64,000 bases of DNA from an uncultured Gammaproteobacteria bacterium (GTDB lineage Bacteria; Pseudomonadota; Gammaproteobacteria; UBA9214): positions 32,001 to 96,000 of the forward strand of contig CAWHCQ010000021.1 in the NCBI GenBank assembly GCA_963827755.1. Reading direction: 5' to 3'. Positions 1 through 64,000 of this stretch are shown piece after piece. Within the stretch, counting starts at the first letter, position 1. Every line of letters begins with the position of its first letter. The position numbers and the translations under genes were made by a program. Under the pieces are notes generated by a model. That model was not told the origin of the DNA. It saw only the letters and a program-made list of their open reading frames with translations, and ran no database searches.

Positions 1-937
1 CGGCATGGTCCCGCAGGGCAGGGATATGCAGCGGAACCACGTTGAGATGATAGTACAGGTCATCGCGGAAACGTCCCGCGCTCACCTCTTCCTCCAGCTT
101 GCCGTGGGTGGTAGCGATCACGCGCAAATCCACCTCAACCGCTTCTCTGCCCCCAAGACGCGTAAAGGAATGCGTCTGCAGCACGCTCAGCAGGCGCGTC
201 TGCGTCTGCAGGTCCATGTCGGCAATATCACCGATACACAGGGTCCCGCCGTTGGCCTGCTCAAGCCTCCCGTAGTGTATGGTCTCACCGTTCTCGTGGC
301 CGAACAGTTCGGCGGCGGAGTTCTCCTCGGAAATCGAACCGACTGCAATTTCCACAAAGGGTCCGTCGCGGCGCGGGCTTTGCTGGTGTATATAGCGTGC
401 AAACGTTGCCTTACCGGCACCTGCCTCGCCACTGATCAATACCCAGCTGTTATGCTGCGCGATTTTACGTGCCTGCTCACGCAGCTCCTCCATAATTGCT
501 GTCCGGCCGACGGGCTCTACAACCAGCTGCGTGTGCTCGCGCAAATCAACATTTTCCCGTTGCAGGCGGTCACTCTCAAACGCCCGCTCAACGGTCAGCA
601 GCAGCTTGGCCAGCGAAATGGGTTTTTCGATAAAATCATAGGCGCCCAGGCGGGTAGCCTCGACGGCCGTTTCCACTGTCGCATGTCCCGACATCATCAC
701 AATCGGGCAGGGCAGATCACCACCTTCAGACCACTCGCGCAGCAGGGAGATGCCATCCACATCTCCCATCCAGATGTCGAGCAGAACCAGATCCGGCCGC
801 CGTGCACGCCTGGCATCGCGGGCGGCCTCGCCGGAATCAGCCGTGGTCACCGTGTAACCCTCATCCTCGAGGATCTCCTGTACCAGATTGCGGATATCCG
901 GCTCGTCATCGACTACAAGAATGTGGCGACCTGACAT
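1..937 (-). CDS. ntrX: sigma-54-type response regulator NtrX (runs off window start)
   Basis: Manual minus-strand translation from ATG at 937: MSGRHILVVDDEPDIRNLVQEILEDEGY (receiver domain). Lies directly downstream of an NtrY-like kinase. Missing from the ORF track, which only lists the antisense frame. Confidence 0.85.
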   Translation of the reverse strand, partial: MSGRHILVVDDEPDIRNLVQEILEDEGYTVTTADSGEAARDARRARRPDLVLLDIWMGDVDGISLLREWSEGGDLPCPIVMMSGHATVETAVEATRLGAYDFIEKPISLAKLLLTVERAFESDRLQRENVDLREHTQLVVEPVGRTAIMEELREQARKIAQHNSWVLISGEAGAGKATFARYIHQQSPRRDGPFVEIAVGSISEENSAAELFGHENGETIHYGRLEQANGGTLCIGDIADMDLQTQTRLLSVLQTHSFTRLGGREAVEVDLRVIATTHGKLEEEVSAGRFRDDLYYHLNVVPLHIPALRDHA

Positions 938-1035
938 ATTGTTTTTTTCCGTTATTAAACCAGCCCGTTGATCAGGATACTGCGACGCCCGGTCTCGAGT
1001 GTTCATTATAGCCCACCCTTGCCGGCAGTCTGCGT

Positions 1036-3249
1036 TTAACTGGACGTATGGCGCTCAAGGTTATCAACCATGACATCCTCATTCAGCATTTGCAGTCGAA
1101 TTTGAATCAGGGCACCACCGTGCTCCCCGTTTTCTACAGTGATGAAGCCGCCATGCTCTTCGACGATTTTCTTCACGATGGCAAGGCCCAGGCCGCTGCC
1201 TTTCGGCTTGGTTGAGATATAGGGTTCAAAAACGTTATCGAGCATACCCGCCGCAAACCCCGGACCATTATCACTCACAGTTAACTCAATATAACCCGCC
1301 CCGCCGGCCTGCACGGTACTGGTAGCAACGCTAACACGTGCATCCGGCTTGCCATTAACAGCTTCCAGCCCGTTTTTAACAAGGTTATGCAGCAATTGCC
1401 TGAGTCGCCCGGCATCACCTTCTATGCGGGCAGGATCCGCATGCAGTTGTTTTACTATCTTCGTGTTCAGGTCACTGCCGCTATACAGGTCCATGACTTC
1501 AGTGACGACGTCGTTCAGGTCGATCGGTTCCAGGCTCAGCTTCGGGGCGCGTGCATATTCACTGAATGCGTTGACCATTTTCTTCATCGCCTCAACCTGG
1601 CTGACGATGGTGCGCGTTGCCCGGTCAAGAAACTCGGAATCTTCCTTGTCCATATTTGCAAGATAACGGTGACGCAGGCGCTCTGCCGAGAGCTGTATTG
1701 GCGTCAGCGGATTCTTGATCTCATGGGCCAGCCGACGAGCCACCTCACCCCATGCAGCGTCACGTTCTGCCTGTATTAAAGCCGTAATATCGTCAAACAC
1801 GATGACCTGGTCTCCCTGCCGCTTGCCGTGAACCTGGAAATCGGTGCCGCGACACATAAGTACCTGGCGACCACCTGCACCAAACAGGGAAACCTCCTCC
1901 TGCCAGGTCTTGTCCTGTTTGCCACGATGGCGCAGAATAACGTCGATAAACGGCTTCAGGTACAAATGATCTTCCGCTATGCCCGGAAGCGCCTTGCCCA
2001 TATACCCCTTGAAGTCGACACCGAGACTTTGTCTCGCGGTGCGGTTCACCGCGCGCACGGCCATATCGGCATCAAGACTTATCACCCCCGATGACAGGTT
2101 TGCGAGGACCACCTCGAGGTAAGCACGCTGACCTTCAATCTGCTGCTGCCCGCGGCGCGCCTGGTTACGCGCCTTTTCGAGACGACGGGTCATATCATTG
2201 AACGAACGCACCAGGAACCCCAGTTCATCCTCACTGGCTACCGGCAAACGCTTGCTGTAATCACCCTCGGCCACAGCATGCGTCGCTTCTGCCAGGTCAC
2301 TGATCGGTGCCGCCAGGCGCCGGGCCGAGTGGAATGCCGCCCAGATCGCAGCCAGCAGACTCAGTACCAGCACGATAGACAGGGTCAGGGTATAGCTGAA
2401 CTTGAGTGGCATACGCAGGTATGCCAGTTCCTTGTAACGTGTCAGAGCAGTCTGCACACTATCTGCCAGCAAGCTGAAACGCTCTGAAACCGGGTACATT
2501 GCCTGCAGGGTATACACTCCGTGATCCTGCCGGGATGATGTTATAGGTATCAGCGCCCGCGCATATAATCCTGACTCACCAACCGGGTCCAGCCCGATAT
2601 AGTGCTGCCCCTTGCGCATGATCAACATCATTTCAGTTGTCGGCTGACTCGGTACTATATCCGTCAAGTCGGCACTGCTGTGAGCAATAGAACGCCCTTC
2701 ACCGTCAAACAGGGTCAGCTCCGAAGCGCCACTCCTGACCCTCTGATCATATAGATCGAGGGAAATCGTCGCAGCGGGTGATTTGGACAGTTCTTCCGCC
2801 ATACGCCAGGTTTGCTCGAGGACATCACTGAGACGCACATCCAGCGCAGCACGGCTGAGAACCAGCGCATCGTCCAGTCCCTGCTCGATACGCGCATCGA
2901 ACCAGCTGTCGATACCCCGGTGAAGAAACTGCAATGAAAAATAATAAACGACAGAAACCGGGACCACTGCCAGGATCACGAACATGATCACCAGGCGGGT
3001 CGTCATCATCGCACCCGGAGCCTTGTTTCGTTGCCGGCCTATCAGCCAGATGAGGTTGGCAACGACCAGTGCACCGAGGATTATCAGGGCGGCCGCATTA
3101 ATGAGCAGCAACCAGGAATACATCTGTCCAAAGCGCTCTGAATTGTGGGTGGCGTTACTCATGTAGAAGAGTGACACCAGCAGGAGCACAAACAGCACCA
3201 GCATCGGCAGCGTACCGCGCCCGGCCCGGCTCAACGGTCCAGAGACCAT
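1036..3249 (-). CDS. ntrY: NtrY-like membrane sensor histidine kinase (HAMP-PAS-HisKA-HATPase)
   Basis: N-terminal TM helices, AWGEVARRLAHEIKNPLTPIQLSAERL H-box, DNGPG and GSGLGL boxes; rsmB-DUF4390-ntrY-ntrX order. Confidence 0.9.
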   Translation of the reverse strand: MVSGPLSRAGRGTLPMLVLFVLLLVSLFYMSNATHNSERFGQMYSWLLLINAAALIILGALVVANLIWLIGRQRNKAPGAMMTTRLVIMFVILAVVPVSVVYYFSLQFLHRGIDSWFDARIEQGLDDALVLSRAALDVRLSDVLEQTWRMAEELSKSPAATISLDLYDQRVRSGASELTLFDGEGRSIAHSSADLTDIVPSQPTTEMMLIMRKGQHYIGLDPVGESGLYARALIPITSSRQDHGVYTLQAMYPVSERFSLLADSVQTALTRYKELAYLRMPLKFSYTLTLSIVLVLSLLAAIWAAFHSARRLAAPISDLAEATHAVAEGDYSKRLPVASEDELGFLVRSFNDMTRRLEKARNQARRGQQQIEGQRAYLEVVLANLSSGVISLDADMAVRAVNRTARQSLGVDFKGYMGKALPGIAEDHLYLKPFIDVILRHRGKQDKTWQEEVSLFGAGGRQVLMCRGTDFQVHGKRQGDQVIVFDDITALIQAERDAAWGEVARRLAHEIKNPLTPIQLSAERLRHRYLANMDKEDSEFLDRATRTIVSQVEAMKKMVNAFSEYARAPKLSLEPIDLNDVVTEVMDLYSGSDLNTKIVKQLHADPARIEGDAGRLRQLLHNLVKNGLEAVNGKPDARVSVATSTVQAGGAGYIELTVSDNGPGFAAGMLDNVFEPYISTKPKGSGLGLAIVKKIVEEHGGFITVENGEHGGALIQIRLQMLNEDVMVDNLERHTSS

Positions 3250-3821
3250 ACGTACCACTCGCTGCTCATGTCCCAGACAGAAGACACATAGGCAATCAGG
3301 CGCACGGGTGTGGGCAGTGACTCGATATCAAGACTGCCGCGCAAGCGTATTTTATAACTGGCTGCATCATCGATGAGCTGCCCATCGGACAGTAACAGGC
3401 CTTCGATTGCACCGGCCGCATCCATTGCATCCGAGAGTCTGCGGAAATTCCGCTGCGTACCTGCATTGATATCCTTCACAACATAGGTGCGGCTCAAATC
3501 GTGATACTGGATCTGGCGGACCTGTTTCAGCTCGACCTTGACCGTGTCCCAGAACCAGAGGTGCGCCCTGACCAGTTGCACCTGCAGGTCAAAGACGAGC
3601 GGAACACCGTTTTCCAGCGCCTCTTTCGCACCCGAACTCAGGGTAATGGAGAACTGGCCGTCAAGCAGAAACCCGTCGCCCGTATCGGGCTCGGTGACCT
3701 GTGCATACAGTGCCCGGAAGGCGCCCGCTTCGGCAGCATACGACTGGGGAATACAACAGAGGGTACTGGCGGCAAGCAGCACCGCAAGCAACTGTTTCAG
3801 TCGCGTGGTTAAAGCGGGCAT
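3231..3821 (-). CDS. DUF4390 domain exported protein
   Basis: Signal peptide, EALENGVPL and LDIESLPTPVR motifs; usual position between rsmB and ntrY. Confidence 0.8.
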   Translation of the reverse strand: MPALTTRLKQLLAVLLAASTLCCIPQSYAAEAGAFRALYAQVTEPDTGDGFLLDGQFSITLSSGAKEALENGVPLVFDLQVQLVRAHLWFWDTVKVELKQVRQIQYHDLSRTYVVKDINAGTQRNFRRLSDAMDAAGAIEGLLLSDGQLIDDAASYKIRLRGSLDIESLPTPVRLIAYVSSVWDMSSEWYVWSLDR

Positions 3822-3835
3822 GGCCGGGTCGCCGG

Positions 3836-5140
3836 CTATTCGGCCTTCTGCAAACATGCGAAATAAAATCCATCCATTTCATTGTCACCCGGCAGGATCT
3901 GCCTGCCATACCTGCAGGCATGCCCCCACGATGCATCGAGCGGTATTTCCGCGGCATCCGCCTGCTGTCCCAGGAAACGTTCAATCTGGTCACTGTTTTC
4001 TGCTGCCAGTACAGAACAAGTGCTGTACAGGAGCATACCGTCTGGAGAGAGCAAGGGCCACAAGGACTGCAGCAGCACCTGCTGCCTGGAAACCAGCGGC
4101 ATGACGTCACCCGGCTTGCGCAATAACTTGATATCCGGGTGCCGGCGGATGACGCCGGTCGCCGTACACGGGGCATCCAGCAGGATACGGTCGTAGCAAA
4201 CACCATCCCACCAGGTCGACGGCATGGCGGCATCCGCCGCAACAAGATCCGCTCTCAGCCCGAGACGCGAAAGGTTTTCCGCGACGCGTTCGAGACGCGA
4301 CCCGTCTATATCGATCGCAGTCAGCCCGGCGAGTTCAATGCCACTCTCGAGTATGTGTGCAGTCTTGCCGCCGGGCGCCGCGCAGGCATCGAGTACGCGC
4401 TGACCGGGTTTGGCTGCAAGCAACCCGGCTGCCAGCTGTGCGGCACCATCCTGTACCGAAACGAAACCCTCGGAAAAACCCGGCAGGGCCTCAACCGACA
4501 CCGGCTTGTCCAGCAAAATACCCTCGGGAGCAATCAATGGAGTCGCATCCAGCGACCGCCCGGAGAGGATCTCCAGGTATTCATCACGCGTTATGCGTTG
4601 CCGGTTGACCCGCAAACTGAAAGGAGGGCGCCTGTTGTTGGCAGCAAGAATCGCCGGCCAGTCATTCGGCCAGTCCGCTTGCAGGGCTTCTATCAACCAG
4701 CCGGGGTGTGCATGGCGGGCCTGCGGCTGTGTGCTGATCACAGACTCGATGTCCGCTGCCCGGCGCTGATAGTTGCGCATCACACCGTTGACCAGGCCAG
4801 TGGCCCAGGACTTGTCCAGTGCCCGGACAGCCTGCACGGTTTCGTGTACTGCAACCCGCTGCGGCATGGCAAGCTGGTCAAGCTGGTACAGCCCTGTTAA
4901 CAGCAAACAGTGCAAATCGGCATCACGTTGCTTCAGTGGCTTGCGCAGCAGCTGCAGCAGTATTGCATCGAGCCTGTAATACCAGCGCAATGTACCGTAT
5001 GCAAGTTCCTGCAGCAGCGCCCGCTGGCGGCCATCCGGCAGCGGCTCCAGACCCCCGGGCAGGGCATCGGCCAGTGAGCAGCCATCGGCAATAATCCGGG
5101 CAAGTACGCGTGCCGCCCGGGCGCGCACGTCCAGCGTCAT
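3836..5140 (-). CDS. rsmB: 16S rRNA m5C967 methyltransferase RsmB
   Basis: NusB-like N-terminus, VLDACAAPGGKT, ILLDAPCTATGVIRRHPD, YSTCS. Confidence 0.97.
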   Translation of the reverse strand: MTLDVRARAARVLARIIADGCSLADALPGGLEPLPDGRQRALLQELAYGTLRWYYRLDAILLQLLRKPLKQRDADLHCLLLTGLYQLDQLAMPQRVAVHETVQAVRALDKSWATGLVNGVMRNYQRRAADIESVISTQPQARHAHPGWLIEALQADWPNDWPAILAANNRRPPFSLRVNRQRITRDEYLEILSGRSLDATPLIAPEGILLDKPVSVEALPGFSEGFVSVQDGAAQLAAGLLAAKPGQRVLDACAAPGGKTAHILESGIELAGLTAIDIDGSRLERVAENLSRLGLRADLVAADAAMPSTWWDGVCYDRILLDAPCTATGVIRRHPDIKLLRKPGDVMPLVSRQQVLLQSLWPLLSPDGMLLYSTCSVLAAENSDQIERFLGQQADAAEIPLDASWGHACRYGRQILPGDNEMDGFYFACLQKAE

Positions 5141-5161
5141 ATGTCGATCACTGGTAGCAAT

Positions 5162-6094
5162 TCAGTCACCTCCAAGGTAATCGCCTTGCAGGGAATGTGC
5201 ATTGATAAAATCCCTGGCGGCCACGGGGCGGGCACCGGGCAACTGCACACTGAGCAGCCGCAAACAGCCCTTGCCGCAGGCCACGTCGATGCCGGATGGT
5301 GTCGCCAGGACAACCAGGCCCGGATCGGCATGCGGCTCGACATCCAGCGGCAAGGCCTCCCAGATACGCAACTGCCGGCCCCGGTAGCGGGTCTCGGCCA
5401 CCGGCCACGAATTAAAGGCACGCACCTGCAGCGCAAGTTCACTGGCGGGGCGCTTCCAGTCGATCAGGGCCTCGCTTTTCTCGAGCTTGCCGGCATAGGT
5501 GACCAGCCGCTCATCCTGTGCCTGCGGGACCAGCGCGGACTGCTCCAGGGCAGTGAGCTTGGCGCACAGCAGTTCTGCGCCCAGCTTCGCCAGCCTGTCA
5601 TGCAGGCGGCTGCCGGTGTCATCCGCTGTAATCGGGCAGCGTGCAGATGCAAGCAGCGGACCGCTGTCCAGGCCTTCCTCCATTTGCATCAGGCTCACGC
5701 CGGTCTCGCGGTCGCCGGCATAAATGGCACGCTGGATCGGCGCCGCACCGCGCCAGCGCGGCAGCAGGGAGGCATGCACGTTGACGCAGCCCAGCCGGGG
5801 CATTTCCAGCACGGCGGGCGGGAGAATCAAACCGTAGGCAACGACCACCATCAAATCGGCCTGCAGTGCCGCAAGCGCCGCCTGTGACTGCGCTGTCTTC
5901 AGGCTGGCCGGCTGAAACACCGGCACCTTGAATTTCATTGCCAGCTGCTTGACCGGGCTCTCGCTGGTGCGTCGGCCGCGGCCGGCCGGCCGGTCGGGCT
6001 GGGTGTACACCGCTACCAGCTGGTGCGGGCCGTCGAGCAGGCACTGCAGGGTCGGCAAGGAAAAATCAGGTGTCCCGGCAAAGACGATCTTCAT
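5162..6094 (-). CDS. fmt: methionyl-tRNA formyltransferase
   Basis: [35 protein letters not shown]. Confidence 0.98.
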
Positions 6095-6172
6095 GGCTGC
6101 ATCCGCAGGGTAGGTGTACGGTTTTCAGGGACGGTGACGAAGGCAGGGCGTGGCAGCACGCCGGCAGGGGTG

Positions 6173-6730
6173 CTAAATGACCGGCTTGCCAGCCGGTTCA
6201 GGGCTGGCCAGCGGGGCCCGGTGCTGCACTTTCTCCAGTTTTTCCTCTTTTTCCAGTTTTTTGCGAATGCGTTTCTGCTTCAACTGCGACAAATAGTCGA
6301 CGAATAACTTGCCATCGAGGTGATCGATCTCATGCTGGATACAGACTGCCAGCAGGCCATCTGCCTGGAGTTCAAACAAGCGGCCCTCCCGGTCCAGGGC
6401 CTGCATTTTGACCCGGTCAGCACGCTGCACCATCTCGAACACGCCGGGCACCGAAAGGCAGCCCTCGTCCATTTCCTCGATACCCTCAAGTTCCGTAATT
6501 TCCGGATTAATCAGGTATAAAGGCTGGTTTCTTTCTTCCGATATATCAATTACGACCACACGCCTGTCGACATTGACCTGCGTGGCGGCGAGACCGATGC
6601 CGGGTGCCGCGTACATGGTTTCCAGCATATCATCAAGCAGCTGGCGCACCGTGTCATCCACCCGGTTTACCGGTTTGGCAATGGTGCGCAGGCGCGGGTC
6701 TGGATAATGCAGGATTTTCAGTATGGCCAT
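6173..6730 (-). CDS. def: peptide deformylase
   Basis: [23 protein letters not shown] motifs; start reset to MAILKIL at 6730. Confidence 0.98.
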
Positions 6731-6935
6731 GTGATTGCTGTCACGAATCGGAAAAGTCGCTTGCCCGTACTCTAGCATAATCTGCAATATAGCGGTCGGC
6801 TGCGGGACAAAAGGTTTTGTTTTGCGTAGAATTTCCGCTAGACTCGCGCCTAGCCGGAATGATACGGCCGAAAGGTTTTGCAGCTATCGCAAACTTGACA
6901 GGGCTCGATACAAACTCGACGTAAAGGGACATCCA

Positions 6936-7961
6936 ATGCCAATCAAGAAATTGTTCGCAATGGTCTTTGCATTACTGCTCGCCGGCCAGATCCTTGCAAC
7001 CGATGTGGTACTCAACCCGGACCACCCGGATCACTATGTCGTGGTCAAGGGCGATACCCTCTGGGACATTTCTGCCATGTTTCTGCGCGATCCGTGGCTG
7101 TGGCCTGAAATCTGGTACGTCAACCCGCAGATCGCTAATCCGCATCTGATATATCCCGGCGATCTCCTGACACTGGTCTATGTCGACGGCAAACCACAGC
7201 TGCGCCTGACGCGAGGGGACCTGAAACTCAGCCCGCGCATCCGCGCTGAAAGCCTGGAAAGTGCCATCCCGACGATTCCGCTGGATGCCATCAAACAATT
7301 CCTCACCCGGACAATCGTGGTTGACAAGGATGAACTGGATAACGCGCCCTATGTTCTGCAGAGTGCCGACGAACATGTAATCAGCGGTGCGGGAGACCGT
7401 ATCTACGCGCGCGGCATCGAGGGCAGGGATTATGCCATGTTTGACATCTACGAAAAGGGTGATGCCTATATCGATCCGGATACCCTGGAGGAACTGGGTT
7501 ATGCGGCACTGTATATCGGCACCGGGCCGGTGCAGCGTTTTGGTGATCCGACCACACTGCTGCTGACTGAAACAACCCGTGAAGTTCGTGCAGGACACCG
7601 CCTGCGCCCCGCGGAAAGCGGCAATCCGGTCCTGTATTTCCAGCCGCACCCGACACCGCCCGGTACCGAGGGCCATATCATCGCGGTCATTGACGGCGTT
7701 ACCCAGATCGGCCAGTTCAATGTCGTCGCCCTCGACCTGGGCACCCGCGAAGGTATGGAAATCGGCCACGTGATGCGCGTCTTCCAGAAGGGTGACATCA
7801 TTCGTGACCGGTTCAGCGGCATACGCCTCGACAAGGTGAAATTGCCGGACGAGGAGGCAGGCCTGGTGATGATATTCCGCACCTTCGAAAAAGTCAGTTT
7901 CGGCCTGGTCATGAAGGCAACCAGGCCTATTCACATCAATGATTTTGTGCGTACCCCCTGA
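6936..7961 (+). CDS. LysM peptidoglycan-binding exported protein (TsaP-like)
   Basis: Signal peptide, YVVVKGDTLWDIS...NPHLIYPGD LysM domain; divergent from def and upstream of dprA. Confidence 0.88.
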   Translation: MPIKKLFAMVFALLLAGQILATDVVLNPDHPDHYVVVKGDTLWDISAMFLRDPWLWPEIWYVNPQIANPHLIYPGDLLTLVYVDGKPQLRLTRGDLKLSPRIRAESLESAIPTIPLDAIKQFLTRTIVVDKDELDNAPYVLQSADEHVISGAGDRIYARGIEGRDYAMFDIYEKGDAYIDPDTLEELGYAALYIGTGPVQRFGDPTTLLLTETTREVRAGHRLRPAESGNPVLYFQPHPTPPGTEGHIIAVIDGVTQIGQFNVVALDLGTREGMEIGHVMRVFQKGDIIRDRFSGIRLDKVKLPDEEAGLVMIFRTFEKVSFGLVMKATRPIHINDFVRTP

Positions 7962-8047
7962 CGGGCACACAGACACAAACCACACCAGGGAAGGTGAACA
8001 AGTGAGACATCAACCAGCCAATCAGGGATAACGGAGCGGCCAGCCGC

Positions 8048-9184
8048 ATGGCAGTCACTCCCGCATCCCCGCAATCCACGGACACCCTCACTGACTGGCT
8101 TGCCCTGTGCCAGGCACCCGGTGCAGGCAGCGCCACCATCCGGCGCCTGCTGGACAGCTTTGCCATACCGGCGGACGTGCTCAAGGCCAGTAGCGGACAA
8201 TTACGTCAGCTCGGCCTGAAACAAGCGGCGATCGATGCCCTGCGCAAGCCGGATGAACAATCGATTACCCGTGATCTGCAATGGGCTGAGAAAGCAGACA
8301 ATCACATCATCACCTGCCTTGATCCGGCCTATCCCGTCCTGTTACTGGAACTGCCCGACCCGCCGCCACTGCTCTATGTGCATGGCAGTGTCAGCCTGCT
8401 GAGTGAACCGCAACTGGCGATAGTCGGCAGTCGTAACCCGAGCAGTTCCGGCGAGCAAACGGCGATTGACTTCGCCCGTCACCTGGCTGCCGCCGGACTG
8501 ATCATTACCAGTGGACTGGCACTGGGTATCGATGCCGCCAGTCACCGGGGCGCACTTGATGTGAATGCGCCGACGATTGCAGTAATGGGCACCGGTCTCG
8601 ACCGGGTGTACCCGGCGCGCCACCGCGACCTGGCCCGGCAAATTGCCGAACAGGGCAGCCTGGTCTCCGAGTTCCCGACCGGCACTCCGCCAAAACCGGA
8701 AAATTTCCCGCAACGCAACCGCATTATCAGCGGGCTGAGCCTGGGGACACTGGTGGTTGAGGCGGCGATTCGCTCGGGTTCGTTGATCAGCGCCCGTTAT
8801 GCCATGGAACAGGGACGCGAGGTATTTGCCATCCCCGGCTCAATCCATAACCCGTTGGCAAGGGGCTGCCACCATCTGATTCGCCAGGGCGCAAAACTGG
8901 TCGAAACCGCCGAGGATGTCATTGATGAACTGGGTAGCCTGGCCGGCGCCTGTACGCCGCCGGGCTTGCCTGCGGAAACGGCCGGCAGCCCACAGCAACT
9001 TGGCGAGGAATACCAGCAACTGCTTGACGCAGTCGGTTTTGACCCGACATCCGTCGACCAGCTGGTGGAGCGCAGCCGATTGACGCCAGCCGAAGTTTCC
9101 TCCATGCTCCTGCAGCTGGAATTGAGCGGTTATATCGCTTCCAGCCAGGGCGGCCTCTATAACAGATTGAAAAACAAAGGTTAA
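8048..9184 (+). CDS. dprA: DNA-processing protein DprA
   Basis: AIVGSRN, SGLALGIDA, FPQRNRIISGLS, SGSLI, GREVFAIPG. Confidence 0.97.
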   Translation: MAVTPASPQSTDTLTDWLALCQAPGAGSATIRRLLDSFAIPADVLKASSGQLRQLGLKQAAIDALRKPDEQSITRDLQWAEKADNHIITCLDPAYPVLLLELPDPPPLLYVHGSVSLLSEPQLAIVGSRNPSSSGEQTAIDFARHLAAAGLIITSGLALGIDAASHRGALDVNAPTIAVMGTGLDRVYPARHRDLARQIAEQGSLVSEFPTGTPPKPENFPQRNRIISGLSLGTLVVEAAIRSGSLISARYAMEQGREVFAIPGSIHNPLARGCHHLIRQGAKLVETAEDVIDELGSLAGACTPPGLPAETAGSPQQLGEEYQQLLDAVGFDPTSVDQLVERSRLTPAEVSSMLLQLELSGYIASSQGGLYNRLKNKG

Positions 9185-9186
9185 CC

Positions 9187-9660
9187 ATGAAAGAAAACGT
9201 CTTCGACGTCCTCATGTACCTGTTTGAAAACTACTACATGGACGATGACAATCCTGTCGTACCCGACCGTGATTCTGTCCAGCAGGAATTGAGCAAGGCC
9301 GGTTTCCCGCTAATGGAAATCGACCGTGCGTTCAACTGGATGGAGGGCCTGGCCACACTTCCGGCTGCACCCGCCATGCAGGCAAAACGCTCCATCCGCA
9401 TGTTTTCGGAGGCAGAGATGGGCTGGCTGGATACCGAGTGCCGCGGCTTCATCCTGTCCCTGGAGCAAATGGGTGTGTTGACACCCGCCAGCCGCGAACT
9501 GGCAATCGATCGTGCCATGGCACTGGAAAATGAATTTTTTGATATCGAGCAAATGAAATGGGTCATTCTCATGGTCCTGTTCAACCTGCCCGGAGAAGAG
9601 GCCGCCTATGCATGGGTGGAAGACCTGGTTTTTGACAACATGGTTAGCGGCCTGCATTAA
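9187..9660 (+). CDS. smg: Smg / DUF494 protein
   Basis: MKENVFDVLMYLFENY, KWVILMVLFN; dprA-smg-topA order. Confidence 0.93.
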   Translation: MKENVFDVLMYLFENYYMDDDNPVVPDRDSVQQELSKAGFPLMEIDRAFNWMEGLATLPAAPAMQAKRSIRMFSEAEMGWLDTECRGFILSLEQMGVLTPASRELAIDRAMALENEFFDIEQMKWVILMVLFNLPGEEAAYAWVEDLVFDNMVSGLH

Positions 9661-9716
9661 AACTCCTTACATGATCAGCAGCCTGGCTGATCTGCCACAG
9701 TGTGTCTGACTGCCCT

Positions 9717-12029
9717 ATGAGCAAGAACCTCGTAATTGTTGAATCACCTGCCAAGTGCAAAACCATCAAGAAATACCTCGGCAAGGACTTTGAAGTCATG
9801 GCGTCCTATGGTCACGTACGCGACCTGGTACCCAAGGAAGGCGCCGTCGACCCCGAGAATGACTTCGCAATGCGTTACCAGCTGATCGAGCGGAATTCAA
9901 AACATGTAGACAGTATCGTCAGTGCGATGAAAAAATCAGACGCCCTGTACCTCGCAACTGACCCGGATCGCGAAGGTGAAGCCATCTCGTGGCACCTCTG
10001 CGAACTGCTCAAGGAACGCAAGATATTAAAAGATAAACCGGTGTACCGGGTTGCCTTCAACCAGATTACCAAGGGCGCCGTCAACGAGGCCATTGATCAT
10101 CCACGCAGCCTCTCCAGCGATCTGGTCAATGCCCAGCAGGCACGCCGCGCGCTCGACTACCTGGTGGGTTTCAACCTGTCGCCGCTGCTGTGGAAAAAGA
10201 TACGCCGCGGCCTCTCTGCAGGGCGCGTACAAAGCCCGGCCCTGTGCATGATCGTCGAGCGCGAAATCGCCATCGAGAATTTCAAACCACGCGAATACTG
10301 GACCCTGGAAGGCGACCTTGCAAAAGACAAGCAGAAATTCGTGGCACGGCTTACGCATTTACACGATGAAAAACTCAAACAGTTCTCCATTACCGACGAA
10401 ACCGCCGGCAACGCCGCAAAAAAGGAACTGTTAAAGGCCGCCAACGGCAAACTGGTTGTTGATGCAGTCGAGAAGAAAAAACGCAGGCGGAATCCTGCGG
10501 CACCGTTTACCACCTCTACCCTGCAGCAGGAGGCCTCACGCAAACTGGGCTTTACCGCCAGCCGCACCATGCGCATTGCCCAGCAGCTGTATGAAGGGAT
10601 GGAAATCGGCGGCGAGTCGGTCGGTCTTATTACCTACATGCGTACCGACTCGGTAAATCTTGCCGAGGAATCGCTCAAGGAACTGCGGGAATTCATAGGT
10701 GAACGCTTTGGCAAGGATGCCCTGCCCGGCGAGGCACGCACGTACAAGACCAAGGCAAAGAACGCACAGGAGGCGCATGAAGCCATTCGCCCGACAGATC
10801 CGCGCAACGTGCCTGAAGCGATCAAGAAATACCTGAGCGCCGAACAGCTCAAACTCTATGACCTGATCTGGAAACGCACAATTGCCTGCCAGATGATTCA
10901 CGCGTCCATCAACACTGTCAGCGTTGACTTCAACTGCGGTGATGGCAACCGCTTCCGCTCCACCGGCTCAACCATTGTCGACCCGGGTTTTATGGCCGTT
11001 TACATGGAAAGCGAGGATGACAAAAAGACGGACAGTGAAGAAAGCATGCTGCCACCCCTTGAGAAGGGTGACAGCTGCATACTGAATGACATCCGTGCAG
11101 ACCAGCATTTCACCGAGCCACCGCCACGCTTTTCCGAGGCAAGCCTGGTGAAGTCGCTGGAAGAATACGGCATCGGGCGACCATCGACCTATGCCACGAT
11201 CATTTCAACCCTGCAGGCGCGCGAATACGTGACGCTCGAAAAGAAGCGTTTTTACCCGACCGATGTAGGACGCGTGGTCAGCAAGTTCCTCACCGAGCAC
11301 TTCACCCAGTACGTGGATTACGACTTCACGGCAAAACTGGAAGACGAACTCGACGCGGTTGCACGCGGCGAAAAGGAATGGGTGCCACTGATGAAGGAAT
11401 TCTGGCAACCGTTCAAACACCAGGTCGACGACAAGGAGACCAGCGTCAAGCGCGAGGACGTCACCACCGAGGCAACGGATGAAAAATGTCCCAAGTGTGA
11501 AAAGCCCCTCAACATCCGGCTGGGCCGGCGCGGCCGCTTCATCGGCTGCAGCGGATACCCCGAGTGTGACTACACGCGCAACGTCGATGAAGAACACGGC
11601 AGTTCTGAACCGGAAGTTGTTGAAGGACGCAAATGTCCCGAGTGCGACTCGGACCTTATCATTCGTTCCGGGCGTTACGGAAAATTCATTGGCTGCAGCA
11701 GCTACCCGGACTGCAAATATATCGAGCCACTGGAAAAACCCGAAGACACCGGTGTGCAGTGCCCGCAGTGCAAGAAAGGCAATATCCTGAAACGCAAATC
11801 ACGCCGCGGGAAAATCTTCTTTTCCTGTGAACACTACCCGAAATGCGAATACGCCATCTGGAACATGCCGCTGGCACAGCCCTGCCCGATGTGTCACTGG
11901 CCGATCACGTCCATCAAGACCACCAAGCGCTCCGGTACCCAGCGCGTATGCCCGCAGCAGGAGTGTAAATTCGTGGAACCCTGGGATAAACCGATACCGG
12001 GCGCCGAGAAGGAATCCGGCGAGGCGTGA
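9717..12029 (+). CDS. topA: DNA topoisomerase I with C-terminal Zn-ribbon repeats
   Basis: LVIVESPAK, LATDPDREGEAI, SAGRVQS, ITYMRTDS, repeated CPxC...GC ribbons. Confidence 0.98.
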   Translation: MSKNLVIVESPAKCKTIKKYLGKDFEVMASYGHVRDLVPKEGAVDPENDFAMRYQLIERNSKHVDSIVSAMKKSDALYLATDPDREGEAISWHLCELLKERKILKDKPVYRVAFNQITKGAVNEAIDHPRSLSSDLVNAQQARRALDYLVGFNLSPLLWKKIRRGLSAGRVQSPALCMIVEREIAIENFKPREYWTLEGDLAKDKQKFVARLTHLHDEKLKQFSITDETAGNAAKKELLKAANGKLVVDAVEKKKRRRNPAAPFTTSTLQQEASRKLGFTASRTMRIAQQLYEGMEIGGESVGLITYMRTDSVNLAEESLKELREFIGERFGKDALPGEARTYKTKAKNAQEAHEAIRPTDPRNVPEAIKKYLSAEQLKLYDLIWKRTIACQMIHASINTVSVDFNCGDGNRFRSTGSTIVDPGFMAVYMESEDDKKTDSEESMLPPLEKGDSCILNDIRADQHFTEPPPRFSEASLVKSLEEYGIGRPSTYATIISTLQAREYVTLEKKRFYPTDVGRVVSKFLTEHFTQYVDYDFTAKLEDELDAVARGEKEWVPLMKEFWQPFKHQVDDKETSVKREDVTTEATDEKCPKCEKPLNIRLGRRGRFIGCSGYPECDYTRNVDEEHGSSEPEVVEGRKCPECDSDLIIRSGRYGKFIGCSSYPDCKYIEPLEKPEDTGVQCPQCKKGNILKRKSRRGKIFFSCEHYPKCEYAIWNMPLAQPCPMCHWPITSIKTTKRSGTQRVCPQQECKFVEPWDKPIPGAEKESGEA

Positions 12030-12577
12030 GCTGGAAAATCCGCGAAGCGGTGCGCCGGCTTGAACACGGCGGAATAATCGCCTACCCCACGGAAACGGTA
12101 TACGGTCTCGGTTGTGATCCCTTCAATGCTGCAGCCGTGCTGCACCTGCTGGCACTGAAACAACGCAGTATCCGGCAAGGACTCGTCCTGGTTGCCAGTG
12201 ACCTTGCACAACTCAAGCCCCTGCTGCTGCCGCTGAGCCCTGCGACAAAATCCCGTGTTACAAAAACCGGGCCGGTTGCTACCACCTGGGTACTGCCGTG
12301 CCTGCCCGAAATACCTGCATGGCTGCGAGGCAGGCACGCAAGCCTTGCCGTTCGTATCACCACGCACCCGGTCGCTGCCGCACTTTGCAAACAATGGGGT
12401 GGCCCGCTGGTTTCAACCAGCGCCAACCTGCACGGCAGGCAACCGGCAACCGGTCCGCTCGCCGTACGCAAGGCGTTCAATGACCGGGTCGACTGCATCC
12501 TGCACGGCGAGCGCGGTAGCGGCCGGCCCAGCGAAATACGCGACGGAATATCCGGTAAAATCCTGCGCGGCAGCTAA
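12026..12577 (+). CDS. tsaC: threonylcarbamoyl-AMP synthase (Sua5/YrdC)
   Basis: IAYPTETVYGLGCDP, LVSTSAN. Confidence 0.93.
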   Translation: MSWKIREAVRRLEHGGIIAYPTETVYGLGCDPFNAAAVLHLLALKQRSIRQGLVLVASDLAQLKPLLLPLSPATKSRVTKTGPVATTWVLPCLPEIPAWLRGRHASLAVRITTHPVAAALCKQWGGPLVSTSANLHGRQPATGPLAVRKAFNDRVDCILHGERGSGRPSEIRDGISGKILRGS

Positions 12578-12592
12578 ACATGCAAAAAAATT

Positions 12593-12678
12593 GCCACAGA
12601 GTGCATTGAGCACATAGAGGAAAAACCTTTCTCGCGCAAAGCCTTTTATTTATTATTTAACTCTGTGCCCTCTGTGGC
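12593..12678. repeat. intergenic inverted repeat element with 9-bp-unit arms
   Basis: Left arm gccacagag-tgcattgag-cacatagag; right arm ctctgtgcc-ctctgtggc; AT-rich spacer between them. Confidence 0.6.
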
Positions 12679-12686
12679 AGCAATAG

Positions 12687-13649
<963 letters not shown>

Positions 13650-13844
13650 GTGCATTGCACAGCACGGAAAACACATTCCCGCCTGCCGGCATGAATCATG
13701 CAGACGGTTTGGAGCCCGGCAAGCGGGCCGGTGATCTCGTCCAGCTCAAGTCCCGGATTTCAGGCACCTGTGTACTGCGCAGCACAGCTTAAAATTAGAA
13801 TATAATTCGACACTTAACTACTATTCAGTCGCTTGCAAAGCTTT

Positions 13845-13874
13845 CTAGACAAAGTCTAGCCTGAGGTTTATGCT
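13845..13874 (+). promoter_or_regulatory. putative sigma70 promoter of katG overlapped by a palindromic operator
   Basis: TAGACA (13846-13851)-17 bp-TATGCT (13869-13874); palindrome CTAGAC-AAA-GTCTAG at 13845-13859. Confidence 0.5.
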
Positions 13875-13959
13875 ACGGAACAACGCAATACCCGAACAAA
13901 CGAACATTCAGCGATATTTGCAATTTTAAGTGAACTCACCGAGACACCATGTTTCTTGA

Positions 13960-16205
<2,246 letters not shown>

Positions 16206-16351
16206 TCCCTGTGGAAAAAGGTGCTCGAAAGCCTCTGAAACAAGGCTTGATTCGAGCGCCGGGTCAGGTCCTGAAATGAGCTTCGCAAGCTTTTCGTGAC
16301 TCATGTAAACACGAACGGCGGCGTGCAACCGGCGCCTGTAAAGCAGCAGGC

Positions 16352-16377
16352 AAAAAAAACCCGCCTTTCGGCGGGTT
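16352..16377 (-). terminator. rho-independent terminator
   Basis: Minus strand AACCCGCC-GAAA-GGCGGG followed by T8. Confidence 0.85.
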
Positions 16378-16520
16378 GAAAACGCCTTTCGGCGTCGGAG
16401 GAGCCATTGAAACCGGTGTCTCTGCAATCCGGCCCGGGCTGTTGTGATACACCCGGACCCATTGCAGAACGCACCACATAGCGCTCTCTGCTCAGGTTAT
16501 CGGCGTGTACAGGAGTAACT
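16352..16520 (-). ncRNA. candidate small regulatory RNA (5' end uncertain)
   Basis: Long hairpin 16415-16475, single-stranded GGCTCCTCC, two GAAA-tetraloop hairpins, terminator; AT-rich region upstream; no credible CDS. Confidence 0.5.
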
Positions 16521-16588
16521 TTAGAGGCTCGCAGCCGGAAAATCTGTAATATTATGTTTTATATGAATATTTAGTGTTTACAAGCGGC

Positions 16589-16612
16589 ACAGGAGCGCCT
16601 TGCAGGCGCGAT
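16589..16612 (+). repeat. isolated GTAG-family REP-like palindrome
   Basis: acaggaGCGCCTtgcAGGCGCgat, same architecture as the repeats at 22041-22144. Confidence 0.5.
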
Positions 16613-16694
16613 TCGATCCCCCGTACCGGCGCAAATACTTCTTGAATCGAAGAGCCACAGGGGAAACAAATGACACCCGGGACTTATTTATTAT

Positions 16695-17277
16695 CTAGCC
16701 GACGGTATCCCGGTGCGTATTTTCAGGGCGCCTGCCTGTGCCTGCCTGCAGGCGCTTTATAACCCTGGCTTCTGTTAACAGGGATTCCAGCTCAAGTGGC
16801 GCTGCAGGCACTGGATGATAACGGCAAGCAGGCGAGCAATTCATGCTGCCTGACCAGGTGAAAATAATCCGGGGTACCGAGATAATCGACCGCAAGCGAA
16901 AAGCCGTTGTCCAGGTGTTCCAGGGCATGCCGGTATTTACAACTGATCAACAACTGCCCGTACACCAGTTCCAGCAAGGCACGCTCACGGTCATTCCCGG
17001 TCGATGCTGCCAGTTGCCCGTAATCCGGCTCAATGCTGCGACCCATCCAGAAATTGCAGGCAAGCATTAGCACATGCAACTGGAAACAGTCCACGCCTTC
17101 ACACAAGCGTGAACGCAGCCCGTATTGTGCAATTGCCGCCAGCGCCTCTGCCAGGTCCTTGCCGACGGGATCGGCGTACCAGGCGGACAGTGAGACCGGC
17201 TGCCGGTCCAGCAGCCGGGTTACCGGTAACCCCGCATCGGCGGCATCCACAAGCTGTTTTGCCTGTTTCATTTCCAT
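16695..17277 (-). CDS. hypothetical protein, probably one gene with a +1 frameshift near 16813
   Basis: ORF 16792-17277 continues in the +1 frame as ...LELESLLTEARVIKRLQ...DTVG to the stop at 16695; divergent from hemB. Confidence 0.6.
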
Positions 17278-17341
17278 TTTTTCAGCTTACACGCGGACAG
17301 ACCGCAATGGTACATTGCCGCCGGGCACGCACAGGAACTGA

Positions 17342-18421
<1,080 letters not shown>

Positions 18422-18428
18422 GCTGACT

Positions 18429-19238
18429 ATGGATCGCTATGCCGTCATGGGTAACCCGGTTGCCCACAGCAAGTCGCCACGCATTCACCGGATGTTTGCC
18501 GTACAAACCGGCCAGGAACTGGAATACAGCGCCATTCTTGTCGAACCCGGCAACTTCGCCGCTGCGGTTGCCGAATTCCAGTCACAGGGAGGCAATGGCC
18601 TGAACATCACCGTGCCGTTCAAGCAGGAGGCATGGGCCCTGTCCGACAGGCGCAGCGATCGCGCGGAACGTGCCGGCGCAGTCAATACACTGTTACTGGT
18701 CAAATCCGGCAGGCACTTCGGTGACAACACCGATGGCGCGGGACTGGTTCGCGACCTGACGTTCAATCACGGCGCAGCACTCGCCGGTAAAAGGCTGCTG
18801 CTGCTCGGTGCAGGCGGCGCCGCACGCGGTGTCATCGAACCCCTGCTGCATGAAAGACCGGCCCTGCTGGTCATAGCCAATCGCACGGCCGACAAGGCCG
18901 TGGCGCTGGCGCGCAGCTTTTGCGACCTGGGACATACAGAGGGCTGCGGCCTGGATGAACCGGAAGGGCAGCACTTCGACATCATCATCAATGCAACCGC
19001 CGCCAGCCTCTCGGGACAGGTACCTGCCCTGCCGGCGAGCGTGGTCACTCCCCAAAGCTGGTGCTATGACATGATGTACGCAAACGAACCGACCGCCTTC
19101 ATGAACTGGGCAAGTGAGCAGGGGGCGCTCAGGGTCATGGATGGCCTGGGCATGCTGGTGGAGCAGGCCGCCGAATCATTTTTCCTGTGGCGCGGAATAC
19201 GCCCGGACACGGCACCGGTTATTAACGCCTTGCGATAG
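18429..19238 (+). CDS. aroE: shikimate dehydrogenase
   Basis: GNPVAHSKSP, NITVPFK, NTDG, GAGGAA, DGLGMLVEQAA. Confidence 0.97.
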   Translation: MDRYAVMGNPVAHSKSPRIHRMFAVQTGQELEYSAILVEPGNFAAAVAEFQSQGGNGLNITVPFKQEAWALSDRRSDRAERAGAVNTLLLVKSGRHFGDNTDGAGLVRDLTFNHGAALAGKRLLLLGAGGAARGVIEPLLHERPALLVIANRTADKAVALARSFCDLGHTEGCGLDEPEGQHFDIIINATAASLSGQVPALPASVVTPQSWCYDMMYANEPTAFMNWASEQGALRVMDGLGMLVEQAAESFFLWRGIRPDTAPVINALR

Positions 19239-19248
19239 GTGGCTTCGG

Positions 19249-19782
19249 TCAGACACCGGCAAGGTGGCGGTTTTTCAGTTCGACGTAATGGCGGGCAGAA
19301 TAATCGAGAAAGGCCTGTTCCTCCTCGCTCAGCGGCCGCACCTTGCGTGCCGGTGAACCGACCCAGAGGAAACCGCCTTCCAGTTCGCGTCCGGGAGGTA
19401 CCAGGCTGCCCGCGCCGAGGATTGCACCGGAACGCAGCAGCGCACCATCCATGACCGTGGCAGCCATGCCGACAAGGCAACGGTCCTCGATGGTGCAACC
19501 GTGCAGAATGGCCTGGTGCCCGACGGTAATATCCGCCCCGATCGTCAGGGGAAATCCGCCCGGTGCAAATTCACTGTCATGACTGACGTGCAGGATAGTG
19601 CCATCCTGGATATTGGTGCGCGCCCCGATCTCGATACTGTTCACATCACCCCGGGCCACCACCTTGGGCCAGAGTGAAACATCCTCGGCAATCCTGACCG
19701 CCCCGATCACCAGTGCAGTTTCATCCACGAAGGCCGAAGCCGCAATCTGCGGCACATTTTTTTCAAACGTCCTGATCGTCAC
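19249..19782 (-). CDS. gamma-carbonic anhydrase family protein (YrdA-like)
   Basis: Hexapeptide repeats, RGDVN, NIQDG-LH, GHQAILHGC. Confidence 0.92.
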   Translation of the reverse strand: MTIRTFEKNVPQIAASAFVDETALVIGAVRIAEDVSLWPKVVARGDVNSIEIGARTNIQDGTILHVSHDSEFAPGGFPLTIGADITVGHQAILHGCTIEDRCLVGMAATVMDGALLRSGAILGAGSLVPPGRELEGGFLWVGSPARKVRPLSEEEQAFLDYSARHYVELKNRHLAGV

Positions 19783-19945
19783 AAGGCCACCTCTATCCGC
19801 AAGTCCGAAACACGCGCGGGAAAAATGCCCGCGCACGGCAAGCGGCAAAGTGTCAGGTATTCACCATGCGGTTGCAAGGCGCACATGCTAAAGTAGGAAT
19901 CTGCAAAATTCGTATTTAACCCTGTTAATCAAAGGTATTTCCAGC

Positions 19946-22027
19946 ATGACAAATCCGCTGCTTGAACTTACAGGACTGCCGCCGTTTTCCAGGATCAAGC
20001 CCGGGCATGTCGAACCGGCCATCGATCAATTACTGGATGAGGCGCGCAATCAGGTTGAAAAACTGCTTGCCGGTAATGCCGAATACAGCTGGGAAAACCT
20101 GGTTACTCCGCTGGAAGAAATGAACGACAGGATCAACCGCGCCTGGTCACCGGTGAGTCATATGAACTCGGTCGTCAACTCGAATGCACTGCGCGATGCC
20201 TACAATGCCTGCCTGCCGAAACTCAGTGAATATGCTACCGAAATGGGCCAGCACAAGGGCCTTTACCAGGCCTACCGGCAGATCGCCGACGGCGAAGAAT
20301 ACACGCGCCTGGATACCGCACAGAAAAAAATCATTGATAACGAACTGCGTGATTTCCGCCTGTCCGGCATCGAACTCGGCCAGGTCTCACAGGACCGCTA
20401 CAAGGCAGTCATGCAGGAACTCTCGAAACTCACCGCGCAATTCAGTGACAACGTGCTCGATGCCACCAATGCCTGGCACAAACAGATCAGCGATGAAGCC
20501 CTGCTGGAAGGCCTGCCGGAAAGCGCCCGCTCACTGGCGAAACAGACCGCCGAACAGCGCGACATGGACGGCTGGGTGTTCACCCTGGAGTTTCCCTCCT
20601 ACATCCCGGTCATGACCTATGCCGACAACCGCAAGTTACGTGAGGAGATGTACACGGCCTATGTGACGCGCGCATCCGACCAGGGACCGGAGAAGGTGAG
20701 ACCGGGAACCGGTCGAGAGGCTGGCCTGGGCCATGCCGGCAAGTGGGACAACACGCCGACCATGAACCGGATACTTGAATTGCGCCATGAAGCATCCATG
20801 TTGCTGGAGTTTGACAATTACGCAGAACGTTCACTGGCCACCAAGATGGCGGAATCGGTCGACCAGGTAAACGCCTTCCTGAATGACCTGGCGGCACGCT
20901 CGAAGGGCCCGGCAGCGAAGGAGCTGGATGAGGTGCGTACCTTTGCCGGCAACCAGTACGGTATCAGTAATCTGCAGGCATGGGACATCGGCTATTACTC
21001 GGAAAAATTGCGCCAGCGGAAATATGCAATCTCACAGGAAGAGCTGAAACCCTATTTCCCCGAACCCCGGGTAATAAACGGCCTGTTTGCAATCGTGCAG
21101 CGGCTCTACGGGCTGCAGATCAAGGCCGTTGAAGGCATCGACCGCTGGCATGACGATGTACATTTTTATCGCATCCATGATGCTGCCGGCGAACTGCGCG
21201 GCGAATTCTTCCTTGACCTGTATGCGCGCCAGCACAAGCGTGGCGGCGCATGGATGGATGAATGCATCAGTCGCCGGCGCACCGCAAGCGGCCTGCAAAC
21301 CCCGGTAGCCTACCTGACCTGCAACTTCTCGCCCCCCATCGGGGATGACCCGGCACTGTTCACCCATGACGAGGTAATCACCCTGTTCCACGAGTTCGGA
21401 CATGGCCTGCACCACATGCTGACACAGGTTGATTATGCCGGCGTTTCCGGCATCAGCGGCGTCGCCTGGGATGCCGTCGAACTGCCCAGCCAGTTCATGG
21501 AGAACTGGTGCTGGGAGCGCGAGGCGCTGGACCTGTTCGCCGCTCATTATGAAAGCGGCGCAAGGATTCCGGATGAACTGTACCAACGCATGATTGCAGC
21601 AAAAAACTTCCAGTCCGCCATGCAGATGCTGCGCCAGGTGGAGTTCGCCCTGTTTGATTTTCGCATGCACATGGAATACCAGCCGGGACAAAACAATGAT
21701 ATCCATGCGACCCTCAACGCGGTTCGCAAGCAGGTCGCCGTGATCCAGCCGCCCGCTTTCAACCGCTTTGAAAACGGCTTCACGCATATCTTCGGCGGTG
21801 GCTATGCCGCCGGTTACTACAGCTATAAGTGGGCAGAGGTGCTGTCGGCGGACGCCTTCTCCGCCTTCGAGGAAACCGGCATCTTCAACAGCGAAACCGG
21901 CAAGCGATTCCTCAACAGCATTCTTGAACAGGGCGGCTCCCGCGAGCCAATGGAACTGTTCATCGAATTCCGCGGCCGCGAACCGAGCATCGATGCACTG
22001 CTGCGCCACAGCGGCCTGGCAGCATAA
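19946..22027 (+). CDS. prlC: oligopeptidase A (M3) with a 14-aa in-frame insertion
   Basis: MTNPLL, HEFGHGLHH, WDAVELPSQFMENW, GGYAAGYYSYKWAE. Confidence 0.97.
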   Translation: MTNPLLELTGLPPFSRIKPGHVEPAIDQLLDEARNQVEKLLAGNAEYSWENLVTPLEEMNDRINRAWSPVSHMNSVVNSNALRDAYNACLPKLSEYATEMGQHKGLYQAYRQIADGEEYTRLDTAQKKIIDNELRDFRLSGIELGQVSQDRYKAVMQELSKLTAQFSDNVLDATNAWHKQISDEALLEGLPESARSLAKQTAEQRDMDGWVFTLEFPSYIPVMTYADNRKLREEMYTAYVTRASDQGPEKVRPGTGREAGLGHAGKWDNTPTMNRILELRHEASMLLEFDNYAERSLATKMAESVDQVNAFLNDLAARSKGPAAKELDEVRTFAGNQYGISNLQAWDIGYYSEKLRQRKYAISQEELKPYFPEPRVINGLFAIVQRLYGLQIKAVEGIDRWHDDVHFYRIHDAAGELRGEFFLDLYARQHKRGGAWMDECISRRRTASGLQTPVAYLTCNFSPPIGDDPALFTHDEVITLFHEFGHGLHHMLTQVDYAGVSGISGVAWDAVELPSQFMENWCWEREALDLFAAHYESGARIPDELYQRMIAAKNFQSAMQMLRQVEFALFDFRMHMEYQPGQNNDIHATLNAVRKQVAVIQPPAFNRFENGFTHIFGGGYAAGYYSYKWAEVLSADAFSAFEETGIFNSETGKRFLNSILEQGGSREPMELFIEFRGREPSIDALLRHSGLAA

Positions 22028-22035
22028 TCGTCCGG

Positions 22036-22144
22036 AAATTGCAGGAGCCAGCGCCAGCTGGCGAAGGGTTCTGATAAATTGCAGGAGCCAGCGCCAGCTG
22101 GCGAATAACTCGCCTGGTGTTCGCGAGCTTGCGCTCGCTCCTAC
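22036..22144. repeat. REP/BIME-like cluster: two direct copies plus one inverted copy
   Basis: aaattgcaggagccagcgccagctggcgaa at 22036 and 22076; inverted gtaggagcgagcgcaagctcgcgaa at 22120-22144. Confidence 0.8.
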
Positions 22145-22177
22145 GTGATATAGACATACAAGCAGGACAGGAAAAAG

Positions 22178-22942
22178 ATGAAAATAGCCACCTGGAACGT
22201 CAACTCCCTCAAGGTACGCCTGCCCCACGTGCTCGACTGGCTGGCTGCTGCTGATCCGGACGTACTCTGCCTGCAGGAAACAAAACTGACCGACGAGAAT
22301 TTCCCGGCGGACGACATCGAGGCCGCCGGCTATCATGTCATCTATTCCGGGCAAAAAACCTACAACGGCGTGGCCATCATCAGTAAACAGGAAGCCAGCG
22401 ATATCATTACCGACGTGCCGGGGCTTGATGATCCGCAGCGGCGCATTCTCGGAGCAACCATTGACGGCATACGCATCCTCAACCTGTATGTTGTCAACGG
22501 CCAGGAAGTCGGTAGTGAAAAATTTGCCTACAAGCTGGAGTGGCTTTCAAAGATAGCGGACTACATCGAGATGCAGATGAAACAGCACGGGCTTTTCGTC
22601 ACCCTCGGCGACTTCAATATTGCGCCGGAAGATCGTGACGTGCATGACCCGGATGCCTGGAGAGAACGGATTCTCTGCAGCACACCGGAGCGCAATGCGC
22701 TGCAACATATTCTCGACCTGGGGCTGAAAGACACGTTCCGCTTGTTCGAGCAGGAAGAAAAGAGTTTCAGCTGGTGGGACTACCGCGCTGCCGCCTTCCG
22801 GCGCAACATGGGTTTGCGAATTGACCTGATCCTGGCCAGTAATGCACTCTGTGAAAAATGCAGTGCCTGCAATATTGACAGGGAACCCCGGCAACTTGAG
22901 CGTCCTTCAGATCACACGCCCGTGTATGCCGTGTTCAGCTAG
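22178..22942 (+). CDS. xth: exodeoxyribonuclease III
   Basis: MKIATWNVNS, LQETK, GDFNIAP, GLRID, SDH. Confidence 0.96.
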   Translation: MKIATWNVNSLKVRLPHVLDWLAAADPDVLCLQETKLTDENFPADDIEAAGYHVIYSGQKTYNGVAIISKQEASDIITDVPGLDDPQRRILGATIDGIRILNLYVVNGQEVGSEKFAYKLEWLSKIADYIEMQMKQHGLFVTLGDFNIAPEDRDVHDPDAWRERILCSTPERNALQHILDLGLKDTFRLFEQEEKSFSWWDYRAAAFRRNMGLRIDLILASNALCEKCSACNIDREPRQLERPSDHTPVYAVFS

Positions 22943-23074
22943 CCTTGCCGTCGTCATGCATACGATCCCGGCCACGCCGCTCACGAACTCACCCGTCGAC
23001 AGAGATAATCCGGTTTATCTTCATCTTTAAATCAGCGACAATGCCCGGCCCTGTTACCGGGACGTATTTTCTGC

Positions 23075-24127
23075 ATGCCCTATCAAGTCACCATACAATC
23101 CAGCGGCCATCGCTTCATCGTTGAAGAACCGGAATCCGTGCTCGATGCCGCACTGCGGCAGGGCGTTATCATGCCTTACGGCTGCCGTAACGGTGCCTGC
23201 GGAAAATGCATGGGTACGGTGTTGTCGGGTAATGTCGCCTACAAGAATGGCCCGCCACCGGCACTCAGTGACAGGGATGCGGCAGACAACAAGGCACTGT
23301 TCTGCCAGGCGCAGCCATCCGCCGACCTGACTATCGATGTACGCGAAGTCGATGCCGCCCGCGACATCGAAATAAAAACGCTGCCGAGCCGCGCTGAAAA
23401 AATCGAACACCTCGCACATGACGTGATTCGCATCTACCTGAGAATGCCGGCCACCGAGCGGCTGCAATTTCTTGCCGGCCAGTACATCGATGTGCTGATC
23501 AAGGACCACGAACCGCGGTCGTTCTCGATTGCCAACGCCCCCCATGATGATGAATTTATCGAGCTGCATATCCGTTTCGTGGCAGGCGGCCTGTTTACCG
23601 ACCAGGTATTTCACCACATGAAAGAAAAGGTCATGCTGCGGATCAGGGGGCCGTTGGGCACTTTTTTCCTGCGCGAGGATACCCAGCGTCCCGTCATACT
23701 GATTGGTGGCGGTACCGGCTTTGCACCCCTCAAGGGAATTCTCGAGCATGCCTTTGAAATCGGCATTACCCGTCCGCTGCACCTTTTCCGGGGCGTACGC
23801 GCCAGGCGTGACCTGTATCTCGACGAGCTGCCGGGACAATGGCTGCAGGAGCACTCGAATTTCAGTTACACGCCGGTACTTTCCGAACCACGGGAAGAAG
23901 ATAACTGGATTGGTGAAACCGGCTTTGTTACAGACGTGGTTCTGAAGCAGTACCCGAGGCTCGAGGAATATGACGTCTACATGAGCGGCCCACCGGTCAT
24001 GGTCGAGACCGGGCACAAGCTGTTCAGGCAAAACGGTCTCGACGAATCACGCTTCTTCTCGGACTCCTTCGTCTATGCCGCCGTCGCAGAAAACATCAAG
24101 GGCCTGAAACGGGATCAGGCGGAATGA
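23075..24127 (+). CDS. 2Fe-2S ferredoxin-NAD(P)H/FAD oxidoreductase (CDP-6-deoxy-delta-3,4-glucoseen reductase-like)
   Basis: CRNGACGKC...C, RSFSIAN, GGGTGFAP. Confidence 0.88.
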   Translation: MPYQVTIQSSGHRFIVEEPESVLDAALRQGVIMPYGCRNGACGKCMGTVLSGNVAYKNGPPPALSDRDAADNKALFCQAQPSADLTIDVREVDAARDIEIKTLPSRAEKIEHLAHDVIRIYLRMPATERLQFLAGQYIDVLIKDHEPRSFSIANAPHDDEFIELHIRFVAGGLFTDQVFHHMKEKVMLRIRGPLGTFFLREDTQRPVILIGGGTGFAPLKGILEHAFEIGITRPLHLFRGVRARRDLYLDELPGQWLQEHSNFSYTPVLSEPREEDNWIGETGFVTDVVLKQYPRLEEYDVYMSGPPVMVETGHKLFRQNGLDESRFFSDSFVYAAVAENIKGLKRDQAE

Positions 24128-24866
24128 TTTTTCCCAATACAGCCATCATCGCCTCGTCACTGGCATTGCCGGCAACAAGCGGTGTCCTGGTAAAACCGAG
24201 CTGTTCCGCCAGTTCGAGCTGGCGCTGGCCGGGTACCACCAGCAGCTTTTCGCGCAAACCGGGCTGGCCCTGCGGGCCGGCCATGACGAACAGGTTCTGC
24301 AGTGTCTCGTTGCTCGCGGCCGTCACGATATCCACGGTTTGCAGCAAGGCAATTACTGCCTGGAAGTCAATGACAGGGCAGGTGCGGCTGTATACCTCTG
24401 CATAAACGACCTCGGCACCCCGCGCCGTCAGGCTGTCATAGAGTTTCGAGCGGCCGCCGTTACCACGGAATATGACAACTTTTTTCTCCTGCATATCCTG
24501 CAGGCCGGCAACGGCCAGCAGGCCTTCGCTGCTGTACTCATGTAGCGGCACATAGTCGACGGACAGGCCGTAGCCTTCAAGGGCATGTGTCGATGTGGGG
24601 CCGACCGTGGCGAGTTTCACCTGTGCCGGCCATTTGCGCCGCGCAAGAATGTACGGCACGCCTGCATGGACGGCATTGACGCTGACAAACACCGCCAGCT
24701 GGAAGGTATCCAGTTCAGCCAGCAGGGATTCCAGCGGGCCTGTATCTTCGGGTGGGTGAACCTCAATGGCGGGCAGGCGCACCGCTTCAGCGCCCGCCGC
24801 CTCGATCAATGCACACAGGCGGTCCGCCTGGCCGGCAGGACGGGTAACGAGGACACGCTTATTCAC
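24096..24866 (-). CDS. hemD: uroporphyrinogen-III synthase
   Basis: VLVTRP, FVSVNAV, SEGLL, FRGNGGR; follows hemC. Confidence 0.92.
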
Positions 24867-25791
24867 TGCCCAGCAACGCCTCCAGTATCGGGCGGCCACC
24901 CCGTGCAAGCAGTTCTTCGGCAAGCTCCCGGCCCATGGATTCTGCATCTTCCGGTGGCCCGCTGATCGCGGCGCGGATGATTTCGCGCCCATCAGGCCAA
25001 CCCACCAGGCCGCGCAATCCGATCAGGCCGTCCTTCAGCTCGGAATAACCGGCAACCGGCGCCTGGCAACCACCCGCCAGCGCCGCATTCAGGGAACGCT
25101 CGGCGCGGGTACGCAGGCCGGTATCAGTGTGCGCCAGTGGCCCGATCAGCCCGGCAGCTTCATCGTCAGGAAGGCGGCATTCAATGCCGATGACGCCCTG
25201 GGCAATCGCCGGCAACATCTCGTCAGCCTCGATAGCACGGGTAATGCGTGCACCCATACCAAGCCGCTTCAGGCCTGCACACGCCAGCACGATGGCGTCG
25301 TAGTCCCCGCTGTCGAGCTTCGACAGGCGGGTACCGACGTTGCCACGCAGGTCCAGGATCCGCAGGTCCGGCCGGGCCGCGCGCAACTGGCACTGGCGGC
25401 GCAGGCTGGAAGTCCCGACAGTCGCACCCTGCGGCAGATCCCCGATTGAAGTAAATCGATTCGATACAAAAGCATCGCGCGGGTCTTCCCGCTGGAGGAT
25501 AGCGCCGATCCCCAGGCCCTGTGGCAGTTCGGCCGGCACGTCCTTCATGGAGTGCACGGCGATATCGGCGCGATCCTCCAGCAGCGCCTGTTCCAGCTCC
25601 TTGACGAACAGCCCCTTGCCGCCGATTTTTGCCAGCGGGCTGTCGAGCACCCGGTCGCCCTGAGTACTCATCGTGACGAGTTCGACCTGCAGTCCCGAAT
25701 GCGCTGCCTGCAAAAGTTCACGTACATGCTCCGCCTGCCACAGGGCCAGCGGGCTTTTTCGGGTCGCAATTCGCAACAGATCGGTTGACAT
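24859..25791 (-). CDS. hemC: hydroxymethylbilane synthase
   Basis: [36 protein letters not shown]. Confidence 0.98.
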
Positions 25792-25823
25792 CGGCTTGTT
25801 TCTACCGGATTAATAAAGGTTCA

Positions 25824-26354
25824 ATGAAACGATTATACAAGCCTGTTGTTTTCGGATGTGCATTATTCTGCCTGGCCACGGCTGCACCGCAGGCCGAGGT
25901 TGCCGTGCCGATTGCACAAGACCTGCATACCGATGGCCGGCTTGCGCAGCAAAAGCAATTGCCGATCCTGCTCGCCTTCACGGCAAATTACTGTAGCTAC
26001 TGTGACTTGCTGGAAGAGGATTTCCTGCAGCCAATGCTGCTGGGTGATGAGTACAGGGACAAAATCATCATGCGCAAGCTGGTGCTCGACAATGGCTCGC
26101 GGGTGGTGGATTTTTCCGGTCAGCGGGCCGCTGCCACCCGGCTGTCCGACCGCTACCGGGTATATGTCACCCCGACAATACTGTTCGTCGACGGCAACGG
26201 GACGGAGCTTGCACAACGCATGGTGGGCATCAATACGCCGGAATTGTTCGGTGGCTACCTCGATGACTGTATCGACACAGCCTGGCTGATGATCAGGAAC
26301 CCTGCGGGGCTGGCAAGGCTGCCGGGCTGCCGGCTGAACCCGCCGGCCCGGTGA
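25824..26354 (+). CDS. exported thioredoxin-fold protein (SoxW-like)
   Basis: Signal peptide, CSYC, YRVYVTPTILFVD. Confidence 0.75.
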   Translation: MKRLYKPVVFGCALFCLATAAPQAEVAVPIAQDLHTDGRLAQQKQLPILLAFTANYCSYCDLLEEDFLQPMLLGDEYRDKIIMRKLVLDNGSRVVDFSGQRAAATRLSDRYRVYVTPTILFVDGNGTELAQRMVGINTPELFGGYLDDCIDTAWLMIRNPAGLARLPGCRLNPPAR

Positions 26355-26471
26355 GCGGGCCTGCAGGTCTGTGGCCTGTTGAACGCCTTCAGCACGGCGA
26401 CCCGCAGAAAACGCACATGGATGGCGGATTGGTTATACTGCCCAGCGACAGACTTTCCGGTTAGTGCCAAC

Positions 26472-27872
26472 ATGACGGACGACAGCTTATCAGGCAAACC
26501 CTGGGGCGGACGGTTCACTGAATCGACCGACGCCTTCGTTGAAGCCTTTACCGCCTCGATCGGCTTTGATCACAGGCTCTATCATTATGACATCGAGGGT
26601 TCGATTGCCCATGCGCGCATGCTTGCCCACGTCGACATTATTACCGGGGCGGAATGTGAAAAAATTATCGACGGCCTGGAAAAAATTCGCGCAGATATCG
26701 AGCGTGATGATTTTGCCTGGTCGATAGAACTCGAAGACATTCACATGAATATCGAGGCGCGCCTGATTGAACGCATCGGCGAGACCGGCAAAAAGCTGCA
26801 TACCGGCCGGTCGCGCAACGACCAGGTCGCAACCGACCTGCGCCTTTACCTGCGCGATGAAATCGACAGGCTTTGCGGCGCATTGACACGCCTGCAATCC
26901 GCACTGGTCAATATCGCGGATCACGAAGTCGATACCATCATGCCCGGCTTTACCCACCTGCAGGTTGCCATGCCGGTCAGTTTCGGTCACCACATGCTTG
27001 CCTGGGAGGCCATGCTGGAACGTGACCATCAGCGCCTGCAGGACTGCCGGAAAAGGGTCAACATAATGCCGCTGGGCGCAGCGGCCCTGGCCGGCACCAG
27101 CTTTCCGATCGACCGCGAGTACAGCGCCCGCCTGCTGGGCTTTGATGCCCCGGCCGGCAACTCGCTGGATGCGGTCAGCGACCGGGATTTCGTCATTGAA
27201 TTCTGTGCGGCGGCGTCCATTATCATGATGCACCTGTCACGGTTCTCGGAGGAGCTGATTCTCTGGTCATCAGCACAGTTCAATTTTATTGAACTGCCTG
27301 ATCGCTTCTGTACCGGCTCCAGCATCATGCCGCAAAAGAAAAACCCGGATGTGCCTGAACTGGTGCGCGGCAAGAGCGGCCGGGTGACGGGTCACCTGCT
27401 CAGCCTGCTGATGTTGATGAAGAGCCAGCCACTGGCCTACAACAAGGACAACCAGGAAGACAAGGAACCGTTGTTCGACACGGTTGATACCCTGTCGGGG
27501 TCATTGCGGGTGTTTGCAGACATGATGCCGGCCATCGAGGTACATCGCCAGCAGATGGCAGCTGCCGCGCAACAGGGTTTTTCAACTGCCACGGATCTGG
27601 CAGACTACCTGGTACGCAAGGGCATCGCCTTCAGGGATGCACACGAGATCGTCGGCCGGGCCGTGCGCCTCGGGATCGACACTCAAAGGGACCTGGCGGA
27701 GATGTCCCTGGAGGAATTGCAGGGCTTCTCGGCAGTCATCAGCGGGGACGTGTTTGCCGTGTTAACGCTGCAGGGTTCCATGGCGGCGCGCAACCACCAG
27801 GGTGGAACCGCGCCCGGGCAGGTGCGCACAGCGGTCGCGGCCGCCCGGAAACGGCTGCAAGGACGGCAATAA
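26472..27872 (+). CDS. argH: argininosuccinate lyase
   Basis: [26 protein letters not shown]. Confidence 0.98.
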
Positions 27873-27955
27873 CCTCCCGATTCCAGGGGAAACAGGCATG
27901 GCTGCAGCTACAATCATTCTAAAGAGATGCGAGAACTTACCGCTATACAGGAATT

Positions 27956-28762
27956 ATGAAAGACTTGACATCAAATGAAGCATTGACCTTGCTGGATACC
28001 TGCCCGATGGCAATGCTGCTCATCGGCCAGGACAACATCATCCGTGGCTATAACCAGGCCTTCACGGCCCTCACCGGCATGATGACGGGTACCCTCGATA
28101 GCGCCATGCAACAGCAGCTGCTTGCACCCCTGCTTGGCGAGGGAACGGTTATCAACTGGGTCACACCGGACGGCGACGAGCACTGGCTGAGCCTTGAGAC
28201 CGTGACGCTTGGCAATACCGGCGTCAGCGCCCGTTTTTACCACGACATTACTGAAAATCTGCGGCTGAAAAAAGAACGTGACGCGCTTGCCGCCGAACTC
28301 AGCGAACAATCCCTCAATGACGGGCACTTGACCAGCCTGTTAAGCCGCCATGGAATACTGGTTTCCATGGGGCCGCTGGTCGCCCGCTCCCGGCGCTACA
28401 ACAGTCCCTTGTCCGTTATCGCCATGAGCGTCGATACTGCGCAGGAGCGTGACACGACACTTCACGGGCTGTCCCTGCTGCTGAAAGACCAGACCCGCTG
28501 GGCAGACCTTGTCGGCTGTAACAGCGAGGGTGATTTTATACTCGTCCTGCAGGAAGCCACCCGCGATTCCGCCTTGCAACTGGTGGAAAAACTCTCTGCC
28601 AGGCTGGAAACCATGAACGCTGACGCCAGCGACCCGGTCGTTGCCAGCTATGGCATTGCCGAGTGCGACAAGAGCGATGATGCCATCTCCCTGCTGGAGC
28701 GTGCCGAAGCTGCACTGACCGAGGCGCAAAACAGCGACAGCCATACCTCGATCGCCATGTAG
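27956..28762 (+). CDS. PAS-like plus degenerate GGDEF domain protein
   Basis: LTSLLSR, RSRRYNSPLSV, RWAD-LVGCN-SEGDF, SYGIA, LLERAEAAL. Confidence 0.7.
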   Translation: MKDLTSNEALTLLDTCPMAMLLIGQDNIIRGYNQAFTALTGMMTGTLDSAMQQQLLAPLLGEGTVINWVTPDGDEHWLSLETVTLGNTGVSARFYHDITENLRLKKERDALAAELSEQSLNDGHLTSLLSRHGILVSMGPLVARSRRYNSPLSVIAMSVDTAQERDTTLHGLSLLLKDQTRWADLVGCNSEGDFILVLQEATRDSALQLVEKLSARLETMNADASDPVVASYGIAECDKSDDAISLLERAEAALTEAQNSDSHTSIAM

Positions 28763-28876
28763 GCAATCTATCCTGCTGAATTAAATAATATTTTATACCC
28801 GCCGGCCGGTCTGCAGGTCAGAGAAATCATTTTGTTAACCTTTTGCGCGAGAAATCACGGCATCTAAAAACCGGAA

Positions 28877-29557
28877 CTATCCGCCTGCCAGCACTTTAAC
28901 AATCCAGCTGCGAATATCTGCGATCTCATCGGTACAAACAGCATGCTGCATGGAATAGGTATGCCAATCGACCGCATAGCCCTGTTGCTGCAGTCTATCG
29001 CGCGAAAGCGACGCCAGCGCCAGCGGCACAACGGGGTCACTTGTTCCGTGCGCCATCATGATAGCTATGGAACGATTGGCCGGCGTTGCTTCCCGCTCCA
29101 GGGTATCGGCCAGCGGCAAATAGGCTGACAGGGCCATGATGCCCGCCAGCGGCTGCGGATAGCGCAGGCCGGTATGCAGCACAATGGCGCCGCCCTGGGA
29201 AAAACCGGCCAGCAGGATACGCCTGGAATCCATGCCGTTGGCGATTTCGCGCGCAATCAATGCGCGCAGCTGTCGCTCCGATGCGCGGATCCCCTCGCTG
29301 TCCTGCGCCTGTCCAAAATCGGCTGCCAGCAGGATGTCATACCAGGCCGGCATCATGGCGCCGTTGTTGACGGTCACCGCACGGTGCGGCGCATGGGGCA
29401 ACACCACGCGCACAGCATGCTCCTCGACAATCCCCAGCTGTGGAATCAGGGGCTCAAAATCATGGCCATCGGCACCCAGGCCATGCAGCCAGATAATGCA
29501 GGCTTGCGGTTTGCCGGGCGGGTTTATTTCGATTGCATCGAGCACTGTGCTGTCCAT
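28877..29557 (-). CDS. carboxylesterase (phospholipase/carboxylesterase family)
   Basis: IWLHGLGADG, PAWYDI, GFSQGG, HGTSDPVV. Confidence 0.92.
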   Translation of the reverse strand: MDSTVLDAIEINPPGKPQACIIWLHGLGADGHDFEPLIPQLGIVEEHAVRVVLPHAPHRAVTVNNGAMMPAWYDILLAADFGQAQDSEGIRASERQLRALIAREIANGMDSRRILLAGFSQGGAIVLHTGLRYPQPLAGIMALSAYLPLADTLEREATPANRSIAIMMAHGTSDPVVPLALASLSRDRLQQQGYAVDWHTYSMQHAVCTDEIADIRSWIVKVLAGG

Positions 29558-29660
29558 GCTGCCTAGTATGCCACCGAACCGGCGCCGATCCAGCAGCACG
29601 CCCGATGCTGGTGCAGACTGTGGGCTGACCGTATACTGGCGAACACACGGGACGAATGCC

Positions 29661-29792
29661 ATGAAGCACCGAATCACATCACCGCTGTTAGTGCTGCTCA
29701 TCACGCTTGCAGGCAGCTGCGCCCTGCTGGCTGGCTGCGGGCAAAAAGGTCCGCTGTATCTGCCGGAAGAAGCCGAGCAAACTGAAAACTGA
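29661..29792 (+). CDS. lptM: small outer-membrane lipoprotein (LptM/YifL/LppL family)
   Basis: Lipobox LLAGC followed by GQKGPLYLP; upstream of lysA-dapF. Confidence 0.85.
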   Translation: MKHRITSPLLVLLITLAGSCALLAGCGQKGPLYLPEEAEQTEN

Positions 29793-29822
29793 TTTGCGCC
29801 GAACGACCGGGACCGCTCTGTC

Positions 29823-31073
29823 ATGGACCACTTTAACTATCGGGACGGCCGCCTGCAGGCCGAGGGCGTGGATGTTGCTGCCATCGCCGCACAGCTGGGC
29901 ACCCCCTGCTACGTCTATTCTCGCGCTACGCTGGAGCGGCACTGGCGTGTCTTTGACGAAGCACTGGGCGCACACCCGCACCTTATCTGCTATGCCGTCA
30001 AGGCAAACTCCAGCCTTGCCGTGCTGCAGGTACTGGCGCAGCTCGGGTCCGGCTTCGATATCGTTTCACAAGGCGAGCTGGCGCGTGTCCTGCGTGCCGG
30101 CGGCGACCCGTCACGTATAGTCTTTTCCGGTGTCGGCAAACGCAGCGCCGAGATGCAGGCCGCCCTGCTTGCCGGCATCCGCTGCTTTAATGTGGAGTCG
30201 GAACCCGAGCTGCTGCGCCTTGACGAAGTGGCCGGCGAGTGCGGCAAGGTCGCACCGGTGTCGTTGCGGGTAAACCCGGATGTCGACGCCGGCACACACC
30301 CTTATATCTCGACCGGTCTGCGTGACAACAAGTTCGGCATCGATGTTGATACGGTACTCGATACCTACCGGCATGCGGCCGCGCTGCCCAATATTGATGT
30401 CACCGGTATCGATTGCCACATCGGCTCGCAACTCACCGAGATTACGCCGTTTGTCGATGCCCTTGAACGGGTGCTGCTGCTGGTTGACCGTTTGCAGGAA
30501 TACGGTATCACCCTGCGGCATATTGACCTCGGCGGGGGGCTCGGCATTCAGTACACGCAGACGGATACCCCGCCGCTGCCGGATGCCTACGCCCTCGAGC
30601 TGCTTGCCCACCTCGAGGGCCGCCCCCAGCAACTGCTGCTGGAACCGGGACGCGCCATTGCCGGCAATGCAGGCATCCTGCTGACACGGGTTGAATACCT
30701 GAAACACACGGCGCACAGGAATTTTGCCATCGTCGATGCCGCCATGAACGACCTGCAGCGACCGGCCCTGTACGATGCATGGCATGAAATCATTCCGGCA
30801 GAACCACGCAATTCCGACAGGACAAATTATGATGTTGTCGGGCCGGTGTGTGAAACCGGTGACTTTCTCGGCAGGGACCGTGAACTTGCACTTGAGCCGG
30901 GCGACCTGCTTGCGGTGCGCTCTGCCGGTGCCTACGGATTCACCATGAGTTCAAACTACAATTCACGCCCGCGCGCGGCAGAAGTCATGGTCGACGGTGA
31001 TCAACTGCATGTGATCCGCGAACGGGAATCGATCGAGGACCTGTACCGCGGTGAACGGCTATTGCCTGAATAG
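29823..31073 (+). CDS. lysA: diaminopimelate decarboxylase
   Basis: [24 protein letters not shown]. Confidence 0.98.
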
Positions 31074-31096
31074 CCGGGACGGACCAGGCTGTAAAT

Positions 31097-31927
31097 ATGC
31101 AACTCGAATTCACAAAAATGCATGGCCTTGGCAATGACTTCGTGGTCATCGATGCCATCAACCAGTCCGTGTCGCTGACAGCGGAACAGGTCCGCCGGCT
31201 GGCAGACCGGCACTTCGGTATCGGCTGTGACCAGTTGCTGCTGGTTGAGCGGGCAACATCAGGCCAGGCAGACTTCCGCTACCGCATCTACAATGCCGAC
31301 GGCGGTGAAGTCGGGCAATGCGGCAACGGTGCCCGCTGCTTCATGCGTTTTGTCAACGAGCAGGGCCTGAGTGACAAAACCGAACTGACTGTGGAAACAG
31401 CCGGCGGACCACTGCGGCTGATTCGTGAGGAAGACGGCCAGATCACCGTCAATATGGGTATACCGCGACTGCAGCCCGATGAAATCCCCTTCGATGCCCC
31501 GGCCTGTGCAACACTCTACCCGTTGCGTGTGGAGGATCGTGAGCTGGAAATCGCCGCCCTTTCCATGGGCAATCCGCATGCTGTCATGCTGGTGGATGAG
31601 ATCGGACATGCGCCGCTTGCGCAGCTCGGTCCCGCCATAGAAAGCCACCCGCGTTTCCCGCAGCGCGTCAATGCCGGCTTCATGCAGATCGTGAATCGCG
31701 AATCCATTCATGTGCGCGTCTATGAACGCGGCGCCGGGGAGACGCTCGCCTGCGGCAGCGGCGCCTGTGCAGCCGTGGTGGCAGGACGCTTGTGGGGGCG
31801 CCTCGACAGCCGTGTAAAAGTATTCCTGAACGGTGGAGAACTTATGGTAAGCTGGCAAGGTGAAGGCGAGCCAGTGATGATGACCGGGCCGGCAACCACA
31901 GTCTACCAGGGACATATCGAGCTATGA
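31097..31927 (+). CDS. dapF: diaminopimelate epimerase
   Basis: [29 protein letters not shown]. Confidence 0.98.
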
Positions 31928-32637
31928 CCACATCTCAGCAGACCCAGTCGGAAGCACTGCCTTTGGAAGAGAAAACCATTGCCGATTACCTGCGCAACAA
32001 CCCCGAGTTCTTTCAAAACAATCCCAGCCTGCTTGCATCCCTGGAGATTCCACACAGCTGCGGACCTGCCATTTCGCTGGTAGAGCACCAGATCAAGGTT
32101 CTGCGTGACCAGAATTCCCAGCTGAAACGCAAACTGATGGACCTGGTACATGTCGCACGCGACAACAATCGCCTGAATGAACGCCTGCACCAGTTAACAC
32201 TTGGACTGATCAACTCGACATCGCTGGAGAACCTGCTTGATACACTGCGCGACAACCTCGAGGGCGAGTTCAGCGCCGACACGGTCACGCTGCGTCTCGC
32301 CGGGGTATCAGGTGCCCGGGCACGCGAATGCGGCGTGGAAACCTATGCGCCGGACACGGCGCTGGTCCTTTTTGAAACCTTCATCAAGTCATGCCAGCCG
32401 CAGTGCGGACGCTTCAAAAAAGAGCAATTGAAGTACCTGTTCGGTGACCAGGCAGAGGCGATTGAATCTGCCGCCCTGATCCCGCTTGGCCGGAACAGCG
32501 CCCAGGGACTGCTGGCCATCGGCAGCCAGGAACCGAGCCGCTTCCATCCGGGTATGGGTACCCTGTTCCTGACACACCTGGGTGAATTGATGGGCCTGCT
32601 GCTGGCTGAAAACACCAGGAACCCGGCTGCGGACTGA
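31924..32637 (+). CDS. DUF484 family protein (YigA)
   Basis: [27 protein letters not shown]; dapF-DUF484-xerC order. Confidence 0.9.
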
Positions 32638-32653
32638 TCACGCCTGACCGGTC

Positions 32654-33589
32654 GTGGCGCATTCCTCACAGGACTGGATCGACGCTTTTCTGCATCACCT
32701 GCAGACGGAACGACGGCTTTCCGCCAACACCTGCAAACACTATCAACGTGACCTGGCGGAGCTGCTCAACTGGTGCAATGACAGCGGTATCAGGCAGTGG
32801 AAAAAACTCGGCACCCACCAGGTCAGGCAATATGCGGCACAGTGTCACCGTCGCGGCCTGAGCGGACGCAGTATCCAGAGACGTCTCTCGGCACTGCGCA
32901 GTTTTTATAATTACCTGCTCAGGGAGCAGGCCGTCAGTCTCAATCCCGGGCTGGACGTCAGCGCACCGAAGGCGGAAAAACACCTGCCGGATACGCTCAG
33001 TGTCGACGACATCACACGTATGCTGAGCGTGAATACCGGGGACACCCTGGCATTGCGTGACCTTGCCATACTCGAACTCATGTATTCCTCCGGGTTGCGT
33101 CTCGCCGAACTCGTCGCGCTGGACTGCGCTGATGTGGACTTCAGTGAACGCATGGTTCGAGTGACGGGAAAAGGCTCGAAGACCCGCGTCATACCTGTCG
33201 GAGAGAAGGCGATCACAGCCTTGCGGGCCTGGTTGAGGCTGCGCCCGCAGCAACTTGCCGACGGCGAAACGGCCGTGTTTACCGGCCGCAACGGCTCGCG
33301 CCTCGGTCCCCGTGCAATCCAGAAACGCGTCAAGCAATGGGCACGCAAGCAGGGTGTTCCCGGTGACCTCCACCCCCACACCCTGCGTCATTCCTTTGCC
33401 AGTCACCTGCTCGAATCCAGCGGTGACCTGCGCGCGGTGCAGGAGTTGCTCGGTCACGCCGATATCAGCACCACGCAGATCTATACCCACCTCGATTTCC
33501 AGCACCTCGCCCAGGTCTACGACAAGGCCCATCCACGGGCACGCAAATCCGGGCGCCGAGTGCCATCACGCCCCGTAAAACCCCTTTAA
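32654..33589 (+). CDS. xerC: tyrosine recombinase XerC
   Basis: LMYSSGLRLAEL, HPHTLRHSFASH, LLGHADISTTQIY; housekeeping context. Confidence 0.95.
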   Translation: MAHSSQDWIDAFLHHLQTERRLSANTCKHYQRDLAELLNWCNDSGIRQWKKLGTHQVRQYAAQCHRRGLSGRSIQRRLSALRSFYNYLLREQAVSLNPGLDVSAPKAEKHLPDTLSVDDITRMLSVNTGDTLALRDLAILELMYSSGLRLAELVALDCADVDFSERMVRVTGKGSKTRVIPVGEKAITALRAWLRLRPQQLADGETAVFTGRNGSRLGPRAIQKRVKQWARKQGVPGDLHPHTLRHSFASHLLESSGDLRAVQELLGHADISTTQIYTHLDFQHLAQVYDKAHPRARKSGRRVPSRPVKPL

Positions 33590-33655
33590 TTTCATACTGA
33601 TCTGTCATTTCTGAATGGTGTACAATCGTACGCCCGATTTTCCAGGAGCAGGACC

Positions 33656-34198
33656 GTGAAGCAGTTTCGAGGTACAACCATCCTCTCCGTGCGGCGCAAT
33701 GATCACGTGGTGATTGGCGGCGACGGCCAGGTCACGATGGGTGACACCGTGATGAAGGGCAATGCACGCAAGGTGCGCCGCCTCTATAACGACAAGGTGA
33801 TCGCCGGTTTTGCCGGTGGCACGGCCGATGCCTTCACCCTGTTTGAACTGTTCGAGGCAAAGCTCGATGAGTTTGGCGGCCAATTGACCCGCGCGGCCGT
33901 CGAACTGGCCAAGGACTGGCGCACCAACAAGATGCTGCGTAATCTGGAAGCCCTGCTGGTGGTGGCCGATACCAGCACCTCGCTGATCATCAGCGGCAAT
34001 GGCGATGTCATCGAGCCGGAGCACGCCTTGATGGCCATTGGTTCGGGCGGCCCCTACGCCCAGGCGGCGGCACGTGCACTGATCGAGAATACCGGGCTGG
34101 ATGCACGCGCCATTACCGAAAAGGCACTGAATATTGCCGCCGAAATCTGCGTCTATACCAATCACAGCCTGACCATCGAGGAACTGGTGCTGGATTGA
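33656..34198 (+). CDS. hslV: ATP-dependent protease subunit HslV
   Basis: [18 protein letters not shown]. Confidence 0.98.
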
Positions 34199-34279
34199 TC
34201 ATCAGCCGAGCCTTAATATGTATCTAATTGTTGCTAAATGACTATAAATTCACGTTAACCAGACAGAACATCGCCCAAC

Positions 34280-35608
34280 ATGTCGGAAATGACCCCCAGA
34301 GAAATCGTCCAGGAACTGGACAAGCACATTATCGGCCAGGATGCGGCCAAGCGCGCCGTGGCCATCGCCCTGCGTAACCGCTGGCGGCGGATGCAGGTGG
34401 ATGAGCCGCTGCGCGCCGAGATCACCCCGAAGAACATCCTCATGATCGGCCCTACAGGGGTCGGCAAGACCGAGATCGCGCGCCGCCTGGCCAGGCTCGC
34501 AGGGGCACCGTTTATCAAGGTCGAGGCCACCAAGTTCACCGAGGTCGGCTACGTCGGGCGTGATGTGGAATCCATCATCCGCGACCTGGTCGATATGGCC
34601 GTCAAGATGGAACGTGAAAGCGCTGTCTCCAGGGTGCAAACCCGCGCCGAGGATGCCGCCGAGGAACGCATCCTCGATGCCCTGCTGCCGGCCGCCCGCA
34701 GCCTGGCAGGAAATGACCAGGTCAGGGATACGTCCGAAACCCGCCAGAAATTCCGCAAGCGCCTGCGTGAAGGCACGCTGGATGACACCGAGATCGAGGT
34801 CGAGGTCTCGGTAACACCGCTGGGTGTTGAGATCATGGCGCCACCCGGCATGGAGGAAATGACCAGCCAGCTGCAGGGCATGTTTCAGAACATCGGCGGC
34901 GACCGCACCAAGACACGCAAGCTGCGTATCAGGGACGCACGCAAGCTGCTCTGCGATGAAGAAGCCGCGAAAATGATCAACGAGGAAGACCTGAAACTCG
35001 GTGCGCTGGAAAATACTGAACAGAATGGCATCGTCTTCATTGACGAACTCGACAAGGTGACCCGGCGCAGTGACAGCAGTGGACCGGATGTCTCGCGCGA
35101 AGGCGTACAGCGTGACCTGCTGCCGCTCGTGGAAGGCTGTACGATCTCAACCAAGCACGGCATGATCAAAACCGATCACATCCTGTTTATCGCATCCGGC
35201 GCCTTTCACCTCTCCAAACCCTCGGACCTGATCCCGGAACTGCAGGGCCGCATGCCGATTCGTGTAGAACTTGACGCACTCGGTGCCAGGGAATTTGCGC
35301 GCATCCTGACAGAACCGGATGCCTCGCTGACCGAGCAATACATTGCATTGATGAATACCGAATCGGTCAGCCTGCAATTCGCAAAGGACAGCATTGACCG
35401 CATTGCGGAAATCGCCAGCCAGATTAACGAGCGCAGTGAAAACATCGGCGCGCGCCGCCTGCATACCGTGATGGAGAAACTGCTTGAAACCATCTCCTTT
35501 GAGGCCACAGACAAGCCCGGCAGCAGCATCACCATCGATGCCGGCTACGTCAGTGAGCACCTCGATGCGCTGGTAGAGGATGAAGACCTGAGCCGGTATA
35601 TACTCTGA
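34280..35608 (+). CDS. hslU: ATP-dependent protease ATPase HslU
   Basis: [26 protein letters not shown]. Confidence 0.98.
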
Positions 35609-35702
35609 CAGCACCTCGATGCGCCTGGCAGCTGCCTGCGCTTCGCAAAAGATACAGGAAGAGAATGATGCCTGTCCCGGGCAAGGCTGCTGCTCTGCCC
35701 TG

Positions 35703-35727
35703 TTGAAAAGCTGCTGGCAGGCCCCGA
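35703..35727 (+). promoter_or_regulatory. possible sigma32 promoter
   Basis: TTGAAA-N13-CCCCGA upstream of the DUF971 gene. Confidence 0.35.
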
Positions 35728-35751
35728 CACTTACAGAATGGTACAGAGATC

Positions 35752-36120
35752 ATGACGGATACACCCAAACCAACCGAGATAAGCCTGCACAAGAAGTCCA
35801 GAATACTGGAAGTTGCCTTTGCAGATGGTGAACGCTTTGAATTCAGCTGCGAGTTCCTGCGGGTGCATTCACCCTCTGCAGAAGTGCAGGGCCATGGACC
35901 CGGGCAGGGGGTTTTGCAGGTTGGCAAGGAAGACGTTGCCATCACCCGCCTGGATCCGGTTGGCAGTTATGCCATCCAGCCGTCGTTTGACGATGGCCAC
36001 GATACCGGCATCTTCTCCTGGGAAACACTCTATGACATGGGTAAAAACAAGGACAGGTACTGGCAGGAATATCTGCAAAAACTTGAAGCCGCAGGCCACC
36101 GGCGCAAGCAGGCCGACTAG
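35752..36120 (+). CDS. DUF971 (GBBH-like N-terminal) protein
   Basis: EFLRVHSPSAEVQGHG, FDDGHDTGIFSW. Confidence 0.9.
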   Translation: MTDTPKPTEISLHKKSRILEVAFADGERFEFSCEFLRVHSPSAEVQGHGPGQGVLQVGKEDVAITRLDPVGSYAIQPSFDDGHDTGIFSWETLYDMGKNKDRYWQEYLQKLEAAGHRRKQAD

Positions 36121-36269
36121 ACGTGGGCCGGCATCTCCCGCACCGACAAGGCCTTCAACAACAGGCGCAACAACAGCCCGGTGCCTGTTCGGCCGTGTGG
36201 ATGCCTGTTTTTCGATGCATTCCCGGGCGCCATGCGGTAGATTCATGACTGTTTGACAACAACTCTCCT

Positions 36270-37013
36270 ATGCCAGATAAAACCACACATTTCGGATATC
36301 GCGACGTCCCGGTAAAGGACAAGGCGGGACATGTCCGCGAGGTATTCGACTCCGTAGCAGACAACTATGACCTGATGAACGACCTGATGTCGTTCGGCAT
36401 TCACCGCCTCTGGAAACGTTACGCCATCAACATGGCCGGACTCAGGCCGGGACAACGGGTACTCGACCTGGCCGGTGGCACCGGCGACCTGACGCGACTG
36501 ATGGCATCCAGGGTAGGCGACAGCGGTCACGTGGTGCTGTCTGACATCAACGCCGCAATGCTGGCAAAGGGTCGCTCGCTGCTTATCGACCGGGGCGTGA
36601 CCGGCAACGTCAGTTTTGCCCTCGCAAATGCCGAGCAGTTGCCGTTTCGCGACAACCATTTTGACCTGGTAACCATTGCCTTCGGACTGCGCAACGTCAC
36701 AGATATACAACGTGCCCTGGATTCCATGTTCCTCACATTGCGGCCCGGTGGCCGCCTGCTGGTACTGGAATTCTCGAAACCCGCCAGCGCCCTGAAACCG
36801 GCCTATGATTTTTATTCATTCAAGGTACTGCCGAAACTGGGGCGCCTGATTGCAAAGGATGAAGACAGTTACCGCTACCTTGCAGAATCGATCCGCATGC
36901 ACCCGGACCAGCCCACGCTACAGGGCATGATGGAACAGGCCGGCTTCGAGGATTGTGACTACCACAATCTGAGTGGCGGCATTGTTGCCCTGCACAGAGG
37001 CTACAAGTTTTGA
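36270..37013 (+). CDS. ubiE: ubiquinone/menaquinone C-methyltransferase
   Basis: [31 protein letters not shown]. Confidence 0.98.
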
Positions 37014-37095
37014 CGTTCGAGCTGACACATTTCACTCAAGGCCGACTCAGGGCAGTGGTCCTTTTTTTCGTCCTGGTTACGGTGAGACACTCAAC

Positions 37096-37722
37096 ATGAA
37101 ACTGCCAGCGGGTATTATTTCCGGCTTTGAGTCTGCAATCAATCGCTACCTGCGCCTGGACCCGGATGCCGCTGCACGCATGGCCCGACTGGATGGACAG
37201 TGCATCGCCCTTGACCTGCGTGGCCTTGATCTGAAACTGTACGTACTGCCGGGAGAGCAAGGCATCCGCCTTAGAGACCGGTTCGAGGGTGAAGCCGCTA
37301 CCGTCCTGCGAGGTACGCCACTGGGCATGGTGCAGCTGGGCCTGGGTGGCAACACCGGGAAGACTCTGTTCTCGGGTGATGTGCGCATTGAAGGTGATGT
37401 CGAAACCGGCCAGACCTTCAAGGCGATACTCGATGAGATCGATATCGACTGGGAAGAGCAGCTGTCGAAACTGACCGGTGACTTCATCGCACACCGGCTT
37501 GGCAATGCCGCGCGGCAGGTTAGCAGCACCCTGCAGCATGGCCGTGCAACCCTCGAACAGGATATCGGCGAATACCTGCAGGAAGAGTTGCGCGTTCTGC
37601 CGTCGCGGATTGAAACCGAAAATTTCAGCTCGGCTGTAAGCCGAATCGGCATGGATGTGGAGCGCATGGAAGCACGCATCAAACGCCTGAAAAATAACTT
37701 GCAACATAAAAACGGCCAGTAA
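37096..37722 (+). CDS. ubiJ: ubiquinone biosynthesis accessory factor UbiJ (SCP2)
   Basis: INRYLRLDP, DWEEQLS, EYLQEE; between ubiE and ubiB. Confidence 0.9.
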   Translation: MKLPAGIISGFESAINRYLRLDPDAAARMARLDGQCIALDLRGLDLKLYVLPGEQGIRLRDRFEGEAATVLRGTPLGMVQLGLGGNTGKTLFSGDVRIEGDVETGQTFKAILDEIDIDWEEQLSKLTGDFIAHRLGNAARQVSSTLQHGRATLEQDIGEYLQEELRVLPSRIETENFSSAVSRIGMDVERMEARIKRLKNNLQHKNGQ

Positions 37723-37723
37723 C

Positions 37724-39382
37724 ATGATCAGGCCCGCTCAAGTCATTCGCCTGCTGCATATCAACTACGTACTGGTTCGCCACGGGCTTGATGAAATCAT
37801 CCTGGCAACGCATTTGTTCCGCCCGGTCCGCTTTCTTTACTACATCGCGCCCTGGAACTGGGTGCCACGCACGCGTGAACCACGCGGTGTACGCATTCGT
37901 GAAACACTGGAGGAGCTGGGACCGATTTACGTGAAGTTCGGGCAGATACTGTCAACCCGCCAGGATTTGCTGCCGGATGACATTGCCGAAGAACTTGAAC
38001 GCCTGCAGGACCATGTACCGCCGTTCCCCGGCAGCGAGGCCAGGAAAATCATTGAAGCGGGATACGGGCACCCGATCGAGACTGTGTTCCGGAATTTCGA
38101 TGAAACCCCGCTGGCATCGGCTTCCATTGCGCAGGTGCATACTGCACAACTTCTCGACGGCTCCGATGTTGTCATCAAGGTCCTGCGCCCGAATGTTCAC
38201 CAGCACATAACACGCGATATCAGGCTGCTGCATACAATCGCGCGCATGGCAGAACGCTACTGGGAACCGGGACATCGGCTGCACCCGTGCGAGGTCGTTG
38301 CCGAGTTCGAAAAGCATCTCTATGACGAACTGGATCTGCTGCGTGAAGCGGCCAATGCCTCCCTGCTGCGCCGCAATTTCAGCGGCACCAATGTCCTCTA
38401 TGTGCCGGAGGTCTACTGGCCGCATTGCCGCAAGGACATTATGGTGATGGAGCGCATTTATGGCATCCAGATCAGCGACATCGATGCACTGCGCAGCAGC
38501 GGCATTGACCTGAAGTCCCTCTCCGAGCGCGGTGTCGAGATCTTCTTCACGCAGGTGTTCCGGCATAACTTTTTTCATGCCGACATGCACCCGGGCAATC
38601 TTTTTGTTGGTCATGACGGACGTTACATGGCCGTTGACTTCGGCATCATGGGTACATTAAACCCGCTTGACCAGCGCTACCTGGCCGAAAATTTCATGGC
38701 CTTCTTCAACCGCGACTACCGGCGCGTCGCAGAGCTGCATGTTGAATCGGAATGGGTGCCAACGGGCACCCGGGTGGATGAATTCGAATCTGCCATCCGT
38801 ACTGTTTGTGAACCCATTTTTGAAAAACCGTTGAAGGAAATATCCTTCGGCAATGTGTTACTGCGCCTGTTTCAGACCGCTCGCCGTTTTAACATGGAAG
38901 TCCAGCCGCAACTGGTGTTGTTGCAAAAAACACTGCTGAATATCGAGGGCCTGGGTCGCCGGCTGTACCCTGACCTTGATCTCTGGAAAACAGCCAAGCC
39001 GTTTCTCGAACGCACCATGAAAGAACAACTCGGGCCACGCGCCTTGCTGCGCAACATCAAGGAAAGCGTACCGGAGTGGAGTCACAGCTTGCCTGGTATA
39101 CCGGTAATGGCACACCGACTGCTGGAGCAGGCGACAACCGGCAAACTGCAGCTTGAATGGAAGTCCGGTGAAATGAAACGCCTGCGACAGGAAGTCCGCC
39201 GTGCCAACCGCCGCACCATCAGTGCAATTGTCGGCACCGGGCTGATTCTTTCCGCGGCAATCATATATGGCCTGGATGGCTTCGCACCCGCGATGATTCT
39301 GGGTGCACCCCTGCTCACCTGGATACTGGCCGGACTGGGTGTTGCCATTCTACTGGCATGCTGGACCGACGACTCGGCCTGA
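37724..39382 (+). CDS. ubiB: ubiquinone biosynthesis kinase-like UbiB
   Basis: LGPIYVKFGQ, ASASIAQVH, FHADMHPGN, DFGI. Confidence 0.97.
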   Translation: MIRPAQVIRLLHINYVLVRHGLDEIILATHLFRPVRFLYYIAPWNWVPRTREPRGVRIRETLEELGPIYVKFGQILSTRQDLLPDDIAEELERLQDHVPPFPGSEARKIIEAGYGHPIETVFRNFDETPLASASIAQVHTAQLLDGSDVVIKVLRPNVHQHITRDIRLLHTIARMAERYWEPGHRLHPCEVVAEFEKHLYDELDLLREAANASLLRRNFSGTNVLYVPEVYWPHCRKDIMVMERIYGIQISDIDALRSSGIDLKSLSERGVEIFFTQVFRHNFFHADMHPGNLFVGHDGRYMAVDFGIMGTLNPLDQRYLAENFMAFFNRDYRRVAELHVESEWVPTGTRVDEFESAIRTVCEPIFEKPLKEISFGNVLLRLFQTARRFNMEVQPQLVLLQKTLLNIEGLGRRLYPDLDLWKTAKPFLERTMKEQLGPRALLRNIKESVPEWSHSLPGIPVMAHRLLEQATTGKLQLEWKSGEMKRLRQEVRRANRRTISAIVGTGLILSAAIIYGLDGFAPAMILGAPLLTWILAGLGVAILLACWTDDSA

Positions 39383-39490
39383 CAATCAGACATGTAACTG
39401 CCGGCGGGCTACGCGATCACTCCCGCTGTTGCCCTGTTTGTATCTTTGCGCGGAAAATCATACTGTTTAATGAATGCATAGCGTCTGCAT

Positions 39491-40060
39491 TCAACCTGCG
39501 GCCTGGCATGGCGGCCGTTGCAAACCGGCTTCAACCTCGTCGCGCGCCTGCTTGCCTGACAGCACTGCAATCAGTTCAAGCGCAAAATCCATGGCGGTGC
39601 CCGGGCCACGCGATGTAATGACTTTCCCGTCGGTAACAACCGGCTGTTCGACATACTCGAGACCGGGGATCGCATCTGTCTTCAGGCTGCCGGGGAAACT
39701 GGTCGCACGCCTGCCTTCAAGCAAGCCGGCCTCTGCCAGCACAGCGGGTGCGGCACAAATTGCTGCCGTAAATTTATCAGCTTCGCCCATTTGAACCAGC
39801 AAGCGAATAATACGGGCATCGCTCTTCAGGTGATCAGCACCCGGCAGGCCGCCGGGCAACACGACCATGTCGAAATCCTTCTGCAGGGCTTCATCCAGTG
39901 TCATATCAGGAACCAGCAGCATACCCCGGGAAGCCCGCACCGGCTGTTCATCCAGTCCGGCAGTTACAACCTCGATGCCTGCGCGGCGCAGCAGGTCGAC
40001 GATAGTAACGGCCTCCAGCTCTTCGCAGCCCTGCGCTAACGGGACAAGGACGCTTGCCAT
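39491..40060 (-). CDS. DJ-1/PfpI family protein (YajL/ThiJ-like)
   Basis: GCEELEA, LPGG, AICAAP, TSRGPGT. Confidence 0.92.
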   Translation of the reverse strand: MASVLVPLAQGCEELEAVTIVDLLRRAGIEVVTAGLDEQPVRASRGMLLVPDMTLDEALQKDFDMVVLPGGLPGADHLKSDARIIRLLVQMGEADKFTAAICAAPAVLAEAGLLEGRRATSFPGSLKTDAIPGLEYVEQPVVTDGKVITSRGPGTAMDFALELIAVLSGKQARDEVEAGLQRPPCQAAG

Positions 40061-40854
40061 AATCTGTCTCTCCTGTCTTTTAATTCAATCAGCTGTGCAA
40101 CCGGAATTAACGCCACGCCCTGCATGTGCAGGTTGTCGATTTCCTCACGCAGAATTTCCAGGGTCGCCGCATGTGGATGGCCGATGCCCAGCGCCGTCCC
40201 CCGCCTGCGTGCCGTTTCCAGCAACAGGCGAAACTGCGCGCGAATGGCTTCAGGCTCCAGGTCGTTGTCGAGGAATATATTGCGGTCAACGGTCGGAATG
40301 CTATGGATACTTGCAAGTCTGCCTGCCAGCGTCACGCCGGTTGTCCGGCTATCGACAAAAAACAACGAGCCGCGCTGCCTGATTGACTGCATCAGCCAGA
40401 CCATTTTCTCGAAGTGGCGGGTCAGCAAGCTGCCCATATGATTGTTGAGTCCGCTGACATGGGGCACTGCTCCAAGGTCGTGTTGCAGGGTTTCCAGGAA
40501 CTGTTGTCGCGTCATGTCCTGCGTCAGCACGCCCTGTTCCTCCAGGGCCCGTTCATGACCATCCGCCTGCATGGGCAAATGCAACAGCACTTCCTTGTTC
40601 TGCCGGTGTGCCCTGATTGCGAGCGATGCAGTAAAAGGCGCGTGTGGAAGAAAGGCACAGGCAACCGGCCCCGGCAGCTGAATAACGCGCTCGTCCTGCG
40701 CGCCCCGGTTGCCAAGGTCATCGATGATCAGTGCTATTGCAGGCAGTGCGGCCCGAGGCACAGCCGTGGCAGGATTATCAGCAACGACCGCTGCTGAAAT
40801 AAAAACCAGCGATACTGCGAGAAAGAACTGCAGCATGACTGGTCGGGGACTCAT
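40036..40854 (-). CDS. divergent polysaccharide deacetylase (YibQ-like)
   Basis: IIDDLG, HLPMQ, NNHMGS, FVDSRT, IGHP. Confidence 0.92.
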   Translation of the reverse strand: MSPRPVMLQFFLAVSLVFISAAVVADNPATAVPRAALPAIALIIDDLGNRGAQDERVIQLPGPVACAFLPHAPFTASLAIRAHRQNKEVLLHLPMQADGHERALEEQGVLTQDMTRQQFLETLQHDLGAVPHVSGLNNHMGSLLTRHFEKMVWLMQSIRQRGSLFFVDSRTTGVTLAGRLASIHSIPTVDRNIFLDNDLEPEAIRAQFRLLLETARRRGTALGIGHPHAATLEILREEIDNLHMQGVALIPVAQLIELKDRRDRLWQASLSR

Positions 40855-40869
40855 CAGTGCAGCTTGGTC

Positions 40870-42219
40870 CTATTGCATGCGCTGTTGCAGTATCGCGATA
40901 CCCTTGAGCAGGTTCAAGGCCTCATAGAGTGTGTAATCGTCCTTGATCATGGCCTCCCGCTTTTCACCGGCGCTGGCATCCTTATCGGTATCTTCCTTGC
41001 CGGAATTACCCTTGTTGTCATCGGCATCATCATTTCCGTTACCGAGATGGCCGGACAGATCGGCTTCTTTTAATGGTTTGATATTACCCTTGACCGAGGC
41101 GACCTTGACCCGCTCGAGTTCAATATCCGGCGTAATGCCTTCTGCCTGGATCGAACGCCCGTTGGGCGTGTAGTAGCGTGCAGTGGTGAGCTTCAATGCA
41201 GAATCGCTGCTCAGCGGAAGGATTGTCTGAACCGATCCCTTGCCGAAGGTCTTGGAGCCAAGAATCAGTGCACGCTTGTGGTCCTGCAATGCACCGGCAA
41301 CAATTTCCGATGCAGATGCTGAACCCTGGTTTACCAGCACCACTATTGGTGCCCCGTCCATGACATCATCCGGTGTTGCATTGAAGCGCAAGCGTGAATC
41401 TTCAATACGCCCTTCAGTGTAGACGATCATCCCCTTGGTCAAAAAGGCATCCGAAACGGCAACTGCACCGCTGAGAACACCACCGGGGTTGTTGCGCAGG
41501 TCCAGCACCAGGCCCTTGAGCAGACCTTCATTTTCCTTTATCAGATCCTCGATAGCATCGATGACACTCTCCGCCGTCTTCGACTGGAACTGTGAAATAC
41601 GCACGTAGGCGTAACCCGGCTCAAGCATGCGCGACCTGACACTTCTTACCTTGATTACATCCCGGGTGATACTGATATTAAGCGGCTTGTCGAGCCCATC
41701 GCGGATAATGGTAAGTTCAATATCGGTACCCGGTTTACCGCGCATGATCTTGACGGCATCATTCAGCGACATGCCTTTTACCGGCGTATCATCCAGCCGG
41801 ATAATCAGGTCACCGGCCTGGACACCGGCACGCTGCGCAGGCGTATCGTCAATCGGCGCAATGACCTTTACAAAACCATCTTCCATGCCGACCTCGATTC
41901 CAAGACCGCCAAACTCACCGCTGGTACCCACCTGGAGTTCTGTATAGTCCTCTGCGTCGAGATAGGAGGAGTGCGGATCAAGTCCGGACAACATGCCACG
42001 GATAGCATTTTCAATCAGCTCCTTGTCATCGACATCAACTACATAGTCGTTTTTGATTCGGCCGAATACATCCGTGAAGGTACGCAGTTCCTCAATTGGC
42101 AAAGTCACCCGCGCAACTTCGCTATCCCGCTCGGCGAAGACCCCGTGCCCGATCGATATCAGCACCCCTGTAACCAGGCCGGTCAGCAGCAGTAGATAAT
42201 TATGTTGTTTGAATCTCAT
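40870..42219 (-). CDS. ctpA: S41 carboxyl-terminal protease
   Basis: LDPHS, PDZ domain, LDLRNNPGG, SASASEI, GKGSVQ. Confidence 0.93.
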   Translation of the reverse strand: MRFKQHNYLLLLTGLVTGVLISIGHGVFAERDSEVARVTLPIEELRTFTDVFGRIKNDYVVDVDDKELIENAIRGMLSGLDPHSSYLDAEDYTELQVGTSGEFGGLGIEVGMEDGFVKVIAPIDDTPAQRAGVQAGDLIIRLDDTPVKGMSLNDAVKIMRGKPGTDIELTIIRDGLDKPLNISITRDVIKVRSVRSRMLEPGYAYVRISQFQSKTAESVIDAIEDLIKENEGLLKGLVLDLRNNPGGVLSGAVAVSDAFLTKGMIVYTEGRIEDSRLRFNATPDDVMDGAPIVVLVNQGSASASEIVAGALQDHKRALILGSKTFGKGSVQTILPLSSDSALKLTTARYYTPNGRSIQAEGITPDIELERVKVASVKGNIKPLKEADLSGHLGNGNDDADDNKGNSGKEDTDKDASAGEKREAMIKDDYTLYEALNLLKGIAILQQRMQ

Positions 42220-42411
42220 GTGTTTTTGTCCATCCGGAGATAACCGGTTTTTCGCCTTGCCTCAAGGCTCTATCTGTAAAAAATACAGTCCTGTGACCAT
42301 ATCACACGACAGGTTATAGCGGTATCGGCGCCGGCACGAAAAGTCTTCAGCCTGCCGGCTATAATACCGGGGGCAGCTATTGTCTGACACCCGGAAAATA
42401 CAATAATTCCG

Positions 42412-43635
42412 CTACCTGCGACTCGCCCGGTCCTGCGCTTTCAGCGCCCCGGGCTTGCCATAAAACCAGCTGCCCGGATTAAAGGGCCTGCCATCCTTGC
42501 GCAGTTCAAGGTAGAGCCCTGCACGCACCCGCCCGCCACTGCTGCCCGCTGCAGCAATTACCTCGTCGCGATCCACCCACTCGCCAACTTCCTTGTAGAG
42601 GCTGCTGTTCTGCCCGTAGAGCGACATGTAATTATCGCCATGATCGACGATCATCAACAAACCAAAGCCCCTTAGCCAGTCGGCAAAAACAACCCGGCCC
42701 CTGGCAATGACATGCACATCAGCACCGGCAGCCGAGGAAATATGTATACCACGGGAGCGCAATTTTCCGGAAGAATGCTGTTTTCCGTAGTGCATCGATA
42801 TATGGCCTGTCACCGGCCAGGCCAGCTTGCCCTTGAGTGAGCGCAAAGATACATACTCGCCGCCCGCCGGTAGAATATCCCTGATTGCCTGCTGCAGCGA
42901 CTGCACCAGTTGTTGCAGGCGCCGCTCATCCTCTTCCAGCGCAACAAGCTGGTCCGTCTTGCTGCTCAGCCTGTCTTGCAACTGCGCCAGTATTTCGCGC
43001 CGCTTGTCCTGCCGCACACGCAACTGTGAAGATTTCTTCTGCTGCCGCTCGATCAATTCCTCGATCTCGTTACGCTTTAGCGCCTGCTTGTGCTCGATAG
43101 CTGCAAGCCGCTCCAGTGTGGCCCGAATATCTTCCATCGCCTGTGCCCGTGCACGCATGAAGTACTGGTGATAAACCATCAGGCGACCAAGCGCTGCCGG
43201 CTCTTCCTGGTTAAGCAGCAGCTTTATCTGCTCCTGTTTGCCTGTCATGTAGGCAATCTGCAGTTCCTTTTCCAGGATTACCCGTGTTTTTTCCAGGTTT
43301 CTCTGCTCTGCATCAAACTTCCGTTGCAGGTCCACCAGCCCCTTGCGCGCCTGTTCTGCCTCATTGTCGAGACCGCGCAATGTTGCAGTTACAAGGCCGA
43401 TTTCCTTCTCTGCCTTTTCAAGCTTGTCCTGCATGACATCACGCTGGCCACGCATCTCTACAAGTTCATTCTTTAGCGCGCTGATGCGCTCGCGCAGCTG
43501 CTCAAGCTTTTCGGTATGTGCGGCCCGGGGTGCTTCAGTGGCATGCACTGTACCGGCAAGGAAAAACACCAGCAGGAGGACAACAGAAAAACCGCTCCCG
43601 GGTGATGTATGAAACATACGCACCGGGACAGTCAT
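42412..43635 (-). CDS. envC: murein hydrolase activator EnvC
   Basis: Signal peptide, coiled coil, degenerate M23 domain (ADWLRGFG, LYLELR); gpmI-envC-ctpA order. Confidence 0.88.
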   Translation of the reverse strand: MTVPVRMFHTSPGSGFSVVLLLVFFLAGTVHATEAPRAAHTEKLEQLRERISALKNELVEMRGQRDVMQDKLEKAEKEIGLVTATLRGLDNEAEQARKGLVDLQRKFDAEQRNLEKTRVILEKELQIAYMTGKQEQIKLLLNQEEPAALGRLMVYHQYFMRARAQAMEDIRATLERLAAIEHKQALKRNEIEELIERQQKKSSQLRVRQDKRREILAQLQDRLSSKTDQLVALEEDERRLQQLVQSLQQAIRDILPAGGEYVSLRSLKGKLAWPVTGHISMHYGKQHSSGKLRSRGIHISSAAGADVHVIARGRVVFADWLRGFGLLMIVDHGDNYMSLYGQNSSLYKEVGEWVDRDEVIAAAGSSGGRVRAGLYLELRKDGRPFNPGSWFYGKPGALKAQDRASRR

Positions 43636-43679
43636 CCGGACAAGGTCAAGCAGGGAGGTACTGAAAAATTTCGCCGGTT

Positions 43680-45314
43680 TCAGGCACTTCTGCCCTGGAC
43701 TTCAGCTGTAGCGGTCGGCTGACCGGTATCAGCGCTGGCAGGGAGCAATTCAATCAACGGTGTACCTGTCATTTCCGGTGGTATTTCCATATTCATCAGG
43801 TACAACATACTCGGTGCAATATCCGAGAGTGCACCATTCTCTGCGATTTGTGCCGGTCTGCCAATATACACCAGCGGCACCAGGTTGGTTGTATGCGCCG
43901 TGTGCGCCTGCCCGGTTTCACTGCTCAGCATCATTTCTGCATTACCATGGTCCGCCGTTATCAGCATCTCGCCGCCTGCTTTTTGCAGTGCAGTGCAGAT
44001 CCGTCCGAGTGCTGCGTCAATCGCCTCTATAGCCTTGACCGCAGCGTCAAACTTGCCGGTATGACCAACCATGTCGGGGTTGGCGTAATTACAGATAATA
44101 ACGTCATAGACGCCTCCCTCGATCGCCGCCACGAGATTATCGGTAACCTCGGGTGCGCTCATCTCCGGTTGCAGGTCATAGGTCGCCACCATCGGTGACT
44201 TCACCAGGATGCGATCTTCACCCTCAAACGGTGCTTCCCGGCCGCCATTGAAGAAGAAAGTGACGTGCGCATATTTTTCGGTTTCGGCCAGCCGCAACTG
44301 CCGCAAGCCCTGCGCGGCAATATATTCGCCAAAGACATTTTTCAGCCGTTCGGCCGGGTAGGCAACGGGAACATCGAATTCCGAATTGTATTCAGTAAGG
44401 CTTACAAAGCCGGCAAGCTTCGGCCTGGCTATACGTTCGAAGCCGTCGAAATCCGGCTCGATAAACGGACGGGTGATCTGGCGGGCACGATCCGAGCGGA
44501 AGTTCATGAAGATGACAACATCGCCGTCCTCTATCTGCACCGGCTGTGCGCCCGGCGGCACGATAGCCGTGGCCTTGACGAATTCATCGCCTTCGTCACG
44601 CGCGTAGGCCATGATCAGCGCAGTCTCCGCGTCTACCGCCTGGTACTCCGCCACACCGCGGGTGATCAGTTCATAGGCGGCCTGGATGCGCGGCCAGCGG
44701 TGATCGCGGTCCATCGCATAGTAACGCCCGATGATGGAGGCAAAGCGGCAACCCGGCAGTTCTTTAAATACCTCCTCCATAGCCTGGATGGTAGACTTTG
44801 CACTGCGCGGCGGCGTATCCCGGCCGTCCATGAAGGCATGCAGATAAACCTTGCTGGCGCCCTGTTGTGCCGCGAGCTTCACCATCGCATGAATATGCTC
44901 TTCATGGCTGTGCACGCCGCCGGGAGACAGCAGGCCCAGGATGTGAACCGCATTGCCGGTTGCGACCGCCTTGTCCACGGCGTCGGTCAGGGTTTGATTG
45001 CTGAAGAATGACCCGGTCTTGATGGCGCGGCTGACACGGGTAAATTCCTGGTACACCACCCGTCCCGCGCCCAGGTTTAAATGTCCCACCTCGGAGTTAC
45101 CCATCTGGCCCGCCGGCAAACCCACGGCAGCGCCGGAGGTACGAATCAGGCTCGCCGGGTAGTGCTTCCAGAGTCTGTCCCATACCGGGGTATTGGCAGC
45201 CGCGATCGCATTGTTTTGCGTCGTCTCGCTATAGCCCCAGCCATCGAGAATCAGCAGCACCAGCGGCCTGGCTGCCGCCTTGTCTGTAGACCTGGATGAT
45301 TGCTGCTCAGTCAT
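43680..45314 (-). CDS. gpmI: 2,3-BPG-independent phosphoglycerate mutase
   Basis: [40 protein letters not shown]. Confidence 0.98.
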
Positions 45315-45319
45315 AAGTA

Positions 45320-45334
45320 TTAGACTTATTCTAA
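45320..45334. promoter_or_regulatory. palindromic operator candidate between gpmI and arsR
   Basis: TTAGA-CTTAT-TCTAA. Confidence 0.35.
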
Positions 45335-45489
45335 ATCAAACCCTGGCACGACGCCAGCGCACCCTCGAAGCGGATCGGCACTCACGGCCCACCCTCCTCC
45401 CTCTATCCCGAACGGTTTATTATTGTATAATGTTTTAGTAATGAATGCAGTAAGCTGCGAATTATAACGGGATTTAAGGGGCAAGGCGC

Positions 45490-45807
45490 ATGGTCGCAAG
45501 CAGTGAGATATTGATTACACGCGAAGAAGACATCGAGCGCGCCTCGCGCTCGCTGAAGGCCATGTCGCACCCGCTGCGCCTGAAAATCCTCTGCACCCTG
45601 GGAGACCAGGAAATCAGCGTCCAGGATATCGTCGAGCGTGTCGGGACCTCGCAGAGCAATATTTCACAGCATCTCGCCATCTTGCGTGACAAGGGCATAC
45701 TGGCATCCCGCAAGGATGCCAACCGCGTCTACTACCGTGTTGGTGATAGCCGCACCCTGCGCCTGATCAGCATGATGCGTGAAGTCTTCTGCAGCCGACC
45801 GGATTGA
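45490..45807 (+). CDS. ArsR/SmtB regulator, BigR/SqrR-like
   Basis: LKAMSHPLRLKILC, SQHLAILR, C-terminal VFC; Cys35 and Cys101. Confidence 0.85.
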   Translation: MVASSEILITREEDIERASRSLKAMSHPLRLKILCTLGDQEISVQDIVERVGTSQSNISQHLAILRDKGILASRKDANRVYYRVGDSRTLRLISMMREVFCSRPD

Positions 45808-45888
45808 TGTCCGGGTTTATCCCGGCAATTACCAGAACCGGCACTTCGCCCGATACTGCGCCCCGATCCACGTAACTCACAGTCTCGT

Positions 45889-46317
45889 ATGGATATCAAT
45901 CAACTCGTCGAATTCATCGGTAACCACACCTTGCTGGTGCTGGCACTGGTCGGCATAACAATCATGCTGATTGCGGGTGAGGTACAGCAACGCATCGGCG
46001 GTGTAAAAAATGTCGGGCCAAATGATGCAATCCGCATGCTGAATCACGAAAATGCCGTTATGATCGACATGCGCAAGCTCGAGGACTACCAGGCCGGCCA
46101 TATTGTCAATGCCGTTCACCTGCCCGGGAGCGACGACAGTGGCATGGGCAAGCTTGAGAAATTTCGCAAGCGGCCGCTCATTGTCTGCTGCCGCAGTGGG
46201 CAGACTTCAAACGCTATTTGCAGCAAATTGCGCAAACAGGGGTTTGAGCCGGTGTATAACCTGAAAGGCGGTTTACTGGCATGGCAGAATGCAAATCTTC
46301 CGTTAAGCAAAAGCTAG
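45889..46317 (+). CDS. membrane-anchored rhodanese-domain protein (YibN-like)
   Basis: N-terminal TM helix, GHIVNA, CCRSG, LKGGLLAW. Confidence 0.88.
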   Translation: MDINQLVEFIGNHTLLVLALVGITIMLIAGEVQQRIGGVKNVGPNDAIRMLNHENAVMIDMRKLEDYQAGHIVNAVHLPGSDDSGMGKLEKFRKRPLIVCCRSGQTSNAICSKLRKQGFEPVYNLKGGLLAWQNANLPLSKS

Positions 46318-46374
46318 GCACTGTATTGCAACTGGCTACCGCTACATACATCAATTAACTACAGGAAACCCGCC

Positions 46375-46857
46375 ATGGCCGAAGAAGAACAGCCAGCAGC
46401 CAAAGACGACAATGATACCCCGATAGTTCAGCCGCAGAGCATTTACCTCAAGGATGTATCCTTCGAAACACCCAGCTCACCCGAGATCTTCACGGCCAAG
46501 TGGGAGCCGCAGGTGAACATCCAGATGGACAGCAGCAGCCAGGACCTGGGTGATAATTACCACGAGGTGGTGCTTTCCTTTACTGTTACAGTCAAAGTCG
46601 GCGATAAAACGGCCTACCTTGCTGAAATACACCAGGCCGGGATTTTTATCCTTACAGGTCTGACACCTGAACAGTTACATCGTACCCAGCATGTCTTCTG
46701 CCTGCGCTTTTTGCATCCCTACGCAATCGTAGCCGTCCTCGACCTGGTTACCAAGGGCGGCTTCCCGCAGTTCCTGATGCCGCCGGTCAATTTTAACAAG
46801 CGTTATACCGAGCGCTATGAAAGCGCTGAACAGGCCGGTGTGCCCGAAGCGTCATAA
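46375..46857 (+). CDS. secB: protein export chaperone SecB
   Basis: IYLKDVSFETP, AEIHQAGIF, GGFP, PVNF. Confidence 0.9.
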   Translation: MAEEEQPAAKDDNDTPIVQPQSIYLKDVSFETPSSPEIFTAKWEPQVNIQMDSSSQDLGDNYHEVVLSFTVTVKVGDKTAYLAEIHQAGIFILTGLTPEQLHRTQHVFCLRFLHPYAIVAVLDLVTKGGFPQFLMPPVNFNKRYTERYESAEQAGVPEAS

Positions 46858-46923
46858 AGGAAAACAAGCCGGAGTGTCAAAAGGCAGCGCCATCGTCGAA
46901 CACCCTCTAATCGTTGCGGCCCC

Positions 46924-47929
46924 GTGAAGAGCACCCCGATTACTGTCCTCGGTGCCGGTTCCTGGGGTACGGCACTGGCCATCAGGCTTGCTGCCAGCAG
47001 TGAAACCTGCCTCTGGGGCCACGAAGCTGACTTCATGGCGACACTCTCCAGAGAGCGTGAGAACAGGCCGTTTCTTCCCGGCGCCGCGTTTCCCGACACG
47101 CTCGGCATTGAAGCCGGCCTGGCATGCGCCGTTTCGCAAAGCCGCGACCTGTTGCTGGCCATACCCAGTCATGCCTTTCGTGAGGTACTGGAAAAAGCGG
47201 CGCCTTCATTCAAAAATAACACGCGTATCGCCTGGGCAACCAAGGGCCTGGAGCAGGGCACAGGCAAATTTATGGGCGATATCCTCGATGAGCTGTTCGA
47301 TACCCGCTACCCGGCTGCCGTGATTTCGGGTCCTACCTTTGCCAGGGAAGTCGCCGCCGGCCTGCCGACAGCGCTGACGGTTGCCTCGAACAACCCGGAG
47401 TTTGCCAACGACCTGGCCGGCCGCCTGCACGGTGACGTGATGCGCGCCTATACCAGCGATGACATGACGGGTGTACAACTTGGCGGCACCGTCAAAAACG
47501 TATTGGCCATTGCTGCCGGTATTACCGATGGCCTGCAGCTGGGCGCCAACAGCCGGGCTGCCCTGGTGACCCGCGGACTGGCAGAAATGATCCGTCTGGG
47601 TGATGCCATGGGCGCAAAACGCGAAACCCTGATGGGCCTTGCCGGTGTCGGCGATCTCATCCTGACCTGCACCGATGACCTGTCACGCAACCGTCGACTC
47701 GGCCTGGCGCTGGGCAGGGGTACGCCCCTTGCGATTGCGTTAAAGGGAATTGGCCAGGTAGTGGAAGGCTTCAACACCGCCCGTGAAGTGGTACAGCTGG
47801 CGCGAAAATACAGGGTTGATATGCCGATATCCGAACAGGTCTACCGCATCCTTTACGATGGACCTGTCACCGAGAGACGCTGTTCACAACCTGCTGGCAC
47901 GCGACATCAAGTCTGAATCCAGGGTTTGA
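46924..47929 (+). CDS. gpsA: NAD(P)H-dependent glycerol-3-phosphate dehydrogenase; +1 frameshift ~47860
   Basis: GAGSWGTA, KNVLAIAAG, GDLILTC, SRN; the +1 frame gives the expected end LSPRDAVHNLLARDIKSE. Confidence 0.93.
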
Positions 47930-48377
47930 ATTCCTGCTGGCGCCAGGCCTCGTAGACCAGCACGGCGGCACTGTTCGACAGGTTCAGGCTACGGCTGTTG
48001 TCGGCCATCGGCAGGCGCAACACGGCATCCGGACCAAGGCTTTCCAGTACCTCGCCCGGCAGGCCCCGGGTTTCCGGACCAAACAGGAAGGCGTCCCCCG
48101 GCTGGTAGGCGACATCTGTGTAGGTGCGCGTGCCCCTGGTCGAGATGCCCCACAGCCGCAGCGGCCTGACCGTTTCCCGAAAGTCCTGCAACGAGGCATG
48201 CTCCCTGACGCGCGCAAACTCCCGGTAGTCGAGGCCGGCCCGGCGCAGCTTGCGATCGTCAAGTTCAAAACCCAGGGGATGAATCAGGTGCAGGGCACTG
48301 CCGGTATTGGCACAAAGGCGTATGATGTTACCGGTGTTCGGCGGTATCTCGGGCTGGTAGAGAACAACATGAAACAT
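47907..48377 (-). CDS. trmL: tRNA (cytidine/uridine-34-2'-O)-methyltransferase
   Basis: PEIPPNTGN, RRAGLDY, FGPETRGL, SRSLNLS. Confidence 0.95.
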   Translation of the reverse strand: MFHVVLYQPEIPPNTGNIIRLCANTGSALHLIHPLGFELDDRKLRRAGLDYREFARVREHASLQDFRETVRPLRLWGISTRGTRTYTDVAYQPGDAFLFGPETRGLPGEVLESLGPDAVLRLPMADNSRSLNLSNSAAVLVYEAWRQQEFKPWIQT

Positions 48378-48393
48378 ATGGACAAGGATCCCT

Positions 48394-49374
48394 GTGGCTG
48401 CACTAACGGACGCTGAACAAAAAAAACTTGCCGTGGACTTTTGCGGCCTGTCGCTTGCCACACCCCTGGTACTGCTGTCCGGTTGCGTCGGGTTCGGCGA
48501 AGAATATACGCGGGTTGAAGGCTTTTCCAACCGTGATGTCGGCGCCGTGTGCCTGAAGGGGACCACGCTGGCGCCACGACTCGGTAACCCTGCGCACCGG
48601 ATTGCGGAAACCCCGGCCGGGATGATCAATGCCATCGGTCTGCAGAATCCCGGCACCGATCATGTCATTAACAACATTCTTCCGACACTCGATTTTTCAG
48701 AGACCCGGTTCATCGCCAATGTATCCGGTTCCACGCTCGAGGAATACACCGAGGTCACCCGGCGCTTCGATGATTCAGAGATCGACGCAATCGAAATCAA
48801 TATCTCCTGCCCGAACGTCAAGCAGGGCGGCGTGGCCTTCGGCAACGACCCGGACATGTCGGCACGGGTTGTCGCGGCCTGCAGGGCGGTCACGAAAAAA
48901 CCCCTGATCACCAAGCTGTCGCCCAACCAGACTGACATTGCCGACAATGCACGCCGCTGCATCGAGGCCGGCACCGACGGCTTTGCAGTGATCAATACCC
49001 TGATGGGCATGGCCATCGACACCGGTACACGCACCCCGGTGATCGGCAATAACCAGGGGGGCCTGTCGGGTCCGGCCATCAAGCCGATTGCCTTGCTGAT
49101 GGTGCACAAGGTCCACCAGGTCTGCAAAGCCCACAACATCCCGATTATCGGCCAGGGCGGAATTACCACGGCCAATGATGCCCTCGAGTTTCTCATCGCC
49201 GGCGCCGCCACGGTCGGCATCGGCACTGCGCTCTTCTATGACCCGCTGATCTGCAAGACCATCAACCGGGGCATCCTCGACTACCTGGCCGAACACGACA
49301 TGTCAGGTGTCCGCCAACTGACCGGCAGCCTGTCGCTGCACACGCACGCCGTCCCCGGCTGCAGTGCCGGCTGA
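48394..49374 (+). CDS. pyrD: dihydroorotate dehydrogenase, class 1 catalytic subunit
   Basis: NAIGLQNPG, EINISCPN, KLSPN, GGLSGPAIKP. Confidence 0.88.
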   Translation: MAALTDAEQKKLAVDFCGLSLATPLVLLSGCVGFGEEYTRVEGFSNRDVGAVCLKGTTLAPRLGNPAHRIAETPAGMINAIGLQNPGTDHVINNILPTLDFSETRFIANVSGSTLEEYTEVTRRFDDSEIDAIEINISCPNVKQGGVAFGNDPDMSARVVAACRAVTKKPLITKLSPNQTDIADNARRCIEAGTDGFAVINTLMGMAIDTGTRTPVIGNNQGGLSGPAIKPIALLMVHKVHQVCKAHNIPIIGQGGITTANDALEFLIAGAATVGIGTALFYDPLICKTINRGILDYLAEHDMSGVRQLTGSLSLHTHAVPGCSAG

Positions 49375-49443
49375 GCACTGCATGGAAAGCAGCGTCCGCT
49401 GGTTAACCCGAAAGATGTGCCTGTAGAAAAATCAGCATGCGTT

Positions 49444-50860
49444 TCAATTGCTGCCCGGCAAATCCAGCTCCTTCAACTTCCGGGTGAGTGTATTCCGGCC
49501 CCAGCCGAGCAGGCGTGCCGCCTCCTGGCGACGCCCGCCGGTGTAGTGCAGCGCGGCGTCGATCAAAATGCGTTCAAAGGCCGGCAGCGCTTCCTTCAGC
49601 AAGGGGGCCTTACCGGCGGCCAGCTGCAGCCTGGCCCATTGGCGCAACAGGGACTGCCAGTCACTTCCTGCGACACCGGATTCGCCGGTTGATTGCAGCA
49701 GGTCATCGGGCAGATCCTCTCTGCGAATTTCCTGGCCAGGCGCCATGACGGTCAGCCAGCGAGCACAGGTTCTCCAGCTGTCGCACATTGCCTGGCCAGG
49801 CCAGGCTGGAAAGGAGCTTTTCGACCTCGGCGGTCACCGATTTTGGCTCAACCTCGAGTTCGTGTGCCGCCTTTTCCAGGAAATACCTCATCAACATCGG
49901 GATATCGTCGGCACGTTCACGCAGCGATGGAATTTTTACCCGGATCACGTTGAGTCGATGAAACAGGTCTTCACGAAATTCCCCGTTGCGCACCCGCTGC
50001 TCCAGGTCCTGGTGGGTCGCCGCGATAATACGTACATCGACCTGCTTCGGCGTATGTGCACCAACCGGATAGAACTCGCCATCGGCCAGCACCCGCAGCA
50101 AACGCGTCTGCAGTTCCGCCGGCATATCCCCGATTTCATCCAGCATCAGGGTCCCGCCATCGGCCTGTTCAAAACGTCCCGCGCGGCTGTTCTGCGCGCC
50201 GGTAAATGCGCCGCGTTCATGGCCGAACAATTCGGATTCAAGTAAATCACGCGGGATGGCCGCCATGTTGAGCGCAACAAAGGGTTTGTCCGCACGCCGG
50301 CTGTGCCGATGCAGCGCCAGCGCAACCAGCTCCTTGCCGGTGCCTGACTCACCATTGATCAATACCGTGGCATTGGATCTCGACAAGCGCCCGATTGCCC
50401 GAAACACTTCCTGCATCGCAGGCGACTTGCCGATAATTTCCGGAACAGCCGGCCCGGCATCAGCGGCAGATGTTCCGGCCGGCTGTTCCGTGCGCACATC
50501 CAGCGCACGGTTAACCAGTGCCACGGCCGCATCCACATCAAACGGCTTGGGAAGGTATTCAAAGGCACCGCCCTTGTAAGCCGATACGGCACTGTCGAGA
50601 TCCGAGTGTGCCGTCATGATAATGACCGGCAACTCCGGGAACAGCTGATTTATACGCTCCAGCAGTTCCAGGCCATCCATGCCAGGCATACGGACATCGG
50701 TAACAATTACCGCCGGTTCCTGCTTGCTGATTGCTGTCAGTGCGCTGTCTGCCGACGCGTAACTGGCAACCTCCAACCCGGCACCCTCAAGGGCCTTTTC
50801 AAGGACAAAACGTATTGAACGGTCGTCATCGATGACACATATTTTACTGCTATGACTCAT
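49444..50860 (-). CDS. ntrC: nitrogen regulator NtrC; +1 frameshift ~49762
   Basis: Receiver domain, GESGTGKE, GAFTGA, WPGNVRQLEN; the +1 frame continues RWLTVMA...LGWGRNTLTRKL. Confidence 0.95.
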
Positions 50861-51933
50861 GCCTTCTTATCCAGTGGTAACAGTATTGTGAACACCGTTT
50901 TACCCGGTTTACTGCTGCATTCAATCAAGCCCTGATGACGGCTGATCAATGCCTGTGCAATGGAAAGCCCCAGTCCGGTACCATCACTGCGCCCTGTAAT
51001 CATCGGAAAAAAAACCTGCTTCTGCAGCATCTCGTCTATGCCAGGGCCGTTATCGATCACCTCTATACATGCAACCAGGCGGTGCTTGCGTGAGCCAATA
51101 TTGAAATTACGCTGCACCCGGGTGCGCAGCCTGATCGTGCCTGTACCCTTCAAGGCCTGTGCGGCATTGCGCACAACATTGAGGATCGCCTGTGTCAGCA
51201 AATCCCGGTCGACAGTGAGTTCCGGCAGGCTCGGATCATAATCCCGATCTATCTTCAGGCCGTCGCCGGCTTCAGCCAGCACCAGGCCGCGCACATGTTG
51301 CAGAATCTCGTGTATATTCACGGCTTGCAGCCGCGGGATGGTATTCGGACCGAGCATGCGGTCCATCAAGGCCTGCATACGGTCCGCCTCTCTGATAATA
51401 GTCTGCGTGTATTCCTTCAGTGACTCGTCATCGACTTTGCGTTCCAGCAGTTGTGCCGCCCCGCGCAACCCACCGAGCGGATTTTTGATTTCATGGGCGA
51501 GTCCGCGGATCACTGCATGAGTGGCCTGTTGCTGATTGATCAAACGCTCCTCCTCTTCGATACGCAGGTGATGGTCGATCTGGCGCATCTCCACCAGCAC
51601 ACTATTGACTGTCCCGTCCTCACTCATCGGGGTATACGTGCAATTCACACGCAGCTCATTTGTCTCGGGCAGCTCGAGCCGGCAACCGCGCTTGATAATG
51701 ACCTGTTCGGAGGTAATCGTTGCCGCCAGCTGTTCAACCATCTCGTCGGAATTGGCAAGCAACGCATGCACTGACCGCCCGCACAGGTGACGCGAACTGT
51801 GTGCAAACATCATTTCACCCGCACTGTTGATAAAAACCAGCTGCAGCCGTGTATTGAAAACCAGCAGCGCCGTGCTCTGGTGCTCGATTATTTGCTCGGC
51901 GAACTTCTCGGGGTAATCGTGGGCCTTGGGCAT
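50857..51933 (-). CDS. ntrB: nitrogen regulation sensor kinase NtrB
   Basis: PAS domain, GLAHEIKNPLGGLRGAAQLL, RDYDPSLP, GTGLGLSI. Confidence 0.96.
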   Translation of the reverse strand: MPKAHDYPEKFAEQIIEHQSTALLVFNTRLQLVFINSAGEMMFAHSSRHLCGRSVHALLANSDEMVEQLAATITSEQVIIKRGCRLELPETNELRVNCTYTPMSEDGTVNSVLVEMRQIDHHLRIEEEERLINQQQATHAVIRGLAHEIKNPLGGLRGAAQLLERKVDDESLKEYTQTIIREADRMQALMDRMLGPNTIPRLQAVNIHEILQHVRGLVLAEAGDGLKIDRDYDPSLPELTVDRDLLTQAILNVVRNAAQALKGTGTIRLRTRVQRNFNIGSRKHRLVACIEVIDNGPGIDEMLQKQVFFPMITGRSDGTGLGLSIAQALISRHQGLIECSSKPGKTVFTILLPLDKKA

Positions 51934-51945
51934 ACACAGCGTTAC

Positions 51946-52096
51946 TGCAAGAACCAAACCAGAATACGAGCGAACCGTAAATGGCTGGTGGATAATAAAC
52001 TTATCTTTTTATATCAATCAGATAAGAACACTCTATGGCCGTGTGGCCGGAACAGGCGACAACACGGGCATAGCCATTATGCACCAATATGGTGCG
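51946..52096 (-). promoter_or_regulatory. putative sigma54 promoter, IHF-like site and NtrC site for ntrBC
   Basis: Minus strand TGGTTTGGTTCTTGCA (GG-N10-GC, 51946-51961); TATCAAtcagATA at 52012; TGCAC-N7-GTGCG at 52080-52096. Confidence 0.55.
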
Positions 52097-52132
52097 ATGA
52101 TGCCAGTATCTGATTATTTTGCCGGGGGGGTG

Positions 52133-52798
52133 TTACCTGGAATCAGGCGGTTTTGATCTTGGCAGGTTCGGGTTTATCGGGCCGGGTGCATTCGGATTAT
52201 TCTTGATGTTGTAGGGATTGTTGGGATTATTGGCAATGTTATCCGGATTTCTGAGGCTCTTCGGGTTATCCGGATTGTTTAAATTTACCGCATTTAAAGC
52301 CGAGACCCGTTTTACATGGATGGTCACAGGGTCGGCACTGAAGAGCGCCTTGCCCCCGGCATCGAACACAACGGCACCCAGCACATGGGTGCCACGATCC
52401 AGGTTCTTCAGCGTAAACTTTGCACTCGCAACCGCTTCGCCATGGGGCTCATCATCGATATAACACTGGATTTCATGCCCTTGCCGTCTCTTCAGCGGCG
52501 GGTCCAGTTTGAGACTTACAGCCACCTCACCCGTTTGATCGCGGATGACCAGATCATTTAGCGGCTCGACAAATACCATGCTCTTGTAAATGCCCGCCGC
52601 CACCGCTGGCTGGTCAGGTTGAGGCGGCTGCGCTTGCTCAGTCGGCGTGTAGGTGGACAGAGGCGGCAGTTTCATTCGCTGCGCACTCGGTGATGGCCTG
52701 TCTGAATAGACCCATTCACCCTTTTCATCTTGAGACTTGTAGATCTCTGCTTCGACGGCACAGCTGACCAGTACGAGCAAAACCAGTAATTTCTTCAT
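52133..52798 (-). CDS. DUF4124 domain exported protein with Asn/Pro-rich tail
   Basis: Signal peptide, IYKSQDEKGEWVYSDRP, Ig-like LDRGTH segment; lies between glnA and ntrB. Confidence 0.8.
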   Translation of the reverse strand: MKKLLVLLVLVSCAVEAEIYKSQDEKGEWVYSDRPSPSAQRMKLPPLSTYTPTEQAQPPQPDQPAVAAGIYKSMVFVEPLNDLVIRDQTGEVAVSLKLDPPLKRRQGHEIQCYIDDEPHGEAVASAKFTLKNLDRGTHVLGAVVFDAGGKALFSADPVTIHVKRVSALNAVNLNNPDNPKSLRNPDNIANNPNNPYNIKNNPNAPGPINPNLPRSKPPDSR

Positions 52799-53022
52799 AG
52801 TAAACACCTTAGCTGTGCCACAGCGTCTATGCAATACGGATTAGCAGTGAATGGCGGCCATTGAGTTCGTCGCCCGAAATGCGGGCAGGCGGAGAAAAGC
52901 CGACAAAACCAACTGTTAGTTCGACAAGGATAGTGTGGAAAAAATCCGCAGCGCCGGGGAGTCCTTGCGGGCGTCGCCTCGGGCACAACCCGGGCCGTGC
53001 CCGGGCGGCCTTTCCTGCAGGC

Positions 53023-53055
53023 AAAAAAAAGCGCCCCCGGAAGGGAGCGCTTTTT
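53023..53055 (-). terminator. rho-independent terminator of glnA (possibly bidirectional)
   Basis: A8-GCGC-cccc-ggaa-ggga-GCGC-T5 hairpin. Confidence 0.8.
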
Positions 53056-53077
53056 CCAGACAATTACAACCTGAAGA

Positions 53078-54487
53078 TCAGAGGCTGTAGTACATATCAA
53101 ACTCAATCGGATGCGTGGTCATGCGCAGGCGGGTGACTTCTTCCATCTTCAGCTCGATATAACCGTCGATCATGTCATCCGTAAACACACCGCCGGTCGT
53201 CAGGAACTTGCGATCCTTGTCGAGTGCATCCAGCGCCTGGTCCAGCGAGTTGCATACAGTCGGGATCTTCGCCTCTTCTTCCGGTGGCAGGTCGTAGAGG
53301 TCCTTGTCCATCGGTGCGCCCGGGTCGATCTTGTTCTTGATGCCGTCAAGACCGGCCATCAACAACGCGGAAAAGGCCAGGTAGGGGTTGCCGGTGGGGT
53401 CCGGAAAACGCACCTCGATGCGGCGCCCTTTCGGGTTGGACTCGAACGGAATACGCACAGAGGCGGAACGATTACGCGCCGAGTAGGCGAGGAATGTCGG
53501 CGCCTCGAAGCCCGGCACCAGTCGCTTGTAGCTGTTGGTGCTGGCATTGGTAAATGCATTCAGCGCCCTGGCATGCTTGAAGATGCCGCCGATGTAGTAA
53601 AGGGCCTGCTGCGAGAGCCCGCCGTACTTGTTGCCGGTAAACGTGTTCTTGCCGTCTTTTGCCAGCGACATGTGCACATGCATGCCGCTGCCGTTGTCGC
53701 CCACGATCGGCTTCGGCATGAAGGTGGCGGTCTTGCCGTAACCATGCGCGACATTGTGCACGACATACTTGAGGATCTGGTTCTGATCGGCACGACTGAC
53801 CAGGGTGTCGTAGCGGGTACCGATTTCACACTGACCGGCGGTCGCGACCTCGTGGTGGTGCACTTCGACGCTGACGCCCATCTCCTCCAGGGCCAGGCAC
53901 ATCGCGCCGCGCATATCGTGCAGGGAGTCGACCGGCGGGACCGGGAAATAACCGCCCTTGACGGTGGGGCGATGACCGATGTTACCGTCTTCGTATACGC
54001 GTTCCGTATTCCAGGAGGCCTCTTCGGAGTCAACCTTGCAGAAGGATCCACTCAGGTCAGAGCCCCAGCGCACGTCATCCAGAATAAAGAACTCGGGCTC
54101 GGGTCCGAAGAAGGCAGTATCCGCAATCTTGGTTGATTTGAGATAGGCCTCTGCACGCCTGCCGATGGAACGCGGGTCGCGCTCGTAGCCCTTCATACTG
54201 GTCGGCTCGAGAATGTCACAGCGCAGGTTCATGGTCGGCTCATCGCTGAACAGGTCCATCACGGCGGTTGTCGTATCCGGCATCAGCACCATGTCGGACT
54301 CGTTGATACCCTTCCAGCCGGCGATACTGGAACCATCGAACATCTTGCCTGACTTGAAAAAGTCGGCATTCACAACACTGGCGGGAATGGTTACATGCTG
54401 CTCTTTACCGCTGGTATCGGTGAAACGCATATCGACGTACTTGACGCCGTTGTCCTTCATCATCTTGTTTACTTTGGCTACAGACAT
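53078..54487 (-). CDS. glnA: glutamine synthetase type I
   Basis: [39 protein letters not shown]; GGAGGAG RBS. Confidence 0.99.
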
Positions 54488-54582
54488 TACAACTCCTCCA
54501 GTTGACAGGGCGATAGAAACACAGACCACCACCGCGGGGATGACGGCATGCTCGAAAAAAGGGCCGTGACTGTTTTTACAGG

Positions 54583-54710
54583 AGCACGAATTATGCCATG
54601 AAGGCCGATGCTGGCAACTGCAGCTATTTCAGGCGCTTACATCCCCTGCATGTAACCACAAGCGCACTGCTATGGTGCGTTTTTTATTAAAAATGCGCCA
54701 CTTTGGTGCA
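54583..54710 (-). promoter_or_regulatory. glnA sigma54 promoter with tandem NtrC enhancer sites
   Basis: Minus strand TGGCATAATTCGTGCT (54583-54598); CGCAC-N7-GTGCG at 54663-54679 and TGCGC-N7-GTGCA at 54694-54710. Confidence 0.85.
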
Positions 54711-54712
54711 TA

Positions 54713-55871
54713 TCAGGTGCGAAAGTTGACCGTGACATCACCGACATCCTCGGCCCGCTGGGCGGCCGTGCGGATACGCTCCGTCAGCCCGGTCATCAGC
54801 CCGGCGTCCATGCCCTGCCATCTTCAGAAAGACATCCACATGTACCTTGCCATCGAGGTAATGCAGCATCACCTGGTCAATGCCCGGTCCCAGGTCGAGG
54901 CCCTGCCATTGCTGTTCCAGGCGTTGCAGGATTTCTTCCCGTGACGGCAATTGATTGGACGACGAGACAAGTTCGTCATCCTCGGGATCGATATGCACGG
55001 TCACATCCGAAACCTCTTCCATCTGGTCAATCAGCACACCGCGCACCTGCTCTCCGATCTGGTGGCCCTCGGACACGCTTAACGCCGGGTCAACCAGGAT
55101 GTGAACATCGACCAGCGCATCATTGCCACTGCGCCGCGTGCGCAACATGTGCAGGGCATGTACACCGTCGACACCGATGATCGAGTTGCGGATGGCCTCC
55201 AGCTGCTCTTCATCAAGCGAGGTATCGATCAGCTCCTGCAGGCTTTTCCACAGCAGGTCCCAGCCAATCTTTGCGATCATCAGGGCAACCGCAACGGCTG
55301 CAATGGCATCAAGGTATGGATAGCCCGCCATTGCGCCACCGACGCCGATCATCACGATAATCGAGGAAATGGCGTCAGTACGGCTGTGCCAGGCATTTGC
55401 CAGCAACATTTTCGAGCGCAAACGGCGTGCCGCCCTGGCGGTATAGTGGTATATCACTTCCTTCGAAACAACCGAGATCAGGGCAATGAGCATTGCCAGC
55501 ATGCCGGGGTGCATCAGCAGTTCCGGCGCCAGCATACGACGTATAGCGTCATAACTGATACCAAGGGCGACAACGATCAGGGCCGCACCGAGCGCGACGG
55601 TAGCCGCTGTTTCTATCCGGCCATGCCCGTAGGGATGCTCGGCATCGGCTTCACGATGTGAATGTTTCGCGGCAAACAGGACGAGGAAGTCCGTTGCCAG
55701 GTCAGACAGGGAATGCACGCCATCGGCGACCAGCGCCTGGGAGCCGGAGGTCGTCCCGACGATAATCTTGACGACACCGAGCAACAGGTCAAGGACGGCG
55801 CCAACCAGTGTCACCTTGCGCACTTCCCGGTAACGCACGTCCATCGGATCGGGCAGGTGAGTATGCGTCAT
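54713..55871 (-). CDS. cation diffusion facilitator transporter with C-terminal extension; +1 frameshift ~54814
   Basis: ADGVHSLSD, HPYGHGRIE, AWHSRTD, VHIDP; the +1 frame ends ...DVGDVTVNFRT at 54713. Confidence 0.88.
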
Positions 55872-55878
55872 GAATCAG

Positions 55879-56112
55879 TTAGTCCCGGGTTCCAATACAG
55901 ATAGTGATCGTGATTTGATCTTTCCGGTCATCGATCTCACAAATCTCATGACCCCACATTTGACACCAGACCGGTATGTCATGCACTACGCCCGGATCCG
56001 TGCACAACACCTCAACCAGGTCACCCGGCTGCAAATCTTCCACGCCATCCTGGGTACGTATCACCGGCAACGGGCAGAGCAGGTTGCGTGCATCGATAAT
56101 TGTGGCGCTCAT
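55879..56112 (-). CDS. TusA/SirA family sulfur carrier
   Basis: IDARNLLCPLPV, TDPG, DIPVWC. Confidence 0.88.
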   Translation of the reverse strand: MSATIIDARNLLCPLPVIRTQDGVEDLQPGDLVEVLCTDPGVVHDIPVWCQMWGHEICEIDDRKDQITITICIGTRD

Positions 56113-57152
56113 AGATACCAGTCTGCCGGGATCTGTTCGGTCGGCATCGGCACAACATCCATGGTCTGCATGGCGCCGCTGGCATGCACTTCAACACTGA
56201 CACGCGCCGCGTCACGGCCCTGGCCGAAGCGTGCCGTCAGCCGCGCGGCCAGCTCAAGATCATCCTCCTTTATATGTTCACCATCCAGCAACACCAGCGG
56301 ACCGGTATGACTGCTGGAGAGCATGTGCGTAAAACGCTTGCGATAACCTTCAAGAAAACGGTTCTCACCTTCCTCCCGACCGACAATGATTTTAAAATTC
56401 GGGCGCGGCCGCAAATGCCGGCCAACCTTCAGCAGCATAATGTCATCCAGTTCATATTCGCGCCGGCCGCGCGAACTCCACAGGTCGGACAACTTGACGG
56501 AATACTGCCTGTTTGTCAGAAAACAGCAGCCTCCGGCCGGCTGTGCATAGTCCTCAAAACCAAATTCCCTCGCCAGCGCCATCTGTGGCTTGCGTGATCG
56601 TCCATTGAACGCATACATCCTGTCGCGATCCAGCCAGCCCTCTTTCTCCGCCAGCGTGGGCGGAAGATTTTGCGCGCACAACGGGCGCACCAGCCGATCA
56701 TCAGCGCCTGAATCACGGGCGACAACCGGCATGGTGTATTTACGTTGCGACATCGGACGCTGACCAACCACTTCGCCGGTGATAATAAAATCAAATCCAT
56801 TTGCATCGATCCATTCACGCGCCTTGCTGACCATGAAAATCTTGCAATCCAGGCAGGGGTTCAGGTTTGCACCGTAACCATGCTTCGGATTGATGACGAC
56901 ATCCTTGTATTCATCGATGATGTCAACAATGTGCAACTTGATGCCGAGCTGCCCGGCTGACCAGAGCGCATTGTTGCGCTTCGGGCGTGCGCGATCCTGC
57001 ATGCGGATTGCATGAGTATGACCCTCAACACAAAAGCCGGTATAAAAATTGATACCTTCAACATAGACACCCTGGTCCATAACGACACGCGCGGCCAGCA
57101 ACGAATCAAGTCCGCCGGATATCAGTGCCAGTGCTTTACGCTGTGGGGCCAT
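56109..57152 (-). CDS. PP-loop ThiI/MnmA-like sulfurtransferase (putative thiouridylase)
   Basis: SGGLDS, NPCLDCK, GEVVGQRPMSQ, PAGGCC, KVGRHLR. Confidence 0.78.
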   Translation of the reverse strand: MAPQRKALALISGGLDSLLAARVVMDQGVYVEGINFYTGFCVEGHTHAIRMQDRARPKRNNALWSAGQLGIKLHIVDIIDEYKDVVINPKHGYGANLNPCLDCKIFMVSKAREWIDANGFDFIITGEVVGQRPMSQRKYTMPVVARDSGADDRLVRPLCAQNLPPTLAEKEGWLDRDRMYAFNGRSRKPQMALAREFGFEDYAQPAGGCCFLTNRQYSVKLSDLWSSRGRREYELDDIMLLKVGRHLRPRPNFKIIVGREEGENRFLEGYRKRFTHMLSSSHTGPLVLLDGEHIKEDDLELAARLTARFGQGRDAARVSVEVHASGAMQTMDVVPMPTEQIPADWYL

Positions 57153-57230
57153 GCCAGTAAAAATCCCTGTTTTATTCCGGGCGCAATTCTACCTCATGCG
57201 AGACATGCTTAGACAGAAAGCACAGGAGAA

Positions 57231-57797
57231 TCAGTGTTTTTCAGGCGTTACGGGGAGCGGGACCAGGTTCCCGTTGGCACAGATCTGCTGGTAACTGCGG
57301 CGACTGCCGGTGTCCTGCCAGAGGTCCATTGCCTGCAGTGGCGTCAATATACTCTGACCGCCGGTCTCGCGCATGGCGTGGAGGATATCCATCAGCACTA
57401 TAAAGGTCTCCGACAAACGCTGATAGACGGCCGCCCAGCTGCGGTCCATAACGTCCGAGAGCTGCCGGTAGGATGACTGTCCGATGGCGACAAAATAGCC
57501 GATACGCACCAGGCGCCGCTCGGCAAGCTGGGGAAACAATCCGGAGAATATCAGGCAGTGGTCGCCAACTTCACGCAGCTTTTCCACGCGCTGTTCACCG
57601 TGCAGTGCCTGCGACCTGAGATAATCTTCGGCCATGATGCGGGCCGTGCATTGGGGTCTGGCGGCAAAACGCATGAGCAAAAACACCAGGTAACTCTCCA
57701 GTGTTTCATCCAGGTGACGATCGCAGGCAAGTTGCGCCTCCTGCACCAGGGTCTGCCACTGGGCCTGTGCCGTCGGCTCGAGAATCAGCTGAGTCAT
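57231..57797 (-). CDS. hypothetical protein
   Basis: GGAGG RBS; ESYLVFLLMRF and LREVGDHCLIFSGLFP blocks; fills the gap divergent from glyQ. Confidence 0.7.
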   Translation of the reverse strand: MTQLILEPTAQAQWQTLVQEAQLACDRHLDETLESYLVFLLMRFAARPQCTARIMAEDYLRSQALHGEQRVEKLREVGDHCLIFSGLFPQLAERRLVRIGYFVAIGQSSYRQLSDVMDRSWAAVYQRLSETFIVLMDILHAMRETGGQSILTPLQAMDLWQDTGSRRSYQQICANGNLVPLPVTPEKH

Positions 57798-58016
57798 GCC
57801 TGTCCTCCATGGGAATACAGGTAATCTGTCGGCCAGCGCGGCGGAAGGCTTTAGCCGGTCGCCGGCTCCATGACTGGCATATTTAGCACAATGCACGGCA
57901 AAAAACATGCGCCCGGCATGAAATCAGCCTGGAGGCGCGTGTTTGGGGAAATTTGCAGCACTGCACGCTATACTGGGCGGCTTGCAAGCAGCCCGTGTAA
58001 TCATGAACAACAAGCC

Positions 58017-58928
58017 GTGACCGAAGCACCGAAGACATTTCAGGACCTTATCCTTGCGCTGCAGACCTACTGGAGCAGGCAGGGCTGCGTCCTGCTGCAA
58101 CCCCTTGATATGGAGGTCGGCGCGGGTACCTTTCACCCGGCAACCTTCCTGCGCGCGATCGGGCCCGAACCGTGGCGCTGTGCCTACGTGCAACCCTCGC
58201 GGCGGCCAACGGACGGGCGTTACGGTGAAAACCCGAACCGGCTGCAGCACTATTACCAGTACCAGGTGGTACTGAAACCTTCACCGCTGGATATCCAGGA
58301 ACTCTACCTGGGCTCGCTGCGCGAACTCGGCATCGACCCGCTGGTACACGACATTCGTTTTGTCGAGGACAACTGGGAATCGCCCACTCTCGGCGCCTGG
58401 GGGCTCGGCTGGGAGGTCTGGCTGAACGGCATGGAGGTTACCCAGTTCACCTATTTCCAGCAGGTCGGCGGTCTCGAGTGCCGGCCGGTCACGGGTGAAA
58501 TTACCTACGGACTGGAACGCATCGCCATGTACCTGCAGGAGGCTGAAAGCGTATTTGACCTGGTATGGACCGAGGGACCGGACGGCCCGGTGAGCTACCG
58601 CGATGTGTTCCACCAGAACGAGGTTGAAATGTCGGCCTATAACTTTGAACAGGCGGATGTTGCATCCTTACTGGACGGCTTCGATGTATGCGAGCGCGAA
58701 AGCAGTCGCCTGATCGATGCCGGCCTGCCATTGCCGGCCTATGAAATGGCGCTCAGGGCCTCGCATACCTTTAACCTGCTGGACGCGCGCAACGCCATCT
58801 CGGTCAGCGAGCGCCAGCGCTATATTCTCAGGATACGCACGCTCTCGCGACAGGTTGCCGAGGCCTATTATGAACGCCGTGAATCACTTGGTTTCCCGAT
58901 GCTGGTCAACAGAAAAGAAGCGTCATGA
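58017..58928 (+). CDS. glyQ: glycine-tRNA ligase alpha subunit
   Basis: [33 protein letters not shown]. Confidence 0.98.
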
Positions 58929-61000
58929 CACCAACACAGGACCTGCTGGTCGAGATCGGCACGGAAGAACTGCCCCCGAAGGCACTGCGCCGCCTGAGCA
59001 ATGCCTTCCACAGTACCGTCAGCAAGCTGCTGACTGATAACCACCTGGCACACGGCGTCAGCCACGCCTACGCCACTCCGCGCAGATTGGCACTGCTTGT
59101 TAAAGAAGTGCCGCTGACCCAGCCGGACCGCGAGGTCATCAAGCGCGGCCCTGCACTGAAGGCCGCATTTGACGAAGACGGTAATCCAACCAAACCGGCG
59201 GAAGGTTTCGCGCGTTCCTGCGGGGTCAGCGTAAATGAACTGGAACAGCTGAAAACCGACAAGGGCCTTTGCCTGGGATTGCGTTTGACCGAAACCGGGC
59301 AAACGGCCGCTGCCGTGATACCCGGGCTCATCGAGCAGGCCCTGAAAGGACTGCCGGCGCCGAAACGCATGCGCTGGGGAAGTTCGGACACTGAATTCGT
59401 GCGGCCACTGCACTGGATCGTGCTGCTGCATGGCGACCAGCCGATCAAGGCCGATATCCTCGGCATCGAGTCCGACCGTTACAGCCGCGGGCATCGCTTT
59501 CACCACAACGAGCGCATTGCCATCGCGGAGCCTGCTGCCTATGTCGAGACACTGGAAACCAGCGGTCATGTCCTGGTGGACATGGACCGCCGCCGGGATT
59601 CAATCCGCACCCAGGCCATCGAGGCCGCGGAGGCCATCTCCGGCAGCGCCCGTATAGACGATGCACTGCTCGATGAAGTCACTGCACTGGTTGAATGGCC
59701 GGTTGCCATCACCGGCGGGTTCGACCCGCGCTATCTTGATGTCCCCGCCGAGGCCCTGGTTTCGAGCATGCAGGACCACCAGAAATATTTTCCGGTGATG
59801 GACAGCAATGGCCGCTTGATGCCGAATTTTATCACCATTGCCAACATTGCCAGCCGCGACCCCGACCAGGTGCAGGCCGGTAACGAGCGCGTTATTCGGG
59901 CACGACTCGACGACGCCGCTTTTTTCTGGGAGCAGGACCGCAAACATACCCTGGAAAGTCTCGCTGCACGACTCGACAATGTCACCTTTCAGCAAAAGCT
60001 CGGCTCCCTCGGCGACAAACAACGACGCGTGGCCGTCACTGCGACCGTGGTTGCAAAGTCACTCGGGCAGGACACCGCCCACGTCATCCGCGCAGCTACA
60101 CTGTGCAAGTGTGACCTGCTGACCAGCATGGTGCAGGAATTTCCCGAACTGCAAGGCATCATGGGTTGCTATTACGCCACGCACGATGGCGAGGATTCAG
60201 CCGTCGCCGCCGCCATGGACGAACAGTACCAGCCGCGCTTTTCCGGCGATCAGCTGCCGACCGGCGTCACCGGGAAGGCCCTTGCCATCGCAGACCGGCT
60301 TGACACACTTGCCGGAATCTTTGCCCTTGGCAAACCGCCCACCGGTGACAAGGATCCGTTCGGTCTGCGCCGTGCCGCCCTCGGCGTACTGCGCATCATG
60401 ATCGAAAAACAGCTCGACCTGGATTTGCATGCACTGATTGAGACAAGCATTGCAACATTGCCGGCGGAGCTCAATGCCGGAAAAATCAGTGCCGATTTGT
60501 TTGCCTTCATGATGGAGCGCCTGCGCGCCTACTACCTGGAGGGCGACTATGACGCCAATGAATTCGAAGCGGTACTGGCGCGACAGCCGCAACGTCCGCT
60601 CGATTTCGACCAGCGCATGCGTGCCGTACATGCCTTTCGCCGGCTGCCTGAATCCGTAAGCCTGGCCGCGGCCAACAAGCGGATTCGCAATATTCTGCGC
60701 AAGGCCGAAACGCCCATTGCGGACACTTTTAAAACAGACCTGCTGCAGGATCCGGCGGAACAGGCACTTGCAGCCGCAATCGCCGCACTTGAATCAAAAA
60801 CGGCCACACTAATCGAAATGCGTGACTATACCGGGGCACTGTGTGAACTGGCGGCCCTGCAGACACCGGTCGATGCCTTCTTCGATGATGTCATGGTCAT
60901 GGCGGATGATACGGCCTTGCGCAACAACCGCCTGGCCCTGTTAAATGTCGTCTCGGAACTGTTCCTGCGGGTCGCGGATATCTCAAAACTGCAGTCCTGA
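58925..61000 (+). CDS. glyS: glycine-tRNA ligase beta subunit
   Basis: [34 protein letters not shown]. Confidence 0.98.
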
Positions 61001-61096
61001 ACAACCGTTTTCACTGCAGCCGGCAAGGGTCATGGTATTGAATAACACTCTATTCAGCAGCCGACACCAGTGAACACAAAACCCGGGTAAGCAACA

Positions 61097-61435
61097 ATGA
61101 CCAACAAGGATTCCTACTCAAGCATGCTCGATGTCGTCCAGGCATTCCATGACAAGCACGACTTTAAAAATACCGGCGGGGAAGAACTTGCCTACCGGGT
61201 GGCGCTGATGACCGAGGAACTCGGCGAGATCTCCGCCTGCGTGACCAAGGGAAAAGACACCGGCCAACTGGCCGAGGAATGTGCCGACCTGTTTATCCTG
61301 TTAATCGGTACCGCGATCGCCGCTGACTTCGACCTCAAGCAGGCATTCTGGGACAAAATGGAAAAAATAGAATCGCGCGAATCCCGCATGATCAACGGCC
61401 GCATACGCGTTTCCGAGTTCAGGGACATGGAATGA
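61097..61435 (+). CDS. MazG-like nucleotide pyrophosphohydrolase
   Basis: EELGE...EECAD all-alpha NTP-PPase motif. Confidence 0.75.
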   Translation: MTNKDSYSSMLDVVQAFHDKHDFKNTGGEELAYRVALMTEELGEISACVTKGKDTGQLAEECADLFILLIGTAIAADFDLKQAFWDKMEKIESRESRMINGRIRVSEFRDME

Positions 61436-61971
61436 AACTCGTAATCCTCGATCGCGACGGCGTCATCAACGAGGACTCCGATGACTTCATCAAGTCCCCG
61501 GCCGAGTGGAAACCGATTCGCGGCTCCCTCGTGGCAATCGCACGGCTGCACCGCGCCGGCTGGCGTGTCGTGGTCGCGACCAACCAGTCCGGCATTGCAC
61601 GCAACTTGCTCGACCTCGACACCCTGGCGCGCATCCACGAAACCATGCAGCGCCAGGTCAGCGATGCCGGCGGCATGATCGATGCCGTGTTCTTTTGCCC
61701 GCATGGCCCGAATGATCACTGTGACTGCCGCAAACCCGCACCCGGCATGCTGAATGACATCGCGCGGCGCCTGCATACGGAACTGACCGGCGTGCCGGCT
61801 ATCGGTGATTCCCTGCGCGACATCCAGGCAGCAACCGCTGCCGGCGCCAGCCCGATACTGGTGAGGACCGGCAAGGGCAGCCGCACCGTCAGCGACCCCG
61901 AACTCGACAAAAGCGTGCCGGTCTTCAATGACCTGTACAGTGCCGTCGACAGCCTTTTAAAAGTACAGTAG
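61432..61971 (+). CDS. gmhB: D-glycero-D-manno-heptose 1,7-bisphosphate phosphatase
   Basis: LDRDGVIN, TNQSG, CPH...CDCRKP, GDS. Confidence 0.95.
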   Translation: MKLVILDRDGVINEDSDDFIKSPAEWKPIRGSLVAIARLHRAGWRVVVATNQSGIARNLLDLDTLARIHETMQRQVSDAGGMIDAVFFCPHGPNDHCDCRKPAPGMLNDIARRLHTELTGVPAIGDSLRDIQAATAAGASPILVRTGKGSRTVSDPELDKSVPVFNDLYSAVDSLLKVQ

Positions 61972-61978
61972 CCCACGG

Positions 61979-62717
61979 ATGCCCAGCGAAACGTCCTCGA
62001 TATCAATCTGGCTGCGCTCGCTGGCTTTCTGGATCGTCTTCCCGGTTTCCATCGTGCTCTTCGCCATCCTGCTCATGCTGACAGCACCCTTCTCGCTGCA
62101 ACTGCGCTGGTCGCTGCTGCAGTACTGGGTCCACTTCATCCTCTGGTGGCTGAAAGTAACCTGCAAGCTGACCCACGAGGTCCAGGGCCTGGAACACATC
62201 ACCAGCGAGCCCGGCATCGTCTTTGCCAAGCACCAGTCGACCTGGGAGACCATCGCCCTGCAGGAGATTTTTCCCCTGCAGGTGTGGGTCGCCAAGCGCG
62301 AACTGATGTGGATCCCGTTCTTCGGCTGGGGGCTGGCGCTGATGAAATGCATCCACATCAGGCGCGGCTGCCGGCAAGGCGGCCATCAAGCAACTGGTGA
62401 CCCAGGGCCGGGCACGCCTGCAGGATGGCAACTGGATCGTCATCTTTCCGGAAGGCACGCGCATCCCGGCCGGCCAGAAAGGCCGTTACCGGATCGGCGG
62501 CGCCGTACTCGCCGAGCAGACGGGTTACCCGATCGTGCCGGTGGCGCACAATGCCGGCGAGTACTGGCCACGCCGCAGCTTCATAAAGCGCCCGGGCGTC
62601 ATCCAGGTGCGCATCGGCGCACCGATCTCGCCGCAGGGTAAAACGGCCCAGCAGATCCTCGATGAGGCCTCCGGCTGGATCGAGGCGCGTATGGCCGAGA
62701 TCACGACCCTGAAATAG
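61979..62717 (+). CDS. plsC: 1-acyl-sn-glycerol-3-phosphate acyltransferase; +1 frameshift ~62369
   Basis: KHQSTWET in frame 1 and IFPEGTR in frame 2. Confidence 0.88.
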
Positions 62718-63018
62718 CCCGCGCCGGCGGCCGGGCAGTATTCACAGCATGCACCCTCACGCACGCCCTGCCTGCCCGTGGCCCCTGCAGGGGTGAGCCA
62801 TGCGGGGGTATAATTCTACATAACGCAATATATTTATAGAAAACATTAATATTAATTATATATATTACAGTTAATTATAATTTATATCGCGTTACGCTAT
62901 GCATGAAATCAGGCCGCCATGCCTTCATACCCGGCACACACGCCAGGGGAAACACGATACTGGAATGGATGCAGCCCGGCAGGTACCGGCAATTCGGCAC
63001 GGGATCAGCGCCGCCTGA

Positions 63019-63977
63019 TCAGCGGCCGCTGGACACCCTCATCGCTGAATCCCAGTCGTTCAGGCGGTGGCTGTAGACGAAGCTGGCGCCCTGGTAATAC
63101 GCAAGGTTGCGACGCATGTGCGGATCATCGCTACCGACCTCGTGTATTTGCGGTGTGCCGGATTCGGGGTTCAGTTGCCGGGTGAGTTTCTTCCGCGGAC
63201 TGCTCACTGACAACACGCCTTCTGTGTACAGCCCAAGGTGCTGGTAGTTTCCAACCAGGGCGCGTTCCTCGGCGGGTGTCATTTGCAGAATATCCTTGCC
63301 GAAAAAAAACGAGTCATATTCCATCCCCAGCATCGCCAGCAGGGTTGGCGCCAGGTCGATCTGGCTGGAAATCTTCTCGACCCTGCCGGGCTTGATATTG
63401 GCCGGGCTGTAGACAAGCAGCGGGATATGATATCGGGCCAGCGGCAGTGCCGTCTTGCCGGCGCTGCCTGCGGTGTGGTCGGCAACAATCACGAACACGG
63501 TATCCTCGAACCAGGGCTTGTCCCTGACCCGTGCAAGAAAGTCGCCAATGGCCCAGTCCGTGTACTTCACCGCCCCTGCCCGGTTTTCGCCCGAGGGGAT
63601 ATCAATGCGATTCTCCGGGTAGGTATAGGGCCGGTGGTTGGAGGTGGTCATGACATGAAAAAAGAATGGCGCACCTTTTTCATGGGCCTTATCAGCCGCC
63701 TTGCCCGCCTGCCTGTAGAGGTCTTCATCCGCCATGCCCCAGGCATTCACAAAGCCGATTTCATTCGAGGGTGTGCTGGTCTGGTCAATCACGTCATAAC
63801 CGTTCTCCGCGAAGAAGGCATTCATGTTATCGAAGTAGCCACGGCCGGGCAGCAGCCACAGGCCAGCCCCGGCGCAATCGCCGCGAGGAAAATGATTACC
63901 GTGAATAGCTATTGCGGGAAATGCATGCGACCGAATTGTCGCATCATGGGAAGCTTTCTCCCGGGCAAAAGCTTCAT
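63019..63977 (-). pseudogene. truncated LTA synthase / sulfatase-family gene
   Basis: C-terminal half intact (GRGYFDNM, WGMADED, TTSNHRPY, VADH, SQID); the region upstream of 63845 does not resemble the family. Confidence 0.65.
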
Positions 63978-64000
63978 CACCACTCCAATTTTGGTGTGCA

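Follow-up and report, generated by a model that had tools for sequence, protein, structure and literature searches.

An in-frame 42-bp insert in prlC of an uncultured gammaproteobacterium belongs to a family of dispersed hairpin-bearing repeats found at GGA^TG sites

The 64,000-nucleotide stretch of DNA analysed here (the window) contains, on its forward strand, a gene encoding a prlC/opdA-type oligopeptidase A of the peptidase M3 family (positions 19946–22027), as identified from the open reading frame list and from Pfam matches of the encoded protein (PF01432, Peptidase_M3, E = 5.3e-149; PF19310, TOP_N, E = 3e-30). The protein has 693 amino acids, counting an insert, and carries the zinc motif HEXXH, with residues H482, E483, F484, G485, and H486 being invariant in 26 orthologues. 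As first delimited by codon alignment, the insert occupies positions 20690–20731 of the forward strand, reads GAGAAGGTGAGACCGGGAACCGGTCGAGAGGCTGGCCTGGGC, and is translated in the prlC frame as EKVRPGTGREAGLG, a peptide flanked by TRASDQGP on one side and by HAGKWDN on the other. prlC orthologues were detected in 38 of 41 genomes. A comparison with 29 orthologous loci in other genomes (of the genus and of the class) bore out the proposal of a first-pass annotation that this prlC contains 42 additional in-frame bases; exactly these 14 codons are missing from 28 of the 29 loci (one orthologue, L030, reads DQGPNAGKWDN), and the one other locus with the 14 residues is that of genome G012 (92% amino acid identity). 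The perfect hairpin GACCGG-GAA-CCGGTC proposed within the insert is present at positions 20700–20714, and the codons described as atypical are indeed rare, as the insert contains the sole AGA, one of two CGA, and one of five GGA codons of the gene; its G+C content is 69%, as compared to 57.4% for the genome (G000). An outer CCAGG/CCTGG pair was also found as described (20680–20684 and 20725–20729), but it is not a feature of the repeat family reported below; this pairing is incidental, since one arm is located in prlC proper and other copies lack it. An AlphaFold2 model of PrlC with the insert (mean pLDDT 89.8) presented pLDDT values <50 only at residues 251–261, within the insert, and places the insert in a loop predicted to be coil.

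A 51-bp block comprising GGA, a 42-base unit, and TGCCGG (20689–20739, forward strand) was found by blastn to be common to other copies, with 96–100% identity at at least 20 further loci, and is the form in which the repeat is seen in metagenome contigs. This block breaks assemblies, with summed contig depth hundreds of times that of the flanks in sediment metagenomes; in three DNA runs, this depth was 5,000–9,500 in the block and approximately 4–20 in the prlC flanks, and loose contig ends begin at positions 20688/20689 and 20735–20739. Such abundance, together with frequent contig ends in the block and the draft state of the genome (52 contigs, 5.4% contamination), could suggest that a repeat was mis-spliced into prlC during assembly or binning of a metagenome-assembled genome. 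This explanation is extremely improbable, as the insert keeps the reading frame, measures exactly 42 bp, and is found at the identical site in a second species (G012); as contigs from three DNA runs, representing separate runs and studies, bridge the left (X3 and X4) and right (X2) junctions between prlC and the element with 0–4 other letters; and as a glyS insert is common to three species and has diverged along with them. No contig connects the two prlC flanks directly, as an empty prlC allele would; contigs drop rare variants, and fixation is therefore unproven.

While the first-pass annotation had proposed a dispersed miniature repeat from the single copy visible in the window, a search for a 41-base core with up to three mismatches identified 309 copies in the order of uncultured Gammaproteobacteria to which this genome belongs, where 45 of 54 genomes carry 1–30 copies each, several of them 12–30, and the reversed pattern, used as a control, gave no matches. 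Within the genus, 138 copies were found in 29 of 37 genomes; outside the order, a sample of 398 genomes representing other families of the class contained one genome with matches. The consensus of the 42-mer is identical in six genera, and viral contigs contained no exact match to the element. In one closed, single-contig chromosome (G066), nine copies are in forward and six in reverse orientation (15 in total). Copies thus occur well away from prlC, and at orthologous sites the repeat is either wholly present or wholly absent rather than part of a gradually variable loop; the prlC insert is a member of this family. In the window genome, the prlC copy stands alone by pattern search, by blastn-short, and by nhmmer (profile of 130 copies; prlC, E = 3.6e-17; runner-up, E = 0.49). 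We therefore infer that the family is otherwise extinct in this genome and that the prlC copy is a fossil. As far as our literature searches went, this element is unreported, although this is not proof that a report is absent. Two copies located 68 bp apart at one locus (L046) were considered as a CRISPR array; this was rejected, as copies are dispersed singly and are flanked by other repeats.

Sites were analysed for 132 distinct copies and for a larger set of 213. GGA directly precedes the unit in 126 of 132 and 195 of 213 copies, TG directly follows it in 123 of 132 and 182 of 213, and empty versions of host hairpins read GGATG. Family sites show no target duplication, the ambiguity at the junction being one base (A). 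The insertion target is GGA^TG. This family comparison upheld the length of 42 bp originally given for the insert and moved its limits two bases to the right, to 20692–20733 of the forward strand (GAAGG...GGGCCA; GAAGGTGAG...CTGGGCCA), representing the 42 bases found between GGA and TG in other copies. With these limits, the unit interrupts a presumed Asp codon (GA^T), changing D to E...H, while the delimitation 20690–20731 suits empty prlC alleles that read CCG CAT GCC GG; the nearest empty alleles read CCG CAT, CAC, or CAA rather than GAT, and an ancestral allele would be needed to distinguish between the two. A short CCGG...CCGG palindrome surrounds the prlC insertion point on the forward strand, with the left CCGG (20687–20690) pairing with a right CCGG (20736–20739) that lies within the target-like TGCCGG. 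Among intergenic targets, GGCA-NGGA^TGCC-GGG is seen most often. In 29 of 132 copies, the bases directly after the unit are TGCCGG; unrelated flanks at this position include TGCAGG, TGTACA, TGTAGG, TGAACA, and others. Copies are frequently nested in the loops of other REP-like hairpins and occur among clustered repeats with GTAG and CGTC heads; 117 of 213 copies are located in the loop of a hairpin whose stem measures ≥4 bp, as compared to 398 of 8,359 control GGATG sites in G000, and a perfect stem of this length is lacking at the site in approximately 45% of copies.

The unit itself contains two hairpins. Hairpin 1 (20700–20714, forward strand) presents changes on both sides in five of its six pairs, with 97.8% of cells paired, and is under selection. 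The weaker hairpin 2 (TGGC-CTGG-GCCA; 20722–20733, forward strand), at the right end of the unit, is paired in 99.1% of cells, with no double changes among 114 distinct rows and two in the wider copy list (CCGGCC...GGCCG in G060 and CTGACC...GGTCA in G059). For the two hairpins and the host stem together, the observed covariation was reached by none of 500 shuffles. When 81 nt around the insert were folded as RNA, stability was like that of shuffled sequences (z = −0.28) and thus, taken alone, shows nothing. An alternative structure given by RNAfold (CCGGG/CCTGG and CCGGTC/GGCTGG) was rejected, having no compensatory pairs and pairing no better than shuffles, as was a hammerhead-like ribozyme core noticed by eye, which received no support from Rfam.

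Conservation of the repeat could also reflect a function, the host selecting a structured motif that acts in RNA stability or termination or binds a protein, with the coding copies being accidental. The invariant consensus in six genera and the identical prlC copies of two species are in line with such a role, as are the many copies located past T-runs 3′ of genes or in the leaders of pheT, cysS (both with a copy upstream of the gene), and an obg-like gene, and one RNA library in which contig depth was approximately 95–157 in the block but 2 in the flanks. RNA libraries can, however, contain DNA, and contigs are strandless; G-T and A-C mispairs (10 vs. 6) are uninformative and show no wobble asymmetry that would indicate an RNA strand. 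An Rfam search of eight loci with E up to 1 yielded no match to the element, returning only tRNA and a sub-threshold Ysr141 located off the element, and glyS copies drift (4 of 42 positions between G017 and G016). Selection of this type is compatible with mobility, but does not account for a unit of exactly 42 bp being present or absent at GGA^TG sites in unrelated contexts, and as the full explanation we consider it quite improbable.

glyS represents a second gene with the 42-bp unit in frame, encoding the same peptide as in prlC. Three of 30 glyS loci, from three species, are filled; at this position, 24 loci encode D-(A/T/S)-G, and the sequence of the nearest empty orthologue is GTG GA^T GCC GGT, which contains the exact family target GGA^TGCCGG. 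Beyond the four differences within the unit, the copies of G017 and G016 also differ in the first base 3′ (CAC vs. CAT). The recurrence of the peptide in glyS indicates a process that happens repeatedly. The suggestion that the repeat inserts in frame into surface loops of housekeeping proteins holds for the prlC coil loop and, as to the in-frame position, for a second housekeeping gene, but does not describe the family, as the vast majority of copies are intergenic (129 of 132); with only three genic copies among the 132 (two species with a prlC copy and one with a glyS copy, two more glyS copies having been found later), the idea of a coding-repeat family has to be given up. Among 20 long open reading frames that span copies, scanned with Pfam, glyS was the sole true internal case; a Carbam_trans_C match at L120 falls in a neighbouring frame, the copies there being intergenic. 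As 42 bases equal 14 × 3 and five of the six reading frames of the 42-mer are stop-free, the in-frame position requires no special mechanism. The 14-residue loop of PrlC, an otherwise conserved housekeeping enzyme, is probably parasitic DNA tolerated by the protein rather than an adaptation.

The prlC inserts of G000 and G012 show no changes in 42 bases, while prlC overall shows 88.5% nucleotide identity. Set against 11.5% differences elsewhere in the gene, this gives a naive P of approximately 0.006; extra conservation of the prlC copy is only suggestive, since the gene contains another mismatch-free run, of 53 bases. The identity would also fit later homogenisation from other copies in G012 and, with it, a history in which the 42 bases were copied into prlC as a templated patch from a REP-borne donor (...GGGCCATGCCGGG) by microhomology-guided template switching or short-patch gene conversion, the target (CCGCATGCCGGC) having eight bases in common with the donor (CATGCCGG). 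As CCG CAT or CAC GCC GG is the sequence of most empty prlC alleles in this genus, the limits 20690–20731 would then need no ancestral change; TGCCGG is part of the commonest donor context, and no transposase is tied to the element. This history is nevertheless unlikely, as exactly 42 bases are found at GGA^TG in many unrelated flanks with five bases in common, too few to steer a template switch so exactly; in addition, the empty glyS site follows the exact GGA^TG rule, and G000 now has no donor copy.

On balance, we lean towards a 42-base mobile element, non-autonomous and served by an enzyme acting in trans, with a GGA^TG target, of which the prlC insert is a stranded copy. The unit GAAGGTGAG...CTGGGCCA, in which a 6-bp hairpin lies close to the left end and a 4-bp hairpin occupies the right end, would be copied into GGA^TG sites with no duplication of the target, often in the single-stranded loops of REP-like hairpins, and it probably moves as single-stranded DNA. 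In the common ancestor of G000 and its nearest relative, it would have entered prlC at CCG GA^T GCC GGC, splitting an Asp codon (D to EKVRPGTGREAGLGH) and adding 14 residues to a surface loop; PrlC may have tolerated this because the unit has a length divisible by three and is open in the prlC frame. Since the closest empty prlC alleles have CAT, CAC, or CAA, this event would need an unseen ancestor with Asp or some other route.

Cutting and joining of the unit would be carried out in trans by an enzyme of the HUH/Y1 type (IS200/IS605- or RAYT-like). IS200/IS605 transposases are described as binding subterminal hairpins and cleaving beside a conserved left-flanking tetranucleotide (PMC6006769). 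Y1_Tnp genes are present in 48 of 54 genomes, with four matches in G000. Across the 54 genomes, the presence of PF01797 does not track copy number, which counts against a Y1 link; three genomes with 13 (G067), eight (G044), and seven (G056) copies have no PF01797 match, the sole match in G066 (15 copies) has an E of 5e-4 and does not reach the cut-off, and element-free genomes nevertheless carry Y1 genes. Among the listed coordinates, which leave out 159 copies and one Y1 match, a single copy has a Y1-like gene less than 200 bp away (approximately 150 bp, G054:C21, gene frameshifted), and no Y1 gene flanked by the 42-mer (REPtron) was found. Neither the 213 full copies nor the DNA within approximately 1.5 kb of copies contained a longer parent element with the same ends; 10 left-end-only and nine right-end-only matches are indel variants or chance, and none bounds a gene. 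In the IS608 layout, the cleavage site is outside the hairpin; hairpin 2 reaches the very end of the unit, unlike this layout, which also counts against the model. Nor do the G-T and A-C mispairs (10 vs. 6) provide this model with a strand signal.

Possible, if rather doubtful, is that the 42-mer represents the full and self-sufficient substrate of an unrecognised copying system that homes to NGGA loops of DNA hairpins, on their 3′ side, as a gammaproteobacterial counterpart of the small dispersed repeats (SDRs) of cyanobacteria, for which no mechanism is known. The enzyme of such a system, which need not be a classical Y1 transposase, would be host-encoded and vertically inherited, and this inheritance would explain one consensus in six genera. 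With a tiny unit, a five-base target, and both filled and empty prlC and glyS sites, the mechanism would be testable with synthetic oligonucleotides.

The 42-mer belongs beside the known REP, PATE, RPE, and SDR types rather than forming a coding-repeat family. It resembles REP/BIME/REPIN elements, with extragenic palindromic mosaics, compensatory stem changes, long persistence in a lineage, and occasional copies in open reading frames. REPs have been described before in open reading frames, among them those of tRNA synthetases (PMC3733652), and the kind of insertion reported here is therefore not new. That the 42-mer is itself an ordinary REP/REPIN of a known superfamily, amplified by a RAYT (TnpA-REP), would agree with its REP-like size and mostly extragenic palindromic nature, with RAYT-like Y1 genes being common in the order, and with copies amid GTAG- and CGTC-headed repeat clusters, but is decidedly unlikely. 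GTAG, GTGG, and CGTC are absent from both strands, so that the 42-mer lacks the GT[AG]G or CGTC head given by the rules in PMC6006769 and PMC3733652; the hairpin foot is preceded on its 5′ side by GTGA, and the stem is 6 bp, as compared to 7–20 in the canonical search rule stated in PMC6006769. REP/REPIN elements typically present >100 copies per genome, whereas the 42-mer presents 1–30; no REPtron-like Y1 flanking was seen among the listed coordinates; one consensus is found in six genera, while REPs are described as species-specific (PMC6006769); and the 42-mer is nested in REP loops instead of being paired with REPs.

Non-autonomous elements derived from IS200/IS605, the mechanism of which is described in PMC6006769, share with the 42-mer a short unit that has no coding capacity and carries hairpins close to either end, a fixed short left-flank sequence, precise all-or-none sites with no target duplication, and host genomes in which Y1 (HUH) genes are common. 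The 42-mer differs from them in being only 42 bases long, in a right hairpin that extends to its last base, in the TG that is also conserved after it, and in that neither a linked TnpA among the listed coordinates nor an autonomous parent sharing its ends within approximately 1.5 kb of copies was found. MITEs, which derive from DDE-transposase elements, have 15–30-bp terminal inverted repeats, target-site duplications, and lengths of 70–300 bp (PMC3733652), while the ends of the 42-mer (GAAGG/GGCCA) are not inverted repeats, no duplication is made, and the length is 42 bp. The Rickettsia palindromic elements (RPEs) with which the first-pass annotation drew an analogy are likewise palindromic repeats in frame in genes that are likely still functional (PMC3733652). 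The likeness is one of behaviour only, the 42-mer being found in another bacterial class with approximately 2% of sampled copies coding; RPEs are about 100–150 bp long, and many of their copies are coding.

IS1397/ISKpn1, ISPpu9, and others also use REP sequences as insertion targets, but these are full insertion sequences with their own transposases, while the 42-mer codes for nothing; such REP-targeting insertion sequences make target duplications. On REP sequences as targets, PMC3116915 cites Tobes and Pareja 2006 and a 1999 paper in J Bacteriol on insertion into palindromic units, and insertion sequences that target REP hairpins are also treated in PMC8450116. SDR4–6, like the 42-mer, are very small repeats with marks of mobility, a fixed short insertion site, and no known enzyme, although they are 21–27 nt long as compared to 42 and have another sequence and target. 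SDRs reportedly nest within other repeats and hairpins, and nesting and a hairpin context are also seen for the 42-mer. According to PMC5861425, the insertion site of SDR5 is HIP1 and SDRs are found in Nostocaceae only. The 42-mer family represents an unusually clean case, with nesting, a five-base target, and essential genes in which filled sites can be matched to empty ones, and defined oligonucleotides together with the Y1 proteins encoded by these genomes would allow a search for the enzyme; the 42-mer ranks with the smallest units for which mobility has such support.

The prlC ORF (19946–22027, + strand; 693 aa) encodes an oligopeptidase A of the peptidase M3 family (PF01432, E = 5.3e-149, plus TOP_N). 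Re-reading of the sequence upheld what the first-pass annotation had described within it, i.e., 42 extra bases (placed at 20690–20731, + strand) with a perfect hairpin, GACCGG-GAA-CCGGTC (hairpin 1, 20700–20714), and atypical codons; the insert contains the gene's sole AGA, one of its two CGA, and one of its five GGA codons, and has a G+C content of 69% vs 57.4% for the genome (G000). A protein search detected prlC in 38 of 41 genomes, and 30 loci were excised and aligned across the site. Only two of these loci, those of G000 and of the genome closest to it, G012 (92% aa identity), had the 14 extra residues; in the other 28 ...GP runs directly into (H/Q/N/T/D)AG; presence is thus all-or-none, with nothing intermediate that would suggest a gradually varying loop, the outcome named beforehand as speaking against a mobile repeat. 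The prlC genes of G000 and G012 differ at 235 of 2,052 bases; the insert is identical in both and lies in a clean run of 51 bases, the second longest in the gene (longest, 53), which is only a hint of constraint or homogenisation. In an AlphaFold2 model of PrlC (26 orthologues; mean pLDDT 89.8), the insert falls within a coil (241–269) joining two helices, and residues 251–261 are the sole stretch with pLDDT < 50. In two other genomes prlC is broken, in three pieces with a TAA separating two of them (G018:C6:36132–38170) or by an internal TGA (G022:C8:295632–297668); these may represent pseudogenes or assembly errors.

Logan contigs from three sediment DNA runs (different studies) and one RNA library were compared with 20400–21000. 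Summed contig depth was ~4–20 across prlC vs 5,000–9,500 across 20694–20735, and loose contig ends started at 20688/20689 and 20735–20739. Contigs spanned both prlC-repeat junctions, on the left record 17 of run X3 and record 25 of run X4, on the right record 12 of run X2; no contig skipping the insert was found in the three DNA runs or the RNA library. Together, the bridged junctions, the depth jump, and the lack of a skipping contig indicate that the insert is no assembly artefact, and the depth jump shows how abundant the repeat is in the communities sampled. The 51-bp block 20689–20739 was hundreds-fold deeper than its flanks in X2, X3, and X4, with many contigs terminating there; it is likely to cause fragmented assemblies in this bacterial group.

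This 51-bp block was found with 96–100% identity at at least 20 unrelated loci, in species whose PrlC proteins are merely 74–79% identical, and the 41-genome protein search gave ~20 small matches to PrlC residues 245–266 elsewhere in relatives' genomes, with the same DNA inside. Counted with a 41-base core (≤3 mismatches), copies were present in 29 of 37 genomes of the genus (138 copies), in 45 of 54 genomes of the order (one family, six genera; 309 copies, 1–30 per genome), and in one of 398 genomes of other families within a 401-genome class sample; a reversed-pattern control gave no match in any genome searched. G191, a genome of another family in that sample (69% complete), carries two copies (C40:2357–2397 and C117:5784–5824; one mismatch each), which could have been acquired by transfer, or could point to a contaminated bin or to a lineage that is misplaced. 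The exact pattern matched at least 118 stretches in the species-genome collection, every title among the matches listed being an uncultured gammaproteobacterial MAG, and no IMG/VR viral contig (0 copies). In the G000 assembly (2.85 Mb, 52 contigs, 91.8% complete), the 42-mer is single-copy by pattern (≤3 mismatches) and by blastn-short; an nhmmer profile of 130 copies gave E = 3.6e-17 for prlC and 0.49 for the runner-up. Although G000 offers 168 GGATGCCGG sites, and perfect hairpins with an NGGA loop number 14, the sole copy is that in prlC; the family seems extinct in this genome, the prlC copy persisting as part of a gene.

Copies with flanks (132 distinct copies in a first set, 213 in a larger one) share a constant inserted piece of 42 bases, GAAGGTGAG...CTGGGCCA, preceded by GGA (126/132; 195/213) and followed by TG (123/132; 182/213). 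No target duplication was seen at the junctions of these copies, the ambiguity being one A only. When copies are sorted by their flanks, the unit proves to sit inside other repeats, where it interrupts the loop of REP-like hairpins of several unrelated kinds (^, insertion point), i.e., CTGCA-GGGA^TGCAG, GTACA-GGGA^TGTAC, CCTACA-GGGA^TGTAGG, and GGCA-(T/G)GGA^TGCC-GGGAGCG, each of which also occurs empty, as GGATG, in the same loci. A perfect stem of ≥4 bp closing a short loop surrounds 117 of 213 copies vs 398 of 8,359 GGATG sites of G000, indicating that a hairpin loop is preferred and not required. Relatives' genomes hold further REP-like families headed GTAGGAGCG..., GTAGCCCGGATGGAGCG..., and CGTCATTGCGAGCG... 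(107 GTAGGAGCG-type heads in G000), nested like Russian dolls with the 42-mer as the innermost layer. At two loci of G050 (L162 and L163, ~1565–1625, minus strand), the loop of hairpin 1 is replaced or filled by ~19 other bases (GAGACC-gtttttacgggcatagccc-GGGTCGAG), so the 42-mer can itself host an insertion.

Among 20 long open frames spanning a copy that were scanned against Pfam, one was a true internal insertion, in glyS of G017 (PF02092 ends at residue 509; DALR_1 starts at 565). Three of 30 genus loci (G017, G016, and G009) carry this insert, reading NWYT-EK(V/E)RPGTGREAG(L/T/P)GH-AGYD; 24 read D-(A/T/S)-G and one E-A-G, and two (L297 of G018 and L299 of G021) are one codon longer, with TEQ(G/C)D. 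These last two (NWYT-EQ(G/C)D-YDV) are longer exactly where the sister clade carries the 42-mer; the extra codon may be what an imprecise loss left behind, or an indel of separate origin. In the nearest empty relative, G006, the site reads GTG GA^T GCC GGT, the exact family target GGA^TGCCGG cut within an Asp codon, and the 42 bases convert D to E...H; this site offers the clearest proof of the target rule. The glyS insert has drifted, G017 and G016 differing at four of 42 unit bases and at the first base 3′ of the unit. The window's own glyS (60293–60751) has no insert; its site reads LEGDYD, so the GGATGCCGG target is absent. Gene-borne copies survive because the unit equals 14 codons and is open in the frame entered (five of its six frames are open). 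The first-pass annotation was right in proposing a miniature mobile palindromic repeat; its suggestion of a coding-repeat family gives way to an intergenic, hairpin-seeking element that occasionally lands in genes. In three species (L035, L042, and L050; G015, G013, and G023), one copy precedes an obg-like gene (MKFIDEATIDV...) by ~20 bases, at an orthologous place; the pheT (L067) and cysS (L124) leaders hold further copies.

By the glyS rule, the prlC unit would span 20692–20733, within CCG GA^T GCC GGC. Empty prlC alleles of the genus have CAT, CAC, CAA, CAG, AAC, or ACN at that codon; GAT was found only in a distant relative (L026). The insertion may therefore have entered an ancestral Asp codon at a variable position; alternatively, given that none of the genus's empty alleles reads GAT, the 8-base match CATGCCGG may have guided a patch that brought the 42 bases into prlC.

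Across 114 distinct rows, hairpin 1 showed both-sided changes in five of six pairs (97.8% of cells paired), and the covariation observed for both hairpins and the host stem jointly was reached by none of 500 shuffles. Hairpin 2 (20722–20733), at the unit's right end, was 99.1% paired, with too little variation in these rows to judge pairing; two double changes appeared in the wider order-level copy list. An alternative RNAfold structure had zero compensatory changes. Mispairs (10 G-T vs 6 A-C) singled out neither strand, fold stability of the prlC insert stretch was unremarkable (z = −0.28 vs shuffles), and no Rfam family matched the element in the eight loci scanned.

These comparisons establish a uniform 42-base unit with a fixed five-base target, zero duplication, a hairpin under selection, nesting in single-strand-prone loops, and, in the essential genes prlC and glyS, sites filled in particular clades. 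We infer that the unit is non-autonomous and that an HUH/Y1 enzyme would move it in single-stranded form, by cut-and-paste or by copying, by analogy with IS200/IS605, whose transposases are described as binding subterminal hairpins and cleaving beside a conserved tetranucleotide at the left end's flank (PMC6006769); the unit's left-flank GGA and right-end GCCA fit that scheme. The link of a Y1 enzyme to the 42-mer is weak. Y1_Tnp genes occur in 48 of 54 genomes (four matches in G000), including genomes without the 42-mer; no match was found in G067 (13 copies), G044 (8), or G056 (7), and the single-contig chromosome of G066 has 15 copies and a sole, sub-threshold match. Among the coordinates listed, one copy only lies near a Y1-like gene, which is frameshifted; at L088 (G054:C21, 839–1463), a gene resembling Y1 transposases (motif HLYQGRFKE), likewise with a frameshift, directly adjoins a cluster of REP-like repeats. 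A search for the unit's ends in the loci around known copies found no longer element.

No account of the element was found in the literature searched. It failed every test for a MITE, having no terminal inverted repeats and no target duplication and being too small. REPs within ORFs, tRNA synthetase genes among them, have been described, as has the nesting of REPs inside other palindromes (PMC3733652). The 42-mer has no REP head (no GTAG, GTGG, or CGTC), a stem of 6 bp, and a low copy number, and was therefore left out of REP/REPIN. As an IS200/IS605 derivative it passes two of four tests and fails that for a parent element. The element is chiefly of value as a system, very small and well defined, in which to look for its enzyme. 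In behaviour, the 42-mer appears to most resemble the cyanobacterial small dispersed repeats, which have a fixed short insertion site and are reported in one account in Nostocaceae only (PMC5861425).
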